Shown piece after piece: positions 1-64,000 of a stretch of 64,000 nucleotides of DNA; the stretch's first letter is position 1; each line of letters starts with the position of its first letter. A program made the translations under genes and the position numbers. The notes below the pieces were generated by a model. That model searched no databases. It saw only the letters and a list, made by a program, of their open reading frames with translations, and had not been told where the DNA came from. This stretch comes from Vicinamibacteraceae bacterium (GTDB lineage Bacteria > Acidobacteriota > Thermoanaerobaculia > Multivoradales > Multivoraceae). Location: NCBI GenBank assembly GCA_012270995.1, contig JAAXHG010000122.1, forward strand, positions 8,841 to 72,840, written 5' to 3'.

Positions 1-1
1 C

Positions 2-175
2 GAGCGGCTGACTGCGGAGCGGATCCAGTCCTGGATGGACACTCCGGAGCCGGCACCCATGAACTACCCGGACGTGACCAGCCACCTGGTCGACTGGATC
101 GACGGGGGCGCCGAGCGTCCGCTCGGCGATTTGGCGGCCGACGTGTGGGACGAAGTCTCGTGGCGGCCCGTATGA
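2..175 (+). CDS. 3' end of an unidentified gene (partial, enters from upstream of the window)
   Basis: The frame is open from the window edge (..ERLTAERIQSWMDTPEPAPMNYPDVTSHLVDWIDGGAERPLGDLAADVWDEVSWRPV*). Its TGA at 173-175 overlaps the ATG at 172 of the next gene (ATGA). No family recognised. It is shorter than the ORF-track cutoff. Confidence 0.3.
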   Translation, partial: ERLTAERIQSWMDTPEPAPMNYPDVTSHLVDWIDGGAERPLGDLAADVWDEVSWRPV

Positions 176-978
176 GCAGATCGCGACCGGCGCGTCCGGC
201 CGATCCGGACCTCGACTTCACCCTCGATCACTACCGGGAGATTCTGGAGCGGATCACCTCGACCCACCGGACCTTCTCGTTCGGTGAGGCGACTCCCCTG
301 GGTGAGGCGCTGCTCGAAGTGGAGCGCTTCGTCCTGATGCGGCACGACGTCGAGTTCAGTCTCGACGCCGCGCTGATGATGGCGCGGGCCGACCACGACG
401 CCGGCGTGCGCTCGACCTTCTTCGTCCAGATCGGTTCCGACTACAACCTGTTCGAGGCCGACGGCGCCGAGGCGGTCGAAGAGATCCTCGACCTCGGACA
501 CGACCTCGGCTTCCACTACGACCTGGGACTGCTGGAGCGTTCGGGCGGCGACCCGGTGGCGCTGGCCGGCCGGGCGATCGAGTTGATCGAGGGCTTCTTC
601 GACACACGGATCCGGGCCGCCAGCCCCCACATGCCGATGCGGTCGGGCCGGACGCTGCCGATTCCCGGCGTCGTCGACGCCTACGACCCGCTCTACTTCG
701 AGCGGATCAAGTACCTCTCCGACAGCACCCAGGTCTGGCGCGAGGGCGTGGTGACGTCGCTGCTCGACCGGTACGACCAGATCCAGCTCCTCACCCACGA
801 GTACCACTGGACGGAGGAGGGTCTGGGCTGGGACGAGTTGCTGTTGCTCGAGGCCGAGTTCAAGTACCGCCGGCTCAGGACCAGGGCCGAGGCGAACATC
901 GAGCGCTTCCGGGAGGGGCTGCGCCTGCGGGCCGAGCGCGACGAGGCGTTTCGGGCAGGGCACGGCGGGTCGAAGTAG
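172..978 (+). CDS. Polysaccharide deacetylase-like protein
   Basis: ORF 145-978, with the start moved to ATG 172 (ATGA coupling to the upstream ORF). The segments 'FVLMRHDVEFSLD', 'GVRSTFFVQ' and 'LGHDLGFHYD' resemble NodB/COG0726-type deacetylases as I recall them. Confidence 0.55.
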   Translation: MSRSRPARPADPDLDFTLDHYREILERITSTHRTFSFGEATPLGEALLEVERFVLMRHDVEFSLDAALMMARADHDAGVRSTFFVQIGSDYNLFEADGAEAVEEILDLGHDLGFHYDLGLLERSGGDPVALAGRAIELIEGFFDTRIRAASPHMPMRSGRTLPIPGVVDAYDPLYFERIKYLSDSTQVWREGVVTSLLDRYDQIQLLTHEYHWTEEGLGWDELLLLEAEFKYRRLRTRAEANIERFREGLRLRAERDEAFRAGHGGSK

Positions 979-989
979 CCTTCGGGTCG

Positions 990-1922
990 ATGGATCGGGT
1001 GCGTACGGTTCGGGACGTTCTGCTGCGCCCGAGCACCGAGAGCGAGCTCCCTCGTCTCTCCGAACTGACCGAAGTCGTCTACGGCGTCCGGCGCGAGCCG
1101 GTGGTGCTGCGGTGGCTTCTCTTCCATCCCGGTGTGGGGCCGGATGTCGAGTCTTCCGTCGCCGAACGGCATGGCCGAATCGTCGGCCACGTGGCTTCGT
1201 TGCACTGCCGCTACCGGATCCATGGCGGAACGGTGACGGGTGCTCATCGGATGCTGTGGATGGTTGAACACGCTGCGCGAGGCAGGGCCGGCGTCCCCCT
1301 TGCCGGCCGCACGCCCGACACGGACTTCGAGGTCGTGCTCGGCGGCACCGCCGCCACCAAGGCGATGCTGGTCATGCGCGGCTTCCGCGAAGCCGGCGAG
1401 GCGCTCGAAGTGCGACTGAGCACCGCGGCGGCAGGGGTCGCAACGGCCAGGCAGACCAGCCTGGCGCTAGCCGACTTCGATCCCGCCGCGGCCGGCCCGG
1501 CCGCTCCGCGAGACACGCTGGTCAATCTGGCCGAACCGCATCACCTGGCGTGGCTGGCAGCCTGCCCGGAGCATGACGGACTGCTGTTTACCCTGGAACG
1601 GTCCGAGGAGGCGCTGGGTCCGGTCCTGCTCTACGTCAACCGGGCGAACGATCCGCCCACCGGCCGCATCGTCCACATGCCGTGGCTTGAAGAGGATGCG
1701 GATCTGGCGCTTCTCGCCATTCTCGACCGGCTGGGCCGGGAAGGCTGCGCCGAGGCGACCGTCCTGACCACGGAAGAGGGCCTGTTGCGGGCCACGGAGT
1801 CACTGGGCGGCGAGGTCTTCTACCGGCGCCCGCTCTGGTTCCGCAACCCGAACCGCGCCGTCGAGCCGGCCCGCTTCTATCTCACCTACATGGAGGGAGA
1901 TCTCGCCTACCGGCGGGTGTGA
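990..1922 (+). CDS. Hypothetical protein, possibly GNAT-fold acyltransferase-like
   Basis: 310-aa ORF whose ATG lies 11 nt after the previous stop. Codon usage matches the neighbours. There is only a weak GNAT-like pattern ('RIVGHVASLHCRY..', 'AARGRAG'), so the family call is tentative. Confidence 0.35.
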   Translation: MDRVRTVRDVLLRPSTESELPRLSELTEVVYGVRREPVVLRWLLFHPGVGPDVESSVAERHGRIVGHVASLHCRYRIHGGTVTGAHRMLWMVEHAARGRAGVPLAGRTPDTDFEVVLGGTAATKAMLVMRGFREAGEALEVRLSTAAAGVATARQTSLALADFDPAAAGPAAPRDTLVNLAEPHHLAWLAACPEHDGLLFTLERSEEALGPVLLYVNRANDPPTGRIVHMPWLEEDADLALLAILDRLGREGCAEATVLTTEEGLLRATESLGGEVFYRRPLWFRNPNRAVEPARFYLTYMEGDLAYRRV

Positions 1923-1931
1923 GGCGCCGCG

Positions 1932-3080
1932 CTAGGCGTGCGGCGTCACGAGGTACTTCTCGCCGGTCGCCTGCTTCGCGTAGACCGCGATGGACGCCGG
2001 GTCGAGGGCCTGCCGCAGGGTGACCGTCTGCGCGTAGCTCGACGCGAAGGTCGTCCCGATCTCCGCGGCGACCCGCTGCCGGAGGCGTTCCGAGGCCTCG
2101 TAACCGATGCGGCGCAGGAAGTGGGGCAGCAGCCAGCCGCCCAGCCCCCAGGCCATGCCGAAGTTGCGGGTCAGGACCGTCTGGCTGCGGTCGAGGCCGC
2201 CGTAGATGTAGACCTGCTTGAGGGTCGCCGAGCCGTAGCGGCTGTACTCGGGGGCGCTGGCGGAGAGTGCCGCCTCCATCGCGGTGAGGATCTGGCCGGC
2301 CAGTTTGCCGCCGCCGGTGGCGTCGAAGCCGAGCGTCGCGCCGGTGTCGGTGATCGCGGCGACGAGGTCGGCCATGAAGGTCTCGGTACTCAGGTTGACG
2401 ACGTGGGTGGCGCCGATGCCGCGCAGGAGTTCCTCGTGTTCCGGCCGGCGGACGACGTTGACCAGCGGGACGCCGTCCCTGGTGCAGATCTTCTGGAGCA
2501 TCTGGCCGAGGTTGGAGGCGGCGGCGGTGTGGACCAGAGCCGTGTGGCCCTCGAGTCGCATCGTCTCGACCATGCCCAAGGCGGTCAGCGGATTGACGAA
2601 GCAGGATGCGCCTTCCGCGGGTGTCGTGCCTTCGTGCAGCGCCAGGCACTGCCGGGCCTCGGCCAGCCGGTACTCCGCGTACATCGAGCCGCCGAGGACG
2701 GCGACCGTGCGACCGACCAGGGCCCGGGCCGCAGGCGACGAACCGGCGGCGACGACCACGCCGGCACCCTCGTTGCCGGTCGGTATCGCCTGACCGAGGC
2801 GACCGGCGACCAGCCGCGCGAGCCCCTTGGGGATGTCGGCCACGGCTACCGGGCCGTGCTCGCCGTCCGAAGCGCGAACGGTAGAGACATCGGCCGGCCC
2901 GAACAGCACGCCAAGATCGGACGGGTTGATGGGCGACGCCTCGACCCGGATGACGACCTGGTCCGGTCCGGGTTCCGGCACCGGGACCCTGGCCAGCGCC
3001 AGTTCGACGGTACCGCCGCCCTGGTCGTCGGAGCGGATCGTGGATTGGAGTGCCAGGCCGTCGGCGGGGAGTTCGGTCAT
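1932..3080 (-). CDS. Medium-chain dehydrogenase/reductase (quinone oxidoreductase-like)
   Basis: 382 aa. It has a GroES-like N-terminus ('VVIRVEASPINPSDLG') and a Rossmann segment ('ALVHTAAASNLGQML'). The longer + strand ORF 1938-3389 opposite reads as Arg/Gly/Ala-rich GC shadow. Confidence 0.7.
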   Translation of the reverse strand: MTELPADGLALQSTIRSDDQGGGTVELALARVPVPEPGPDQVVIRVEASPINPSDLGVLFGPADVSTVRASDGEHGPVAVADIPKGLARLVAGRLGQAIPTGNEGAGVVVAAGSSPAARALVGRTVAVLGGSMYAEYRLAEARQCLALHEGTTPAEGASCFVNPLTALGMVETMRLEGHTALVHTAAASNLGQMLQKICTRDGVPLVNVVRRPEHEELLRGIGATHVVNLSTETFMADLVAAITDTGATLGFDATGGGKLAGQILTAMEAALSASAPEYSRYGSATLKQVYIYGGLDRSQTVLTRNFGMAWGLGGWLLPHFLRRIGYEASERLRQRVAAEIGTTFASSYAQTVTLRQALDPASIAVYAKQATGEKYLVTPHA

Positions 3081-3151
3081 GGTCAGTTTCCGGTTTGGTT
3101 GAGGTGTGAGCGGCGGCGAAGGCTATCGCGGCTCAGGCGCGTCGGACGACT

Positions 3152-4087
3152 ATGCTCCCGACCTGGATGCCGCGCGTCGTCTGCTCGTTCGAAGCGCCCT
3201 GCCGGCGGCCGTTCGACGTCCGGGGCCTGCTCGAGTTCTTCGCGGCCCGCGCGTTGCCGGGCGTGGAGGTCGTCGACAGGGAACGGCTGCTCTACTGCCG
3301 GACGATCGACCTCGCGCGACTGTCGCCGGGGAGGCCGGACGGTCCGCGGCTCGGGATCCTGCGGGTCGGCTTCGGCGACTACCGCATGAATGCGGAAGTA
3401 GACGCCACTGCGAGTGGACGGCTCGAATCGCATCTTGAGGAAGTCGTCGAACGCCGACTGCGGCGACCGTTCGACCTCGACGCGAACCCGAACGTCATAC
3501 GCTCCAGCCTGAGCGATGCACACGAACTGGTTCCGGGCTGTGAGAACCCGGCCGGCTTACGGATTCCCGGCGCCTGGTGCCGCTTCGAAACCGCCGTGCG
3601 GGCTGTGCTGGGTCAGCAGATCTCAGTGGCCGGCGCGCGCACCCTCGCCGGCCGCCTCGTCGCGGCTGCCGGCCGGGAACTTCCTGCGGCTCTGAGAAAG
3701 CCCGGACTCGAGCGGACGTTCCCGGGTCCGGAACAGGTCGCGTCCCTCGACCTCCGGACGATCGGTTTGTCCGGGTCCCGCGCCCGGGCGCTTGGTGACC
3801 TGGCGTCGGAGGTCGCGACCGGCGCGTTGAGGCTGGACGCCGACCCGCAAGAGGTCCGTCGCCGACTGCTCCGCATCAAGGGCGTCGGCCCCTGGACGGT
3901 CGAGTACATCGCGATGCGCGCCCTGGGCGACCGCGACGCGTTTCCTGCCAGCGACCTGGGACTGCGCAAGGCGATCGACGGCGACCAGCCGCCCAGCGCT
4001 GCCTACTTGGAGGCGATGGCGGAAGTCTGGCGACCCATGCGCGCCTATGCGGCGATCCTCTTGTGGCGCCGGGGCGGCGGGGGCTGA
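3152..4087 (+). CDS. alkA: DNA-3-methyladenine glycosylase II (AlkA-type, HhH-GPD)
   Basis: 311 aa. The N-terminus is AlkA_N-like ('LLEFFAARALPGVEVV'). The HhH-GPD core reads 'FETAVRAVLGQQISVAGARTLAGRL' and 'IKGVGPWTVEYIAMRALGDRDAFPASDLGLRKA'. The exact start (3152 or the Met 5 codons later) is uncertain. Confidence 0.75.
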   Translation: MLPTWMPRVVCSFEAPCRRPFDVRGLLEFFAARALPGVEVVDRERLLYCRTIDLARLSPGRPDGPRLGILRVGFGDYRMNAEVDATASGRLESHLEEVVERRLRRPFDLDANPNVIRSSLSDAHELVPGCENPAGLRIPGAWCRFETAVRAVLGQQISVAGARTLAGRLVAAAGRELPAALRKPGLERTFPGPEQVASLDLRTIGLSGSRARALGDLASEVATGALRLDADPQEVRRRLLRIKGVGPWTVEYIAMRALGDRDAFPASDLGLRKAIDGDQPPSAAYLEAMAEVWRPMRAYAAILLWRRGGGG

Positions 4088-4096
4088 GACTCGCTC

Positions 4097-5821
4097 TCAG
4101 GGCTTGCTGACGTCGATGACGCGGACGGCGATCTTACGCCCTTGTTCGTGCGGCAGTTGTCTGGCGAGGCAGGCTTCAAGCCGCTCGCGAAGTCCTTGCG
4201 GGCTTCCGGGGCGAGTCCCCGTCTCGTCCAGCGGCGCCTTGTCGGCGCCGCCGAACCAGAGCGCCAGGAAGATCCCGTGGCCGTCGGTTGCCGGATCCTG
4301 GGTGTACTTGGCGACAAGCTGGTCGCGCGCCGCGCGATACAGGGCAGGGTGGGAGTGCTTCTTGATCTCGATGGGCAGGTGGAAGCCGGTGCAGGACAGA
4401 CGAATGTCGGCGCGCCGATTCGCGGCGTACTGGCTCTCGCGTTGCGCGTCGACTCCGTCGGGCAGGCGGGTCCGCAGATCGCGGAGCAAGGCGTTTCGGC
4501 AGTCGTTCTCGGCTTTGGGTCGGGTCGGTCTGCCGTGTGCGTCCTGGTTCCAATACTGGCTCCAGTCGTTTGTGTTCGTGGTGCGGACCGAGCGCGCGAG
4601 TTCGTCGAGGCGGTCGACGGCGAGGGCGGTGAGGTCGGCGGCGTTGGCGGGCGCGAGGTTGTCGAGCGTGGCGCGGATCTCTCGAAGTTCGGGGCGGCGG
4701 TAGGAGTTGTCGCGGAAGATGATCGCCAGCCGGTCGCGAGCCTGGCGAAGGTGGTCGCGCCAGCGATGGAGCGTTTGGTCGTTTGCCAGTCGGTCCAGGG
4801 CGACGCCGGCTTCGGGTTCCGGCGAAGCTGCAAGGGACTCGATCAGCTCGGGGATACGCCAGAGCACCGATTCGGGCTGTGCGTTGTGCTGTCCTCTACC
4901 CGGTCTTTCGACGATCCTTGGTTTGTCCAACAGGTCGGAGACGCCGTAGGCGGCGCCCGACTGCCGGATCAGGATCTCCAATACGTAGGGCGGCAGTGCG
5001 GCAGGGCGAAACAGTTCGGGGTGTTCCAACCACAGGAACCTGGCGAGCTGCCGCGCACGCAGTTCCCTGCCTCCGATGAAGTTGCCCAGCCGCTCGGCGA
5101 ACGCGTCGGGCGCCGCGACGGTAGCCGCCGCCAGCCAATGGACGCGCTGGTTGACAGTCATGCTCCTGGCCGCGAGCTTCTTCTCGACGAGGTGGAGCAG
5201 CGCTTCGTGGTCCGCATGTTGCAGCGCCGTCCACAGCAGACGCGTCAGGTTGTGCAACTGCCGAGCGTGGCAGCGCACCGGAACGGCGCGCAGGAGGGGC
5301 AGGCAGACGAGGCGAGCAAGCTTGGCGTGGTCGTCGTCGTGCGCCAGGTCCCACAGGCACGGCACGTTCTCCGTGCCGCGTCGCAGTTCCTGGCGAGCCA
5401 GCGGGAGCAGCACATCCGCGACCAACTCGACATCGCGCTCAAGCAGACGCCGGTACCAGTTCGGGTGAACGCTGCGGCTGATCAGTACGGTGAAGTAGAA
5501 GGCACAGGCTTGGCGCTTCTGCCGCTTGCTCAGCCCGTCGACGCATCGCGAGTCGGCGAGGTCCCGTTCGTCGAGCGAAACGAGGAACGGCGTCGCGAGG
5601 TAGTGCATTCGGTTCTCGCCATGGAGACGGAGGATCTCGCCCGCGTCCGGCACGTCCTCGCGTTCGATGACGCTGCGCAGACCGGCGACAATCGCCTTGG
5701 CCAGGTCAGCCTGGTTGCCTAACTCTCCCGCGAGCCAGTCGCAGAGGGAATGTAGTTTTGGTCGTACCGTTGGCCGCGTCGTCGATGAGTTGCCGCGACA
5801 AGCCCTCTTCGCCCTCGTCAT
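4097..5821 (-). CDS. Helical protein ending in a PD-(D/E)xK-like nuclease motif; probably the C-terminal continuation of the upstream STAND NTPase
   Basis: 574-aa ORF that is largely helical or repeat-like. The C-terminus reads 'QRESQYAANRRADIRLSCTGFHLPIEIKKHSHPALYRAARDQLVAKY', an E..D..ExK pattern (IEIKK at about 4358-4372). The first ~20 residues ('MTRAKRACRGNSSTTRPTVRP') look like out-of-frame sequence. The ORF overlaps the upstream ORF by 116 nt. Confidence 0.55.
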   Translation of the reverse strand: MTRAKRACRGNSSTTRPTVRPKLHSLCDWLAGELGNQADLAKAIVAGLRSVIEREDVPDAGEILRLHGENRMHYLATPFLVSLDERDLADSRCVDGLSKRQKRQACAFYFTVLISRSVHPNWYRRLLERDVELVADVLLPLARQELRRGTENVPCLWDLAHDDDHAKLARLVCLPLLRAVPVRCHARQLHNLTRLLWTALQHADHEALLHLVEKKLAARSMTVNQRVHWLAAATVAAPDAFAERLGNFIGGRELRARQLARFLWLEHPELFRPAALPPYVLEILIRQSGAAYGVSDLLDKPRIVERPGRGQHNAQPESVLWRIPELIESLAASPEPEAGVALDRLANDQTLHRWRDHLRQARDRLAIIFRDNSYRRPELREIRATLDNLAPANAADLTALAVDRLDELARSVRTTNTNDWSQYWNQDAHGRPTRPKAENDCRNALLRDLRTRLPDGVDAQRESQYAANRRADIRLSCTGFHLPIEIKKHSHPALYRAARDQLVAKYTQDPATDGHGIFLALWFGGADKAPLDETGTRPGSPQGLRERLEACLARQLPHEQGRKIAVRVIDVSKP

Positions 5822-8096
5822 GGCGGTCGCGCGCTCGACCGAAAAACCAGCGTGCCAGTTCCGGCTGGGCCCCGGCGGTCTTACGAGCCTGCGTCAGGCA
5901 CCAGAGTCCAAAATCGGTCGGGGGCTGTGCCCCCCGCAGCCGCCGGCTAACCAGATGCACTTTGCCTTGCAAGTCCGCCTCGTGGGCGTAGTGGCGAAGG
6001 CCCTCCAGAAGAGCGGCCTTGTAGGCATCCGAGTGAGCCTCCAGCCAGGAACGCACCTTCCTTGATGGGGATTCGGTCAACTCCGGCGGAACTGCGCCAG
6101 GCTCCGGGTCCATCTGGTGGAGTTCGAAGGCCGCTTGCCTCGCCTGTTCGGCTGCCTGCAGTTGGTAGAACTCCTCGTCTGTCCGGGCGGGTCCGTTCAG
6201 CCACTCAGAGAGTTGTTGCGGCGTTAGCGTTTCGCCGTGAACGCTGAGTGCGCGCGCCAGGAGGCTCTCCGCGGAGGCCCGGCCTTCGCCGAAACCGTTG
6301 TCGACCAAACCGAGGTCGGGCCTTTGCGCGGCGAGCGCGTCGACGAGCATGCCGATGTCCTCGTCCGTCGTCTTCTCTTCGAGCGTGCGCATCCAAAAGG
6401 ACCTGTGGCGTCCATGCGCGCTCGTGGGTCGACACCGATCGAGGTGTCTCCAGATCTCCGCCGGCCCGATGGCATCGGGATAGAGCTCCCCGAGCACCGT
6501 GGCGGTTAGCTCGTTATGCACATCGCGGAGAGCGCCGCCCTGAACTTCGCAGAGAATCCGTTTCAACGTGCTGGTTCGCTCCTTCGGGTCCGCGCACTGG
6601 CGGATGAAGGCATCGAGAGCTGCCCAGGTGACCTCCGGCCGCCATTCGTCGTCGTAGAGGATCCTGAGGATCGAAGGCGTGAGCCCAGGCATCGGCGTGC
6701 CGCGGCTCAGCACCCTGAGCGCGAACTTCACCGCGAACTGGTCGTCCTCGCTTCGCCCCGGCGCTGTCAGCAACGCATCGAAGGTGGTTTCGAGCGCCGG
6801 AGCGGAAAGGGACCCGAAGGCTGCCGCGTTCGCGTAGCCAACGTCGTCTAGTCTCCGTCCTTCGCGGATTAGCGCTTCGAGCAGCAACCGTTTCTCGTCG
6901 TCCGAGAAGCCGGCGATGTCGCCGTAGAGGCCGACGCCAATGGGGTCGCGGTCGATCAGTTCCGCCCTGGCTGGCTTGGAGTGCACCGCTAGCCAGGCCG
7001 AGAGTCCACGATGGGCAGTGACTACGCCGCCATCGCCCGTGGTGGTCAGCGCGATGACCCGAGCCGGCGGGAGACCCGCGTCGATCCGCTCCGCCAGGTA
7101 GCGGCCGCCGAGGAACTCGGCGATGTGGCGGTGTATCGGCTCGAAGCGCCGGGCCTCTGGAGAGCTCGCCATCGCCGAGGTAAAGAGCCGGCTCGCCAGA
7201 ACCAGTCGCTGTCGGTGCGCCAAGACCTGTCCATCGCGTGGCGAGGGGCCGGCGAACGGCGGGCCGAGATCGGCGAGCACCGGATGGCCCGCACCCTCTC
7301 CCTCCGCCGCGGAGTCGACGCCGGCGTACCCCGAAAGGAGGAGGAGGGCGCAGATATGACCCGCAGCCTCCAGCAGCAGCGTGTCGGTCGGCCGGTTCCG
7401 GCCGGCGCCTCGGTGCTCCGGATTCACTTCCTGGACCAGTCGCCGGCACGCGTCCTCGAAGAGCTGGCGACGGTTCCTGGGCCATCTGCCGTCGGCGACC
7501 GCCTCAACCAGCAGGGTCAGGTTCTGAGGGTTCCGCAAGAAGCCGCCGAGGCCTCTCGCGTGAGCTTCGCAGAGGAAGGCGGCGGCATTGCCGATCTCGC
7601 TGTCACCGAGGATCGTCGCCGCGTCTGTCTCGGTTAGCGGGTCGAGGCGAAGAACGGCTAGTCGGCCTCCCGGGGCGACGGTTTCCAGCCTGGTCCGATC
7701 GTTGCCTCCGAGCCAGTCGGCTTCCCTGCACGACAGCCGGAAGGTGGGTCTTCCCACCCGGTCCAGTTGCGTGCGAACCCGATCCAGAGCCGGGCGCGGG
7801 TCGTCGTCGCCTGCACGGATCTCGTCAAGACCGTCGATGAAGAGGGTTCGGTCGCGCCACTCCGGGTGGCGTTCCGTGTCGAAGGTGACGAAGTCGCGCG
7901 CCGGAACGAGTATCGCGGACTCTCCCGGCACCGCGCACTCCTGCTTGAAGCACGTCGTTTTGCCGGCGCCGGGGTCGCCCAGGAGCACGAACGCGGCCTG
8001 GGATCGGTACTCCGACAATGGTCTGGAAACGGGCGGCTGCTCGCGCCCGGCGACGGCTTTCGGAAGCTCCGTGCAACTGCGGTTGACAAAGGTCAT
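5706..8096 (-). CDS. NACHT/STAND-type P-loop NTPase with a long helical C-terminal region
   Basis: The ORF track gives 5706-8678. I moved the start to ATG 8096 ('MTFVNRSC..') because the upstream 194 codons are Arg/Ser/Pro-rich junk that overlaps ogt. Walker A is 'LLGDPGAGKTT' (7953-7981). NACHT-style Walker B is 'LFIDGLDE' (7821-7844). 'FRLSCREADW' and 'LRLDPLTETDAATIL' follow. The remaining ~600 aa are helical. Confidence 0.7.
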   Translation of the reverse strand: MTFVNRSCTELPKAVAGREQPPVSRPLSEYRSQAAFVLLGDPGAGKTTCFKQECAVPGESAILVPARDFVTFDTERHPEWRDRTLFIDGLDEIRAGDDDPRPALDRVRTQLDRVGRPTFRLSCREADWLGGNDRTRLETVAPGGRLAVLRLDPLTETDAATILGDSEIGNAAAFLCEAHARGLGGFLRNPQNLTLLVEAVADGRWPRNRRQLFEDACRRLVQEVNPEHRGAGRNRPTDTLLLEAAGHICALLLLSGYAGVDSAAEGEGAGHPVLADLGPPFAGPSPRDGQVLAHRQRLVLASRLFTSAMASSPEARRFEPIHRHIAEFLGGRYLAERIDAGLPPARVIALTTTGDGGVVTAHRGLSAWLAVHSKPARAELIDRDPIGVGLYGDIAGFSDDEKRLLLEALIREGRRLDDVGYANAAAFGSLSAPALETTFDALLTAPGRSEDDQFAVKFALRVLSRGTPMPGLTPSILRILYDDEWRPEVTWAALDAFIRQCADPKERTSTLKRILCEVQGGALRDVHNELTATVLGELYPDAIGPAEIWRHLDRCRPTSAHGRHRSFWMRTLEEKTTDEDIGMLVDALAAQRPDLGLVDNGFGEGRASAESLLARALSVHGETLTPQQLSEWLNGPARTDEEFYQLQAAEQARQAAFELHQMDPEPGAVPPELTESPSRKVRSWLEAHSDAYKAALLEGLRHYAHEADLQGKVHLVSRRLRGAQPPTDFGLWCLTQARKTAGAQPELARWFFGRARDRHDEGEEGLSRQLIDDAANGTTKTTFPLRLARGRVRQPG

Positions 8097-8308
8097 TCGG
8101 CGTTCTCGAACCAATCGGTGGCAGGCCGGGATAGGAATTCGACGAGAGGAATGGTCCCGGACCCCGAGTCGTGCGTGGCCACAAGGAGGACGCGTTCGGG
8201 TCGCACCTTGCGCTCGAACGCGGCCATCCCGCGGGTCCTCCCGTGCTGAGCACCGCTCTTCACTTCGATGCCGACAACTCGCTGGTACCAAGTCAGGAGG
8301 AAGTCCAC
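8093..8308 (-). pseudogene. 3' remnant of a DUF4143-type AAA ATPase (C-terminal restriction-endonuclease-like module only)
   Basis: The translation '(E)VDFLLTWYQRVVGIEVKSGAQHGRTRGMAAFERKV..' matches the conserved C-terminus of COG1373/DUF4143 ATPases ('EVDFVL..IEVKSG..'). The frame is closed by a TAG about 30 codons upstream, so no ATPase domain is present. Its TGA overlaps the NTPase ATG (ATGA at 8093-8096). Confidence 0.5.
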
Positions 8309-8442
8309 TTCGTCGCTGCCCTGCCGGGACCACGGGTTCCCGACCCCTCGACTTGGGTGAGGCCGCTTCGTCCCGGCCCCGCTTCCCGAACGCTAGACTG
8401 AGCTTCTGACGGTGCGCACTGCGCAAGGAAGGAGACCGACCG

Positions 8443-8943
8443 ATGCCCGCTACCCACCACGCCTTCGACACCCCAATCGGCACCCTCCGTCTGGTGGGCG
8501 GCGAGGACTCGATCGACTGCATCGAGCTGCCGAACCGGGCGGCCGAGACGCCTGATCCGGCTTGGGCGCCCTCGAACGGAGGTCTCCCCGCGGCACTCGA
8601 GGAAGCGAAGCGGCAACTCGGCGAGTACTTCGACGGCAAGCGTCGGGAGTTCGACCTGCCGCTCGGCGCCGGTGGCACGGAGTTTCAGCAGCGGGTCTGG
8701 GCCGAACTGCGGCGCATTCCGTTCGGCGAAACGATCTCCTACGGCGAACTCGCGGCCAGGATCGGCAGTCCCTCCGGGTCGCGTGCGGTCGGCCAGGCGA
8801 ACGGCCGTAACCCGCTGCCGATCGTCGTGCCTTGCCACCGGGTCATCAGCCACGACGGGAAGCTCGGGGGATACGGCGGCGGCCTGCAGGTGAAGCAGGC
8901 GTTGCTTGATCTGGAGCGGCGAGGCATCGAAGGGATCGCTTGA
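8443..8943 (+). CDS. ogt: Methylated-DNA--protein-cysteine methyltransferase
   Basis: 166 aa. The active site is 'IVVPCHRVI' (PCHR). 'GETISYGELAARIGSPSGSRAVGQANGRNPLPI' is also present. Shine-Dalgarno AAGGAAGGAG at 8423-8433. Confidence 0.9.
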   Translation: MPATHHAFDTPIGTLRLVGGEDSIDCIELPNRAAETPDPAWAPSNGGLPAALEEAKRQLGEYFDGKRREFDLPLGAGGTEFQQRVWAELRRIPFGETISYGELAARIGSPSGSRAVGQANGRNPLPIVVPCHRVISHDGKLGGYGGGLQVKQALLDLERRGIEGIA

Positions 8944-9130
8944 GCCGGCTTGACGCCGGGAGGGTCCGACGCTGGCGCGCCGGACGCGGGCAGGATACCC
9001 GCTTCGCCATGAAGCCGCGTGGCGGCTGGGGGCTCAGGCCGGTGGTAAGCTGCGCGCCGCCGCTGCAATAACCGCCTGCGCCTTGGCGCCGGCGGAATCG
9101 GTTCCGAACAATCTCCCCCACCGGAGGTTC

Positions 9131-10501
9131 ATGATGCGTCGATGTATCTCTCCACTCGCCGCGCTCGGCGTGGCTTTCCTGGCTGCGGGCGCAGCCTTGG
9201 CCGCGCCGCCGTCCACGGACAACTGGCCTTCGTTCCGCGGCGCGGACGCGATGAGCGTCGCCGCCGACGACCCCCGTCTTCCGGATTCCTGGAGTACGGA
9301 AGAGAACGTGGTCTGGTCGGTGGAGGTTCCGGGTCTCGGCTGGTCCTCGCCGATCGTCCTGGGCGACCGCGTCTTCGTCACCACGGTTTGGAGCGAAGGC
9401 GAGGTCGAGGAACCGAAGAAGGGGCTCTATCTGGGCGGCAACCGGATGCAGCCGTCTTCGGACGTCCATCACTGGACGGTCTATTGCTTTGAGGTCGAGA
9501 CCGGGGAGAAGTGCTGGGAGCGCGAAGTTCTGGTCGGCTCGCCGGACTTCCCCCGGCATCTCAAGAACACCTACGCCTCGGAGACGCCGGTCACCGACGG
9601 TGAGCGGGTGTACGCCTACTTCGGCAACGTCGGCGTGTTCGCCTTCACGCTGGACGGCGAGCCCGTGTGGGAGCGCCGTTTCGAGGCGGTTCCGACCCGC
9701 TACGGCTGGGGCACCGCTGCGTCGCCCATCGTCCACGATGGACAGCTCTACATCGTGAACGACAACGAGGATCAGTCCTACATGCTGGCGCTCGACGCGG
9801 CGACCGGCGAGGAGCTCTGGCGGGATCCCCGCGACGAGGGCAGCAACTGGGCGACGCCCTTCGTCTGGGAGAACGAGTTGCGCACCGAGGTGATCACCGT
9901 AGGTACCGACCAGGTGCGTTCCTACGACAAGGAGGGCAACCTCCTGTGGCACTTCGGCGGCATGTCGTCGATTGCGATCCCGCAGCCTTTCTCGGAGTAC
10001 GGTCTGCTCTACGTGTCCTCGGGCTACATCGGCGATCGGATCCGTCCAGTGTACGCGATCAGGCCGGGCGCCGAAGGCGACATCACCCTGGAAGAGGATC
10101 AGCAGAGCAACCGGTGGGTGGTCTGGTACCAGCCCCAGGCTGGTTCCTACAACCCGACGCCGCTGATCTACCGCGACCGGTTCTATACCCTGCTCGACCG
10201 CGGGTTCTTCACGGCGCACGATCCGAAGACCGGCGCCGAGGTCTACGGCAAGCGGCGCATCGAGCGCGGTTCCGGTGCCTTCACGGCGTCGCCGTGGGCC
10301 TACAACGGCAAGGTGTTCGTGCTCAGTGAGGACGGCGATACCTTCGTCATCGCGGCCGGCGACGAGTTTGAGGTGGTGGGCAAGAACTCGCTCGACGAGA
10401 TGTGCATGTCGACGCCGGCGATCGCCGACGGCAGCCTCTACATCCGGACGCGCAGCAAGCTCTACCGGTTCACGAACCAGGGAGCGTCGGCCGGACCCTG
10501 A
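9131..10501 (+). CDS. Secreted PQQ-like beta-propeller repeat protein (BamB-like fold)
   Basis: ORF 9083-10501, with the start moved to ATG 9131 (GGAGG just upstream). The signal peptide reads 'MMRRCISPLAALGVAFLAAGAALAAP'. Repeated 'G..Y.....G.....d..tGe..W' blades are present (e.g. 'LDAATGEELWR', 'DPKTGAEVYG'). Confidence 0.75.
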   Translation: MMRRCISPLAALGVAFLAAGAALAAPPSTDNWPSFRGADAMSVAADDPRLPDSWSTEENVVWSVEVPGLGWSSPIVLGDRVFVTTVWSEGEVEEPKKGLYLGGNRMQPSSDVHHWTVYCFEVETGEKCWEREVLVGSPDFPRHLKNTYASETPVTDGERVYAYFGNVGVFAFTLDGEPVWERRFEAVPTRYGWGTAASPIVHDGQLYIVNDNEDQSYMLALDAATGEELWRDPRDEGSNWATPFVWENELRTEVITVGTDQVRSYDKEGNLLWHFGGMSSIAIPQPFSEYGLLYVSSGYIGDRIRPVYAIRPGAEGDITLEEDQQSNRWVVWYQPQAGSYNPTPLIYRDRFYTLLDRGFFTAHDPKTGAEVYGKRRIERGSGAFTASPWAYNGKVFVLSEDGDTFVIAAGDEFEVVGKNSLDEMCMSTPAIADGSLYIRTRSKLYRFTNQGASAGP

Positions 10502-11709
10502 TCGAAGGGTGTAGAGCGGCACGGGTCGCGGCGGCCGCATGGGTGCTGGCCGCCGGCGTCCTGCCGGCGGCCGCGGTCGACTTCGATGCGGTGGCGGACG
10601 TGTTCCGCCTCCGCTGCACCGGTTGCCACCATAGGGGTGGGCCGGCGCCGTTCGCGCTCGAGGACTTCGAGCAGGCCCGGGCCTGGTCGTCCTCGATCCG
10701 GCGCGCCGTCGCGTCGGGGCTGATGCCGCCGTGGCACGCCGACCCGCGCTACGGCGAGTTCAGCAACGACCGGCGCCTGCCGGCGGCGGAGAAGGAGAAG
10801 CTGCTGGCCTGGATCGACGGCGGTAGCCGTCCCGGGTCGGGGAGCGGCGCGGTGGCAGCCGCCTCTGGTCCGGACCGTTTACCTGGCTGGCGGATCGGCG
10901 CACCCGACCTGATCTACGAGTTGCCGGACGAGGTCACGATTCCGGCCTCGGGCGAGGTTCCGTACCACGGCTACCGCGTGGAGACGGAGCTTTCCGCCGA
11001 CATCTGGATTCAGGCGGCCGAAACGCAGCCGGGCAACGCCTCGGTCGTTCACCACGTGATCGTGCAGGCGTTCCCGGGCTCCCCTGGAGCGCCGGTGCCC
11101 GGGGGCGGCGATCCGCGCACCGCGGGCGATCTGGGCGGGTATGCGCCGGGCACCGGCCCCCTGGTCATGCCGCCGGGTGTGGGTCGCCGGCTTCCCGCCG
11201 GCGCGGTGATCGACTTCCAGATGCACTACACGCCGACCGGCCGGGTGGAGACCGACCGCAGCCGGATCGGCCTGCTGCTCGCTGTCGAGCCGCCCCGCTA
11301 CGAGTCGCGCACCGCCCTCTGCTCGACTCCCTTCCTGTTCATCCCGGCCGGGGAGAAGGATGTGCGTTTCGAGGCGGAACTCCCGTTCCCGCGGGACAGC
11401 CGCCTGCTTTCGCTGCGGCCGCACATGCATCTGCGCGGCGATACCTTCGAGTTCCGGGCCGCGTACCCGGATGGACGCTCCGAGATCCTGCTGCGCGTCG
11501 ACGGCTACGACTTCAACTGGCAGACGACCTACCGTCTGGCGGAGCCGAAACCCATGCCCGCGGGCACGACGCTGCACTGTGTGGCCACCTACGACAACAG
11601 CAGCGGCAACCCCGGCAACCCGGACCCGACCCGCGACGTCTCGTGGGGCCGGGAGACGACGGACGAGATGATGATCGGCTTCGTCGACTACTACGAGCTG
11701 GACGAGTAG
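10402..11709 (+). CDS. CxxCH-motif protein with a copper type II monooxygenase-like C-terminal domain (putative)
   Basis: It carries a 'CTGCHH' haem-c-type motif, 'MPPWHADPRYGEFSNDRRL', 'HHVIV' and 'HMHLRG'. The true start is unclear: there is no ATG after 10402, and it probably begins near 10500 after the previous stop. Confidence 0.45.
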   Translation: MHVDAGDRRRQPLHPDAQQALPVHEPGSVGRTLIEGCRAARVAAAAWVLAAGVLPAAAVDFDAVADVFRLRCTGCHHRGGPAPFALEDFEQARAWSSSIRRAVASGLMPPWHADPRYGEFSNDRRLPAAEKEKLLAWIDGGSRPGSGSGAVAAASGPDRLPGWRIGAPDLIYELPDEVTIPASGEVPYHGYRVETELSADIWIQAAETQPGNASVVHHVIVQAFPGSPGAPVPGGGDPRTAGDLGGYAPGTGPLVMPPGVGRRLPAGAVIDFQMHYTPTGRVETDRSRIGLLLAVEPPRYESRTALCSTPFLFIPAGEKDVRFEAELPFPRDSRLLSLRPHMHLRGDTFEFRAAYPDGRSEILLRVDGYDFNWQTTYRLAEPKPMPAGTTLHCVATYDNSSGNPGNPDPTRDVSWGRETTDEMMIGFVDYYELDE

Positions 11710-11717
11710 GGGGGATC

Positions 11718-12968
11718 TCAGCCGGAGGGGTTCCACTCGCCGCGGGCGACCGCGGGCACGAACTCGTCGAGACCCTCGGGCGGATAGTCGACGGCCCGAC
11801 CCAGCTCAGCGCTCATGTAGGCGGCCATCAGCAGGCGGGTCACCTCCAGGCCGTCGTCGAAGGTCTCGCGCGGCCGCTTGCCGCGGCGGAAGCTGTCGAC
11901 CATGTGCCGGTTCTCGGCGTCGTAGCCGTAGGCCACGGGCTCGTTCGCGAGCACCGGCATCAGTCCCATCTCCGCGTTCTGCTTCTCGACCAGGTCCTCG
12001 CCGCTTCGCTGCTCCAGGTCGCGACTGAAGAAGAGTTCGAGGTCCGTGTCGAGACTGTTGGCCCGCATCGAGTATTCGGGGCCGAGCAGCTCCATCGACA
12101 GCCGCAGGCCGGCGCCCACGTAGCTCCAGGAGGTCGTCGCCTCGACCACGAGGGGCGTTCCGGCATCGTCTTCGTACTCGACCATGGCGCGGGCGAAGTC
12201 CTCCGCCGGCCGGCGGGCGTAGTCGACCGCGTCGCCGTACTGCCTACTCAGGCGTTCGGCGTACTCCGGCCGCTGCCACTTGAGACAGTGGATCTGGGCG
12301 TGGACACGCTTCGGCGTCAGACTGCTTCTCGGCTTGTGCGGGTCGGTGAGCAGGAAGCGCGCCGCCTCCACCGAGTGGCACATCATGTCGTTGAGCACGC
12401 CGCCGCCCTGCAGGTCGCCGCGCCAGAACCAGGCGTTGTGCGGGCCGGAGTGCTCCTCGGCCGCGCGGGCCAGGTAGGGGCGGCCGGCGGCGCTGGCTCC
12501 GCGTTGCCAGGCGAGCTCACGGCCGCGCACCACGGCGGGACTGAAGACCTGGTTCTCCAGGTAGCCGTCGAGGACCTCGATCTCGCGCGCAAGCTCGACC
12601 ATGCGGAGCGCTTCGGCGGCGTTGCGCGCGAGCGGCTTCTCGCAGGCTATGCCGACGAGGCCGCCGCGGCCGCTTCGTACCACGTCCGCGATCTCCTCCA
12701 TGTTCGCGACCCGTTGGTCGTTGCGGCCGCAGATCCAGATCGCGTCCACGACTTCGTCCTCGACCATCGCTGCGATCGACGGGTACGCCCGAGCTTGGCC
12801 GACGTCGAGTTCGTTCGCGAGAGCCGCCGCCGACTCGGCGCTGGACCCGGTGGGGCTCCAGACGCCCCGAATGTCGGCGCCCCGCACTGCTGTCCAGGAA
12901 CGGATGTGGAAGCGGGTGATGAAGCCGCTGCCGACGAAACCGATGCCGAGGGGAAGCCGGTTCGGCAC
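11718..12968 (-). CDS. Gfo/Idh/MocA family oxidoreductase
   Basis: 416 aa with an N-terminal Rossmann segment 'LGIGFVGSGFITRFHIRSW', which is typical of the family. Confidence 0.8.
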   Translation of the reverse strand: MPNRLPLGIGFVGSGFITRFHIRSWTAVRGADIRGVWSPTGSSAESAAALANELDVGQARAYPSIAAMVEDEVVDAIWICGRNDQRVANMEEIADVVRSGRGGLVGIACEKPLARNAAEALRMVELAREIEVLDGYLENQVFSPAVVRGRELAWQRGASAAGRPYLARAAEEHSGPHNAWFWRGDLQGGGVLNDMMCHSVEAARFLLTDPHKPRSSLTPKRVHAQIHCLKWQRPEYAERLSRQYGDAVDYARRPAEDFARAMVEYEDDAGTPLVVEATTSWSYVGAGLRLSMELLGPEYSMRANSLDTDLELFFSRDLEQRSGEDLVEKQNAEMGLMPVLANEPVAYGYDAENRHMVDSFRRGKRPRETFDDGLEVTRLLMAAYMSAELGRAVDYPPEGLDEFVPAVARGEWNPSG

Positions 12969-13364
12969 CTAGTCTCTCAGGTCCCTGGCCTGCGCGATCC
13001 AGCGTTCGACCATGGGAGCGGAGGGAGCTCGGCGGCTCAGCGTTCGGTCCGCGTTGACCGTGCTCATCTTGGCGGCCAGGTTGAAGGCGCGGCGGCGGCT
13101 CAGGTCGCGCACCGTGCGCACTCCCGACGCGCCGAGCAGCTCGGCGAAGTCTGCGCCGATGCCGCGAATGCGCATCAGGTCGGCCATGTTGACGAACCTT
13201 CGAAGCTGCCGCTCGGGCAGGCCGGTGCGCTCGGACAGCAGACGGCGTGCCCTGCGGCCGTTGCTGGCGGCGAGGAGCGCGTCGGTGGTCCGGATGTCCG
13301 CGGTGGCGAGTTTCTTGGCGACGACGGGACCTACGCCAGCGATCTTTCGGACGCCGTAGGTCAT
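12969..13364 (-). CDS. DUF4332-like helix-hairpin-helix protein
   Basis: 131 aa with two HhH-like repeats ('IAGVGPVVAKKLATADIRTTDALL', 'IRGIGADFAELLGASGVRTVRDL'). Its stop abuts the start of the next gene (12968/12969). Confidence 0.55.
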   Translation of the reverse strand: MTYGVRKIAGVGPVVAKKLATADIRTTDALLAASNGRRARRLLSERTGLPERQLRRFVNMADLMRIRGIGADFAELLGASGVRTVRDLSRRRAFNLAAKMSTVNADRTLSRRAPSAPMVERWIAQARDLRD

Positions 13365-13377
13365 CCCCCCGGGGCGC

Positions 13378-14118
13378 CTATTCGCTGCCTTCGAAGATCA
13401 GGTCGAGGCCTTCCACGTCGCCGCTTACCTCGACCTCGACCACCCGCTCGCCCAGCTTCTCGTGCCAGAAGACGAGTTCATGCGAACCGGCGGGCAAGCC
13501 GTCGATCCGGTACACGCCCTCGCTTCCCGTGGTCGAGTGGAAGGAGTGTTCCATTACGAACACGTAGGCAGCCATCCACGGATGGACGTCGCACTTCACC
13601 TTGATCGGCTTCTCGGCTGCCCGGAACGACTTGATCCTCGTGCCCCGCGCCGGCTGGCCGATGTTGAACGGCCGATTGGCTCTGGCCAGAGCCCGCACGT
13701 TGTGAAGCGTGGGATCGTCGTTGACGATCTCGATGTCCTGCTGGACGCGGACACCGAGAATCCGGGGTGTATAGAGGCAGCCGCGCTGCTCCAGGCGGAC
13801 CGCTTCGGCCGGCGGGTCGTCTGCCGTGCCCTCGGGTGCCTCCTTAAGGTAGACGAAGACGTTCTCGATCGCGCCATCCTCTCCGATCAGGCTGTCGCGC
13901 GAGAGGACCCGTTTGTCGCCGTAGATCTGTTCGCAGTTCGGATCGGCGTCCATGCGCAGCGGGTAGCGCTTGAGCGGCTCTCCTTCGTACGTGACCGTGC
14001 CGCTGATGCTGAAGCTCTCGGCTTCCGCCGCCGGTACGGCGCCGGCGAGAAGAGAGGCGACGGCGAGGGCCGCGGCGGGGATCGACGTGCGCTTGCAGGC
14101 GGAGGGGATGCGCGGCAT
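13378..14118 (-). CDS. Secreted cupredoxin-like (putative copper-binding) protein
   Basis: The start was moved to ATG 14118 so that it no longer overlaps rpsD. The signal peptide reads 'MPRIPSACKRTSIPAAALAVASLLAGAVPAAEA'. Candidate type-1 copper ligands are 'TLHNV' and 'KCDVHPWM' (H, C, H, M). Confidence 0.45.
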   Translation of the reverse strand: MPRIPSACKRTSIPAAALAVASLLAGAVPAAEAESFSISGTVTYEGEPLKRYPLRMDADPNCEQIYGDKRVLSRDSLIGEDGAIENVFVYLKEAPEGTADDPPAEAVRLEQRGCLYTPRILGVRVQQDIEIVNDDPTLHNVRALARANRPFNIGQPARGTRIKSFRAAEKPIKVKCDVHPWMAAYVFVMEHSFHSTTGSEGVYRIDGLPAGSHELVFWHEKLGERVVEVEVSGDVEGLDLIFEGSE

Positions 14119-14126
14119 GTTCGGCC

Positions 14127-14720
14127 TCAGCGGGAGTAGTACTCGATGACGAGAGGCACTTCGCACACGATCGGGACCTCGTCCCGAACCGGTGTGCTGC
14201 GAAGCGTCGCCTGATAGCCCGTTTCGTCGGTCTCGACGTAGGTGGGTACCGTCACGCCGCGGGGCTCGTTGAAGCAGCGGAGCTTGCGGCTCGTTTCGCG
14301 TACCTCGACGACGTCGCCCTCCTTGACCCGGAACGACGGGATGTTCACCCGGCGGCCGTTGACCAGGATGTGACCGTGGCCGACGAACTGGCGAGCGGCG
14401 AACACGCTGGGGGCGAAGGCGCGGTGGACGATCGCGTCGAGCCGGGTCTCAAGCAGCCCGACGAGATTGTCGCCGGTCACGCCCCTCATCCGGGTCGCGC
14501 GCTTGTAGTAGTTGCGGAGCTGGCGCTCGCTGACGTTGTACTGGAAGCGCAACCGCTGCTTCTCGAGCAACTGCCGACCGTAGTTGCTCTGGCGCCGGCG
14601 CCGCTTCAGGCCGTGCATGCCTGGAGGATGGCTCTTTTTCTCCATGTAGCGTGCCGCCTTGGACGTCAGGGCGACGCCCAGCTTCCGCGACAGCTTGACC
14701 TTGGGCCCGTTGAACTTCAC
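14127..14720 (-). CDS. rpsD: 30S ribosomal protein S4
   Basis: 197 aa, unmistakably S4 ('KLSRKLGV', 'YGRQLLEKQRLRFQYNVSERQLRNYY', S4 RNA-binding domain 'LETRLDAIVHRAFAPSVFAARQFVGHGHILVNGRRVNIPSFRV'). GTG start with GGAGA 7 nt upstream. Confidence 0.95.
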   Translation of the reverse strand: MKFNGPKVKLSRKLGVALTSKAARYMEKKSHPPGMHGLKRRRRQSNYGRQLLEKQRLRFQYNVSERQLRNYYKRATRMRGVTGDNLVGLLETRLDAIVHRAFAPSVFAARQFVGHGHILVNGRRVNIPSFRVKEGDVVEVRETSRKLRCFNEPRGVTVPTYVETDETGYQATLRSTPVRDEVPIVCEVPLVIEYYSR

Positions 14721-14863
14721 CTGTTTCTCCGATTTCCTGTTTTCTTCGCCGACCGACGGGCGTGGAGGCGGCGAGCCGATCAGTCTGCCGAGATCGCGTC
14801 CGACCGGCGCGTCTACCGTTTCGACTGTTCCTGGGGCCCGCTACCGCCGTCGAGCGGACGCGC

Positions 14864-14892
14864 ATTGTAGCAGCGAGAGCTTTCAGACCCAA
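14864..14892 (-). promoter_or_regulatory. Candidate sigma70-type promoter for rpsD
   Basis: On the minus strand the sequence reads TTGGGT-N17-TACAAT (-35 at 14887-14892, -10 at 14864-14869). This would give a leader of about 135 nt before the GTG at 14720. Confidence 0.4.
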
Positions 14893-14961
14893 GTGGGCGA
14901 AGGGTCCCGTTTCTTAGTCCCCCTGCCTGGCAACGGCCGGGCCGGCGGGTCCTCGAACCCG

Positions 14962-15023
14962 GGTGGCGCGACCAGCGCCAGCCGTGAACCAGTCCGTGCG
15001 CCCGTCATCGGGCGCACGGATGG
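14962..15023. repeat. Two-hairpin intergenic repeat (family B), copy 1
   Basis: A short hairpin TGGCGC-gacca-GCGCCA is followed by a strong hairpin TCCGTGCGCCC-GTCATC-GGGCGCACGGA (14993-15020) and then TGG. It is homologous in sequence and layout to 44646-44708. The loop contains the stop codon of the radical-SAM gene. Confidence 0.7.
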
Positions 15024-16078
15024 AACAGGGTTCTCTGGGGAGATCGACGGCGGAACGCGGCTGCTGACGGGCTTCCTGTGCGGCCCCCGTCGAGACCGAA
15101 ACGGCGACGCGAGGTCTCGAACAGCCGGCCGATCTGATCGGCGTACTCTCCGCCGCCCTTCATGCGGTGGTGGAATCGGGGATCGTTGAGGTCGCCGCCG
15201 CGGGCCTCGCGCAGGCGGTTCAGGACTCGATCCTTACGGTCGGGGAAGTGCGTGCCGAGCCAGTCCGCGAAGAGTTCTCGAAGCCCGTGCGGCAGGCGGA
15301 CCAGGATGTAGCCCGCGCGCCGCGCTCCGGCCTCGGCCGCCGCTTCCAGGATGGCGGGGATCTGATCGTCGTTCAGGCCGGGGATGATGGGTGCAGCCAT
15401 GACGCCGCAGGGAATGCCGGCTTCGCTCAGTTGGCGTACCGCGTCCAGGCGCCGCCTTGGGCTCGAAGCCCTCGGCTCCATGCGGGCAGAAAGCGACGGC
15501 GACACCGACGTGATCGACAGGTAGACGCCGCAGGCCTGGAACCGGTTGAGTTCGAGGAGCAGGTCGAGATCGCGCGTCACCAGGTGGTTCTTCGTCACGA
15601 TCGCTACCGGGTTGCGGAACTCGGCCAGGACCTCCAGGCAGCGGCGCGTGACGCGGAGTTGCCGCTCGATCGGCTGGTAGGGGTCGGTGACGCCGGAGAA
15701 CATGATGACCTGGGGCGTCCAGCGGGGACTCAGGAGAGCCTGCCTCAGCAGTTCGGGCGCCTTTTCCTTGACCAGGATCCGGCTCTCGAAGTCGAGCCCG
15801 GCGGAGAAGCCGAGATACTCGTGGGTAGGCCGGGCATAGCAGTAGATGCAGCCGTGTTCGCAGCCGCGGTAGGGGTTGAGGCTGTACTGGAAGCCGATGT
15901 CCGGTGAGTCGTTGCGCGACAGGATCGTCTTCGAATCGTCGCGGAACAGTTCGGTCTTCGGCGCGTCCCCCCGTTCGGCGGTGCTCTCGCCTGGCTCGAA
16001 GTCGATGTCGATGCGCTCGAAGCGGTTTCTCGGGTTGGCGGCGGCGCCGCGGCCGCGTACGGAACCGGGTGACGACAT
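15005..16078 (-). CDS. Radical SAM protein (PA0069/SplB-like family)
   Basis: ORF 15005-17371, with the start moved to ATG 16078 ('MSSPGSVRGRGAAANPRNRFE..'). The radical-SAM cluster motif is 'CEHGCIYCYA'. The upstream 430 codons are Arg/Gly/Pro shadow lying over selD. Confidence 0.8.
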   Translation of the reverse strand: MSSPGSVRGRGAAANPRNRFERIDIDFEPGESTAERGDAPKTELFRDDSKTILSRNDSPDIGFQYSLNPYRGCEHGCIYCYARPTHEYLGFSAGLDFESRILVKEKAPELLRQALLSPRWTPQVIMFSGVTDPYQPIERQLRVTRRCLEVLAEFRNPVAIVTKNHLVTRDLDLLLELNRFQACGVYLSITSVSPSLSARMEPRASSPRRRLDAVRQLSEAGIPCGVMAAPIIPGLNDDQIPAILEAAAEAGARRAGYILVRLPHGLRELFADWLGTHFPDRKDRVLNRLREARGGDLNDPRFHHRMKGGGEYADQIGRLFETSRRRFGLDGGRTGSPSAAAFRRRSPQRTLFHPCAR

Positions 16079-16140
16079 ACGGTCGACCGTATCACGACTT
16101 ACGCCCGATTTTCGGCTTCCTGGCCGGGCTTGAGACGGCT

Positions 16141-18456
16141 CTAGCGGAGGATCAACTGCGGTCGCTCCGAGCGCGGCGCCAGAGCCTGTGCGATGACGCA
16201 GGCCGCATCGAGTCCCTGTGAGCGAAGATCGTCGACCAGGCGCCCGCTCCGCTCGGGTTCGACCGCCAGCACCAGGCCGCCCGCGGTCTGCGGGTCGAAG
16301 GCCAGTTCGAGCCGCGGTCCGGAGGGGGCCTGGCGTCTGACCGGCAACGGCAGGCGTGTGTTCTGTTCGTGGCTGGTGCTTCTCTCGCCACGCTCGAGCA
16401 GCTCCAGGGCGCCTGGCAGGGCGGGGACGGCGTCTGTATCGACCTCGATGTCGACGCCGCTGGCCTGGGCCATCTCGCCGACGTGGCCGGCCAGACCGAA
16501 GCCGCTGATGTCGGTTGCGGCCCGGGCGCCGGCGCGCCGGCCGGCCTCGAGCGCACCGCGGTTGCTGGTTTGCATCGAGGCGAAGGCGGCACGGAGCCAG
16601 CGACCAGGGCACAGGCCCATCCGGTCGGCGGCGAGCAGGACGCCGCAGCCGAGCGGCTTGGTCAGCACGAGCGCGTGGCCGGGCTCGACCGCGGCCTTGA
16701 GCAGCAGTTCGCGGCCGTTGCCCGCGACTCCCTCGACGTGGAAGCCGACGACGAGTTCCGGGCCGGTGTTCGTGTGGCCGCCGAGCAGGAGCACGTCCTC
16801 GGCGTCCAGTGCCGTGCGAGCGCCGGCGAGAACCTGGATCAACAGTTCTTCCGCCGCATCGCCCTCGGCGGCATGGGGCAGGGTGACCAGGGCCTGAGCG
16901 ACCCTGGGCGCGACGCCGGTGGCGTAGAGATCGGAACAGGCGTTGACCGCCGCGACCCGTCCCACGAGCCACGGGTCGTCGGTGAAGGCGGGGAACGCGT
17001 CGAGCGAGGCGACGACGCGGTCGCCCGCCGGCGTCCTGTACGCCACGGCGTCGTCGGGAGTCCCCACATCGAGGATGACCTCGGAGTTCCGGCCGGTCTT
17101 CGCCTGGAGATCCGCCCGCGCGAGCGCTCTTTCCAGGCGATCGGGCCCGACCTTGGCGGCGCAGCCACCGCAGAACATGGGTTCCGCGGCGGCCGCGCTC
17201 GCGGGGCCCATCCCGCCTGCGGCATCGTCGCTGCCGTCCGAGTCGCCCGTTCCGGCGAGCCAGGGACGGGACGCCCCGGAGGCGTCGAGTGCCTGGAAGC
17301 GCTCCATGAACTGGCGATCGATCCGGTCCTTCAACCGCATGACCCACCTGCCCTCGAAGGCGCGGCCCCACTTGGCGCCGACGGCGGTTCCGTCGCCGAG
17401 GTTGAGGAGCGACAGAAAGTCGCTCTGCGGCTTGTAGCGACGGAGCCGTCGTCCGCCGAGCAGGCGATCGAGGTTGTCGATGAGATAGGGCCCCATGCGC
17501 ACCGCGTAGACCCCCGCCCGGGCGCGCTGCGGGTATTCCGTCAGGGTCGCGCAGTCGCCGACGGCGAAGATGTGGTCGTGCCCCTCGACTTGCAGCGTCG
17601 ATCGCGTGCGCACGAAACCACCGTCGTCGAGCGGCAGATCCGAGTCGCCGAACATCGGCAGCGCGGCGGCCCCGGCGACCCAGAACGTCAGGTCGGCGTC
17701 GAGACGTCCGCCGCCTTCCAGGCAGACCGAGTCCGCCTCGACCGCGACCACCCTGGCGCCGAGGATGGTCTCGATGCCGCGCCTGCGGGCAGCGGCTTCG
17801 ATCCGGCTCGAGAGAGACGGGTGATAGCCGGGCAGGATGCCGTCGCCCGCTTCGACGATGGTCGTCGCCGGTTCGAGTCCGCGGTTTCTGAGTCGAGCGT
17901 CGATGCAGAAGGCCAACTCGATCCCGCCGGCGCCGCTGCCGACGACGACCACGTTCGGACGATCACTCGTCAGGGATTCCGCCCGCCCCTCGACCACCGC
18001 CGCCAGGCGGTTGATCGGGCGGGTTGGAACCGTGTGCTCGCGGACGCCGGGAAGGTCGAGGGCGGCCACGGTGGAGCCCACGTCGAAGGAGGCCAGGTCG
18101 AAGGAGAGCGCTTCGCGGCCCTTGATGAGCAGCCGGCGGGCGGCCGCTTCGACCCCGGTGCATGGAGCGAGAATCACCCGGACGCCTGCCCTGCGCGCCA
18201 GCGGCACGGCGTCGATCTCCAGTTCGTGACGCTCGTACTGGCCGGCTACGAGCCCCGGCGCCATCCCGGAGTAGACGGCAATGGGCGTGTCGACGACCAG
18301 TGTGGCGTCGATGGCGGGGTTGGGTTCCATGATCCAGTGTCGCAGCAACTGGACATGTGTATGGCCGGCGCCCACGAGGACCACTCGCGTGGCCGCATGG
18401 GACGCAGAACCTGGCGTGCCGGGACCCCGATCCCGGTTGAGCGCTGTGGTCGTCAC
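16141..18456 (-). CDS. selD: Bifunctional FAD-dependent pyridine-nucleotide-disulfide oxidoreductase / selenide, water dikinase
   Basis: The start was moved to GTG 18456, 27 nt after the upstream stop. The N-terminal half carries 'VVLVGAGHTHVQLL' and 'VVVVGSGAGGIELA' (two dinucleotide folds) and 'FAVGDCA'. The C-terminal half is SelD: 'FCGGCAAKVGP' (Cys..Lys active-site loop), 'AVNACSDLYATG' and 'TDISGFGLAGH'. Confidence 0.8.
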   Translation of the reverse strand: MTTTALNRDRGPGTPGSASHAATRVVLVGAGHTHVQLLRHWIMEPNPAIDATLVVDTPIAVYSGMAPGLVAGQYERHELEIDAVPLARRAGVRVILAPCTGVEAAARRLLIKGREALSFDLASFDVGSTVAALDLPGVREHTVPTRPINRLAAVVEGRAESLTSDRPNVVVVGSGAGGIELAFCIDARLRNRGLEPATTIVEAGDGILPGYHPSLSSRIEAAARRRGIETILGARVVAVEADSVCLEGGGRLDADLTFWVAGAAALPMFGDSDLPLDDGGFVRTRSTLQVEGHDHIFAVGDCATLTEYPQRARAGVYAVRMGPYLIDNLDRLLGGRRLRRYKPQSDFLSLLNLGDGTAVGAKWGRAFEGRWVMRLKDRIDRQFMERFQALDASGASRPWLAGTGDSDGSDDAAGGMGPASAAAAEPMFCGGCAAKVGPDRLERALARADLQAKTGRNSEVILDVGTPDDAVAYRTPAGDRVVASLDAFPAFTDDPWLVGRVAAVNACSDLYATGVAPRVAQALVTLPHAAEGDAAEELLIQVLAGARTALDAEDVLLLGGHTNTGPELVVGFHVEGVAGNGRELLLKAAVEPGHALVLTKPLGCGVLLAADRMGLCPGRWLRAAFASMQTSNRGALEAGRRAGARAATDISGFGLAGHVGEMAQASGVDIEVDTDAVPALPGALELLERGERSTSHEQNTRLPLPVRRQAPSGPRLELAFDPQTAGGLVLAVEPERSGRLVDDLRSQGLDAACVIAQALAPRSERPQLILR

Positions 18457-18482
18457 GTCATGGCGGCGGAACGGTCGTGGAT

Positions 18483-19709
18483 CTAGGACCTGTCGCCGAC
18501 GTCGCCTTCGGCTCCGCGAACGGCGCCGGAGGTTCGAAGGGCCGCGATCCGGTCGGGGGCGTAACCCAGTTCGGCGAGGACTTCGTCCGTGTGTTGGCCC
18601 AGCGCCGGCGCCGGCCGCCTGATCGACGCCGGGGAACGGGAGAAGCGCCAGGGCACGCCCGCCATTCGCAGGTTGCCGAGCTGCGGGTGCCGGACGACCT
18701 GGCTCATCGCCATCGCCTCGACCTGGGGATCGTCGAAGAACTCGTCGGCCGAACGGACGGCGGCGCATGGAACGCCCACCGCGACGAGGTCGGCTTCCAG
18801 CTCGTGGGCCGGCCGCGAGGCAACGATCGGGTCGATCTCCGCGCTGAGTTCCCTGGCCTGGGTGACGCGCTGGGGGTTCGTCGCGTAGCGGGGGTCACCC
18901 GCCAGATCATCGCGGCCGATCGCTTCGCAGAACAGCTTCCAGAACTTGTCCGTGCCGGCGGCGATGAAGATGGGGCCATCGGCGGCGGCGAACATCCGGT
19001 AGGGGAAGATGCCGGGCGGCCCGGTGATCTCGGCCTCGAGCGGCTGGAGGTAGGACTGTGCCTGGGCGGTCATGATCGCCTGCAGCAGGGACGTCTCGAT
19101 CCACTGGCCGTCGCCGGTGCGCTCGCGGTGGAGGAGGGCGGCGTTGATCGAGCAGACCGTGAGAACGGCGGCCATGTAGTCGGAAACCGCCACCGGACAG
19201 ATCGCCGCGACGCCGTTCATGAGCTGCTGCAGGTGCGCCGCGCCGGCCATCGACTGGAGCACCGGGTCGTAGCCGGGTCGCTGTGCGTACGGTCCGCTAC
19301 CGCCGAAGGCGCTCGACGAGGCGTAGATGAGCCCGGGGTTGTGGCGGCTGAGGGTGTCGTAGTCGATGCCCAGCCTGGCGGCCACTCCGGGCCGGAAGTT
19401 CTCCATCGCCACGTCGGCGTCCCGGGCGAGGTCGTAGACGACCTGCCGCCCCTCCTCGGTCTTCAGGTTGACGGCGATGCCACGCTTGTTCCGGTTCCAC
19501 GCCTGGAACATCCGGCTCTCGCTGCCGATGAAGGGGCCCCAGTGGCGGGCATTGTCGCCGCCTGGCGACTCGATCTTCAGGACATCGGCGCCCATGTCGC
19601 CGAGCAGCATGGCGCCGTAGGAGCCGGCGATAAAGCTGGTGAAGTCGAGAACGCGAATGCCGTGCAGCGGGCCGTGGGGGCGCGGCTCCGGCATGGACCC
19701 GTCAGGCAT
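18483..19709 (-). CDS. CaiB/BaiF family III CoA-transferase
   Basis: 408 aa. 'LHGIRVLDFTSFIAGSYGAMLLGDMGADVLKIESPGGD' is the hallmark N-terminus of the family. Confidence 0.85.
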   Translation of the reverse strand: MPDGSMPEPRPHGPLHGIRVLDFTSFIAGSYGAMLLGDMGADVLKIESPGGDNARHWGPFIGSESRMFQAWNRNKRGIAVNLKTEEGRQVVYDLARDADVAMENFRPGVAARLGIDYDTLSRHNPGLIYASSSAFGGSGPYAQRPGYDPVLQSMAGAAHLQQLMNGVAAICPVAVSDYMAAVLTVCSINAALLHRERTGDGQWIETSLLQAIMTAQAQSYLQPLEAEITGPPGIFPYRMFAAADGPIFIAAGTDKFWKLFCEAIGRDDLAGDPRYATNPQRVTQARELSAEIDPIVASRPAHELEADLVAVGVPCAAVRSADEFFDDPQVEAMAMSQVVRHPQLGNLRMAGVPWRFSRSPASIRRPAPALGQHTDEVLAELGYAPDRIAALRTSGAVRGAEGDVGDRS

Positions 19710-19722
19710 TCGGCGATCTTAG

Positions 19723-21516
19723 CTACTCCACCAGCTCGACGTTGTCGATCTCGAGCCAGAAGGCGCCGAGATCGGCGGGACCGCCGATGAAGAACGCCCA
19801 GGCGCCCGAGGGGTCGAGACCACGGAACGACGACAGCGGGATCTCGACCCGGCCCCATTCCTCCCCGGCCTCGAAGGAGGCAGCCGCCGGCCGCATTCCC
19901 AGGCTTTCGGCGAACGCCATCGCCTGGTAGGTCGCGCTCTCTCCGCGCGCGTCGAAGGCCAGGGCGCGCATGGCGCCGGCGTCGACCGGTTCGTTGAACT
20001 GGGAACCGAGCAGGACCATGACCCCGGACCACGGGAACGCGAAGCCCTCCTTGATCTCGCCCTCGATCCGCAGCGCGTTGCCGCCCTCGTCGCGGGGCGC
20101 CGCGGCGCTCGTCACGGTCGACTTGCCGCCGGCAATGGCGTCGGTCGAGTGCGACCACTTCGGGGGCAGGTTGCCTGCGCCCAGCTCCTCGAAGTCAGTC
20201 AGCAGCGTCGGTTCGAGGCGGGGCCGGCCGGTAACGGGTTCGGCGATCCTGCGCTCGAAGCGGGTCCCGTCCTTCCAGATCGCCGCGATGTCGCGGGTGG
20301 CGCGCACGGCCTGGGTCGCGTCGCCGCGAACCAGGATCAGGTCGGCCTTGAGGCCGGCCTCGATCCGGCCGCGGTCGCCGAGGCCGAACGCGTCGACGGG
20401 CGCGGCGGTGGCCGCCCGCAGGGCCTCGACCGGCGTCAGGCCGGCGCGGACCAGCAGTTCGAGTTCCCTGTGGATGCTCGCACCGTGGGTCGTTCCGGGA
20501 TTCGGTGCGTCCGAGCCGGCCAGGAGCGGCACTCCGGCGGCGTGCAGCGAGCCGACGTCGGCCAGGATGTTCGCCATCAACTCGGGGTCCGGTTCCCGGC
20601 CGAAGTCCTGGCCCAGACCGCCTCGCTGCTCGGGTGTGAGGAAGGGTGCGACCAGCGGATCCGCTGCCAGCTCCGGGCCGCCCCCGGTGGCCGCGATCGT
20701 TTCGAGCACCGCGAGCGTGGGGACGACGAAGATCCCCGCCCTCTTGGCCGCCTCGACGATCGCCGCGCCTCGGGCGCCCTCGAAGTAGATGTGGACCAGG
20801 CCGTCGGCGCCGGCGGCGATGACCTCCCAGGCCGCTTCCGCCGTGCTGATGTGGAAGACGGCGAGCCGGTCGTGACTGTGCGCGGCGGCCACGATCCGGG
20901 GCAGGGTCGAGGGCGCGAAGGTGGAAAGCGGGCGTCCGGCGGATCCGGCTTCGTAGATCACCTTGATGAAGTCGGCGCCCGCCGCCACCCGGTCGGCGAT
21001 GAAGGCCTCGGTCTGCTGCGGGTCGTCCAGGGTAGGCAGCGCGATGCCGAACTGCGTGCCGTGCCCGCCCGCGACGGTGACGGGGCCGCCGGCAAGGACG
21101 TCGGCCCGGTCGGGAACCGCTCCCGCCGCCTGCTGCCGTCGCCACTGCGCCGCCATGGCCTCCGCGGTGAGCATGTCCAGAACGGTCGTGACGCCGAAGT
21201 TCAGCGCCTGCTCCAGCGCCGGCCCGAAGTTGTGCGTATGGCTGTCGATCAGCCCCGGCAGCAGGGTCAACCCGGCGCCGTCGACGACCTCCGCTTCCGT
21301 GCCGGCGGCCGCTGGAATGTGGGTGCCCGGCGTGACCGACTCGATCGTGCGGCCACGGATCACGACGGTGGCGATGTCGAGCACCTCGTCGCCGGTGAAC
21401 ACGCGGGCGCCCTGGATCACGGTGGCGGGGGGCTGCGCGTGGAGCCCGGTGCCGAGGCCGACCAGGCAGGTAATCAGAAGAGCGGCTCGGCCGACGCATT
21501 TCGAAGGCACGTTCAT
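19723..21516 (-). CDS. Secreted amidohydrolase with a C-terminal CIA30-like/carbohydrate-binding-like domain
   Basis: 597 aa with a signal peptide and the metal-binding motif 'GLIDSHTH'. The ~170-aa C-terminal beta-rich domain ('ALRIEGEIKEGFAFPWSGV..FWLEIDNVELVE') resembles CIA30. Confidence 0.75.
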   Translation of the reverse strand: MNVPSKCVGRAALLITCLVGLGTGLHAQPPATVIQGARVFTGDEVLDIATVVIRGRTIESVTPGTHIPAAAGTEAEVVDGAGLTLLPGLIDSHTHNFGPALEQALNFGVTTVLDMLTAEAMAAQWRRQQAAGAVPDRADVLAGGPVTVAGGHGTQFGIALPTLDDPQQTEAFIADRVAAGADFIKVIYEAGSAGRPLSTFAPSTLPRIVAAAHSHDRLAVFHISTAEAAWEVIAAGADGLVHIYFEGARGAAIVEAAKRAGIFVVPTLAVLETIAATGGGPELAADPLVAPFLTPEQRGGLGQDFGREPDPELMANILADVGSLHAAGVPLLAGSDAPNPGTTHGASIHRELELLVRAGLTPVEALRAATAAPVDAFGLGDRGRIEAGLKADLILVRGDATQAVRATRDIAAIWKDGTRFERRIAEPVTGRPRLEPTLLTDFEELGAGNLPPKWSHSTDAIAGGKSTVTSAAAPRDEGGNALRIEGEIKEGFAFPWSGVMVLLGSQFNEPVDAGAMRALAFDARGESATYQAMAFAESLGMRPAAASFEAGEEWGRVEIPLSSFRGLDPSGAWAFFIGGPADLGAFWLEIDNVELVE

Positions 21517-21638
21517 CGCGGTGTCCTCCCGGGTCGGTCGTATGCTAGCGATCGCCTGCGGCAGGCAGACGCCTCATGGCCAGGACTGGCAGCGGCGGGC
21601 CCGCTAGCCGGAAACAGCGCGGACGAAGGAGAGAACAC

Positions 21639-21854
21639 TTGAAGATCAAACTGGACATCGACTGCACGCCCGAGGAGGCGCGCGCCTTTCTCGGTCTTCC
21701 CGACGTGGCGGGGATTCAGAACGAGATGCTGGAGCGGTTCCGTGATCGAATGACCGCCAACCTGAAGTACGCCGACCCCCAGGAGATGTTCAAGCTGTGG
21801 TTCCCGGGTCTGGCGCCGCGCCGCGGAGCCGACGCAGACGCCGAGGGGAGCTGA
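21639..21854 (+). CDS. Small conserved hypothetical protein
   Basis: TTG start at 21639, preceded by AAGGAGAG. The 71-aa product reads 'LKIKLDIDCTPEEARAFLGLPDVAGIQNEMLERFRDRM..'. I recall similar small proteins near storage-lipid/PHA genes but cannot name the family with confidence. Confidence 0.45.
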   Translation: MKIKLDIDCTPEEARAFLGLPDVAGIQNEMLERFRDRMTANLKYADPQEMFKLWFPGLAPRRGADADAEGS

Positions 21855-21863
21855 TCGGTCGGC

Positions 21864-22433
21864 TTACGCCCCGACCCCGGCCTCGAGCCCCGTCACGTCG
21901 TAGGACATCAGGATCAGGTCGTGGGTCGCGTCGTTGAGGTCGATCACCCAATCCGCGAGCAGGGCTTCGATCGAGAAGCCCAGCTTGTGGAACATCTGGC
22001 GGGCGCCGCGCTGCTCGCGGGCCATCTGGGCCACGATCTTGGTCAGTCCGATCTGCTGGGCGAGTTGGAAGACGTCGTGCGCCAGGTGGCCTCCGAGACC
22101 GGCCTGCCGGACCTCCGGCAGGACCATGATCCGGATCTCGCCCAGGTGTCGCATCCACGAGGATTCGCGGCGGTTCAGGCTGCCGTAGCCCACGAGCCGG
22201 CCGTCAACGTGGGCCAGAACAGCGATCCGGAGTCCCGTGATCACGCCCTCGATCCAGTGGTCGACGACCTTCGGATCCGTGAGGTCGACGCGGAGAAACC
22301 GGAGGTCCTCCTTCGGAAGGGCGCGGGCGAAGGCAAGCATGTCGTCGCGGTCATCCTGACCCAGGAGCCTGAACTCGAAGGACTTGCCCTTCAGGCGGAC
22401 GGTTCGGGGGTAGTCGTTGGCCATGTCGTTCAC
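21864..22433 (-). CDS. GNAT family N-acetyltransferase
   Basis: 189 aa with a GNAT core ('IMVLPEVRQAGLGGHLAHDVFQLAQQIGLTKIVAQM..ARQMFHKLGF'). Its ATG overlaps the upstream stop (22430-22433). Confidence 0.75.
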   Translation of the reverse strand: MNDMANDYPRTVRLKGKSFEFRLLGQDDRDDMLAFARALPKEDLRFLRVDLTDPKVVDHWIEGVITGLRIAVLAHVDGRLVGYGSLNRRESSWMRHLGEIRIMVLPEVRQAGLGGHLAHDVFQLAQQIGLTKIVAQMAREQRGARQMFHKLGFSIEALLADWVIDLNDATHDLILMSYDVTGLEAGVGA

Positions 22434-22762
22434 TCAGCTGCCTCCGTGTCGACGGCAGGATCCTCTGCCGGGGAGCCGTCGGCGAGCCGATCGAGGTAGG
22501 TGGTGATGGCCGCGAAGGAGCCGTCCACCGTGTTCTTGAACTGCCGTTGACCGTCCGCGGCGGCGTCACGCCAGGTCTGCATCAGGACGCGGGCTTCATC
22601 GGGCAGGTTCGGGACCTGGTCGATCATCCGGTCCGCGAGTTCGAGTTGCCGTTCCTGCAGCGCAACGATCGCGTTGTAACCGTTCTCGAACGCCGCCTTC
22701 TGGAACTCCAGCACCTGCTTCTGGTAGTCGAGAACCTGCTTGGGAGTCGTTGGTCTGTTCAT
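22430..22762 (-). CDS. Small helical protein, phasin-like (tentative)
   Basis: 110 aa, predicted all-helical ('QVLDYQKQVLEFQKAAFENGYNAIVALQERQLELADRM'). It lies directly after the WS/DGAT-like gene (stop/start adjacent at 22762/22763). The function is inferred from context only. Confidence 0.35.
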   Translation of the reverse strand: MNRPTTPKQVLDYQKQVLEFQKAAFENGYNAIVALQERQLELADRMIDQVPNLPDEARVLMQTWRDAAADGQRQFKNTVDGSFAAITTYLDRLADGSPAEDPAVDTEAAE

Positions 22763-24178
22763 CTAGGTCTCCAAGGTCTGATCTGCGTGCGGTCGTGGCG
22801 CCAGTGGGGAGTCGCGGACCGGCCGGCGGGGAGAGCTGCCGGCTGCTTCGCGGAGTTCGCTGAGCGACTCTGCGAGCAGGTCCGGCAGTGCGTCGCCGTC
22901 CGGACAGGCTCCCTCATCGACCGTGAGACCGACGTGCAGCAGTTGGTTGTAGGCGAAGAACGCGCAGGATAGCCCCTGGCCGAAGCCGACGGGCCAGGAC
23001 GGCGTGTAGCCGATGACCGTTCGGCCGGCCAGGAACGTGGGGATCTGGGGGCCGGTCGCGTTGGCCACGGCGAGGTGGAAGGACGGCCGGATCCGGGAGG
23101 TCATTGCCGCGGCGGCCGCGGTCAGACGACCGCCTCGCTGCGGCACGCGGGAAAGGCGCGCGAGAACGTCCGGGACGTGAGCCGCTCGCAGCAGGCGGGC
23201 GAGCTGATGCACGGACCGAAACCGGTGCGCGGCGTTCAGGCCGAGCGGGACTTCGATCGGGAGGAGGCTGCGCCGCTTGCCGCCGCGACCGGGCACGTCC
23301 GTGGCAAGGGCGATCCGCAAGTTGCGGCCCTTGACCGGCACGCCGCGACCGGTCAGGTAGCGTTCGAGTGCGCCGCCGACCATGGCCAAGACGACATCCG
23401 AGAGAGCGCCCCCGAGCCGGCTGCGGATCGTGCGGATGTCGGCGTAGGAGAATTCGTGTCGGATCAGGCGCCGACGCCCTTTTCCAGGCCGGTTGAAGGG
23501 CAAGGGCGGCGGGGGCAGCGCCGCGTCGGGCATCGTTTCGTTCAGGGTCAACAGGGCGGTGCGTACATCTTCGGACGCGAGGTGCATCGCGCCGCCCACC
23601 AGATCCTGTCCGGCGCCGGTCCAGTCCTCGATCCGTTCGGCCAGCCGCCTGCCGGAACAGTTCTCGGGTCGCCGGGCGCCGAGGAGGGGGCCGACAGCGA
23701 TGAGCGGCTCCGACGGATCGTCTCGACTGTTCCTGACGCGGGTGTCGAAGAGGACGTCGAACAGAGCGCTCGTGCCCAGGCCGTCCACCGCGGCGAGGTG
23801 CGTCTTGACGAGAAGCGCGTCGCCATAGTCGTGGTGCTTGGGCAGCAGGTGAACCTCCCAGAGCGGCCGCGAAGGGTCGAGAGGCTTCGTCAGCGCATCG
23901 CCTAGCGCCGCGACCCGGTCGCCGTCGCCCGCAACGTGAACGTGTTGCTCCGGATCGAAGCGCGCCGCGCGCCAGCGCGGGGCCCCGAACGGCGCGGTCT
24001 CCACCCGAAGTCCGAACCGCGGCAGCCTGCCGAGGCGCCCGACCTGGCGCAGGAGCTCTCTGTGCCCGATGCTGCCTTCGATCCGCGCCAGACCGGCGAT
24101 GTGCAGGCCGGGGTTTCGGCGTTCCAGGTTCCAGAGGAATGCCCGGTCGGCGGCGAGCAGTTCGTTGGCGGTCGTCAT
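22763..24178 (-). CDS. WS/DGAT-family acyltransferase paralogue with a degenerate active-site motif
   Basis: 471 aa and colinear with the canonical paralogue at 25001-26488 ('RPLWEVHLL..ALLVKTHLAAVDGLG'). The HHxxxDG motif reads THLAAVDG (23780-23803). Confidence 0.75.
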   Translation of the reverse strand: MTTANELLAADRAFLWNLERRNPGLHIAGLARIEGSIGHRELLRQVGRLGRLPRFGLRVETAPFGAPRWRAARFDPEQHVHVAGDGDRVAALGDALTKPLDPSRPLWEVHLLPKHHDYGDALLVKTHLAAVDGLGTSALFDVLFDTRVRNSRDDPSEPLIAVGPLLGARRPENCSGRRLAERIEDWTGAGQDLVGGAMHLASEDVRTALLTLNETMPDAALPPPPLPFNRPGKGRRRLIRHEFSYADIRTIRSRLGGALSDVVLAMVGGALERYLTGRGVPVKGRNLRIALATDVPGRGGKRRSLLPIEVPLGLNAAHRFRSVHQLARLLRAAHVPDVLARLSRVPQRGGRLTAAAAAMTSRIRPSFHLAVANATGPQIPTFLAGRTVIGYTPSWPVGFGQGLSCAFFAYNQLLHVGLTVDEGACPDGDALPDLLAESLSELREAAGSSPRRPVRDSPLAPRPHADQTLET

Positions 24179-24984
24179 GGCGCCTGTTCGTCCGGCGCGG
24201 GATGGCGGCTCAGGAAGCGTGCCAGGTGGCGGTACGCCAGCGGGTTGGCGGCGAGTCCGCAGTGGGTTCCGGGAACCTCCGCGTTCTTGGTGGGATCGTA
24301 GAGGCGCGTGTAGCGCCAGGCGACGACGCCGTCACGGCGCGTGTAGATTGCGAGTTGTGGAATCTCCTCCGGGAAGACACCCTGAACCGCCCGCACGATG
24401 TCGCACCGGCAGTCGCCCGAGAAACAGCGGGGATCGCGGCAGTCGTCCCGTTCGACGGCACGCCGGTGAACGACCTCCGCCAGCCGCATGACCAGCGGGT
24501 GCGAGCGGACTCCTCTGATCGGGGTTCCCATCGTGGTGACCGAGGCGACCAGGTCGGTCCGCAGACAGGCGACGCTCCGGGCGAGCACGCCTCCCAGGCT
24601 GTGGCCGATGACGTGTACGCGGCGGCCGGTCCGTGCGGCGGCGGCTTCAAGCGTCGCCGTCAATCGATGCCCAAGCCGCTCCAGGCAATCCGCGTTGTGT
24701 CCGATGTCCGAGCGATAGGGCCGGTAGCCGATGCGTCCGAGCCAGCGCCGCATCGGCGCCAGGTAACCGTCGGTGCCGGTGAAGCCCGGTACGACGACGA
24801 CCGCCGCGCCGTCGCCGCGCGGTACGCCGAAGCCATGGTAGGTCGGCGTCATCGGAAGCAGCGAGAACTCCGCGATGGCGAAGCCCTCGAGCCACAGCGG
24901 CACGGCGGCCGGCACGGTGTCCCGCAGCAGGCGCGGGTTGGCGCTCCAGATCGGGTTGGTCGGGCGGCGCTGGGACGATGTCAC
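24175..24984 (-). CDS. Alpha/beta hydrolase (lipase/esterase-like)
   Basis: The nucleophile elbow is 'VIGHSLGG'. The start is probably GTG 24984, 16 nt after the upstream stop; ATG 24852 is the alternative. Its stop overlaps the next ATG (24175-24178). Confidence 0.7.
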   Translation of the reverse strand: MTSSQRRPTNPIWSANPRLLRDTVPAAVPLWLEGFAIAEFSLLPMTPTYHGFGVPRGDGAAVVVVPGFTGTDGYLAPMRRWLGRIGYRPYRSDIGHNADCLERLGHRLTATLEAAAARTGRRVHVIGHSLGGVLARSVACLRTDLVASVTTMGTPIRGVRSHPLVMRLAEVVHRRAVERDDCRDPRCFSGDCRCDIVRAVQGVFPEEIPQLAIYTRRDGVVAWRYTRLYDPTKNAEVPGTHCGLAANPLAYRHLARFLSRHPAPDEQAP

Positions 24985-25000
24985 CGGACGTTTCCCCGCA

Positions 25001-26488
25001 CTATGCGACTCCCTGAAGAGGCGCGGCTTCCGGGCTCGATGCTTCGGCCTCGTCCCCGTCGGCGGCGAAACAACGGGCTCCCGTCGCTTCATCCTCGTCG
25101 ATGCCGGCGGCCTGGCGCAGTTCGGCATAGGAGTCCTCGAGGCACTTGGTAAGGAACCACGGATCGGGAATCAGCCTGGAGTCCACGGTGATGCCGAGTG
25201 TGATGCGCTGGTTGTAGGTCAGGATGGCGAGGAACAGCCCGATGTTGTTCGACACGATACCGGCCGGGAGCCAGTCGACCAGCCTGTGTTCTCCGAAGTA
25301 GAGGGGGATCATCGGGCCGGGGATATTCGTCGAAACGGTGTTGAAGAGGGTCTGCGAAAACGGCAGCGTTGCTCCCATGGCCGCCATCAGAGGCGGTACC
25401 CGGACGCCGAACTGACTCAACTGGTAGAAGGCCTTGGCCTGGCCGGCTTCCTTGAGCCTGTTCATCGCGTCCCGTTCCTTCTTCAGGCGTTCTACCGGAT
25501 CGTCGACGCCGACGAAGAGCGGAGCGATCATGTTGGAAACCAGGTTGCCAAGCTGTCCGCGTTCGTTCGCCTCCCGCATGCTGACCGGACACATGGCACG
25601 GAGTTCGAGTCCGGCCGTGTCCTGGCCGCGCGACCGAAGGTAGCGGCCGACACCACCGGCGAGGACGGTCAGCACGACGTCGTTTACGGTGCCGCCCAGT
25701 TTGGATTTGACCGCGCGCATCGTCGGGAACGCGAACTGGGCCCAGGCGAAGCCGAGGTCGCCGCCGACCGGCCGGTTGAAGACCGTACGGGGCGCCGGCG
25801 TGGCGCTGACCGGCAGGGTGGCGCTGCCGGCGGACATCATCTCGCGGGTGCGTTCCGCCATGACGTCGGGCCGCAGGGCCTCGAAGGCGGCCTCGGTCCA
25901 GGTCCGGTTGAGTTCACCGAGGCGATGCCGCATCGCTTCCTGCAGCAGGCTCAGGGAGTTGGGCAGGGGCGTCGGCGACCAGGGTTCGGCGGGCGGTTCG
26001 GGCAGCTCATCGGTCGGCGAGAAGTCGCTCAGCACCATGATCAGGTCGACGCCGGAGACGCCGTCGACCATCGCGTGGTGGATCTTCCAGACCACGGCGG
26101 TGTGGCCCGGAATGCCGCGCAGCACGATTCCCTTCCACAGCGGACGTCCGCGGTCGAGCATGCCGCTGTAGGCCTCGACGGCCGCCCGCGCCAGGACCTG
26201 TTCATTGCTTTCGGTAGGAAGCCAGACTTCGTCGATGTGGTTCTCGATATCGAAGTTCGGATCGTCGACCCACAGCGGGTGGGAGATGAAGAAGGGCGGA
26301 AACACGACCCGCTGCCGATACCTGGGCAGCAGGTGCATGCGGGCGGCGACCTGCTCGATCACGTGTTCACTGGAGAACTCGCCTTCGTAGACCATGCAGC
26401 CACCGATGTGCATGGTCGCGTTGGGGCGCTCCACGTAGAGGAAGGTGGCGTCGAGGGGGCTCAAGAATCGGTTCAGTTCCGGGGCCAT
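25001..26488 (-). CDS. Wax ester synthase/diacylglycerol acyltransferase (WS/DGAT)
   Basis: 495 aa with a canonical 'HHAMVDG' motif, 'PLDATFLYVE' at the N-terminus and 'NIPGP' near the C-terminus. GGAGAA lies 6 nt before the ATG. Confidence 0.85.
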   Translation of the reverse strand: MAPELNRFLSPLDATFLYVERPNATMHIGGCMVYEGEFSSEHVIEQVAARMHLLPRYRQRVVFPPFFISHPLWVDDPNFDIENHIDEVWLPTESNEQVLARAAVEAYSGMLDRGRPLWKGIVLRGIPGHTAVVWKIHHAMVDGVSGVDLIMVLSDFSPTDELPEPPAEPWSPTPLPNSLSLLQEAMRHRLGELNRTWTEAAFEALRPDVMAERTREMMSAGSATLPVSATPAPRTVFNRPVGGDLGFAWAQFAFPTMRAVKSKLGGTVNDVVLTVLAGGVGRYLRSRGQDTAGLELRAMCPVSMREANERGQLGNLVSNMIAPLFVGVDDPVERLKKERDAMNRLKEAGQAKAFYQLSQFGVRVPPLMAAMGATLPFSQTLFNTVSTNIPGPMIPLYFGEHRLVDWLPAGIVSNNIGLFLAILTYNQRITLGITVDSRLIPDPWFLTKCLEDSYAELRQAAGIDEDEATGARCFAADGDEAEASSPEAAPLQGVA

Positions 26489-26620
26489 CGGATTCTCCAG
26501 AGCACGGCGGATCTGGGAAGGTCAGGGGCGGTTTGCTGCGCCGCTTACTGCACCGCAGCATACGCATCGTTGCACAGAACCTGACGAACGGCAAGAGCCC
26601 GTGAACGGCGCGCTATCGAG

Positions 26621-28588
26621 TCAGTCCGGCCGGCGCCAGCGGAATGCGGTCACGTCGATGACCTCACGGGCCGGTTCCACGCGCACCTGAACCGGTGTCG
26701 ACGACAGGGGAAGCCGCGGCGTCAGGCAGCGGCGCCGCTCGCGGCCCTTCTGGGTCGGCCGGCAGGGGAGAGGTTCTCCGTCGATCTCGACGGTCACGTC
26801 CACTGTGTCGCGCGACGGCGTGCGGATGGCGATCTCGAGCGAGACCAGCGATGGAGGCTGGCCGTCGACGCTGCCTGCAAGCGATTCCGGATCCACCGAG
26901 TACGCGCCTTCGCCGACCGCGGAGAACGCTGCGGAGACGGGAGGTCCGGCGGCCCGGAACGGCTGGCGGACGAGGACTATGGGTTCGCCGCGCAGGCGGA
27001 ACAGGCCGGGTTCGAAGCGCTGGACCCGGGCGCCGTCGGCAGTTGCCAGCTCCCGGTAGGCCGGATGCTCGTCCGGCTCGAGCCGGGAGGCGGCGAAGAG
27101 CAGCACGTCGGCCATTAGGGGCTCGAGCGCGGCCTCCTGCGCGAGGTCGTCGGTCCGGATGACGGTGGGCACGAAGGCGCTCTCCCAGGTGCGGGGATCG
27201 AAGGCCTGGGCTCCGAGCGGCAGCTCGGTGATGAACGTTCGACCCCGCAGCGGTTTGCGGGCGCCGGCGACGCGGGCCGCTTCGTCGACGGTGAGCGGGA
27301 CGTTCTCGTCGTGCATGGTTCGGTGGACGAAGTGGGCCTTGGCGGCGAACGCGCCGCCGAAGACGAGGACGAGGGCTGGTACCGCCGTTCGACCCACCCA
27401 GGCGGGGTGCGCGGCTCGGGCCGACTCGAGGAGACGGTGAATCAGCCAGGCGGCGGCGAGCGCGCCGACGGGCGCGACGATTAGCCAGTTGGGCGGTTTG
27501 GGGTAGCGGGTGGCGGCCCAGAGCGCCGCCACGTAGCCGCCGGAGAAGAACAGCAGAATCCAGGCGTCGCCGATCGTCGCCGAGCCTCGGACGCCCGGGA
27601 GCGGGGCGGCCGCGGTTCGCGCGCGCAGGACGAGAACGAGGAGCCAACCGAGCCCGAGCAGGGCCGAGACGCCCAGGACCGGGCTGAAGTAGACGCTGCT
27701 CGCGAGGCTGGTGACCACACTGACCGGCTGGTCGAACCATCCGGAGCCGGCCGCGGCCAGTCGTTCCTGGTACTGGGTGACCGTCGAGCTCAGGTGGCGG
27801 CGGTAGAGATCGGGAACGAGCAGCAGCCACGGATTGAGGAGTACCAGCACGCCAGCCGCGGCAGCGCCCGCCGCGGCTGTACGCCGCACGACGAGTCCGA
27901 TGTCCCGGACTCCGCCCAGAGCGATCGTCGCCAGCAGCGGGATGACGAGTGCGCCCCCGTTCCACTTCGCGGCCGCGGTGGCTCCGACCATGGCGCCGGC
28001 CACGGCAAAGCTCCTCAGACCGCCGTGTCTGCGAGCCGCCAGCATGGCGTAGAGCGCCACGACCGAGGCGAGGACCATCATGATGTCGGGCTTGAAGGCC
28101 CCCGACTGGCGCAGGTGCCAGGGCGTGACCGAGAGAAGCAGGACCGCGGTCAGGGCCACACCCGGTCCGAACAAGCGTCTGCCGATGAGGTACAGGACCC
28201 AGAGCGACGCGGTGCCCACGACGACTTGAAGGAAGCGGCAGGCGCGGACGCCGAACGGTGTCAGGTACGGCCTGCCCTGCGGAGCCATCGCCACGGCGGA
28301 GGGAGCACCTTGCAGGCCGGGTAGGGAGCGCGCGGCCTCCCACGTCTTCAGCAGCAGGGCGTGCGGCATGTAGGACAGGGTCGGATAATGGGCGCGCACC
28401 GGCTGGAACTGCCCTTCGGCCAGAATCGCGGCGACGTTGCCTGCGTTGTAGCGCTCGTCCCAGATCCGGTTCATCGTGGGATCGGGCCAACTGAAGACCA
28501 GCCGGACCGCGAAGGACCACGCGAGGAGCATTCCCAGCAGCCAGCTCTGAAGACGACTGGCCGGGGGCGGGGCGCCTTCCGGGTTCAT
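26621..28588 (-). CDS. Polytopic membrane glycosyltransferase, GT39/ArnT-like
   Basis: 655 aa with about 10 hydrophobic helices in the first 420 aa and a soluble C-terminal domain. The layout is typical of PMT_2/ArnT-type enzymes. No diagnostic motif was checked. Confidence 0.55.
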   Translation of the reverse strand: MNPEGAPPPASRLQSWLLGMLLAWSFAVRLVFSWPDPTMNRIWDERYNAGNVAAILAEGQFQPVRAHYPTLSYMPHALLLKTWEAARSLPGLQGAPSAVAMAPQGRPYLTPFGVRACRFLQVVVGTASLWVLYLIGRRLFGPGVALTAVLLLSVTPWHLRQSGAFKPDIMMVLASVVALYAMLAARRHGGLRSFAVAGAMVGATAAAKWNGGALVIPLLATIALGGVRDIGLVVRRTAAAGAAAAGVLVLLNPWLLLVPDLYRRHLSSTVTQYQERLAAAGSGWFDQPVSVVTSLASSVYFSPVLGVSALLGLGWLLVLVLRARTAAAPLPGVRGSATIGDAWILLFFSGGYVAALWAATRYPKPPNWLIVAPVGALAAAWLIHRLLESARAAHPAWVGRTAVPALVLVFGGAFAAKAHFVHRTMHDENVPLTVDEAARVAGARKPLRGRTFITELPLGAQAFDPRTWESAFVPTVIRTDDLAQEAALEPLMADVLLFAASRLEPDEHPAYRELATADGARVQRFEPGLFRLRGEPIVLVRQPFRAAGPPVSAAFSAVGEGAYSVDPESLAGSVDGQPPSLVSLEIAIRTPSRDTVDVTVEIDGEPLPCRPTQKGRERRRCLTPRLPLSSTPVQVRVEPAREVIDVTAFRWRRPD

Positions 28589-28592
28589 GGCG

Positions 28593-29492
28593 TCAGTCGA
28601 GGATCGGATAGCCGGAGTGAGCGGTCAGCTCGCGGAAGAGCTGTTGCAGCCGTTCGAGCACAGGCCGCTCGCCGCCGCCGATCGTCCGGCCGTCGACCTC
28701 GTCTACCGCCACGAGTTCGCCCATCGTGCCGGTGCAGAACGCCTCGTCGGCGCGGTAGAGCTCAGCCTGGCTGAAGTCGGTGACTTCGTGGGGAATGTCG
28801 TTCTCCCGGCAGAGTTCGAGAACCGTCTCGCGAGTGACGCCCTCGGGGCACGCCCTGCAGTGGCTCGTTGTGACCACGCCGCTTCGTACGATGAAGACGT
28901 GGGTCGCGTTCGTCTCGGCGACGAAACCCTGGCGGTCCAGCATCAAGGCGTCGTCGGCGCCCGCCGCGTTCGCTTCGATCTTCGCCAGGATCGACTGGAT
29001 CAGGTTGTTGTGGTGGATCTTCGGGTCCATGCAGTCGGGCGGGAAACGGCGGATCGACGATGTGATCAGGCGGATCGGCCGGGATCCGTAGACCGGCGCC
29101 TTGTGTTCGGCGAGGACGATCAGCGTCGGTCCCGCGACGTTGAGCCGCGGGTCCATGCCGGAAGTGATCTTCGTGCCGCGGGTCAGCGTCAGCCGGACGT
29201 GGACGTCGTCCCGCATCCCGTTCGCTTCGAGGGTGCGGCGGATCTCGCCGATGACGTCCTCGTGGGTCGGAATCTCCGCGAAGGCCAGGGCCAGGGCCGA
29301 GTCCCGCAGGCGGTCGAGATGCCGTTCGAGCTTGAAGATCCGGCCGTCGTACAGGCGCAGACCCTCCCAGACCGCGTCGCCCCCCTGGACGGCGGAGTCG
29401 AACGGGCTGATCCCGGCCTGATCGCGGTGGATCAGGTCGCCGTTGATGTTGATCAGCAGATCCCGGTTCTTCGGGTTCGCCTTCTGGAGCAT
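28593..29492 (-). CDS. Class IV (branched-chain/D-amino-acid) aminotransferase family protein
   Basis: 299 aa. 'FDSAVQGGDAVWEGLRLYDGRIFKLERHLDRL', 'VRLTLTRG' and 'PEGVTRETVLEL' are fold-type IV PLP enzyme patterns. Confidence 0.8.
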   Translation of the reverse strand: MLQKANPKNRDLLININGDLIHRDQAGISPFDSAVQGGDAVWEGLRLYDGRIFKLERHLDRLRDSALALAFAEIPTHEDVIGEIRRTLEANGMRDDVHVRLTLTRGTKITSGMDPRLNVAGPTLIVLAEHKAPVYGSRPIRLITSSIRRFPPDCMDPKIHHNNLIQSILAKIEANAAGADDALMLDRQGFVAETNATHVFIVRSGVVTTSHCRACPEGVTRETVLELCRENDIPHEVTDFSQAELYRADEAFCTGTMGELVAVDEVDGRTIGGGERPVLERLQQLFRELTAHSGYPILD

Positions 29493-29513
29493 GGCGGTCG
29501 GGTGGCCCTTGGG

Positions 29514-30257
29514 TCAGGAGAGGAGCCGCTGCGCGGCGAGGTGATCGTAGTGCTGCTGGCACTCTTCCAGGACGTCCGCGAGGAAGTCGGGTACGGGTTC
29601 GTTCTTGGGCCGGAAGGGAGCGAAGCCGGTGCTTTTCTCGACGGCACCGTACCAGTGGGGTGCCCAGACTCCGTCCGTTCCGCGGCGCCCGGGCGGCCAG
29701 CTCAGCATCGTCTCGTTGAACTCGGTGCCGACGGCGCGGCACAGGCTCTCCAGGGCGGCGCGCGGGTTGCGCAGCACGTCGGCGGAGTCGATCACCGCGG
29801 GCGGCTCGCCGAGCCGTTCCGACTCCAGGTCGAAGAGTTCCCGCTGCTGCGGCAGGCCGGTGTCCGCAAGGGTGGGCTGCGGGAGGATCCGGATCAAGGA
29901 TGTCAGCATCTCGGCCGGATCGCGGATCAGGAAGACGTTCGTGAGCCGTGAGACCCAGGATCTGTCCGTCTCCGGCAGCAGGTGATGGGCCATGTGCTTT
30001 TGGTAGAAGATCGGCCGGTTCTCCGGAGCGTCCTCGGTCAGCCACTTCGTGACCCGCGCCAGGTCGCTGTCGTGGTGGGCGAGGATCTCCTCGCGGCCAG
30101 GATGGTCGAGACCGTGCTCCAGCAGGTAGTTCGCGTAGAGCGGCTCGTCGCAGACGAAGGTGTCGCCGCGGTTCCCCCAGGCCCGCAACATCGCGGTCGA
30201 GATGTTCCGGGGGCCGGACCACATCGCGATCCTCAGCACCTGTCGTTCGCCGGGCAT
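29514..30257 (-). CDS. P-loop sulfotransferase-like family protein
   Basis: 247 aa with an N-terminal 'MWSGPRNISTAMLRAW' P-loop-like PAPS-binding pattern. The family call is tentative. Confidence 0.5.
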   Translation of the reverse strand: MPGERQVLRIAMWSGPRNISTAMLRAWGNRGDTFVCDEPLYANYLLEHGLDHPGREEILAHHDSDLARVTKWLTEDAPENRPIFYQKHMAHHLLPETDRSWVSRLTNVFLIRDPAEMLTSLIRILPQPTLADTGLPQQRELFDLESERLGEPPAVIDSADVLRNPRAALESLCRAVGTEFNETMLSWPPGRRGTDGVWAPHWYGAVEKSTGFAPFRPKNEPVPDFLADVLEECQQHYDHLAAQRLLS

Positions 30258-30263
30258 CCGCTC

Positions 30264-31109
30264 TTACGAAGGTGCCGCCGCGGCCGCTTCGCCGGCCGTT
30301 CCGTACCCGGCCCGCATGCTGGCGAACAGGGCGGTCATGTCGTCGTGGGTGGCCTCGGTCAGGAAGCGCTGGGTCCACATGGTCCTCGGCGTTGCCGACA
30401 CGTTCGGAGCGGGTGAGTGCAGCAGACGCATGTCGATCAGATAGACGTCCCCGCGCCGGCCCGTCAGCTCGACGACCCTGAGGTCGGCGTCGCCGCGGCG
30501 CACGGTTTCACGCAGGAACCGGCCTCGGTCCTTCCCCTGCTTCGACATGAGTTCCCGGAAGTAGCGCTCCCGGCGCAGCCGGTGCGTGATCTGCCGGGAA
30601 CCGAGCCAGGGAATGTCGTACAGGAGCCGGTGGCTGCCCTGGACGACGACCGTGCCGCCGCCGCCCGCCTCGACCGTGTCGAGCATCGCGAACGCCTGCA
30701 CGCCGGGGACGGTCCGGCGATTGGGCAGCTTCGGCAGGTCGACGTGCCAGGCGATCTCGGGCAGGGACCAGGCGCCAGGTTCGGGGAACGAGAAGAGGAG
30801 CTGCGGCCGCTTCATCAGCGGCCTGATCGGTCCGCCCGCGGCCGCCTCGACCGCTGCTTCGAGTTCAGGCGTGACCAGATCGGTGAGCACCCGGGCGTGT
30901 CGGATTCCCTCGAGCAGTCGCTTGTTGTGGCGCTGGACAGGCTCGTCGGTCAGTTGGTCCAACAGCCAGACGCCGTTCCGGCGGACTCCCGCCTCCTCCG
31001 ACTTCCGGTAGACGAGGTTCAGCGCGCGGCTGGTCAGTTCGTCCGGGAGCAGCCCGGGCAACTTGACCAGTCCGGTGGCCTCGAATCGTTCGCGGGCGGT
31101 CCGGTTCAT
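30264..31109 (-). CDS. Phytanoyl-CoA dioxygenase (PhyH)-like Fe(II)/2-oxoglutarate oxygenase
   Basis: The start was moved to ATG 31109. It carries 'WHVD' (HxD) and 'VVVQGSHR', which is the family layout. Confidence 0.55.
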   Translation of the reverse strand: MNRTARERFEATGLVKLPGLLPDELTSRALNLVYRKSEEAGVRRNGVWLLDQLTDEPVQRHNKRLLEGIRHARVLTDLVTPELEAAVEAAAGGPIRPLMKRPQLLFSFPEPGAWSLPEIAWHVDLPKLPNRRTVPGVQAFAMLDTVEAGGGGTVVVQGSHRLLYDIPWLGSRQITHRLRRERYFRELMSKQGKDRGRFLRETVRRGDADLRVVELTGRRGDVYLIDMRLLHSPAPNVSATPRTMWTQRFLTEATHDDMTALFASMRAGYGTAGEAAAAAPS

Positions 31110-31160
31110 GGCGTCCTCGGGACAAGCATATGGCGTTCCCCCCGGTGATAGCTTGCGCCG

Positions 31161-32312
31161 ATGAGCCGGCGGGCCGAGTTTGAGGCTGAGCACCCGGAAG
31201 TTCACATCCTGTCGGCGGACCAGGCGGGTCGGGTGGACCTGGTGATGGGCGCGGCCGGCTGGTTGGGCGAGGAGGAGCAGGTCACGACCTGTGCCTTGCT
31301 GGGCGGCGAGTCGAGCACCGTGATGCGAGTCGAACTCCAGGAACTGCGTGGGGGGTGGCGCACGGCGGTGCTGAAGCAGTCGTTGCCCTGGCTGCGGCGT
31401 GACGAGTCGGTCGCCTTGCCGGCCGATCGCTGGCGCGCGGAGCGCGCGTTCTACGCCAGGGTGGCGCGTCTGCCGGAGGTGGCGGCTCGCATGCCCCGGC
31501 TGATGTCCGCCAACCAGGCGAGGTCCCTGCTGCTACTCGAGGACTTCCGTGGCGCTTCGAATCTCGCGTCGCTCTACCGGGGCGCTTCGCTGACCGAGGA
31601 GGTCGCTCAGGCCCTGGGCGGGTTCCTGCGAGCGCTGCGTCTCGGAACGCGCGGTGACCCCGATCCGGAGCTCGAGAACGCCGGGATGAAGGCGCTCAAC
31701 CACCGCATGCTGTTCGAGGCGCCGTTCACCTCGCCCGTGGCGGGTGGTGACGGCCTTGGTCCGGATGGTGCTCCACCAGACGCAGCCGCACTTGAGGCGG
31801 TCGAGCCCGGTCTCGGCGAGGCGGCGGCGGCGCTGCGGTCGGATCGCCCATTCCGGGAGTCCGTCGCCGGATTGAGCGGGCGCTTCCTCGGCGACGGGAC
31901 CTGTCTGACCCACGGCGCCTTCCATCCGGGCAACTGGCTCCAGTTGGCGGACGGCGGTGTCCGGATCGTCGACCCGCAGTTCGGCGGCTGGGGAGATCCG
32001 GAGTTCGATGTCGGCACGGCGCTTGCGCATCTGCTGCTCGCGCGGCAACCGGATCAGGTCGCCAAGGCGTTCTTCGCGGCGGCCGCCGGCGTGGAGGAGG
32101 AGGACGATGGAGAAGAGACGGCGGATGCCGATGACGCCGAAGCCGGCCTCGACCGAGAGCTGATCGCTCGCTACGCCGGAGTCGAGATCGCCCGCCGGCT
32201 GATCGGCGGCGGTCAACTGCCGCTCAAGGCGGAGGCCGGCTTTCGTTGTGGTCTGCTCGAGACGGCGCGGACGGCGGCCGTCTCGGGCCGCCTGGAGGTA
32301 CTGGAGACATGA
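31161..32312 (+). CDS. Phosphotransferase (APH/choline-kinase/MTR-kinase-like) family protein
   Basis: 383 aa with the catalytic-loop region 'LTHGAFHPGNWL' and 'IVDPQFGGWGDPEFDVG' (Brenner/DxG-like motifs). Confidence 0.6.
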   Translation: MSRRAEFEAEHPEVHILSADQAGRVDLVMGAAGWLGEEEQVTTCALLGGESSTVMRVELQELRGGWRTAVLKQSLPWLRRDESVALPADRWRAERAFYARVARLPEVAARMPRLMSANQARSLLLLEDFRGASNLASLYRGASLTEEVAQALGGFLRALRLGTRGDPDPELENAGMKALNHRMLFEAPFTSPVAGGDGLGPDGAPPDAAALEAVEPGLGEAAAALRSDRPFRESVAGLSGRFLGDGTCLTHGAFHPGNWLQLADGGVRIVDPQFGGWGDPEFDVGTALAHLLLARQPDQVAKAFFAAAAGVEEEDDGEETADADDAEAGLDRELIARYAGVEIARRLIGGGQLPLKAEAGFRCGLLETARTAAVSGRLEVLET

Positions 32313-33703
32313 GTCGACCCGTTGCACGCCACCTGACTGCCGCGCTCGGTCTGTTCGCGCTGGCCGTGACACCCGTGCTCGCCCAGAGCGCCGGCTTCGG
32401 ACAGGGACGCGTGCTTGACGGCCCCGGCCACGTGCTGCCGCACCGGGACCGGGTGGAGCCCTTCAACCACATGCTCGAGGAGCGGCTGCACGAGCTCCTG
32501 CCGCGATTGATGCGCGAAACCGGGATCGACATGTGGCTCGTCATCAACCGGGAGTACAACGAGGACCCGGTGTTCTTCAGCCTGGTGCCGCGACCCGTGT
32601 TCGCGGCCCGGCGGACGACGATGCTTGTCTTCTTCGATCGCGGGCCGAACAACGGGGGGCTGGAACTCCTGACGGTCAACCGCTATCCGTACGGTGCCCT
32701 CTACGAGTCGGCCTGGGAGGGCGGCGACCTGGAGGAGCAGTGGCAGGGCCTGGGCGAGGTGATCGCCGCCCGCGATCCGAAGCGAATCGGCGTCAACGTT
32801 TCGCGCCACTGGCCGGTCGCGGACGGTCTCTCGGAGGCGCTCCACGAGCGGCTCCTCGAGGTGCTCACGCCTGAGCTCAAAGAAAGGGTGACCAGCGCCG
32901 AGGAACTGGTCGTGCGCTGGATCGAGACCCGCAGCCCGCTGCAGATGGAGGCCTATCCGCGGATCGTCTCCCTGGCCCGCGGCGTGATCGCGGAGGCCTT
33001 CTCGGAACGGGTGATCACCGCAGGCGCCACGACCACGGACGATGTCGTCTGGTACATCGCCCAGCGCTTCGAGGACCTGGGGCTCGACATCTGGTTCCTG
33101 CCCTCCGTCAACGCCCAGCGGCGGGCGTCGAACGAGGACGAGGCCTGCGACCCGGGCGAGCCCTTCTGCGGCGGCAGCGGCGAGTTCGTCATCCAGCGCG
33201 GCGACGTCCTGCACACGGATGTCGGCATCTGCTATCTGGGCCTGTGTACCGACACCCAGGAGATGGGCTACGTGCTGCGGCTGGGCGAGAGTGAAGCCCC
33301 GGCGGAGCTACGGGAAGCTCTCGCCGCCGGCAACCGCTGGCAGGACATCCTCACCGGGGAGTTCCGGACCGGCCGCACCGGCAACGAGATCCTGGCGGCG
33401 ACGATCTCGGTCGCCACGGACGAGGGCCTCCGTTCCAGCACCTACACGCATCCGCTTGGCGTGTTCGGCCATGCTCCCGGGCCGACGATCGGCATGTGGG
33501 ACAACCAGGGGCCGACGCCGATCCGGGGCGACTGGCCGCTATACCCCGACACCGCCTACGCGATCGAGGGCAACGTCAAGGTCGAGCTCGAGATGTGGGG
33601 AGGCCAGGACGTCCAGATCAAGCTGGAGCAGAGCGCGGTCTACGACGGCGAGAAGGTGCTCTACCTGGCTGGCCGCCAGACCGAGTGGCACCTGGTCCGC
33701 TAG
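32309..33703 (+). CDS. Secreted M24 family metallopeptidase (Xaa-Pro aminopeptidase/creatinase-like)
   Basis: The start was moved to ATG 32309, which overlaps the upstream TGA (ATGA). The signal peptide reads 'MSRPVARHLTAALGLFALAVTPVLAQSAG'. The pita-bread metal-ligand region includes 'GDVLHTDVGICYLGLCTDTQ', 'HPLGVFGH' and 'AIEGNVKVE'. Confidence 0.7.
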   Translation: MSRPVARHLTAALGLFALAVTPVLAQSAGFGQGRVLDGPGHVLPHRDRVEPFNHMLEERLHELLPRLMRETGIDMWLVINREYNEDPVFFSLVPRPVFAARRTTMLVFFDRGPNNGGLELLTVNRYPYGALYESAWEGGDLEEQWQGLGEVIAARDPKRIGVNVSRHWPVADGLSEALHERLLEVLTPELKERVTSAEELVVRWIETRSPLQMEAYPRIVSLARGVIAEAFSERVITAGATTTDDVVWYIAQRFEDLGLDIWFLPSVNAQRRASNEDEACDPGEPFCGGSGEFVIQRGDVLHTDVGICYLGLCTDTQEMGYVLRLGESEAPAELREALAAGNRWQDILTGEFRTGRTGNEILAATISVATDEGLRSSTYTHPLGVFGHAPGPTIGMWDNQGPTPIRGDWPLYPDTAYAIEGNVKVELEMWGGQDVQIKLEQSAVYDGEKVLYLAGRQTEWHLVR

Positions 33704-33978
33704 AAGATCGCGCTCAGCAGGCCGAATTCGGCAAAGACGACGGCCACCAGGCCGCCGACGACGAGCAGCACGACGACGACGGCGATCGTCACAGGCAGGG
33801 CGATGATCGCGATCGGAATCAGGATCGCGGCCAGCAGGGTCGCGGCGATGAAGCCGATGATCTTGAACGGCAGAAGCACCAGCTTGAAGGCGATCTTCAC
33901 GACAAAGGCCACGGCGGCGAAGACGGCGAGCAGCCCGAGGGCGATCGCACCGAGGGTCAGGATGGTCAGGACTTCCAT
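33700..33978 (-). CDS. Small hydrophobic membrane protein (3 predicted TM helices)
   Basis: The start was moved to ATG 33978 ('MEVLTILTLGAIALGLLAVFAAVAFVV..'). The 92-aa product is almost entirely hydrophobic. No family recognised. Confidence 0.4.
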   Translation of the reverse strand: MEVLTILTLGAIALGLLAVFAAVAFVVKIAFKLVLLPFKIIGFIAATLLAAILIPIAIIALPVTIAVVVVLLVVGGLVAVVFAEFGLLSAIF

Positions 33979-34053
33979 TTCGAGTTGCACTCCTCCTGCC
34001 TCAGGACTACGGAGATCAGACGTAGAGGTTTCGTGGCGCGCTACACTGCCCGG

Positions 34054-35079
34054 ATGAAGATGGACCGCAGACGTTTTCTGCAAACCGGCGCCGTGTTGGG
34101 CGCCGCCGCCGCTGCCGGCTGCATGGAGCGCGACGCCGGTTCCGGAGAAGAAGCGGCGCCGGCCGCCGAGACCACGGTCGAGCCCCTCTACCGGATCTCC
34201 CTGGCCGAGTGGTCCTACTTCCGCGAGCTGTTCGGCCCGTCGCTAAGCGCGCTGGCCGACGGCTCTTTCGGCGATGTCCTCGAGACCGATCCGCGCTCGC
34301 TCTACCAGGGCCAACTCGACCACCTGGACTTCCCGGCACGGGCCCGCGGCCTGGGCATCGAGGCGGTGGAGTACGTGAACACTTTCTTCTTCGACCGCGC
34401 CCGGGACGGGGAGTACCTGGCGGACCTCAAGTCGCGCTGCGACGGCGAAGGGGTGACCAGCCTGCTCATCATGTGCGACGCCGAAGGCGACATCGGGGAT
34501 CCCGATGCCGCGGCCCGCACGCAAACGGTCGAGAATCACCACAAGTGGGTCGAGGCGGCGGCGTTCCTCGGCTGTCACTCGGTGCGGGTCAACGCCGCCA
34601 GTGCGGGGTCCTTCGAGGAGCAGCAGAAACTGGCCGCGGACGGCCTGCGCCAGTTGTGCGAGTACGCCGACGCCTACGGCATCGACATCCTGGTCGAGAA
34701 CCACGGCGGCATCTCGAGCAACGGCGAGTGGCTGGCCGGCACGCTCGCCATGGTCGATCACGCGCGGATCGGATCCTTGCCGGACTTCGGCAACTTCCGG
34801 GTCTCCGAGGAGCCCGAAGAGTGGTACGACAGGTACGAGGGCGTCACCGAGCTGATGCCGTTCGCCCGCGCGGTCAGCGCCAAGAGCTACGACTTCGACG
34901 GGAACGGCGACGAGACTACGATCGACTACGAGCAGATGATGCGGATCGTCCTTGATGCCGGTTATCGGGGCTGGGTCGGCATCGAGTTCGAGGGCCGGAT
35001 GGGGGCCGACGCCGGGATCGTCAAAACGAAGGAACTGCTCGAACGGCTGCGCGACGAGTTGGCGCCCGAGTACGCCTGA
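34054..35079 (+). CDS. Tat-signal sugar phosphate isomerase/epimerase (xylose isomerase-like TIM barrel)
   Basis: The start was moved to ATG 34054. The twin-arginine signal reads 'MKMDRRRFLQTGAVLGAAAAAGC'. The TIM-barrel pattern includes 'VRVNA', 'ILVENHGG' and 'GWVGIEFEG'. Confidence 0.8.
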   Translation: MKMDRRRFLQTGAVLGAAAAAGCMERDAGSGEEAAPAAETTVEPLYRISLAEWSYFRELFGPSLSALADGSFGDVLETDPRSLYQGQLDHLDFPARARGLGIEAVEYVNTFFFDRARDGEYLADLKSRCDGEGVTSLLIMCDAEGDIGDPDAAARTQTVENHHKWVEAAAFLGCHSVRVNAASAGSFEEQQKLAADGLRQLCEYADAYGIDILVENHGGISSNGEWLAGTLAMVDHARIGSLPDFGNFRVSEEPEEWYDRYEGVTELMPFARAVSAKSYDFDGNGDETTIDYEQMMRIVLDAGYRGWVGIEFEGRMGADAGIVKTKELLERLRDELAPEYA

Positions 35080-35090
35080 CCACTGGGTGC

Positions 35091-35108
35091 GCCGGCGTCC
35101 TCGCCGGC
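35091..35108. terminator. Short GC hairpin between convergent genes (possible bidirectional terminator)
   Basis: GCCGGCG-tcct-CGCCGGC (7-bp stem) lies between the stops at 35079 (+) and 35144 (-). There is no clear U-tract. Confidence 0.3.
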
Positions 35109-35143
35109 ATCAAGCGCGAGCAGCGAAGCGGCGAGCCCGAACC

Positions 35144-36604
35144 CTACGCCGGAAGACGCACGCTGGCCTCCGCGTGCGAGCCCGTCGGCGGCGCGTCCTC
35201 CGCCTCGAACACGCGCCCGGGGTTGAGGATGCCTCTCGGGTCGAGAGTCCGCTTGAGCGTCTTCATCAGGGCGATCTCCTCGCGGGTGCGACTGCGGCCC
35301 AGGTGTGCCCGCTTCTCGAAGCCGATCCCGTGCTCGGCCGACACCGAGCCGCCGATCGGCTCGAGGTGCCCGTACACGATGTCCTCCACCGCGCTCCGCG
35401 CCTCGGGAGAGCCGTCGCCGACGGCGACGACGACGTGCAGGTTGCCGTCGCCCAGGTGGCCGAAGACGACGCATTGGCTCTCCGGCCAGCGTTCGGTCAG
35501 GGCGGCCTTGATCCCGGCGACGTAGCTCTCCATGTCGGCGATCCGGAGGCTGACGTCGAAGGTGAAGATCGGCGCCAGGTGGTTGAGCTGCTCGACGTCG
35601 TCGCGCAGGGCCCAGATCTCGTCGCGCTCGGCCCTGGACCGGCCGAGCACGGCGTCGCCGATCAGGCCGGCTTCCATGCACTCGCCGAGCGTCTCCTCGA
35701 ACTGCGCCGCGTCCTGCTCAGGCCGGGCGCCGAGCGACTCGACCAGCACGTAGTAGGGGTCGCCGTGCGGAATCGGGGGCGCCGTCCTCGCTTGCGGGCC
35801 GGTGACCAGCTCGTAGAACTCGCGCCACATGACCTCGAAGGCGCTCATCGAGCCGCCGATCTCCTCTTCCAGCCGGCGTAGCAGCTCGACCACTTCGGTG
35901 AAGCCCGGAACCGCGAGCAGGGCGCAGTCGTGGCTGCGGGGCCGCCGCTCCAGCCGCAGGACGACGCGGGTGACGATTCCGAGGGTGCCCTCGGAGCCAA
36001 CGAAGAGGTGTTTCAGGTCGTAGCCCGCGTTGTTCTTGACCATCTTGTTCAGGCTGGAGAGCACCGTGCCGTCGGCCAGCACGACCTCCAGGCCGAGCAC
36101 CGAATCGCGGGTCATGCCGTAGCGGATCGTCCGGTTGCCGCCGGCGTTGGTCGCCACGTTGCCGCCGATCGTGCACGAGCCGCGGGCGCCGAGGTCGAGC
36201 GGGAAGAGCAGCCCCTCCGCCTCGGCGGCCTCCTGAATGCTCTGCAGCGCGGCGCCGGCCTGAACCGTCATCGTCCTGCCCACGGGATCGATCTCCTCGA
36301 TCGCCGTCATCCGTTCGAGGGTGATCGCGACTTCCAGGTCAGAGGCTGTGCCGCCGCCGACGAGACCGGTCAGTCCGCCCTGCGGCACCACCGGCTGGTT
36401 GGCGCCGTGACAGGCCGCGAGAGCGGCCGAGAGCTGCTCCGTCGTGCGTGGACGAAGCATCGCCCGGGCAACGCAGGGAACGGTGCCCGAGCCGTCGCCG
36501 GCCCTCGCCGTCACCTCGTCGCCGACGAGGAGGCCGTCATCCCCGAGAGCGTCGCGGAGTTCGGCGAGAAGGGCGTCGCTGCTGTTCGGGTCGGAATCGG
36601 TCAT
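35144..36604 (-). CDS. FAD-linked oxidase (GlcD/D-lactate dehydrogenase family)
   Basis: 486 aa. The FAD_binding_4 region includes 'VVPQGGLTGLVGG' and 'GNVATNAGGNRTIRYG'. The C-terminus 'GGSVSAEHGIG..K' is typical of the family. Confidence 0.85.
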   Translation of the reverse strand: MTDSDPNSSDALLAELRDALGDDGLLVGDEVTARAGDGSGTVPCVARAMLRPRTTEQLSAALAACHGANQPVVPQGGLTGLVGGGTASDLEVAITLERMTAIEEIDPVGRTMTVQAGAALQSIQEAAEAEGLLFPLDLGARGSCTIGGNVATNAGGNRTIRYGMTRDSVLGLEVVLADGTVLSSLNKMVKNNAGYDLKHLFVGSEGTLGIVTRVVLRLERRPRSHDCALLAVPGFTEVVELLRRLEEEIGGSMSAFEVMWREFYELVTGPQARTAPPIPHGDPYYVLVESLGARPEQDAAQFEETLGECMEAGLIGDAVLGRSRAERDEIWALRDDVEQLNHLAPIFTFDVSLRIADMESYVAGIKAALTERWPESQCVVFGHLGDGNLHVVVAVGDGSPEARSAVEDIVYGHLEPIGGSVSAEHGIGFEKRAHLGRSRTREEIALMKTLKRTLDPRGILNPGRVFEAEDAPPTGSHAEASVRLPA

Positions 36605-36707
36605 TGCGCGCCTGGGATCGAGAGAGACGACGGCGGATCATACCGACCCGAAGGTCGCCCCCGCCCGTATCCCGTGCGGCCATCCATGTCACGGAGGGCC
36701 GGACTTC

Positions 36708-37463
36708 TCAATGGCGCCAGTTCTCGTGGGTCAGCGGTGCGCGATTGAGTTCCTCGCGCAGGCTTCGCCAGTGCGGCAGCAGCGCGTCCATCCGCCCCAT
36801 GAACTGCTCGTCGTGCCGTCGCTCGAAGAAGTGGACCATCTCGTGGACGAGTACGTACTCCAGGCACCGCGGCGGCTTCTTCGCGAGCTCCAGGTTCAGC
36901 CAGATTCGCCGGGCCTTCGGGTTGCAGCTGCCCCAGAGGGTCTTCATCCGACGGATGCGGACCTCCGCGACCTCGCGGCCCACTCTCGGCTCCCATGTGT
37001 GGAGCAACGACGGTACCTGCGCCCGGAGCTCGCTCCGATACCAGCGATCGAGCGCGGCGGCGCGCGCGTGCCAGTCGCTCCCCGGACGGACCCGCAGTTC
37101 GATCCGCCGTCCTCGGGTCAGTCGCGCGGCCGGCTTGCCCGGCGCCTCGACCACGCACAGGCGATACCGGTTCCCTCGGAACCAGTGGCTCTCGCCGGTC
37201 ACTAGCTCGCGCCGCGACTGCCGCGCCTGCTTCCGGAAGGCCGCCTGCTTGCGGCGAATCCAGGAGAGGCGCGCGGCGAGCACCGCCCGAACGACATCAT
37301 CGTCTACCCGAAACGGCGCGGAGACGCGCACCCGCCCGTCCGGCGGGCACACGGCCAAGTGGATGTGCTTGATCCGCTTGCGGACGACGTCGACCGGGAT
37401 TCCGGCGACCTCGATCGCCGCCGGGTTGTTGCCGAAGCCGGGTTGGTCGAGATCAGTAGTCAT
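36708..37463 (-). CDS. M48/YgjP-like (DUF45) zinc metallopeptidase, type I R-M associated
   Basis: 251 aa with 'LEYVLVHEMVHFFERRHDEQF' (HExxH). Its start overlaps the 3' end of hsdR, the arrangement commonly seen downstream of hsdR. Confidence 0.8.
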   Translation of the reverse strand: MTTDLDQPGFGNNPAAIEVAGIPVDVVRKRIKHIHLAVCPPDGRVRVSAPFRVDDDVVRAVLAARLSWIRRKQAAFRKQARQSRRELVTGESHWFRGNRYRLCVVEAPGKPAARLTRGRRIELRVRPGSDWHARAAALDRWYRSELRAQVPSLLHTWEPRVGREVAEVRIRRMKTLWGSCNPKARRIWLNLELAKKPPRCLEYVLVHEMVHFFERRHDEQFMGRMDALLPHWRSLREELNRAPLTHENWRH

Positions 37464-39316
37464 CCTGCGCCTTGACCAGTTCCAGGAGATCGTCGGCGCG
37501 GCCGTCGGTCGGATCGCCGATCGCCTCCAGGATCGCCAGCTTGATCTTGCGCTCCTTCATCACGTTGCCGCGCCAGTCCGCCATGGCGGCGCTCCGGACG
37601 GACTGGTCGATCCGCATTGGCCAGCCGTTGCCGTAGCTCGTCGTTGTCGCCGCCGAGATTGTCGTACAGGGCCCGAAGCGCCGCGGTGTCGATCCCGTCG
37701 GGATACGCCTCGTCCCTTGGCCGGGCCACTTGCTTCGCCAGTTCCTCGATCCGCTGGAGGTACTCCCGGTAGTCCAGCGCCTCCTTCCGCCGCTGCTCGA
37801 CCAGGTCGTTCAGGAGCGTCGACATCTTCGCGTAGTACTTCGGATTGACCGCCGTCTCGTCCACGATCAGCCGCCGCACATTGTTCTCGATCGTCTCGGC
37901 GACGGCCTCCTCGCTATTCCCGACGTCCTTCGGCAGCGCCGTCACCAGGGTGCCCGCCCCGTGCTCGACGAGCATCTCGACGACGCCCATCTCGTCGAAG
38001 GCGGAGACCTTCACGCTCCCCTCGGCACGGAGGTACGTGTCGAGCAGGTGCCTCATCGCCGGCTCGAAGACCTTCATGTCAAGGTAGTCGCCGCTCGCGA
38101 GCTTCACTTCCTGGCGGACCTTCTCGTAGTGGTCGATCTCCTCGCGGATCTGACCGCTGTCGGCCTCGGAGTAGCCCGCGGCTGCCGTCTCGTTCGCCAG
38201 ATTCGCCCAGGCGCGGACGCAGCGAGCGACCGCGCGGTAGAACGTCACGCGCCGCTTCGCGTGGCCTTCGTCGCCACCGCCCTGGTCAGCGGCTGCGCAG
38301 AACCAGCGGATGTAGGACGCCGTGTCGCGCGGCGGGTCGACCGGTTCGCAGAGTGCCTTGACGGTCTCGCGCGCCTCCTCCAGATGTTCCCGGGCGAGCT
38401 TCAGGCGGTTCTTGAGCAGGCCGGCCACGTCGCCGGTCTCGAAGCTCGCGAATGCCGCGCCGGTGTAGTCGTCGACGGCCCGTTCCAAGGACCGGAAGAG
38501 GTCCTTGTAATCGACGACGTAGCCGTACTCCTTGTCTGCTCCGTCCAGCCTGTTCACCCTGCAGATCGCCTGGAACAGGCCGTGATCGCGCATCTTCTTG
38601 TCGATGTAGAGGTAGGTGGCGGACGGGGCGTCGAGTCGGCCGAGTTCCAGCAGCAGGGGGTTGGTCCCGTCGACAGGGTTTCCGGCGGCTTCCTTCCAGC
38701 GCAGCCAGTGCTTCTCCGGAGTCTCGATCGCCCCGTACCGGAGACCCTCCGTCTCGTTGCCGGCCAGGACGAGCTGCACCGTCGTGAAGAAGTGCCCGAT
38801 GAAGTCCTTCTTCTGGCTGTCGAGGTTCTGCCTGATGCCGTGCGTCACGGAGATGGTCGACCGCTTGAGTTCCAGGACGGCCAGCGCGATGCCGTTCACG
38901 TAGAGCACGAGGTCCGGGCGTTTGCTCCGCTTTCCGGCGATCGCGACCTCCTCGGCGACGGCGAAGTCGTTGCGGTCGGGGTTCCTCCAGTCGATCAACC
39001 AGACCGTCTCGTGGTTCTCGCCGACTCCCGGCTTGACCTTCACGCCGTACCTGAGGAGCCCGTAGACCTCGCGGTTCGCTTCGTAGAGCGTCTGGGCGCC
39101 TCCGACACAGGCGGCCCCGCGGAGCTTCTCCAGCGCTTTCCCCGCGAGCCCGTGCGCCAAGTCTCGATTCGCGAGCCAGGCCCGTAGGCGATCTTCTTCG
39201 ACGTTCGCGTTGCCCTCGCGGCTCCTCCAGTGGCCCAGGTAGTCGTAGCCGAGCTGCTGGAGGTGGACGATCACGCGCTTCTGGGTTCTGCTTTCCCGCT
39301 GGCCGACGACGGTCAT
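37453..39316 (-). pseudogene. hsdR: Type I restriction enzyme R subunit, lacking the helicase motor domain and frameshifted near the 3' end
   Basis: The N-terminal nuclease domain is present ('PDLVLYVNGIALAVLELKRS'). At about residue 227 (near 38635) the sequence jumps directly to helicase motif VI ('LDAPSATYLYIDKKMRDHGLFQAICRVNRL'), so no DEAD/motif I-V region remains. The typical C-terminus 'IDQSVRSAAMADWRGNVMKERKIKLAILEAIG..LLELVKAQDDY*' is in another frame from about 37620. Confidence 0.75.
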
Positions 39317-39338
39317 CTCGCTGGAAGCCGTGCGGGTC

Positions 39339-40089
39339 TCACGGCCGCACCTCCCATCGGCCCGACGTCGACGAGCCGGTCCGACGGATGAGGCCGGCGG
39401 CCTTCAGCACTTTGATGTGGTACTTGACCCCGTTCCTTGTCAGGCCCACTCGTTCGGCGAGTTCGCGCTGGGTCAACTGCGGCTCGGCTTTCGACAAGGC
39501 CAGGATGTTCTCTCTCGCGGACGTCGGGGTAGTGGCCGGGGTAGTCGGGGTAGTGGTCGGGGTAGCGATCGGGGTAGTCGGGGCGGTGATCGGGGCAGTC
39601 TCGCCGCCCGGGCGAGTCTCACTGGTCGCCGCGCGGTGCGCGGTGTCCGCGGCGCGGTACTCAGCCGAGAACGGGAATCTCAGCCACAGGCCGTCGCTTC
39701 CCGGTTCCAGTTCCCAGACGGGCTGAGGGTTCCTGCCTCCTCGCACAGATCGAGAATCCGTTCGATGCCTCGGCCCCATGCTTCGATCAACCCGGCCCTG
39801 AAGAACGCGTAGGCGATGAGAGGGTTGTGCGGCTTCGACGCCAGCTTTCCAAGTACACCTTGCCCGACTTCGACCTCAGATTGACTTCCGCGACGATGCC
39901 GAGCAGGGATTGGACCTTGTTCGGGATGTCCTCGAGCAGCCGCAGGGGATCCTCGAGGCCGACGACCTTGCCCCGATCGTTCTTGCCGATCTCGAGTACG
40001 CCGCCCCGGGCGTTCGCGAAGCCGCAGATCCACTTCAGGTGTTCGTCCCGCCAGGACCGCTTCCACTCCCTGGTCTGGGACTCAGGCAT
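39339..40089 (-). pseudogene. AlbA_2/Schlafen-type DNA-binding protein (RecG-like 'putative transcriptional regulator'), internally deleted and frameshifted
   Basis: Three frames each carry a piece. The AlbA_2 N-terminus is 'ESQTREWKRSWRDEHLKWICGFANARGGVLEIGKND' (39787-40089). The second piece is 'NPLIAYAFFRAGLIEAWGRGIERILDLCEEAG'. The third is 'PQPVWELEPGSDGLWLRFPF', followed by a Thr/Pro linker and a wHTH ('LTQRELAERVGLTRNGVKYHIKVLKAAGLIRR'). Confidence 0.65.
39524..39600 (-). repeat. Degenerate 9-12-nt tandem repeat encoding a Thr/Pro linker
   Basis: GGGGTAGTSGNC-like units occur about 7 times. On the minus strand they translate to 'TAPITAPTTPIATPTTTPTTPATTPT'. This is coding low complexity, not a CRISPR. 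Confidence 0.8.
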
Positions 40090-40666
40090 CCGCGGCCTCT
40101 CTGTCGCGGTCAGCGGCTTCGGGCGTCCGGGGCAGGCGGATGCAACCGGTCAGGAGTTGCTGCATCATTCCTCGCTTGACCGCCCGCAACTTCTCGACTC
40201 GCTGCGCCAGCGCTTCGATCTCGTCGTCCATGTCCGCCAGTACGGTCGCGATGGCACGCTGCTCCGGCAATGGTGGCAGTTCCACGGTGATTCGGGACAG
40301 CGCCGCGACCCCGATGTGGACCACCGCGTCCCCCTGCCCAAGGCTCGCCTTCTGCCTTGCGACCGGGGGAGCGTTCAATGCGTAGCCCAGGAATAGAGGC
40401 AGCGCCTCGTCCTGGCGGAGAACGAGAATGTCGCCGCCTGCGTACGCCTCCTCCGATCCGACATATGCGGCCGACCGTCCGATGTCCTCCTTCGTCTCGC
40501 CGGAGGCGGCGAAGACCACGTCGCCCGTTCTGAGACCGGTCGCGCCCTCCGCGACCTCTGGAGAAATCCAGGAGTGGAACTCGCGGATGCAGTCGGAATG
40601 CACGGTGTACAGCTCGCCGTACCTGATGCAGGGCAGCGCGCCTGTCTGGGTCTCGGCTCTCGACAC
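40082..40666 (-). CDS. hsdS: Type I R-M specificity subunit, distal half (TRD2 + distal conserved region)
   Basis: 194 aa from a GTG start. It carries 'ALPCIRYGELY' and the conserved region 'LPPLPEQRAIATVLADMDDEIEALAQRVEKLRAVKRGMMQQLLTG'. The same frame stays open upstream through the (CT)19 repeat. Confidence 0.8.
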   Translation of the reverse strand: MSRAETQTGALPCIRYGELYTVHSDCIREFHSWISPEVAEGATGLRTGDVVFAASGETKEDIGRSAAYVGSEEAYAGGDILVLRQDEALPLFLGYALNAPPVARQKASLGQGDAVVHIGVAALSRITVELPPLPEQRAIATVLADMDDEIEALAQRVEKLRAVKRGMMQQLLTGCIRLPRTPEAADRDREAADA

Positions 40667-40670
40667 GCCG

Positions 40671-41410
<740 letters not shown>

Positions 41411-41420
<10 letters not shown>

Positions 41421-42548
41421 GCCTGCCCCATTTTGAGCAAGTGATTGGAGACCCTCGCCCGGAGGCGTTCGCTCCGCTGGACGAGGGCCGGGAGCGGCTG
41501 CGCGTAACGAACGTCAAGCGTCTGAACGCGGCTTATCCGAGGGCCGGGAGCCCCCAGAGAAGCCCCCGCAACGGCGCGCCTGCCGACGTCGAGCCACTTG
41601 CCTTCAGCGAGCAAGTCCCTGCTCTTGTCGTCGTCGAGGCTCTGGTATGCGGACAGGAGCGCATGCTGAAGGGCATCCCGTTCCTCGGCCAGATGACTCT
41701 TGACACGGATTGTCAGACCTGATCGACGGAGCCAGTCGCGGAGGACGTCTAGTTCGCGGAAGAAGCCATCTGGGTCTTCTGTCCCTTCAGGCCACGGGTC
41801 CGTAGCGAACGTTCTCTTCCTGATGTCGACTGCTTGCCGGTACTGCCTCGTGTCAGAGGCGAAGGTCCTCATGACCGCCTCGCGCAGCTCCGTTACCCGC
41901 TTCTCCACGTTGCCCTTGGTGATGCCGCTCTTTCCTTCCAGGCCGGCAAGAGCGCCGTCGTCGCCTGCCTCTGCTTCCTCCAGTTCCATGCGGTCGGCTT
42001 CGGTTCGGGAGTGCTGCGCTTCGAGGCGATCGATTTTGGCCTTCCGATCCGGGAAGAACCGTTCGATCAGCACCGAGGCCGGAATCAGGTCGGCGACACA
42101 CTTCCTGGCCTTTTTGGCCCCTGCCGAGCACGAGGTTCCTCGCGGCGGCGCGCGAACACGTCGACGATGCGGTGAATGTCGCGCTCGCGCAGGCGGTTCT
42201 TCGCACCGTCCTTCGCGAAACCCCGGCTTGCGTCCACGAGGAAGATGCCGGTGCGGGAGCGCGCGTTCTGCTTGTCGATGACCAGGATGCACGCGGGGAT
42301 GCCGGTGCCGTAGCTCTCGTCGTTGAAGTCGGCCTGGTCGATCACGCCCTTGAGGTCGTTCTCTTCGGCGAGCCTGGCGATGATCTTGTTCAGCCGGTCG
42401 CCGATCTCCTTGTCGCCCTTGCAGGCGATCATGTCGTCGAAGCCGCCGCCGTCCGGCACGACGACGACCTCGTTCGGCTTGCCCGCGTACCGATCGGACA
42501 CGTACTTCACGAAGAGCAGCGTCAGGACGTAGTCCTTGTACTGCGATG
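41411..42548 (-). pseudogene. hsdM: Type I R-M methyltransferase subunit lacking the catalytic core, frameshifted
   Basis: The HsdM_N part reads '..SSQYKDYVLTLLFVKYVSDRYAG..IGDRLNKIIARLAEENDLKGVIDQADFNDES'. It then jumps at about 42315 to the post-catalytic 'YGTGIPACILVIDKQNARSRTGIFLVDASRGFAKDGAKNRLRERDIHRIVDVF', so no NPPF/SAM motifs remain. The C-terminal extension ('..AEGKWLDV..RYAQPLPALVQRSERLRARVSNHLLKMGQAW') is in another frame from about 42100. Confidence 0.7.
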
Positions 42549-42549
42549 A

Positions 42550-42775
42550 CGTGACCGCGGACGAAGCCGCGGGCGCGGGCGGCGGTCGGGCTCTCCTTGC
42601 TGAAGAGGAGCCACTCGTCGGCGCGGAAGGAGCGGTGGAACCAGAGAGCGTGGTCGAGGCTGGCTCCCTGGATTCGGTAGCCCTTCATCGACGGGCCGTG
42701 CGGCTGCATCGAGACGGCCATGAAGTCCAGGTCCGACATGTAGGCGAGGAAGGAGAGGTGGACGGCGCCGTTCAT
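42550..42775 (-). pseudogene. tesB: Internal fragment of acyl-CoA thioesterase II
   Basis: 'AVHLSFLAYMSDLDFMAVSMQPHGPSMKGYRIQGASLDHALWFHRSFRADEWLLFSKESPTAARARGFVRG' aligns with E. coli TesB residues ~195-270 ('YASDLNFLPVALQPHG..DHSMWFHRPF..EWLLY..ARGFVRG'). The N-terminal ~190 aa and the last ~15 aa are absent. Confidence 0.75.
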
Positions 42776-43350
42776 CGGTGCGGGATGGTAACGGTGCTGC
42801 GGAGCCAGTCGACGAGTGGGTCAAGGTCGGTGAACACGCGCGCGCCGGCCGCGGCCGCGGCGGTCGACTGGTCGCTGTCGCCGGGCGGCCGGTCGAAGAC
42901 AGCCAGGGGCCGCCCGTAGCGGAGCGACAGCTCGATCTCGCTCCAGGTGCCGGCGCTGCCCGGCAACGCGACGACGGCGTCGGCGGAGAGGACGTTGATG
43001 TGGTTGCGCGAGAACGGACCGGTGCCGGCCGCGCCGGACAGCGGTAGGTGGGTGCGGATCACGACCTCCACCCACGGGTTCGGGTAGCCGTCGGGCGAGC
43101 CGTCGCCGTCCTGCTGGCTCGGAACGACTCCAAGGCAGAGGCCCTCCCGGTTCCCGGTTTCGGCGAAGGCGCGGCTCGTGGCTGTCATCGTGCCCCGGCC
43201 CGCGCCGGTCAGCAGATGCCAGCCGTTCCCGGCGATCGCCCGGCCCAGGGGCGCGGCCAGATCCTCGTGGCTTTCGGTGCCCGAACCCATCACGCCGACG
43301 ATGGGGCGCCGCTCGACTACTGCGACTTGCCCCGGGCGCTGATCGGCCAC
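42772..43350 (-). CDS. LOG/TIGR00725-like (SLOG superfamily) Rossmann-fold protein
   Basis: This is the C-terminal ~190 codons of ORF 42772-44946: 'PIVGVMGSG', 'LLTGAGRGTM', 'ALPGSAGTWSE'. The start is uncertain; GTG 43350 is proposed, which overlaps the upstream gene by 34 nt. The rest of the 724-aa ORF is GC shadow. Confidence 0.55.
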   Translation of the reverse strand: MADQRPGQVAVVERRPIVGVMGSGTESHEDLAAPLGRAIAGNGWHLLTGAGRGTMTATSRAFAETGNREGLCLGVVPSQQDGDGSPDGYPNPWVEVVIRTHLPLSGAAGTGPFSRNHINVLSADAVVALPGSAGTWSEIELSLRYGRPLAVFDRPPGDSDQSTAAAAAGARVFTDLDPLVDWLRSTVTIPHR

Positions 43351-44555
43351 AGCTCCTCCACCCGGCCGTTTCGCACCGGGTAGTACACGTCGTAGAGGTT
43401 GACCGTCGGATCGCAGTGCGGCGTGACGCACCAGAGCCGGTCGCCGAGCTGGGGCGGCCGGGTCGCTTCGGCGATCCGGAGGATGCCGTGCTCGTCGCCG
43501 CCCCAGCCGTAGACGACCCCGGCGAGGTCGACGAGCTGGGGACGGTCCGCGTCCGAGGCGAACGCCTTGTAGCCCCCGTCCGTCGTGATCAGCTCCGGCA
43601 CCGGCTGGCTGATCGCCGTGACCTGGACGAAGAGCGAGGTCTCGAAGTCGTCGAAGATGTCGCCGTCGCGGCTGCCGATCCGCCGGTACTGCTCGTCCAT
43701 GAACAGGTAGGAACCAACCTGGAGGTCGGTCATGCCGTCGACCTGTGAGTCGATGTCCCAGGTGCCGGTGCCGCCGCCGGTCAGGATGCTGATCTCGATG
43801 CCGTCGTCCTCGATCAGCCGCTTCGTCTCGACCGCGGCCTCGAGCGCCGCGAGCGAACGCTCCTGCCGCTCGGCGTGGCCGTGGACGTGCATCAGGTGGC
43901 CGGCGTAGGCCTGGAGGCCCCGGAGGTCGAGGTTGGACAGGCCGCCGACTGTGCGTGCCAGTTGGAGGGCCGGTTCGCCGGTGGCGATCCCGGTGCGCCG
44001 GGTGCCGACATCGAGGTCGACGAGCACCCGCTGGGTGACGCCGGCGGCCGCGGTTGCCTCGTTCAGCCGTTCCGCCGCCGCGCGGTTGTCGACCACCAGC
44101 GCGACTTCCGAGCTCTTCTTCGACAGGGCGACGACCCGCCCGATCTTGTCCAGGGTCACGACGGGTGACGTGATGAGCACTTCCTCGATTCCGGCCTCGA
44201 CCATGACCTCCGCCTCGCTGACCTTGGCGCAGCAGACGCCGACCGCACCCATCTCGATCTGGCGTTTGGCCAGCAGTGGGCACTTGTGGGTCTTCGTGTG
44301 CGGGCGAAGCCCGATGCCCTGCTCTTCGGCGTGGGCCGCCATCTTCGCCAGATTCAGTTCCATCGTGGCGACGTCGATGAGCAACGCCGGGGTCGGGATG
44401 TCCTCGACCGCGAGGGGTCTGTCGAGCGGAATCGCTTCGTGGTTCAAGGCGGGCTCCGCGGGGCCTCCCGCGAGGCCTGAACTGCAGGCGACAGTCGCGC
44501 CGCCGGCCGCTCCGACCGTCCCCAGGAACGCGCGTCGCGTGGTGTGATGCGCCAT
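43317..44555 (-). CDS. DSD1/D-threonine-aldolase-like PLP enzyme (alanine racemase N-terminal fold) with a Tat-type signal
   Basis: 412 aa. The N-terminus is 'MAHHTTRRAFLGTVGAAGGATVACSS'. The PLP lysine region is 'LRPHTKTHKCPLLAKRQ'. 'GVCCAKVSEAE' is also present. Confidence 0.7.
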   Translation of the reverse strand: MAHHTTRRAFLGTVGAAGGATVACSSGLAGGPAEPALNHEAIPLDRPLAVEDIPTPALLIDVATMELNLAKMAAHAEEQGIGLRPHTKTHKCPLLAKRQIEMGAVGVCCAKVSEAEVMVEAGIEEVLITSPVVTLDKIGRVVALSKKSSEVALVVDNRAAAERLNEATAAAGVTQRVLVDLDVGTRRTGIATGEPALQLARTVGGLSNLDLRGLQAYAGHLMHVHGHAERQERSLAALEAAVETKRLIEDDGIEISILTGGGTGTWDIDSQVDGMTDLQVGSYLFMDEQYRRIGSRDGDIFDDFETSLFVQVTAISQPVPELITTDGGYKAFASDADRPQLVDLAGVVYGWGGDEHGILRIAEATRPPQLGDRLWCVTPHCDPTVNLYDVYYPVRNGRVEELWPISARGKSQ

Positions 44556-44572
44556 TCGAAGTTGCGACTATA

Positions 44573-44708
44573 GCCGCCAAACTCGTCGCAGGTTCCGTGT
44601 TTGGCCCCAGCGCCCACCTCCCCAGCAGCGCGCGCCTGGGTTCCCGGTTGGCGCGTTCCGCGCCAACCGCGACCCGATCCCTGCGCCCGTCATCGGGTGC
44701 AGGGATGG
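44573..44708. repeat. Composite intergenic repeat: family A core + hairpin + family B hairpin
   Basis: A 45-nt core, GCCGCCAAACTCGTCGCAGGTTCCGTGTTTGGCCCCAGCGCCCAC (44573-44617), differs at about 6 of 45 positions from the cores at 54338 and 60846. It is followed by GGTTGGCGCG-ttc-CGCGCCAACC (44646-44668) and TCCCTGCGCCC-GTCATC-GGGTGCAGGGA (44678-44705). Confidence 0.8.
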
Positions 44709-44805
44709 CACTCGCTCCGCTGCGTTCAACGGCGCTAGCGCTCCTGGTTGCCCGGTAGTCTGGTTCGGCCCATGAAGACCGCCGCCGGTTCCCTGTGGTG
44801 TCAAT

Positions 44806-44853
44806 GGCAACCGAAAATGTCCCACTTCTGGCAACTGAAAATGTCCCACTTGG
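44806..44853. repeat. Tandem 24-bp direct repeat (2 copies)
   Basis: GGCAACCGAAAATGTCCCACTTCT / GGCAACTGAAAATGTCCCACTTGG, with 21 of 24 positions identical. It is locally AT-richer than the surroundings and non-coding. Confidence 0.9.
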
Positions 44854-44903
44854 TCGGGGTCGGTGTAGGCCGTGTTGGAGGCCCCGAAGTAGGGGGGTAG
44901 GTC

Positions 44904-44950
44904 TCCGGTGTCGGCCGGAGGGAGCGGAGTGACCGGAGGCCGACACCGGA
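44904..44950. other. Strong stem-loop (13-bp perfect stem, 21-nt loop)
   Basis: TCCGGTGTCGGCC (44904-44916) pairs with GGCCGACACCGGA (44938-44950). The function is unknown. Confidence 0.85.
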
Positions 44951-45095
44951 CGCGGGACGAGACCGGGAGGCGCTGGCGGCCCTGCAACTCCTGCCGGTGG
45001 ATGTCCGTCTGGCGGAGGTGTCGCAGTTCGCGGATCGACGGAAGTTCAAGCGGTGGCTGGGACTGGTGCCGCGGGAGGAGAGGCTGCGCTTCGGG
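44940..45095 (+). mobile_element. Possible remnant of an IS110-family transposase C-terminal (Transposase_20-like) region
   Basis: The + frame reads '..ALAALQLLPVDVRLAEVSQFADRRKFKRWLGLVPREE..', which resembles the IS110 'L..iPG.G...A..l.AEigd..RF...r.f..y.GLvPr..SG' segment. It is short, gapped and has no intact ORF. Confidence 0.25.
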
Positions 45096-45352
45096 CAGTG
45101 GGTGCGGGCGATGGCGTCCTTGCCGCGCAGGAGATTCTTCTTGCGCCGGGTCGCCTTGACCACCGCGTCGAGCTTCGGTGATCGATCATGTCCCGGTCCC
45201 CAGCCGCATTAGCTCCGGAAGGAAGGCCAGCCATTGCCAGGAACTGCCCAGCGCCAGGCTGCTCAGGCCGGCGAACGTCAGTACGCCGGCGCCCAGCCTC
45301 CCGTGCGCTTCACGCCGGTCCGAGCCGGTAGTGCCCGACCAGTCGGGGCGGC

Positions 45353-47230
45353 TCACTCGCTTGAAGTCAGGACCACTTCGCTCGACCAGGCCCCGCTGCC
45401 GCCAGCGTTCGAGGCTCTGACCCGATAGTGCCGGGTCATTCCCCCTGGAGTCGTGACGTTCCACGAGGTAGTCGACCCGGGCAGACCGCAGGACGGCTCC
45501 GAACCGGCGGAGGTACACCTCCAACTGCTTGCCGATGAGTTCCTTACCTGCAGCTGGTAGCCGGCGATCGAGACCGACGAGGTGGGTACGGTCCAGGACA
45601 GGACCTGGTTCGTCTCGTTCACGGCGCCGCTCAACGTCGGTGCTCCCGGAGGCTCCGGCGGTGGCACCGGGGGCGGAGGCGACGGATCCGGTTCCGGCGG
45701 CTCGGGCGGGGGTGGCTCGGGCGTGGGCGGACTGGGAGTCGGAGGTGGATCGGCGGGTCCTGGCACCGGGCCCTGCGCTACGGTCAGTGTGAAACTGCCG
45801 GAACCGCCTTTGTACGGGTACACCGTGACGGTGTGAGTTCCGGCAGCAAGCGTACCCGACCAAGAGTCGTCCTTTGTACCACCCTTGTTCGTGCAGAACG
45901 AAGCGTTCACTCGACAATCGATGTCTTTGTTCATGCCCGTCAAGGACACGGTTACGCTCGTGCTGGCGGACAGGGAAAACTCGTACTCTTGGTCTCCCAC
46001 GACGTCGGTCTCGGTCACCGTGAAGGGCAGCGTGCGCGGCGGCCCCGATATCAGTTTCTCGGAGATCGCGACCGAGAGCGTGTAGTCGCCCGCCGGACCG
46101 CCTCCGTACGGCCAGACCGTGATGGTGTGGTCTCCCGCGGCGAGCGTACCGCTCCACGAGTCGTCCGCGGCGCCGCCGCGGTTCGAGCACGACCACGACG
46201 TAGAGCCGCTTCCATGGGTCCAGGCCGGCGCGACGCCGCCGCGAACGCTGTCGCCAGCCGCCCCACGACAGTCGAAGTCGCGCGTCAGATCGGTCAACGA
46301 AACGGTTACCGCGGACTCGGTGCGAAGCCCGATCACGTAGCTCCTGCTGCTCGCCACGCCCGCGTGAGTCGTCGTCACGCTCCCCGACCCGGGAACGCCC
46401 GAGAACGCAAAGGGGTCGCACTCTCCCGGGTCGATCTTCCCGTTGCCGTTCTTGTCCTCCCACTTCCCGAAACACTCGGGGCCGTAGGTAACGTCCGGGC
46501 AACCCGGAGCTTTCGGGTTCAGCGTGCAGTCAGGCTCGCAACGGAGGTCGTCCGGATTCTTGGTGCAGTCGGGGTTCGGATCGGCGCCGCCGCCGGGGTT
46601 CGTGCCGCCGCCGGGACCACCAGGATCGCCGCCACCGGGAGGGTCACCCCGATCGACTTCCCGCTTGAGCGCCGTACAGTCGTCCGGGTGGGGGTTCTTC
46701 TTGTCCGAAGTTGAGTCCTTCAGGGTCATGCTTGGGTACATCAGGCGATCGCTGCACTGTTGAGTCTGTTCGGTATGGCCGAGCCTCATCGCGTGGCCCA
46801 GTTCATGCGCAAGGATCTCGATCTGCCGCCACTTCTTCTTGCAGCCAGGTTCGTCGAATAGGTAGATCGTCCGGCTGGTGCCCAGCGGCGCGATACCGCA
46901 GACATTGGGGCCGACTTCCACATCAGGAAAGTCCGTATAGCGCCCCTGCTTGACCGTCCAGAGTTCCGCGTTGCTGACGGCGGCGGTGAAGAGCGGCGGC
47001 AATTGATCCTCCGCGCAGCCATTCTCTCCCGTCCACTTGCCGATCGCATCGTTGCGAACGTCGTCACCGACGACCTGATCGCCCGCCGGGCTGATCAGGG
47101 AGATACCATTGGGGGAGAGAGCGCCACCGTAGTCCTCGGACATGGACCCCGGCGTGCAGTCTACCGGGGCTTCCTGAGCCTGAGCCGCCGGAACGGTGAC
47201 GAGCGCGAGAAGGACAACCGTCCTCCTCAT
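45353..47230 (-). CDS. Secreted metzincin-type zinc metalloprotease with two PPC-like domains, a Pro-rich linker and an FN3-like domain
   Basis: The start was moved to ATG 47230, which overlaps the upstream stop (ATGA). The signal reads 'MRRTVVLLALVTVPAAQAQE'. 'HELGHAMRLGH' (HExxHxxxxxH) is followed by a 'LMYPS' Met-turn. Two ~100-aa repeats end in 'DDSWSGTLAAG(D/T)HT(I/V)TV(W/Y)PY(G/K)GG..(Y/F)TL(S/T)VA'. The linker reads 'PPPTPSPPTPEPPPPEPPEPDPSPPPPVPPPEPP', and an FN3-like tail follows. Confidence 0.8.
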   Translation of the reverse strand: MRRTVVLLALVTVPAAQAQEAPVDCTPGSMSEDYGGALSPNGISLISPAGDQVVGDDVRNDAIGKWTGENGCAEDQLPPLFTAAVSNAELWTVKQGRYTDFPDVEVGPNVCGIAPLGTSRTIYLFDEPGCKKKWRQIEILAHELGHAMRLGHTEQTQQCSDRLMYPSMTLKDSTSDKKNPHPDDCTALKREVDRGDPPGGGDPGGPGGGTNPGGGADPNPDCTKNPDDLRCEPDCTLNPKAPGCPDVTYGPECFGKWEDKNGNGKIDPGECDPFAFSGVPGSGSVTTTHAGVASSRSYVIGLRTESAVTVSLTDLTRDFDCRGAAGDSVRGGVAPAWTHGSGSTSWSCSNRGGAADDSWSGTLAAGDHTITVWPYGGGPAGDYTLSVAISEKLISGPPRTLPFTVTETDVVGDQEYEFSLSASTSVTVSLTGMNKDIDCRVNASFCTNKGGTKDDSWSGTLAAGTHTVTVYPYKGGSGSFTLTVAQGPVPGPADPPPTPSPPTPEPPPPEPPEPDPSPPPPVPPPEPPGAPTLSGAVNETNQVLSWTVPTSSVSIAGYQLQVRNSSASSWRCTSAGSEPSCGLPGSTTSWNVTTPGGMTRHYRVRASNAGGSGAWSSEVVLTSSE

Positions 47231-48258
47231 CGCTCGCAGATGTCGGTCGGGGTCCGCACGCCGCCCGCCAACACTTCGGCGAACGGGTGGGTCCCGCCGT
47301 CCGCGCACTGCTGCCGCCATGCCTTCTCGAATCGCGCTTTCACCGCCGCGGGCGCCTTGGGGTCGATGCAGAGCTCGGTCTGGTCTCCGCTCACTTCATC
47401 GACGGCGACGAGTCGACATCCCCGCTCGGTCCGGCGCCTCCACTCGCCACCGAATTTTCCGCGTCTCTTCGAGCCCTCCTTCAACTGGACCAGGTCCGAT
47501 GTCAGCGAAAAGAGGTTGCCGTCAACAGCCTCGCCCACACGGGCCTGCAGATCCACGAGATTGCCGGGCGGCCCGCTGATCCAAGGCAACCAGCCTAGCG
47601 ACTCGCCGTCCTTCTGCACGGTGGCGAACAAGGACGACATTCCGCGTCCCGGACCGACGGGAACCACCCCCTGAACCCAAGGCCCGATCACGACAACGCG
47701 GGCGCCGACGACCGGGTCGTACTCGCCACCATAGCCGCCGCAGAACACACGGTCTTCCGCGACTACCCGTTGTACAGGCAAGAGGACGTAGCCGGGAATG
47801 GGAGACCGGTCGTGAAGCGGAACCGCGTCACTGAGCTCAAGGAGCGACTCTACCAATGCGGCGGCGCCAAAACCGGGAACGATGTCCGTCACGGTCGCAA
47901 CCACGGCCACCTCCGCGAGAAGCAGCCCGCTTCCGAACTCGCCATAGGTGTCCGGACCCAGGAGGCCAACGCCCGCGCCGATGCCCTTGACGGTGCAGAA
48001 CTTCGCCGCCGGAAGATGACCCTCCCGTAGACCATGTTCGGCGGCTGAACCGAACGTCGCCCGGAACTTCTCCGACTGCTCGTTGATCAGCTTCCGGCTG
48101 TAAGAGTGCAGACCATCCTGCACGTCCTCGTCAAGAGCCCTCGCGACCGATGTCCAGCGAAGTTCCGGGATCTCCTCCGGCGGTCCCTGTCCTTCTGCCG
48201 GAGGCGCCCACCAGATTAGAGCCAACAGACTCGCTACCAATGGAAGACGATCTCTCAT
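47227..48258 (-). CDS. Secreted protein of unknown function, translationally coupled to the metzincin
   Basis: The start was moved to ATG 48258 (GAGGAGG about 10 nt upstream). The signal-like N-terminus reads 'MRDRLPLVASLLALIWWAPPAEG'. No family recognised. Confidence 0.55.
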   Translation of the reverse strand: MRDRLPLVASLLALIWWAPPAEGQGPPEEIPELRWTSVARALDEDVQDGLHSYSRKLINEQSEKFRATFGSAAEHGLREGHLPAAKFCTVKGIGAGVGLLGPDTYGEFGSGLLLAEVAVVATVTDIVPGFGAAALVESLLELSDAVPLHDRSPIPGYVLLPVQRVVAEDRVFCGGYGGEYDPVVGARVVVIGPWVQGVVPVGPGRGMSSLFATVQKDGESLGWLPWISGPPGNLVDLQARVGEAVDGNLFSLTSDLVQLKEGSKRRGKFGGEWRRRTERGCRLVAVDEVSGDQTELCIDPKAPAAVKARFEKAWRQQCADGGTHPFAEVLAGGVRTPTDICER

Positions 48259-48726
48259 GCTGCTGTAGCCTCCTCGGTCGACGTCTGACGTCACACACGT
48301 CCTTTCGCTGAGCCGAGGAACTGTAGCAGAACGCGCGAAACGTCCGCTTGGAGTGAGAGTGGCTCAGGCCAACCTCGACTGGACAGGCAAGGTGCGCTCA
48401 GGGTGCCGGTGGTCGCCGCCGTGCTCGGTTCGGTGCCCGGCCTGCCGGCGGTGGAGGCGTGCCTCGCCCACTTCAACGTCATGGTTCGGGGCACGAGCCA
48501 GGTGTTCCCGGGCGGTCCTCCCGTCGTCAAGGCAGCGCAGCTCGGGCCTAGTCCGACGCCGTACATGCCGTAGGCCCGCTGCCCGGCGTGTCTGGGCAGT
48601 GATTCCGGCCTCGATTCCCGGCTTCTCCGCCCTCGCCTGCGACAATCTTCTCGCGCAGCTCGTCGAGCTTCCAAACGCGGTCTGAAGACGCATCCGCCAC
48701 CGCGTCTCCCTAACCCTAACAGCTAG

Positions 48727-48748
48727 GCGCCGGCCAGAAGGCCGGCGC
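48727..48748 (-). terminator. GC-rich hairpin after the last mrp gene (candidate terminator)
   Basis: GCGCCGGCC-agaa-GGCCGGCGC (9-bp perfect stem) lies 24 nt downstream of the stop at 48772. The downstream T-tract is weak (CTAGCTGTTAGGGTTAGGG). Confidence 0.4.
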
Positions 48749-48771
48749 ACCGACCCTCAGGCGTCGCCTGG

Positions 48772-50277
48772 CTAGAAGCTGAGAAGTGTCGCCAGGTCAC
48801 CGGCGACGAAGAAGAGGGCCAGCGAGAGCAGCGCCGTGAGCACCAACGGTACTGTGCAGAGAAACGGCGCTTCGGCGATCGGCTTGCGGTCGCCGCCGGC
48901 GCTGCCGCTGGGGCCGGCAGTGGGCGAGGCCGCGAAGAAGCCGCGAACGACCACCGGCATCAGGTAGAAGACGGCGAGCAGGGAGCTCACCATCAGCACG
49001 CCCAGAAACGCGGCTTGCCAGGCGAATCCGGTCTCGAGCGCGCCGACCATCAGGTACCACTTGGCCCAGGAACCGCCCAAGGGAGGGATGCCGATGATCG
49101 AGAGCGAGGCGACGAAGAAGGCGGCGAAGGTCCAGGGCATCGTCCGGCCCAGGCCATCGAGCTCGCTGACCTTCTTCCGGTGGGTGGCGACCAGGATCGC
49201 GCCGGCACAGAAGAAGAGGGTGATCTTGCCGGCCGCGTGCATCGCGATCTGCATGCCGCCGGCGAGGACGCCGGTGGCGGTCGCCATCGCCGCGCCGAGG
49301 ACGATGTAGGCGAGCTGGCTGATCGTCGAGTAGGCCAGGCGCGCCTTCAGGTTGTCCTGACGGATCGCGACCACCGCCGCCATCAGCATCGTGAAGGAAG
49401 CGATCGTCATCAGCGCGAGCGATGCGTTGCTGCCGGTGAGCAGGTCGAGGCCGAAGACGTAGACGACGACCTTGAGGATCGCGAACACGCCCGCCTTGAC
49501 CACCGCGACCGCGTGCAGGAGCGCGCTGACCGGGGTCGGTGCCACCATCGCGTTCGGCAGCCAGCGATGCAACGGCATGAGTGCCGCCTTGCCGGCGCCG
49601 AAGGCGTAGAGCAACAGCAGGGCCGTGACCATGCCGGAACTCGTGTCCGCGGCCAGGATGCCGCCGGGTTCGAACTCGACCGTGCCGGTCAGCCGCCAGG
49701 TGAAGAGGATGGCGAACAGCAGGAAGGAGATCGATGTGAACAGCAGGATGCCGAGATAGACGCGCCCCGCGCGCCTCGCTTCGTCCGTGCCGTGGTGGGT
49801 GACGAGCGGGAAGGTGAGAAGCGTCAGCGCCTCGTAGAACAGGAACAGGGTGAACAGGTTGCGGGCGAAGGCGATGCCGAGCGCGGCGAAGATGGAGAGA
49901 GCGAAGAAAGTGAAGAACCGGGTCTGGTTCTGCTCGTGGTGGCCGCGCATGTAGCCGACGGCGTAGATCGAGGTCACGATCCACAGGCCGCTCGCCACGA
50001 GGCCGTAGAGCAGTCCCAGGGGCTCGACCTGAAACGCGAGTTCCACCCCCGGCAGCACCTCGAGCAGGACGAGTTCCGGCCGGCCGCCTCGCAGCACTTG
50101 GTCGCCAAGGCGCCAGACGGCGGCGAACGTGCCGGCGCCGATCAGCGGGGTGGCCAGGTCACGCAGGTTCGGATGCCCGAGGCGGCCGAAGACCTGGCAC
50201 GAGACCGCCGCCGCCAGGGGCAGCAGCAGGGCGAGCAGAATCGTCGTCCCGGAGCTCATCGTCGACTCAGATCCCAC
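48772..50277 (-). CDS. mnhD: Mrp/Mnh antiporter subunit D-like proton-conducting membrane subunit (NuoN/M family)
   Basis: 501 aa, polytopic. 'FFALSIFAALGIAFARNLFTLFLFYEALTLLTFPLV' and 'LPNAMVAPTPVSALLHAVAVVKAGVF' are typical of the family. An alternative start at 50259 is possible. Confidence 0.8.
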   Translation of the reverse strand: MGSESTMSSGTTILLALLLPLAAAVSCQVFGRLGHPNLRDLATPLIGAGTFAAVWRLGDQVLRGGRPELVLLEVLPGVELAFQVEPLGLLYGLVASGLWIVTSIYAVGYMRGHHEQNQTRFFTFFALSIFAALGIAFARNLFTLFLFYEALTLLTFPLVTHHGTDEARRAGRVYLGILLFTSISFLLFAILFTWRLTGTVEFEPGGILAADTSSGMVTALLLLYAFGAGKAALMPLHRWLPNAMVAPTPVSALLHAVAVVKAGVFAILKVVVYVFGLDLLTGSNASLALMTIASFTMLMAAVVAIRQDNLKARLAYSTISQLAYIVLGAAMATATGVLAGGMQIAMHAAGKITLFFCAGAILVATHRKKVSELDGLGRTMPWTFAAFFVASLSIIGIPPLGGSWAKWYLMVGALETGFAWQAAFLGVLMVSSLLAVFYLMPVVVRGFFAASPTAGPSGSAGGDRKPIAEAPFLCTVPLVLTALLSLALFFVAGDLATLLSF

Positions 50278-51751
50278 CCGCGAGCAGGAGTTCGGCGGCC
50301 TCCCGGGCGACGCCGTAGGTCCAGTTCGTGGTGAGGCCGAAGAAGACCGCGGCCGCCGCTAGCACCCAGGCCGGCGCCAGCATCCCGAGCGGGGCTTCCC
50401 GCACCTGGTCGATGGGCTGGATCTCGGCCGGCTTGCGGAAGTAGACGGCCTCGACCACCTTGCCGACGTAGACCAGGGCCAGCAGGGAACTCAGCAGGAT
50501 GAGCACAGCCGCCGCGGTCCAGCCGCGTTCCAGCACGCCGGACACCAGGTACCACTTGCTCACGAAGCCGACCGTGCCCGGAACGCCGATCAGGCTCAGG
50601 CCCCCGATGACCAGCGCGGCCGCGGTCAGCGGCATGCGGCGGCCGATGCCGGCGAGAGCGTCGATGTGGACCGAGCCGACCCGGTAGAGCAGGCAGGCGA
50701 CGACGAGGAAGAGCCCGCCCTTCATCACCGCGTGGTTGAACAGGTGAACCAGACCGCCGGCGAGCCCCGTTGCGTTCGCGGTCGAGAGCCCCAGCGTCAT
50801 GTAGCCGACCTGGGCGACACTCGAGTAGGCCAGCAGCCGCCGCAGGTCCGTCTGGAAGATCGCGGCGCCGGAGGCCAGGAACATGGCCAGGATGGACAGC
50901 GGCAGCAGCACGGCCTGGAGCCGCAGTTCCCCAAACACGAAGGGCGCGCCGAAGATCGTGAACAGGACCATCGCCAGCAGGTAGAAGGAGACCTTCGTCG
51001 CCGTCGCGGCCAGGAAGGCGCTGACCTTTGGCGGCGCGAACGAGTAGGCGTTGGGCAGCCAGTGGTGCAGCGGAAAGACCGCCAGCTTGATCGAGATGCC
51101 GACGACCAGAAGCGCCAAGGCGAGCACTGTGCCGCGATCGTCGAGCGACGGCTCGAGCCGGGCCGCGATGTCGCGCAGGTTCAACGTGCCCGTTTCCTGG
51201 TAGAGCAGGCCGACCCCCAGCATGAAAAAGACGCCGCCGATCGTGCCCATCACCAGGTAGTAGAAGGCGGACATGACGGCCCGCCGGTGGCCGCCCAGGC
51301 TGACCAGGATGTAGGACGCCAGCGACGAGATCTCGAGGAAGACGAAGATGTTGAAGGCGTCGCCGGTGATCGCGATGCCCAGCAGGCCGGCGATGCAGAG
51401 GAGGAAGACCGCGTAGTAGAGGTGCCTGCGTTGCTCCGGCACGCGCGGCGGACCGCCCCGCGAGTCGAAGCTCAGGACCACCAGGGCCATCGCGGTGACC
51501 AGAGCGAGCAGGTAGGCGTTGACGGTCGAGACCCGGTACTCGATTCCCAGCGGCGGCTGCCAGCCGCCGAGCTGGTAGGAGACCACGCCGCCACCCCGCA
51601 CCTCGAATAGCAGGGCGACCGCGATCCAGAAGCAGATCGCGACGATGCCGAGGCTGAAGAAACGGCAGAAGCGGGGGTGGCGCACCAGCACGCAGACCGG
51701 CGCCGCGAGCAGCGGCAGGACGACTTCCAGGACGAGGATCTTCTCGATCAA
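50267..51751 (-). CDS. Second MrpD/NuoN-like proton-conducting membrane subunit
   Basis: 494 aa with 'DAFNIFVFLEISSLASYILV', 'WLPNAYSFAPPKVSAFLAATATKVSFY' and 'LLAYSSVAQVGYM'. Confidence 0.8.
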   Translation of the reverse strand: MIEKILVLEVVLPLLAAPVCVLVRHPRFCRFFSLGIVAICFWIAVALLFEVRGGGVVSYQLGGWQPPLGIEYRVSTVNAYLLALVTAMALVVLSFDSRGGPPRVPEQRRHLYYAVFLLCIAGLLGIAITGDAFNIFVFLEISSLASYILVSLGGHRRAVMSAFYYLVMGTIGGVFFMLGVGLLYQETGTLNLRDIAARLEPSLDDRGTVLALALLVVGISIKLAVFPLHHWLPNAYSFAPPKVSAFLAATATKVSFYLLAMVLFTIFGAPFVFGELRLQAVLLPLSILAMFLASGAAIFQTDLRRLLAYSSVAQVGYMTLGLSTANATGLAGGLVHLFNHAVMKGGLFLVVACLLYRVGSVHIDALAGIGRRMPLTAAALVIGGLSLIGVPGTVGFVSKWYLVSGVLERGWTAAAVLILLSSLLALVYVGKVVEAVYFRKPAEIQPIDQVREAPLGMLAPAWVLAAAAVFFGLTTNWTYGVAREAAELLLAGGI

Positions 51752-51761
51752 CGGCGAGTCC

Positions 51762-52160
51762 TCAGCCGTGCTCCATGTCGTAGGCCACCGCCTCGTCCTC
51801 TTCGGATGTGCCGTACTCGCCGTGGATGCGCACGGCCAGCGCCAGCGCCAGCGCGGTGGTGGCCACGCCGACCACGATCGCGGTCAGCATCAGCACGTGC
51901 GGCAGCGGGTTCGAGTAGACGATCTCGTGTCCTCCATGGCCTCCCGGGTGGGCGGGATCGTGCGGCACGATCGGCGCGGTGCCCCCGGTCACCTTGGCCA
52001 TCGTCACGTAGAAGAGGATTGCCGCCGCCTGGAAGATGTTGAGGCCCATCACTTTCTTGATCAGGTTGTCGCGGGCGATGACGATGTAGAGCCCGACCAT
52101 CATCAGGGCGATGAGCAGCCAGTAGGCCCAGAGCCCGGAGAACGACTGGACCGAACTCAT
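51762..52160 (-). CDS. mnhC: Mrp/Mnh antiporter subunit C (NuoK-like)
   Basis: 132 aa with 3 TM helices: 'LIKKVMGLNIFQAAAILFYV' and 'PLPHVLMLTAIVVGVATTALALAL'. Confidence 0.8.
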   Translation of the reverse strand: MSSVQSFSGLWAYWLLIALMMVGLYIVIARDNLIKKVMGLNIFQAAAILFYVTMAKVTGGTAPIVPHDPAHPGGHGGHEIVYSNPLPHVLMLTAIVVGVATTALALALAVRIHGEYGTSEEDEAVAYDMEHG

Positions 52161-52657
52161 GACGTCCTTCCGCCCGGTTCGGCGCCCAGGGACGGTTCAC
52201 GGGTTTCGCCGTCACTCTCCGGGCGGCGGCCGACGAACGCGTAGTAGACGCGCATGATGGTCGCCGCGACGGCAATGCCGACGCCAAGTTCGATGGCGAT
52301 GATGCCGAGGTGCTGGCCGTGATGCCCGGTCGTCAACGGATCGAGCGCCGAGTAGTTCAGGAACTCCCCGCCCAGGAACATCGCCAGCACGCCGACCGCG
52401 CCGTAGAGCAGCACGCCCGCGGCCATCAGGCGCTCCGTCAGCACGACGGAAACGACCTGCCGCAGCGCTTCCGCCCCGAAGGTCAGGGCGAAGATGATGA
52501 GCCCCGCGGCGAAGATGACGCCGGCCTGAAAACCTCCGCCTGGGCCGAAGTCGCCGTGGAACTGCACGTAGAGACCGAACAGGAGGATGACCGGCGCCAG
52601 CGCCCGGGCGACGACCCGGAGGATCGGCATCTCGCGGACTCTGGACGGCGGCCTCAC
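52157..52657 (-). CDS. mnhB: MnhB-domain membrane protein
   Basis: 166 aa with 'LFGLYVQFHGDFGPGGGFQAGVIFA', which is characteristic of the MnhB domain. Its start overlaps the upstream stop. Confidence 0.75.
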   Translation of the reverse strand: MRPPSRVREMPILRVVARALAPVILLFGLYVQFHGDFGPGGGFQAGVIFAAGLIIFALTFGAEALRQVVSVVLTERLMAAGVLLYGAVGVLAMFLGGEFLNYSALDPLTTGHHGQHLGIIAIELGVGIAVAATIMRVYYAFVGRRPESDGETREPSLGAEPGGRTS

Positions 52658-53205
52658 GACTCCTCCTCGGTGCCGGCATCGCTGCGTCGCAGACCGAGTC
52701 CGCCCAAGAGCAGCGCGACCCCGACGCCGGCCGTGAAGATCACGACGACTTCACCCAGCGTGTCGTAGCCGCGAAAGCTGGCGAGGATGGCGGTGACGAT
52801 GTTCGGGATGTGGATCTTGTTTTCCGTCTCGGCGATCAGGTCCGGCGCCAGGTGGTGGTGGATGACGGCGTCGGGGTCGCCGTAGGCCGGCATGTCCCAG
52901 GTGCCGTAGATCAGGGCCGCGCCGGTGGCGACGACGATCAGGATCGGCAGGATCCGCGTTCGCTCCTGTTTCTCGCGCCGCGAGGTCAGGCTGAGCGCCC
53001 CGAGGAAGAGAACGGTGCCGACGCCGGCGCCGACCGCGGCCTCGGTGAAGGCGACGTCCACGGCGTCCATCAGGACGAACAGACCGGCCGCGAGCAGGCT
53101 CGCGATCCCGGTCAGCATGGCGGCGGCGAACAGGTCCTTGAGTCGAGCCACGACGATGGCCGTGGCGAGCAGCAGCAGCATGAGGAGGAGTTCAACCGGC
53201 GGCAT
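52654..53205 (-). CDS. DUF4040/MbhD-like membrane protein (corresponds to the MrpA C-terminal part)
   Basis: 183 aa, hydrophobic. 'AVDVAFTEAAVGAGV' and 'ILASFRGYDTLGEVVVIFTAGVGV' are patterns I associate with MbhD/MrpA-C. Confidence 0.6.
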   Translation of the reverse strand: MPPVELLLMLLLLATAIVVARLKDLFAAAMLTGIASLLAAGLFVLMDAVDVAFTEAAVGAGVGTVLFLGALSLTSRREKQERTRILPILIVVATGAALIYGTWDMPAYGDPDAVIHHHLAPDLIAETENKIHIPNIVTAILASFRGYDTLGEVVVIFTAGVGVALLLGGLGLRRSDAGTEEES

Positions 53206-53533
53206 CGCCGTTCCTCCCGGGCTCGTCTTCGATCTCCAGCTCGAGCGCCAGTCCGTGGCCGTGAGCCGCCTTGACCAGCGCGTGCGCGATCGCCGGGCTG
53301 CTGAAGAAGAGGAAGGCGAGCACCAGGACCAGCTTCAGCGTGACCATCGACAGGCCGCCCTGGAACATCAGGCCCAGGAGCATCAGACCGGCGCCGGCGG
53401 TGTCCGTGACGCTCGCCGCGTGGGTGCGCTGGTAGAACTCGGAGAAGCGGTGCAGACCGATGCCCCCCACCACGCAGAAGAGCCCGCCGGCACTCAGCAG
53501 GACCGCGGTGACGATGTCGAGCGCGCCATTCAT
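53192..53533 (-). CDS. mnhG: Mrp/Mnh antiporter subunit G
   Basis: The start was moved to ATG 53533, which overlaps the mnhF stop (ATGA). 'LFCVVGGIGLHRFSEFYQRTHAASVTDTAGAGLMLLGL' is the MnhG signature region. Confidence 0.8.
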   Translation of the reverse strand: MNGALDIVTAVLLSAGGLFCVVGGIGLHRFSEFYQRTHAASVTDTAGAGLMLLGLMFQGGLSMVTLKLVLVLAFLFFSSPAIAHALVKAAHGHGLALELEIEDEPGRNGDAAG

Positions 53534-53811
53534 GACCGGTCCGCCTTCCGGTCGTCGCGAGCGAGGTTTCCGAAGCGCGCGAAGCGCAGCACCGCCAGGG
53601 TGCCGGTGAAGTTGACGAGGGTATAGACGATCGCGAGGTCGAGCCACTCGGGCCGACCGGTGAGAAAGCCGGCGACCGCGATGAGCAGCACCGTCTTCGT
53701 CCCGAACATGTTGACGGCCAGGATGCGGTCGAACACGGTGGGGCCGTTCGCGGCGCGTGCGAGCGCCAGGAACATCGTCGCCACGATCGCCGCCATCCCG
53801 GCCACGTACAT
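53530..53811 (-). CDS. mnhF: Mrp/Mnh antiporter subunit F
   Basis: 93 aa with 'GPTVFDRILAVNMFGTKTVLLIAV' and 'DLAIVYTLVNFTGTLAVLRF'. Confidence 0.8.
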   Translation of the reverse strand: MYVAGMAAIVATMFLALARAANGPTVFDRILAVNMFGTKTVLLIAVAGFLTGRPEWLDLAIVYTLVNFTGTLAVLRFARFGNLARDDRKADRS

Positions 53812-54302
53812 CAGTCCGAGCCTCCTTCGAGCCGCAGCACGTCACGGTCCATCGAGCCATCCATCACGTCCGCCTCGCTCTCCGCGTCGAGGGCGTAGAC
53901 GAGCAGTTCGTCGTCCCGTAGGTCGAGGGTGATCGTCCCGGGCGTGAGGGTGATGAAGTTCGCGTACAGGACCTGACCGAAGGACGTCTTCTGGCTCGTG
54001 GGCACGCGCCGGAGACGGGGATGGAGTTCGATCTTTGGGGACAGGATGAGCTTCGTCGTGTGGAGGTTGGCGGCGGCCACCTTGAGCGCGAAGGCGACCA
54101 GGAACCGCGGCAGCCGCAGCCAGGAGGAGGCGCGGAAGAACTCGGAACCGCCGCCAGCCGCCCGGTCGAGGGCGAGGTAGAGGCGCCAGACGAAGGCGAT
54201 CGAGAGTAGGCCGAAGATCAGGATCGGCAACTCGTGCATGGTGTACGGCCCGGAAAGGGAGAGCCACACCGCCGCCAGCAGCGCGAGGACGCCCGGTCTC
54301 AC
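53811..54302 (-). CDS. mnhE: Mrp/Mnh antiporter subunit E
   Basis: 163 aa with 'ANFITLTPGTITLDL' and 'LLVYALDAES'. It is the first gene of the operon. Confidence 0.75.
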   Translation of the reverse strand: MRPGVLALLAAVWLSLSGPYTMHELPILIFGLLSIAFVWRLYLALDRAAGGGSEFFRASSWLRLPRFLVAFALKVAAANLHTTKLILSPKIELHPRLRRVPTSQKTSFGQVLYANFITLTPGTITLDLRDDELLVYALDAESEADVMDGSMDRDVLRLEGGSD

Positions 54303-54337
54303 GGCAGCGTCAGCTCCGATCTGTCGGGCCCGCTGGA

Positions 54338-54436
54338 GCCGCCAAACCTGTCGCAGGCTCCACGTTTGGCCCCAGCCCCCACGTCGCCACTAGCTTGCGC
54401 GGCAGCACTTGCTCGCGGCGTTCCGCCGCGCAAGCT
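54338..54436. repeat. Family A intergenic repeat, copy 2 (45-nt core + 12-bp-stem hairpin)
   Basis: The core GCCGCCAAACCTGTCGCAGGCTCCACGTTTGGCCCCAGCCCCCAC (54338-54382) is 44 of 45 identical to 60846-60890. The hairpin is AGCTTGCGCGGC (54392-54403) / GCCGCGCAAGCT (54425-54436). Confidence 0.9.
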
Positions 54437-54437
54437 C

Positions 54438-54869
54438 CTAGCCGTCCGCATACGCCTGCTTGCCCTTCAGGATGGTCAGGCTCCACTTGCCGGTGGCCCG
54501 GATTCTGAGCGTGTGGACGCCCGCGTCGGGGACGAAGAAGGTCGTGATCCCCGACCACTCCTCGGCGTTCTGCGAGATGTCGACGGGCGGCCCCACGGAG
54601 AACACGCCGCGGTTGCCTTCGACGGAGGCGGTGGCGGTGTGGTCGCCGCCCGCCATCTGGAACCGTACCGTGGCGTTGCCTTCGCCCTCGATGCAGCCGA
54701 TACCGCAGGGCTTTGGCTTCGGCGCCGGAGCCGGCGGCTTCCACGTCGGGCGTTCGACGACCGGCGCGGCGGGTTCGACGGCGTCTTCGGCGCATCCGGC
54801 GAAGCCCAGCGCCAGCAGGCCGGCGAGCACGCGGATGCCCGCCCCGGCAAGCGGGAACGCTCGCTTCAC
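54438..54869 (-). CDS. Putative lipoprotein of unknown function
   Basis: 143 aa with a lipobox 'LALGFAGC' and a Pro/Lys linker 'KPPAPAPKPKP'. Its GTG start overlaps the stop of the S9 peptidase gene (GTGA). Confidence 0.5.
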   Translation of the reverse strand: MKRAFPLAGAGIRVLAGLLALGFAGCAEDAVEPAAPVVERPTWKPPAPAPKPKPCGIGCIEGEGNATVRFQMAGGDHTATASVEGNRGVFSVGPPVDISQNAEEWSGITTFFVPDAGVHTLRIRATGKWSLTILKGKQAYADG

Positions 54870-57007
54870 TCGTCGCCGCCCGTCGACTCGGCGTCCGGGG
54901 TTGCGGCTTCCTCGTCGGCGTCGTCGCCGCTCTCGGCCCAGGGCAGCCAGGCGGCATGGTCGATCTCGTGCGCCGGCGGGTCGCCGCCGGGACCCTTGAG
55001 GTAGTGCTCCATCCAGCGCAGCGTGCGGAGCATGTAGTCGAGACGGGCCGCCGAGCGCCGGTTGCCGTGGCCCTCGCCGGGGTAGAGGACCAGCCGCACG
55101 GGCGCCTGCCCGAGGGTCTTCAGGTGGCGGTGCAGCTCGAGCGACTGGCTGGGATGGACGCGGGGGTCCTCCTTGCCGTGCAGGATCAGCGTCGGCGTGC
55201 GGTTGCGCTTGACGTAGTAGATGGGACTGCTCTTCTCGAAGTAGTCCCAGTCGTCCCAGAGCGTCGTGCGGTGATGGACGAGTTTCATCTCCAGGGGAAT
55301 GTCCGTCGTCCCCAGCTTGGAGATGTTGTTCGAGATGCCGACGAAGGGAATCGCGGCGGCGAATCGGTCGGAGTAGTAGGTCGCGCCCCAGGCCGACGCA
55401 TAGCCGCCGTAGGAGCCGCCGGTGATGCCGACCCGGTCGCGGTCGACGAGGCCGATCTCGATCAGGTGATCGACCGCCACGATCAGGTCGTCGAACTCGG
55501 GGCCGGCGGCGGCGTGCTGGCCGAGCTTCGAGAACTCGACGCCGCGTCCCGTGCTGCCGCGGTAGTTCGGATAGAAGGCGGCGAAGCCGCGAGCGGCCGC
55601 GAGCTGGCCCAGGTTCGAGTAGCTGGTCAGCCAGCCGTTGCCGTGGTGACTCTCCGGGCCGCCGTGCACGATCAGGATCAGCGGGTAGCGCCGGCCCTCC
55701 TCGTAGTTCAGGGGGTAGAGCAGCAGGCCCTCGAGTTCGAGCCCGTCCGGCGCGGTGTGCCGGACGACCGCCTGGCGGGCCAGGTCGATGTCGTCTAGCC
55801 AGGGGTTCGAGTTCGTCATCCGCACCGGCGGCGCCCGCGGCTCGGCCGGGTCGTAGCGGTAGATCTCCCTCGGGTGATCGGGGCTATCCGCCACCAGCGC
55901 CGCCGCGCCGCCGCCGCGCGGCAGGCTGAAGCTGAGCCCGATCGGGCCGCCCGGTTCGATCAACGTTTCCGCTTCGCCGTCGATGGACACCCTGCCCAGG
56001 GTGCTCCAGACGCCGACGGAAGCAGCGTACAGGAGGTGCTCGTCGTCCTCCCAGGCGAACGAGGCGACGTGACCCTCCAGGTCGGGCAGCAGGTCGTTGA
56101 AGTCGTCGGCGCCCCCGAGGAGCATGAGTCTGCCGGCCGCCGGATCGTGCCGATCGGCGGCCGATACGGCGGCGACCCGCTCGCCGTTCGGGCTGAACTC
56201 CACTTGGCCGAGCTTGCCGATCGCCTCGACCTCCGAGACCACGGGGAAGTCGTCCATCGACGCGTCCACGATCGCGACGGACTTGCTCGTGTAGGAGTCG
56301 TCGATCAGGGCGGTCGGCGTGGTCACCGTGGCGAGGCGTTCGCCGCCGGGGCTCCAGACGGCGGAGATGACGTGCCCATCGACCGACTCGACCAGGACGG
56401 GCTTCGACCCGTCGTCGCTACGGTCGGCATCGAGCGCGGGAACGTCCGCGATCCATAGCCGCGTCAGGGGCCGGTCCTCTTCGTAGATCTCCTGGTTGAA
56501 GCCCTTCTCGCGGAGCGTCTTCAGTTCCTTCGCGGTTTCCTCGCGGGCCAGGAACGCGACCCGGCTGCCGTCCGGCGACAGGACGTAGGAGCCGACGCCG
56601 TTGGCGTGTTCGACCAGCTTGCGGCTCTCTCCGCCGCCGACCGGGATGCCGTAGAGGGCGGAGGCCTTGTCCGAGCCGCGGCGGGAGGTGTACAGGATCT
56701 CCTCGTTGCCCCGGAAGCTGGGCCGGCCGACGTTCACGGAGCCGGCGACGAAGGGCCGGGAGGACCCGGCCTCGGCCATGTCGAGCACGTGCAGCTCGGT
56801 CCACGATCCGCCGCTGTCCTCGTCCAGCGGCCGCCGCGGGACGCTCAGCAGGTAGGCCGCGAGACTGCCGTCGGGCGACACCTCCACCGTGCCGACGCTG
56901 CGCAGCGTGGCGACGTGGTGCGGCTCGATCGGGTTCGTCTCCTGGGCCGTGACTGTGACCGGCGCGGCCAGCGCGACGGCGACGATGAAAGCGATGTTCC
57001 GGTTCAT
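54866..57007 (-). CDS. S9 family serine peptidase (prolyl oligopeptidase/acylaminoacyl-peptidase-like) with an N-terminal beta-propeller
   Basis: The start was moved to ATG 57007 (GGAGAG upstream). The signal reads 'MNRNIAFIVAVALAAPVTVTAQE'. The nucleophile is 'ITGGSYGGYAS', and the C-terminal 'LILHGKEDPRV' and 'YPGEGHG' complete the triad. Confidence 0.85.
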   Translation of the reverse strand: MNRNIAFIVAVALAAPVTVTAQETNPIEPHHVATLRSVGTVEVSPDGSLAAYLLSVPRRPLDEDSGGSWTELHVLDMAEAGSSRPFVAGSVNVGRPSFRGNEEILYTSRRGSDKASALYGIPVGGGESRKLVEHANGVGSYVLSPDGSRVAFLAREETAKELKTLREKGFNQEIYEEDRPLTRLWIADVPALDADRSDDGSKPVLVESVDGHVISAVWSPGGERLATVTTPTALIDDSYTSKSVAIVDASMDDFPVVSEVEAIGKLGQVEFSPNGERVAAVSAADRHDPAAGRLMLLGGADDFNDLLPDLEGHVASFAWEDDEHLLYAASVGVWSTLGRVSIDGEAETLIEPGGPIGLSFSLPRGGGAAALVADSPDHPREIYRYDPAEPRAPPVRMTNSNPWLDDIDLARQAVVRHTAPDGLELEGLLLYPLNYEEGRRYPLILIVHGGPESHHGNGWLTSYSNLGQLAAARGFAAFYPNYRGSTGRGVEFSKLGQHAAAGPEFDDLIVAVDHLIEIGLVDRDRVGITGGSYGGYASAWGATYYSDRFAAAIPFVGISNNISKLGTTDIPLEMKLVHHRTTLWDDWDYFEKSSPIYYVKRNRTPTLILHGKEDPRVHPSQSLELHRHLKTLGQAPVRLVLYPGEGHGNRRSAARLDYMLRTLRWMEHYLKGPGGDPPAHEIDHAAWLPWAESGDDADEEAATPDAESTGGDE

Positions 57008-57021
57008 GGTCTCTCTCCTGG

Positions 57022-58074
57022 TCACTGGACCGCCTCGGCCTGCCGCTCTTCGATCGCCGCCAGCCGTTCCCGGATGTCGGGCGACAGCTTGACGCCCAGG
57101 TGCGTGATGGTATCCGCCGCCATGGCGATGCCGAGCTCGCAGCAGGTGCGGATCGGCAGACCCCGCAGCAGTCCGTAGAGGAAGCCGGCGGCGAAGCAGT
57201 CGCCGGCGCCGGTCGTGTCGACGACGTCGACCCGGTGCGCGGGAACGCGGTGGACTTCGTCGCCCCGGCGCACCCAGGCGCCCCGTACGCCGTCCTTGAC
57301 CGCGACCACCTCGATCGTCTTCGCCAGCTCGCGGGCCGCGGCCTCCGGCCCGAGACCGGTCATCATCCGCGCCTCCTCGGCGTTGGCGAACAGGATGTCG
57401 AAACCGTGTTCCTTGTGCCGCATGAGGTGGTCGCGCGAGCGGCGGACCGCGAACGGATCGGCGACGTCGATTGCCAGTTTCGCCCCTGCTGCACGGGCGA
57501 CCTCGATGGCGTGTTCGATCGCGTCGATCTGGTTCGGGGTGTCCCAGATGTAACCGGTGGTGAAGAAGATCCGAGACCTCTGGATGTCCTCCTCGGGCAC
57601 ATGCTCCGGACGGTACTGCCGGCAGACGCCCAGGTGCGTGTTCATCGTCCGCTCGCCGTCGGGCGTCACCAGCACGACCGAGGTGCCGGTGACGCCGTCG
57701 ATCCGTGCCAGCCGGTTCCGGACCCTGCTGGCGTCCAGCCCGCGCTCGAACAGGCGGCCGGTGTCGTCGCCGGCGACCGCGGAGCTGTAGCTCGCGTCCA
57801 CGCCGAGCAGGGACGCGGCACGCAACACGTTGGCGCAGGAACCGCCGGCTTCGATCTCGGGCTGCAGGACCTCGCCGTCGCGATTCAGCACGTGATCGAG
57901 GATCGCTTCCTGCTCCTCGGCGGTCACGAGCTTCATGATCCCCTTGTCGAGGCCCATCTTGTCGAGGTGCCGATCCTCTACGCGAACCAGGAGGTCGAGG
58001 ATCGCGTTCTCGATCCCGACGAGTTCGGGGTCGGTCCCTTTCGGGCCGATTCCTGCCCGCGGCGGCTTCGCCAC
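57022..58074 (-). CDS. PfkB family carbohydrate/nucleoside kinase (adenosine kinase-like)
   Basis: The start was moved to GTG 58074, 7 nt after the upstream stop. It carries 'EAGGSCANVL' and 'DTTGAGDCFAAGFLYGL' (PfkB signature 2). Confidence 0.8.
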   Translation of the reverse strand: MAKPPRAGIGPKGTDPELVGIENAILDLLVRVEDRHLDKMGLDKGIMKLVTAEEQEAILDHVLNRDGEVLQPEIEAGGSCANVLRAASLLGVDASYSSAVAGDDTGRLFERGLDASRVRNRLARIDGVTGTSVVLVTPDGERTMNTHLGVCRQYRPEHVPEEDIQRSRIFFTTGYIWDTPNQIDAIEHAIEVARAAGAKLAIDVADPFAVRRSRDHLMRHKEHGFDILFANAEEARMMTGLGPEAAARELAKTIEVVAVKDGVRGAWVRRGDEVHRVPAHRVDVVDTTGAGDCFAAGFLYGLLRGLPIRTCCELGIAMAADTITHLGVKLSPDIRERLAAIEERQAEAVQ

Positions 58075-58081
58075 GGTCCGC

Positions 58082-59623
58082 TCAGGCGTCTCCCCAGCGG
58101 TCCTTGACCGCGGCGCGGTCGACGTGGTCGCCGCTCCGCGGCAACTCGCTGGTGAAGATGACGTCGCGCGGCCGCTTGAAGCGGGCGATCCGGGAGCCGA
58201 CGTGCTCGCGGACCGACTCCTGGTCGAGACCGGCGAAGGCATCGGCTCCTGGAGCGACTTCGACGATGGCGCGGATCGCCTCGCCCCAGCGGTCGTCGCT
58301 GACGCCGAAGACGCAAACCGCGCGCACGGCGTCGAGCTCGAGGATCGCTGCCTCGACCTCGGCGGGGTAGACGTTCTCGCCGCCGGGTTTGATGAGTTCC
58401 TTCTCCGGCTTGCGGGCGACGTAGAACAGGTTGCCTTCCTCGTCGAAGCGGCCGATGTCGCCCGTGTGGTGCCAGCCGCCCCGGAAGGTGTGGGCGGTGA
58501 CATCGGGCTGTCCGTCGTAGCCCAGGAAGACCAGGGGTCCGCGGACGACGATCTCGCCGTCCTCGCCGGCCGGCACTTCGCGGTCGTCGTCGTCGACCAG
58601 GCGAACGCTGCAGAGTTCGGCGGCCTTGCCGGCGCAGCCGAGGTGCTCGCGGGCGTTCTGGATCGTGACGAAACCGCTCGTCTCGCACTGCCCGAAGCCG
58701 GCCCAGAAGGTGGCGTCCGTCTCGTCGTGCAGCCGCTGCATCGTGTCGGGCGAGTCGAGGCCGGTGACGTGGCGGAGGCTGGGAAGCCGGCTGCCGGCCT
58801 CGGCTGCCGCGTCCAGCAGCGTGGTGAGCACCGGCGGGAAGTCGCTGATCATCGTGATCGCGTAACGGTCGATCAACTCGACGGCCTGGACAGGATCGTA
58901 CTTCGCGGTGACCACGTTGGCGCCGCCCGCGTGGAAAACGCTTAGCAGGTGGCCGAGCGCCGCGATGTGGAAGAGCGGCAGCGCGACCAGGTTGCGGTCA
59001 GAGCCATCGAGGCCGAGCGACGCGATCTCCTGCAGGTTGGCCCAGACCAGGTTCGAGTGGCTGAGCAGGGCGCCGCGCGGGATGACGTCGACGGCGGCGG
59101 TCGCGATGACCGCGAAGGGATCGAAGGCGGAGACGTCGGGCTGCGGCAGGTCGTTCGCTGCCTCGGCGCAGGCGTAGAGCGAGTCCAGCGAGGCGTAGCC
59201 TTCAGCAGGATCGTCGCCGAACTGGAACCAGTGGGGGATCGCGTCGTCGCCGGGGCCGCCCGGTACCGCGTCGAGGAAGTCGCTGCCTGTGACGAACGCC
59301 CGGGGCTTCGCCCGCTCGCGGACGAGCATCTCGATCTCCCCTGGCTGCAGCCGCCAGTTGATCGGGTAGACGATGATGCCCTGGCGCGCGCAGGCGAGAT
59401 AGAGCTCCACGTAGGCTGCCGAGTTCTGGGCCAGCACCGCGAGACGGTCGGAGACCTCGAGCCCCAGGCCGTCGAGCCCCGCCGCCAGGGCGTCGACGCG
59501 TTCGCGGAGTTCCGCGAAGCTCCGTTCCTCGCCATCCTCCGTGACGATTGCGAGGCGGTCACCGAACGCCGTCGCGTTGCGGACGAGAACGTCGTAGAGC
59601 GTGAAGTTCTGAACGCTGGACAC
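58082..59623 (-). CDS. AMP-dependent synthetase/ligase (acyl-CoA ligase-like adenylate-forming enzyme)
   Basis: 513 aa with 'WHHTGDIGRFDEEGNLFYVARKPEKELIKPGGENVYPAEVE', the A8-A10 region of ANL enzymes. Confidence 0.85.
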   Translation of the reverse strand: MSSVQNFTLYDVLVRNATAFGDRLAIVTEDGEERSFAELRERVDALAAGLDGLGLEVSDRLAVLAQNSAAYVELYLACARQGIIVYPINWRLQPGEIEMLVRERAKPRAFVTGSDFLDAVPGGPGDDAIPHWFQFGDDPAEGYASLDSLYACAEAANDLPQPDVSAFDPFAVIATAAVDVIPRGALLSHSNLVWANLQEIASLGLDGSDRNLVALPLFHIAALGHLLSVFHAGGANVVTAKYDPVQAVELIDRYAITMISDFPPVLTTLLDAAAEAGSRLPSLRHVTGLDSPDTMQRLHDETDATFWAGFGQCETSGFVTIQNAREHLGCAGKAAELCSVRLVDDDDREVPAGEDGEIVVRGPLVFLGYDGQPDVTAHTFRGGWHHTGDIGRFDEEGNLFYVARKPEKELIKPGGENVYPAEVEAAILELDAVRAVCVFGVSDDRWGEAIRAIVEVAPGADAFAGLDQESVREHVGSRIARFKRPRDVIFTSELPRSGDHVDRAAVKDRWGDA

Positions 59624-59785
59624 GGTGGACGGGGCTTCTGCTCGGGCGAACCGGCGCGCACTTTATCAACGCCGATGGCGTAGCGGCGGCGGTGTGACCC
59701 GCCCGTGCGCCGGCCATCTGACCGGCATCAAGCGCGATGCGGCGAAGCCGGGAGCGCGAAACGTATCCGTCGCTACACTTCACCC

Positions 59786-60844
59786 ATGTCCACAAGACGA
59801 TGGAATCCGATCGCCTCCGTCGCCCTGCTTCTCCTGCCTCTGGCTGCCCCCAGCCATGCCTGGAACGAGTTCGGCCACGAGGTTGTGGCCCGGATCGCCT
59901 GGCAGGAACTCGAGCCGGAGGTCCGGCGCCGGGTTCTGGCCCTGTTCCGGCAGGCGCCTCGGGACAGCCTGATGCACTGTCTCGATCTCAACCAGGATCG
60001 CCGTCGGGGCTGCGGTCGGTTCGCGTATCGCCTGGGGGATGCCGAGACCAGCGAAGACGCGGACCGCATCCTGTTCGAGCGGGCCGCCTACTGGCCCGAC
60101 CTGGCGCGTCAGCTCGACAAGTACAACCGCCCGACCTGGCACTACATCGGCTGGACTTGGCGCCAGGGCGCGGATGGGACCGCCCACGACACGGATCTGC
60201 CGGTGGCGGTACCGAATGCGGTGAGCCAGTTGGTCGAACTTGCGCGGTCGGTCGCCGATGCGTCCGGCCGGTCGGACAAGCGGGCCATCCACCTCGCCTG
60301 GATCTTCCACCTCGTAGGCGACGTCCACCAGCCCCTTCACGCCGCGTCCCGGGTCACGGAGCGCCGCGACGAACGGGAAGGCGACCGCGGCGGAAACGGC
60401 TTCGCTCTCGACGAGTGGAACCGCAACCTTCACGCCTTTTGGGACGGCGCCTTGGACGGCCGGTTCAGGGCCCGTTACAGGGAGCGGACGGAGGTTCGAT
60501 TCGCCGCGCCCTTCGACTCGCCGTCGCCCGACCGGTTCTGGAGACTCTTCGGAGAGGCGCGCGACCGAGAGTACGAGGCCCGCAAGGACCGGGTCGCGGC
60601 CGAGGCTCGGGCCCGCCACCCGTTCGACGACGCCGTCCGGGCCAACCTCAAGCCCGGCGACTTCGAGGCCTGGGCAAGAGAGTCCAACCAGATCGTCCGC
60701 GAATCGCTCTATCCCCCCGACCTCGAACGGGGCCAAGCACCGTCCGGCGCTTATGCCGACCGGGCCTACGACATCTCCCTGCAGCGCGCCGCACTCGCCG
60801 GCTATCGCCTGGCCGACCTGCTCACCAACCTGCTGGCGCCGTAG
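59786..60844 (+). CDS. Secreted S1/P1-type nuclease
   Basis: The start was moved to ATG 59786. After the signal peptide the mature N-terminus is 'WNEFGHEVVARIAW'. 'WHYIG' and 'HLVGDVHQPLH' are Zn-ligand motifs of S1/P1 nucleases. Confidence 0.8.
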   Translation: MSTRRWNPIASVALLLLPLAAPSHAWNEFGHEVVARIAWQELEPEVRRRVLALFRQAPRDSLMHCLDLNQDRRRGCGRFAYRLGDAETSEDADRILFERAAYWPDLARQLDKYNRPTWHYIGWTWRQGADGTAHDTDLPVAVPNAVSQLVELARSVADASGRSDKRAIHLAWIFHLVGDVHQPLHAASRVTERRDEREGDRGGNGFALDEWNRNLHAFWDGALDGRFRARYRERTEVRFAAPFDSPSPDRFWRLFGEARDREYEARKDRVAAEARARHPFDDAVRANLKPGDFEAWARESNQIVRESLYPPDLERGQAPSGAYADRAYDISLQRAALAGYRLADLLTNLLAP

Positions 60845-60845
60845 C

Positions 60846-60948
60846 GCCGCCAAACCTGTCGCAGGCTCCATGTTTGGCCCCAGCCCCCACCTCCCTGGGA
60901 GCTTGCGCCTCGGAACTCACGCCGTAGCGTTCTGCGGCGCAAGCTCCC
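60846..60948. repeat. Family A intergenic repeat, copy 3 (45-nt core + 13-bp-stem hairpin)
   Basis: The core is GCCGCCAAACCTGTCGCAGGCTCCATGTTTGGCCCCAGCCCCCAC (60846-60890). The hairpin is GGGAGCTTGCGCC (60897-60909) / GGCGCAAGCTCCC (60936-60948). It starts 2 nt after the nuclease stop. Confidence 0.9.
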
Positions 60949-61014
60949 AGGCTTACCTCGCGCTCGCTTCCGTGCGCGGTTGCGCACCCACGGGCTGCGG
61001 AGGGTAGACCCGCG

Positions 61015-61566
61015 TTGCCCCGCCTGTTCGTTGCCCTCGACCTGCCTCCGGAGTTGAAGGCGGCTGTGCGAAGCCTGCAGTTCGGCCTTCGCAACGCCCG
61101 TTGGCTGGACGACGCCGGTCTGCATCTCACGCTGGCCTTCATCGGCGAGGTAGACGGTTCGATCGTGGAGCGGGTCGAAGGTGCTCTGGCCGAAGTCGAG
61201 GCCGACCCGATCCGTTTGGAGCTTCACGGCCTCGGTTGTTTTCCCGGCCGCGGCGACCCGCGAGTGCTGTGGACGGGCGCGGCGCCCAAGGCCGAACCTG
61301 CAGCCCTTGCCGCCGACGTCACCCGGGCCCTCCGGCGAGCCGGCGTGGCCCCGAAGCGCCGGCGATTCACTCCCCACGTCAGCCTGGTTCGATTCCGCCG
61401 GCCGCCGCCGCGCATTGACCTGGAGAGGTATCTGTCCGTCCACTCCCTGTTCCGGAGCCCGGTCTGCGAAGTCGCGTCGTTTCATCTGTACTCGAGCATC
61501 CTGCACCCGTCGGAGGCGCGCTACACGATCGAGGCGACCTTTCCTCTGGAGCGAAACGACCGGTAA
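61015..61566 (+). CDS. thpR: RNA 2',3'-cyclic phosphodiesterase (2H phosphoesterase, LigT/ThpR)
   Basis: 183 aa from a TTG start. It has two HxT/S motifs, 'LHLTLAFIG' and 'PHVSLVRF'. Confidence 0.8.
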   Translation: MPRLFVALDLPPELKAAVRSLQFGLRNARWLDDAGLHLTLAFIGEVDGSIVERVEGALAEVEADPIRLELHGLGCFPGRGDPRVLWTGAAPKAEPAALAADVTRALRRAGVAPKRRRFTPHVSLVRFRRPPPRIDLERYLSVHSLFRSPVCEVASFHLYSSILHPSEARYTIEATFPLERNDR

Positions 61567-61572
61567 ACGGCG

Positions 61573-62520
61573 CTACGCCGCCGGCAGCCGATCCAGGAAC
61601 CGGCGGATGGTGGCGACGAGCCGGGCCGGGGCGTCGTAGTGGACCATGTGGCCGGCGCCTTCGATCTCTTCGTGCCGGCCGCGGCGAAAGAGGGCGACGC
61701 GACGGGCGATCTCTTCGGGTTCAGGGGTTGCGTGCTGTTCGTCGATGCCGCGGCGGCTGCTCCAGAACTCGTTGGCGAGGGCGGCGGTGAGAATGAGGGT
61801 CGGGCAGGTCACCCAGCTCCAGCGTTCCTCGGAAGCTTCGGGCACGTTCGACATCCAGGTCGTGACCACCTGGGGATCCCACTTCCACTCAAGGCCGCCG
61901 CCGGGCAAGGCGCGGGTTCCCAGGTCGACGAACTCGAGTGCCCGATCGGGGTCAAGGCGGGGATGGACCCGCTTCAGCAGATCCCAGGCGTGGTTCCTGG
62001 ACGCGACCATCCGGTGCTTGCGCGGGTGGGTCATCGACTCGATCCCCATCCTGACCCGTTTCTGCTTGACCTCTTCGGGGAAGCGGTTCAGCGCGTAGGG
62101 CGGACCGAGACCCTCGATCAGCACGATGGCCCGTGGTAGCTCGGAGAAGATGCCGGCCCATTGGGCCACGACCTGGCCTCCGAGGCTGTGGCCGATGACG
62201 ATCGGCCGGTCGAGTTCACTGTCCAGGAACACGGCGTGCAGGTCGGCGATGTGGTGGGCCATCGTGTAGATGCCGGGATGCGCGCTCTCGCCGTGGCCGC
62301 GCAGGTCGTAGGCGATGACCCGGTGGTCGGCGGCGAACGCCTCGGCGACCGGCGCGAGGGTGAGCGCGAAGTCCTGGATGCCGTGGGCCAGCAGGATCGC
62401 GGGGCCAGAGGCTCGGCCCCACTCGTAGATCTCGAGTTCGGTGCCGCTGGTTTCGATGCGTCGCTGCCGGTGGGTCGCCGGCTCGAAGCGGGGCGGCGGT
62501 TGGGATGCGGTCAGGGTCAA
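61573..62520 (-). CDS. Alpha/beta hydrolase
   Basis: 315 aa with 'ILLAHGIQDF', the nucleophile elbow 'VIGHSLGG' and a C-terminal 'GAGHMVHYD'. The TTG start at 62520 is uncertain. Confidence 0.8.
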   Translation of the reverse strand: MTLTASQPPPRFEPATHRQRRIETSGTELEIYEWGRASGPAILLAHGIQDFALTLAPVAEAFAADHRVIAYDLRGHGESAHPGIYTMAHHIADLHAVFLDSELDRPIVIGHSLGGQVVAQWAGIFSELPRAIVLIEGLGPPYALNRFPEEVKQKRVRMGIESMTHPRKHRMVASRNHAWDLLKRVHPRLDPDRALEFVDLGTRALPGGGLEWKWDPQVVTTWMSNVPEASEERWSWVTCPTLILTAALANEFWSSRRGIDEQHATPEPEEIARRVALFRRGRHEEIEGAGHMVHYDAPARLVATIRRFLDRLPAA

Positions 62521-62562
62521 GGAGGGGCCACCAGAGGAAACCGCTGCCTTTGAGCGTCCGGT

Positions 62563-64000
62563 TCAGGTCGGCCAGCGGGCCGACAAGAGTAGCGTCGAAA
62601 CGGTCTTCCTGCGCGGCGAGTTCGTCGCTGAGCATCCGCCAGACGGCGGTCCGATGATCCGTCGGCCGGGCGTCGGTCTGGCCGACCGAGCGCGCCAGGT
62701 AAGTGAGTCGGGCGTAGAGCCGGCGCGGCCAGCGCAGGGAATCCAGGAACGGACGCAAGCGCGCCGAGGCGGCAGGTCGTCGAAGGAGACCCAGAGGCCG
62801 TTCTCGGTGCCCAGGAACAGGAGTTCGGGTTGCTCGGGATCCTCGCGGACGGCGTGGACGTTCGCGAGCGGCCCGCGCGGCAGGACGGCCGCGAGATCTG
62901 TCCATGTCTCGCCGTAGTCGTTCGTCCGGAACACGTACGGCGTCGTGTCGCCTTCCTGGTGACGGTCGACCGCCACGTAGGCCGCGCCGGCGTCGACGTC
63001 CGACGGGTCGATGTTCCTCACGGTGCCGAGAGGCGGCAGGCCGGGGAGGTTCGCGGTCACGTTGATCCAGCTCTCGCCGCCGTCGCGGGTCAACTGGACC
63101 TGTCCGTCGTTCGTGCCGGCCCAGATCAGCCCGGGCTCGAGCGGGCTCTCGGCGATCGCGAAGACGACCGGCGCGATCGTCGGTCCGGCGTCGTCGAGGG
63201 TCAGGCCACCGCTGCGCCGCATCAGCGCCGGGTCGGCGGTGGTGAGATCGGGGGAGATCCGCTCCCAGCTCTGGCCCCGGTCGCGGCTCCTGTGGACGTA
63301 CTGGCTGCCTGCGTAGACGAGCTCCGGATCATGAGGCGAAGTCGCGAAGGGCGCCGTCCACTGGAAGCGGTACTCGAGGTCCGACGCCGGCGAACTCTCG
63401 ATCGCCAGCGGCCAGACGCTGACGTCGCGGGACTGGCCTGAGCGCAGGTCGTACAGCTCGAGCTGACCGTCGTAGCAGCCGGTCCAGACCAGGTCCGGGT
63501 CGGCGCGGTGGACCATCGAGAAGCCGACCTCGCAGCCGCCGACGGAATGCCACTCGCCGACCGGAATGCCCTGGGTGCGTCCTCCATAGAGGATGCGGCT
63601 CGGTCCGCGCATCGAGGGTCCGTCCTGGCGGTTGCCGTAGACGAAATAGGGCCGGCGGTCGTCGGTCGAGACGTGGTACATCTGCGCGATCGAGATGTTG
63701 CTGCGGATGAAGCTCTCGCCGGTGCCGACCCAGACCACGTTCGGGTCGGAGGGAGCGATCGCGATCGAGCCGATCGAGGCCGCCTCCTGCCGGTCGAAGA
63801 TCGGCTCCCAGCCGACGCCGCCGTCGTTGCTGCGCCAGAGCCCGCCCGATGCGGCGCCGGCGTACCAGGTCCGTGGATCGCCGGAGACGCCGGCGACCGC
63901 CGAAACCCGGTTGCCGATCGGTCCGATGTGGCGGAACGCGAACGCGTCGAGAAGCTGCGGTGGCGTCTCCGTAGCGGGCTGGGCGGCCGCGGCGACGGTA
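62563..64000 (-). pseudogene. BNR/sortilin(Vps10)-repeat 'glycosyl hydrolase-like' protein, 5' end at the window edge, disrupted after ~480 aa
   Basis: The reading frame continues to position 64000 ('..FRHIGPIGNRVSAVAGVSGDPRTWYAGAASGGLWRSNDGGVGWEPIF..SIGSIAIAPSDPNVVWVGTGE'). BNR-type 'S.D.G.SW' repeats are present. After '..LFLGTENGLWVSFDD' (about 62775) the frame turns to junk, while a family-typical C-terminal segment ('RLTYLARSVGQTDARPTDHRTAVWRMLSDELAAQEDRFDATLVGPLADLNRTLKGSG') sits in another frame (about 62540-62760). Confidence 0.55.

What the first reader, a model, noticed from the sequence alone, without database searches (positions are those of the whole stretch)
4097..8096. NACHT/STAND NTPase joined to a far-C-terminal PD-(D/E)xK-like nuclease motif: candidate defence system with inverted domain order
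Seen in sequence:
- A 796-aa ORF begins almost directly with a P-loop. Walker A 'GDPGAGKTT' is at 7953-7981 and the NACHT-style Walker B 'LFIDGLDE' is at 7821-7844. About 600 aa of helical sequence follow.
- The next ORF (574 aa) is again helical and ends with 'QRESQYAANRRADIRLSCTGFHLPIEIKK..RDQLVAKY'. This is an E-x11-D-x12-ExK arrangement (about 4355-4420), which is the restriction-endonuclease-fold catalytic pattern.

Established knowledge: bacterial STAND/NACHT NTPases carrying nuclease or other effectors (Avs/AVAST, bNACHT) are antiphage sensors. In the described types the effector is N-terminal and the sensor is C-terminal.

Inference: here the NTPase is at the extreme N-terminus and the putative nuclease is more than 1,000 residues downstream at the extreme C-terminus. 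The block is an island inserted into a DNA-repair gene pair. I do not recognise this architecture among named defence systems.
Basis: partly seen in the sequence, partly recalled or inferred. Interest (0 to 1): 0.75.

Follow-up and report, generated by a model that had tools for sequence, protein, structure and literature searches.

The report
Broken Erebus-like antiphage NACHT gene
The two ORFs are the halves of one known type of antiphage sensor gene (Erebus/Avs10-like: NACHT ATPase, helical sensor, C-terminal nuclease-like domain), split here by a 221-base deletion and with its upstream partner gene mostly deleted, so it is most likely a decaying relic and not a new defence system.

Summary
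The N-terminal 430 aa fold as a NACHT module (Foldseek, NOD2, E 5e-10). The C-terminal E/D/ExK residues are invariant in 59 homologues and lie on an alpha-beta-beta-beta-alpha-beta core, and its best fold matches are nearly all PD-(D/E)xK nucleases, though only at borderline significance.

The architecture is not unnamed. The two ORFs match positions 17-701 and 796-1318 of one NCBIfam model, the antiphage protein EruA (Erebus). A 2026 Nature paper groups Erebus, Hypnos and bNACHT64 as Avs10, a sensor of the phage major capsid protein. More than 2,900 homologues exist, and they are normally one protein of about 1,380 aa.

Compared with intact orthologues, the window copy lacks a net 221 nt. This shifts the frame and removes a nearly invariant motif.

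In 78 of the 80 closest loci a gene for an AAA_14/DUF4143 ATPase (PADLOC candidate PDC-S01) sits directly upstream. Here only its last 109 codons remain.

The cassette lies between ogt and alkA in 12 related Acidobacteriota genomes. It is broken in different ways in three of them.

Verdict: a degraded member of a known family, of low interest. The conserved PDC-S01 pairing is the one lead worth following.

The parts
5706..8096 (-). ORF A (796 aa). It corresponds to residues 1-761 of an Erebus-like (EruA/Avs10-family) STAND protein, followed by about 35 out-of-frame codons and a premature stop.
   Evidence: NCBIfam EruA profile positions 17-701, E 1.4e-128. tblastn of the intact orthologue P0015, aa 1-761, maps to 8096..5772.
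6807..8096 (-). NACHT NTPase module (ORF A residues 1-430). Walker A G40-T48 is at 7953..7979 and Walker B L85-E92 at 7821..7844.
   Evidence: Motifs are invariant in 51 homologues. The model has pLDDT 82.7. Foldseek hits NOD2 at 4.8e-10, and also NLRC4, NAIP and NLRP3.
5742..5775 (-). Deletion junction. A net 221 nt (3x73+2) is missing relative to intact orthologues. The loss changes the reading frame and removes about 76-82 codons, including the conserved ...ALRENRAAPxLLxxLA... motif.
   Evidence: blastn against L007, L005 and L004 gives gaps of 256-268 nt in the relatives against 35-47 nt here. tblastn shows the junction alignments.
4097..5821 (-). ORF B (574 aa as the longest ORF; 503 aa in the public gene call). 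It is the C-terminal part of the same ancestral protein: helical sensor plus nuclease-like domain. Homology starts near 5746-5764.
   Evidence: NCBIfam EruA profile positions 796-1318, E 2.8e-102. tblastn of P0015 aa 844-1386 maps to 5746..4100.
4100..4684 (-). C-terminal DUF8371 (PF28130) domain with a PD-(D/E)xK-like core. Residues: E438 (4508-4510), E462 (4436-4438), D472 (4406-4408), E485 (4367-4369), K487 (4361-4363), Q501 (4319-4321).
   Evidence: These residues are invariant in 59 homologues. The model has pLDDT 90.6 with a helix-strand-strand-strand-helix-strand core. Top Foldseek hits are restriction endonucleases, Hjc, NucS, Can1/Can2 and McrC, but with E of 0.017 or worse in PDB and 1.2e-3 or worse in BFVD. 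The domain is at the extreme C-terminus in 1,706 representative clusters.
8093..8422 (-). Remnant (last ~109 codons, with an internal stop) of the upstream AAA_14/DUF4143 ATPase gene (PADLOC PDC-S01-like). Its stop overlaps the ATG of ORF A (ATGA).
   Evidence: tblastn of the L004 421-aa protein, aa 313-421, at 45% identity. Translation. The intact protein hits PDC-S01 at E 6e-147. The same remnant is 100% identical in three further independent assemblies.
8443..8943 (+). ogt (O6-methylguanine-DNA methyltransferase), the conserved flank of the locus. Only about 20 nt of the original ogt/AAA_14 intergenic region remain upstream of it.
   Evidence: Pfam and NCBIfam hits. Synteny in 12 related genomes. 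blastn boundaries.
3152..4087 (+). alkA-like DNA-3-methyladenine glycosylase II, the other conserved flank.
   Evidence: Pfam AlkA_N plus HhH-GPD. Synteny.

Best explanation
This is the decaying remnant of an Erebus-like (Avs10-family) antiviral STAND cassette.

In intact relatives the cassette is a two-gene operon. The first gene encodes a 421-430-aa AAA_14/DUF4143 ATPase (PADLOC candidate PDC-S01). Its stop codon overlaps the start of the second gene. The second gene encodes one protein of about 1,380 aa: an N-terminal NACHT NTPase, about 750 aa of helical sensor, and a C-terminal DUF8371 domain with a PD-(D/E)xK-like core.

The mechanism is inferred by analogy with Avs10 and other Avs proteins; nothing here shows it directly. 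The helical sensor would bind a conserved phage protein (the HK97-fold major capsid protein in the Avs10 members tested). The NACHT module would then oligomerise. The clustered C-terminal nuclease domains would cut DNA and abort the infection.

Two deletions are shown in the window copy. A net 221-nt out-of-frame deletion splits the big gene after about residue 761 and removes a nearly invariant motif. A deletion of about 1.08 kb removed codons 1-312 of the partner gene and nearly all of the upstream intergenic region, which probably held the promoter. I infer that the locus is most likely non-functional.
For: - Family: ORF A and ORF B match consecutive parts (positions 17-701 and 796-1318) of the single 1,318-position EruA model. 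The HyoA model matches more weakly.
- The intact orthologue P0015 matches EruA positions 20-1318, E 6e-249.
- Literature equates Erebus, Hypnos and bNACHT64 with Avs10, which is triggered by the major capsid protein, and loss of the effector abolishes toxicity.
- There are 2,909 homologues, and those listed are mostly single proteins of 1,340-1,390 aa carrying PF28130.
- The NACHT fold is confirmed.
- Nuclease-like domain: catalytic-type residues are invariant, the model is confident, and the fold neighbours are PD-(D/E)xK nucleases.
- The lesions are mapped.
- The partner gene lies directly upstream in 78 of 80 loci from more than 12 phyla.
- Synteny: the cassette sits between ogt and alkA in L001-L012. 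It is intact in nine of them and broken in different ways in L001, L002 and L003.
- Homologues elsewhere lie beside RM systems, toxin-antitoxin genes, Ppl, Abi, ApeA and IS elements.
- The remnant sequence is identical in independent assemblies.
Against: - Apart from the single lesion, both ORFs are open over 2.3 and 1.6 kb and keep every Walker and nuclease residue. Either the break is recent or the halves are still under selection.
- Scores stay below NCBIfam's equivalog cut-off of 1000 bits: 431 + 344 here and 830 for the intact orthologue. This is a relative of EruA, not a strict equivalog.
- No PD-(D/E)xK structural match reaches E < 1e-3.
- The trigger and the nuclease activity are inferred from other family members, not tested.
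- The short independent contigs do not span the internal deletion. It is seen in the window, in L094, and in four similar contigs the tool reported but did not show.
- I could not read van den Berg et al. 2024, the paper that defines Erebus.
Confidence: 0.7

Rival explanations
1. The locus is a working split system. The two polypeptides (NACHT plus the N-terminal half of the sensor, and the C-terminal half of the sensor plus the nuclease) associate non-covalently and still defend the cell.
For: - There is only one lesion in 4 kb, and all catalytic residues are retained.
- A Vicinamibacterales homologue (L070) is frameshifted in the same linker region.
- In-frame variants that lack large parts of the sensor exist (L014, L019, L060).
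- P0054 is intact with only a 56-aa ORF upstream, so the big protein may work without its partner.
Against: - The deletion removes a motif that is at least 90% conserved across the family.
- There is no recognisable ribosome-binding site before either candidate start of ORF B.
- The partner gene and the upstream intergenic region are deleted.
- Three sister genomes carry independent and heavier damage at the same locus, which points to relaxed selection.
Confidence: 0.15
2. One reading: a previously unnamed two-gene defence system with an inverted STAND domain order.
For: - Pfam and the 2023 PADLOC database find nothing for either ORF.
- Most described Avs and bNACHT proteins carry N-terminal effectors.
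Against: - NCBIfam's EruA and HyoA models have this same order and match end to end.
- The family has been named Erebus, Hypnos, bNACHT64 and Avs10.
- Homologues are single proteins.
- C-terminal effectors in NACHT proteins were already described.
Confidence: 0.03
3. The split is an assembly or sequencing artefact, and the organism carries an intact gene.
For: - The source is a metagenome scaffold.
- The three short independent contigs cover only the 5' end and the remnant, not the 221-nt junction.
Against: - A 221-nt loss is not a homopolymer-type error.
- The window equals L094 over 6.5 kb, and four more similar contigs were reported.
- The second lesion, the truncation of the partner gene, is reproduced exactly in three other samples.
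- Sister genomes from long-read assemblies also carry broken copies.
Confidence: 0.05

Closest known systems
Erebus (EruA; NCBIfam NF058535), grouped with Hypnos and bNACHT64 as Avs10 (van den Berg et al. 2024; Kibby et al. 2023; Lee et al. 2026, PMC13581612)
   Same: - Collinear match from about residue 20 to the last residue of the 1,318-position model.
- NACHT module at the extreme N-terminus, a long helical sensor, and a conserved C-terminal domain.
- Homologues lie in defence islands.
   Different: - The score is below the equivalog cut-off: 830 bits for the intact orthologue and 775 bits summed for the window, against 1000.
- In this clade the gene is coupled to an upstream AAA_14/DUF4143 gene. 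Proteobacterial plasmid homologues lack that gene.
- The window copy is split and its partner is truncated.
- Whether it is triggered by the capsid protein is untested.
Hypnos (HyoA; NCBIfam NF058534)
   Same: It shares the C-terminal DUF8371 region (ORF B 326-573 matches HyoA 1186-1429 of 1430) and part of the sensor.
   Different: The similarity is much weaker (89 and 67 bits), and the N-terminal NTPase region is not matched.
Avs1-4 and most bNACHT proteins (Gao et al. 2022; Kibby et al. 2023)
   Same: - STAND NTPase plus a large helical sensor plus a nuclease-type effector.
- The expected logic is the same: target binding, then oligomerisation, then effector activation. Avs4 also appears among the fold hits.
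   Different: The effector is at the C-terminus instead of the N-terminus. There is no detectable sequence similarity to PADLOC's Avs or NLR models.
PADLOC PDC-S01 (AAA_14 + DUF4143 ATPase with a PD-(D/E)xK-type C-terminus; an unvalidated defence candidate, PMC12988326)
   Same: The upstream partner in intact relatives matches model PDLC04791 end to end, E 6e-147. The window keeps its last 109 codons, including the ...EVDF...EVKSG... part.
   Different: PDC-S01 is catalogued as a single-gene candidate. Here it is translationally coupled to an Erebus-like gene, and in P0136 it is fused to it. In the window it is only a fragment.

Membership tests
Erebus / EruA (Avs10 family) | Full-length collinear match to the EruA profile at or above NCBIfam's equivalog cut-off (1000 bits) | tested here: not met
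   The match is collinear and highly significant: ORF A covers positions 17-701 (431 bits) and ORF B covers 796-1318 (344 bits). The intact orthologue P0015 covers 20-1318 with 829.7 bits. All of these are below 1000. It is therefore a relative or subfamily, not a strict equivalog.
Erebus / EruA (Avs10 family) | N-terminal NACHT-type STAND NTPase with intact Walker A and Walker B | tested here: met
   GDPGAGKTT and LFIDGLDE are conserved. The fold matches NOD2, NLRC4 and NLRP3 with E down to 4.8e-10.
Erebus / EruA (Avs10 family) | Conserved C-terminal effector domain (DUF8371) with a nuclease-type active site | tested here: inconclusive
   The domain is present and E, E, D, ExK and Q are invariant. 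The model is confident. Fold neighbours are PD-(D/E)xK nucleases, but only at E 0.017 (PDB) and 1.2e-3 (BFVD). I could not read any published assignment of the Erebus effector.
Erebus / EruA (Avs10 family) | One uninterrupted polypeptide of about 1,300-1,400 aa | tested here: not met
   A net 221-nt out-of-frame deletion splits the gene into 796-aa and 574-aa ORFs. Homologues are single proteins.
Erebus / EruA (Avs10 family) | Antiphage activity, and activation by the phage major capsid protein | not testable with these tools
   Reported for tested Avs10 members in PMC13581612.
STAND / Avs antiviral ATPases (general) | Three parts: effector, NTPase and a large repeat or helical sensor | tested here: met
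   All three parts are present in the order NTPase, sensor, effector. Kibby et al. describe such C-terminal effectors.
PADLOC PDC-S01 (the upstream partner) | Complete AAA_14 ATPase plus DUF4143 protein | tested here: not met
   Only aa 313-421 survive, with an internal stop. Intact relatives match PDLC04791 at E 6e-147.
PD-(D/E)xK nuclease superfamily (C-terminal domain) | alpha-beta-beta-beta-alpha-beta core with an acidic residue at the start of strand 2 and (D/E)xK in strand 3 | tested here: inconclusive
   The secondary-structure order is H59-71, E79-82, E94-98, E101-109, H115-127, E137-143. D93 precedes strand 2 and E106/K108 lie in strand 3. No structural hit reaches E < 1e-3. I could not inspect how the residues cluster in 3D.

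The most novel reading that the evidence does not exclude
The AAA_14/DUF4143 ATPase-nuclease (PADLOC's unvalidated 'single-gene' candidate PDC-S01) and the Erebus-like NACHT protein may form an obligate two-component defence system in a clade that spans more than 12 phyla.

Three observations support this. The genes are translationally coupled in 78 of 80 loci. The ATPase is the better conserved of the two (about 50-60% identity against 37-43%). The two are fused into one 1,812-aa protein in at least one case.

If so, the cassette would be a new two-gene variant of Erebus/Avs10. The window would show what remains when both halves decay together.
Probability: 0.3. Interest if true: 0.5.

Novelty: new member of a known kind. 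Interest (0 to 1): 0.25.

Why it matters
As submitted, the finding does not reveal a new defence architecture. The order NACHT, sensor, C-terminal nuclease-like domain is the normal layout of the Erebus/Hypnos/Avs10 family, and this copy is broken.

It still has three modest uses.
1. It is a clean example of a defence cassette eroding in place at a conserved chromosomal hotspot (ogt|alkA), with four independent decay paths in sister genomes.
2. It brought to light a very consistent pairing of an Erebus-like gene with the abundant but unvalidated PDC-S01 ATPase. That pairing could be tested for cooperation.
3. It shows that annotation pipelines lacking the 2026 NCBIfam models (Pfam, PADLOC 2023) still miss this family.

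Tried and rejected
- Pfam-A and PADLOC-DB 2.0 scans of both ORFs gave nothing useful.
- A profile search of PDB sequences gave no NLR or nuclease hit. The only match was a short similarity to ribosome-recycling factor.
- A scan of viral contigs for relatives found none, so there is no sign that (pro)phages carry the gene.
- The promoter and terminator scan of 3900..8700 found no sigma-70-like site. This says little for a 68% GC acidobacterial genome.
- Literature: van den Berg 2024 (which defines Erebus and Hypnos) and the published Kibby 2023 paper are not held. No supplements are held for Lee et al.. I therefore could not confirm the published effector annotation, the gene content of Erebus, or what bNACHT64 looks like.
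- A text search for 'EruA' only found an unrelated E. coli regulator of the same name.
- The exact 574-aa ORF B is not in the protein collection, because public gene calls start it 71 codons later.
- I considered a programmed frameshift. I rejected it because the lesion is a 221-nt loss that is absent from orthologues.

Full report
**1. What is in the sequence**

The region holds two minus-strand ORFs. ORF A is 5706..8096 (796 aa from the ATG at 8096). ORF B is 4097..5821 (574 aa). They overlap by 116 nt in different frames. The region is about 65-70% GC, like its surroundings. The flanking genes are an alkA-like glycosylase (3152..4087, +) and ogt (8443..8943, +).

Walker A GDPGAGKTT is at 7953..7979 and Walker B LFIDGLDE at 7821..7844. 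The C-terminal string reads E462-x9-D472-x12-E485-x-K487, so the spacing is x9 and not x11.

The nuclease-type pattern on its own is weak evidence. It turns up in 42% of shuffles of ORF B.

**2. The two ORFs are one gene**

Pfam and the 2023 PADLOC models find nothing. NCBIfam does. ORF A matches positions 17-701 and ORF B matches positions 796-1318 of a single 1,318-position model, NF058535, 'NACHT domain-containing antiphage protein EruA' (E 1e-128 and 3e-102). The HyoA model gives weaker hits.

A search with ORF A returns 2,909 homologues. Those listed are overwhelmingly single proteins of 1,340-1,390 aa that carry PF28130 (DUF8371) at the C-terminus.

The intact orthologue P0015 (1,386 aa) aligns in two pieces. 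Residues 1-761 map to 8096..5772 in one frame, and residues 844-1386 map to 5746..4100 in another.

At the nucleotide level, three intact relatives have 256-268 nt where the window has 35-47 nt. That is a net loss of 221 nt (3x73+2), which explains the frame change.

The lost segment is not just a variable linker. It contains the motif ...ALRENRAAPxLLxxLA..., whose N, R, P and L positions are at least 90% conserved.

**3. A missed partner gene**

In intact relatives, a 421-430-aa AAA_14 + DUF4143 protein is encoded directly upstream. Its stop overlaps the ATG of the big gene. This protein matches PADLOC's candidate PDC-S01 end to end (E 6e-147). PDC-S01 is an abundant but experimentally unvalidated ATPase plus PD-(D/E)xK protein (PMC12988326).

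I looked at the 80 best genome loci, which come from more than 12 phyla (Acidobacteriota, Latescibacterota, Gemmatimonadota, Chloroflexota, Binatia, Nitrospirota, Actinomycetota, Verrucomicrobiota, Gammaproteobacteria and others). The partner lies immediately upstream in 78 of them. By my reading of the alignments, about 74 look intact, 2 are frameshifted, 1 is a remnant and 1 is cut by a contig end.

One representative protein, P0136 (1,812 aa), is a fusion of the two.

In the window only codons 313-421 survive (8422..8093), with an internal stop. The homology breaks about 20 nt from the ogt start, so the original intergenic region is gone too.

The same truncated remnant is 100% identical in three independent short assemblies from other samples.

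**4. Genomic setting**

The window is identical to a metagenome scaffold (L094). Public gene calls there are 503, 796 and 44 aa.

Twelve related genomes (Ca. Multivorans and other Thermoanaerobaculia) share the flanks rpsD, DUF4332, GFO_IDH_MocA, PQQ_2 and ogt on one side and alkA and ADH on the other. All twelve carry the cassette between ogt and alkA.

Nine copies are intact. L001, L002 and L003 are broken, each in a different and more severe way.

The site also takes up variable cargo: Uma2, ApeA_NTD1, an N6_N4 methylase with a ResIII helicase, and an IS element. It therefore behaves as a long-standing defence hotspot and not as a recent insertion.

The cassette proteins differ far more between these genomes (54-68% identity for the big protein; 58% versus 96% for the ATPase) than the flanking proteins do (about 75-95%). 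This fits fast evolution or allele replacement.

Elsewhere, homologues sit beside BrnT and antitoxin genes with an Eco57I-type RM system, beside methylases, ApeA, NucS_C and IS21, and on a Pantoea plasmid beside Ppl and Abi. No relatives were found on viral contigs.

**5. Domains**

- *N-terminus.* The model of residues 1-430 (pLDDT 82.7) matches the NACHT modules of NOD2 (4.8e-10), NLRC4, NAIP and NLRP3.
- *C-terminus.* The 195-aa model is confident (pLDDT 90.6). Its secondary-structure order is helix, strand, strand, strand, helix, strand. The invariant residues E438, E462, D472, E485, K487 and Q501 fall where a PD-(D/E)xK site would have them.
- *Fold matches.* Foldseek finds no match below E 1e-3. 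Even so, the top PDB hits are almost all PD-(D/E)xK enzymes: the Lassa L endonuclease, BspD6I, OkrAI, PspGI, Can1/Can2, Hjc, McrC, NucS, SfsA and PaqCI. The named BFVD hits are restriction endonucleases, nucleases and a RecU-like protein, with the best at E 1.2e-3.
- *Distribution.* The domain is found in 1,706 representative clusters, always at the extreme C-terminus.

I rate the nuclease fold as likely but not proven.

**6. Relation to known systems**

Lee et al. (Nature 2026, PMC13581612, and its preprints) treat Erebus, Hypnos and bNACHT64 as one family, Avs10. In their work it is activated by the phage major capsid protein and binds the A-domain of the HK97 fold. They report that mutating or deleting the effector domains abolished toxicity in every Avs family they tested.

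Kibby et al. noted that some bacterial NACHT proteins carry their effector at the extreme C-terminus. The 'inverted order' is therefore the family norm.

Strict membership is not established. Even the intact orthologue scores 830 bits against a cut-off of 1000. A Pantoea plasmid homologue without a partner gene scores 776 bits. I file the window locus as a degraded member of an Erebus-like subfamily.

**7. Mechanism and status**

*Shown:* the family relationship, the NACHT fold, the conserved nuclease-type residues, the two deletions, and the synteny.

*Inferred:* that the intact protein works like other Avs proteins (sensor binds a phage structural protein, the NACHT module oligomerises, the C-terminal nuclease is activated), and that the window copy no longer works.

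The case for loss of function rests on four points:
- a conserved motif is missing;
- there is no obvious ribosome-binding site for ORF B;
- the partner gene and the upstream intergenic region are gone;
- sister genomes show independent decay.

Against it, both ORFs are otherwise undamaged, so either the break is recent or a split protein still works. I give that rival 0.15.

**8. Verdict**

The locus is a known kind of antiphage STAND gene, caught in the process of being lost. The conserved coupling to PDC-S01 is the only lead with some novelty.

Noticed in passing
L004 8739-14161, L007-L086 (around 8700-14200 in each); window 8093-8422: An AAA_14/DUF4143 (PADLOC PDC-S01) gene is translationally coupled to the Erebus-like gene in 78 of 80 loci from more than 12 phyla. 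It is better conserved than its partner (about 50-60% identity against 37-43%). In P0136 (1,812 aa) the two are fused. Proteobacterial plasmid homologues lack it.
   Followed up: partly
L001-L012, between ogt and alkA/ADH (e.g. L006 14240-22522; L002 13128-17388): The ogt|alkA site in Ca. Multivorans-like genomes is a variable hotspot. Its cargo includes Uma2-like proteins, an ApeA_NTD1 protein (PDC-S58), an N6_N4 methylase with a ResIII helicase, a 755-aa CarboxypepD_reg protein and an IS element. alkA itself is missing in L002 and L006.
   Followed up: partly
Family alignment A1, profile positions 758-817 (P0015 aa ~780-835); deleted from the window: The conserved motif VRSNxxALRENRAAPxLLxxLAxxYF resembles the N-terminal region of chloroplast ribosome-recycling factor (5mlc_9 and 6eri_Az, E 2e-4 over 60 aa). 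It could be chance or helical bias.
   Followed up: no
L014, L019, L060; L037, L044, L046, L070, L078: About 10% of the 80 related loci carry lesions or shortened forms. Three have large in-frame gaps in the sensor (aa ~454-797 or ~549-799). L037 looks interrupted by inserted DNA. L070 is frameshifted in the same linker region as the window.
   Followed up: no
window 8422-8443: The ~1.08-kb deletion that truncated the partner gene leaves only about 20 nt of the original intergenic region upstream of ogt. The native ogt promoter may therefore also have been lost or replaced.
   Followed up: no
record titles of L007-L086: Close relatives (44-69% identity over the N-terminal 430 aa) are spread over many phyla. 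Several titles (Ca. Poriferisocius, Ca. Entotheonella, Ca. Multivorans) name taxa that I know as sponge symbionts. This suggests horizontal spread within one habitat.
   Followed up: no
window 10402-11709 and 9083-10501: A Cu2_monoox_C-like protein and a PQQ_2 beta-propeller protein lie next to ogt. They are conserved in all syntenic genomes, so they are housekeeping flanks and not part of the cassette.
   Followed up: no
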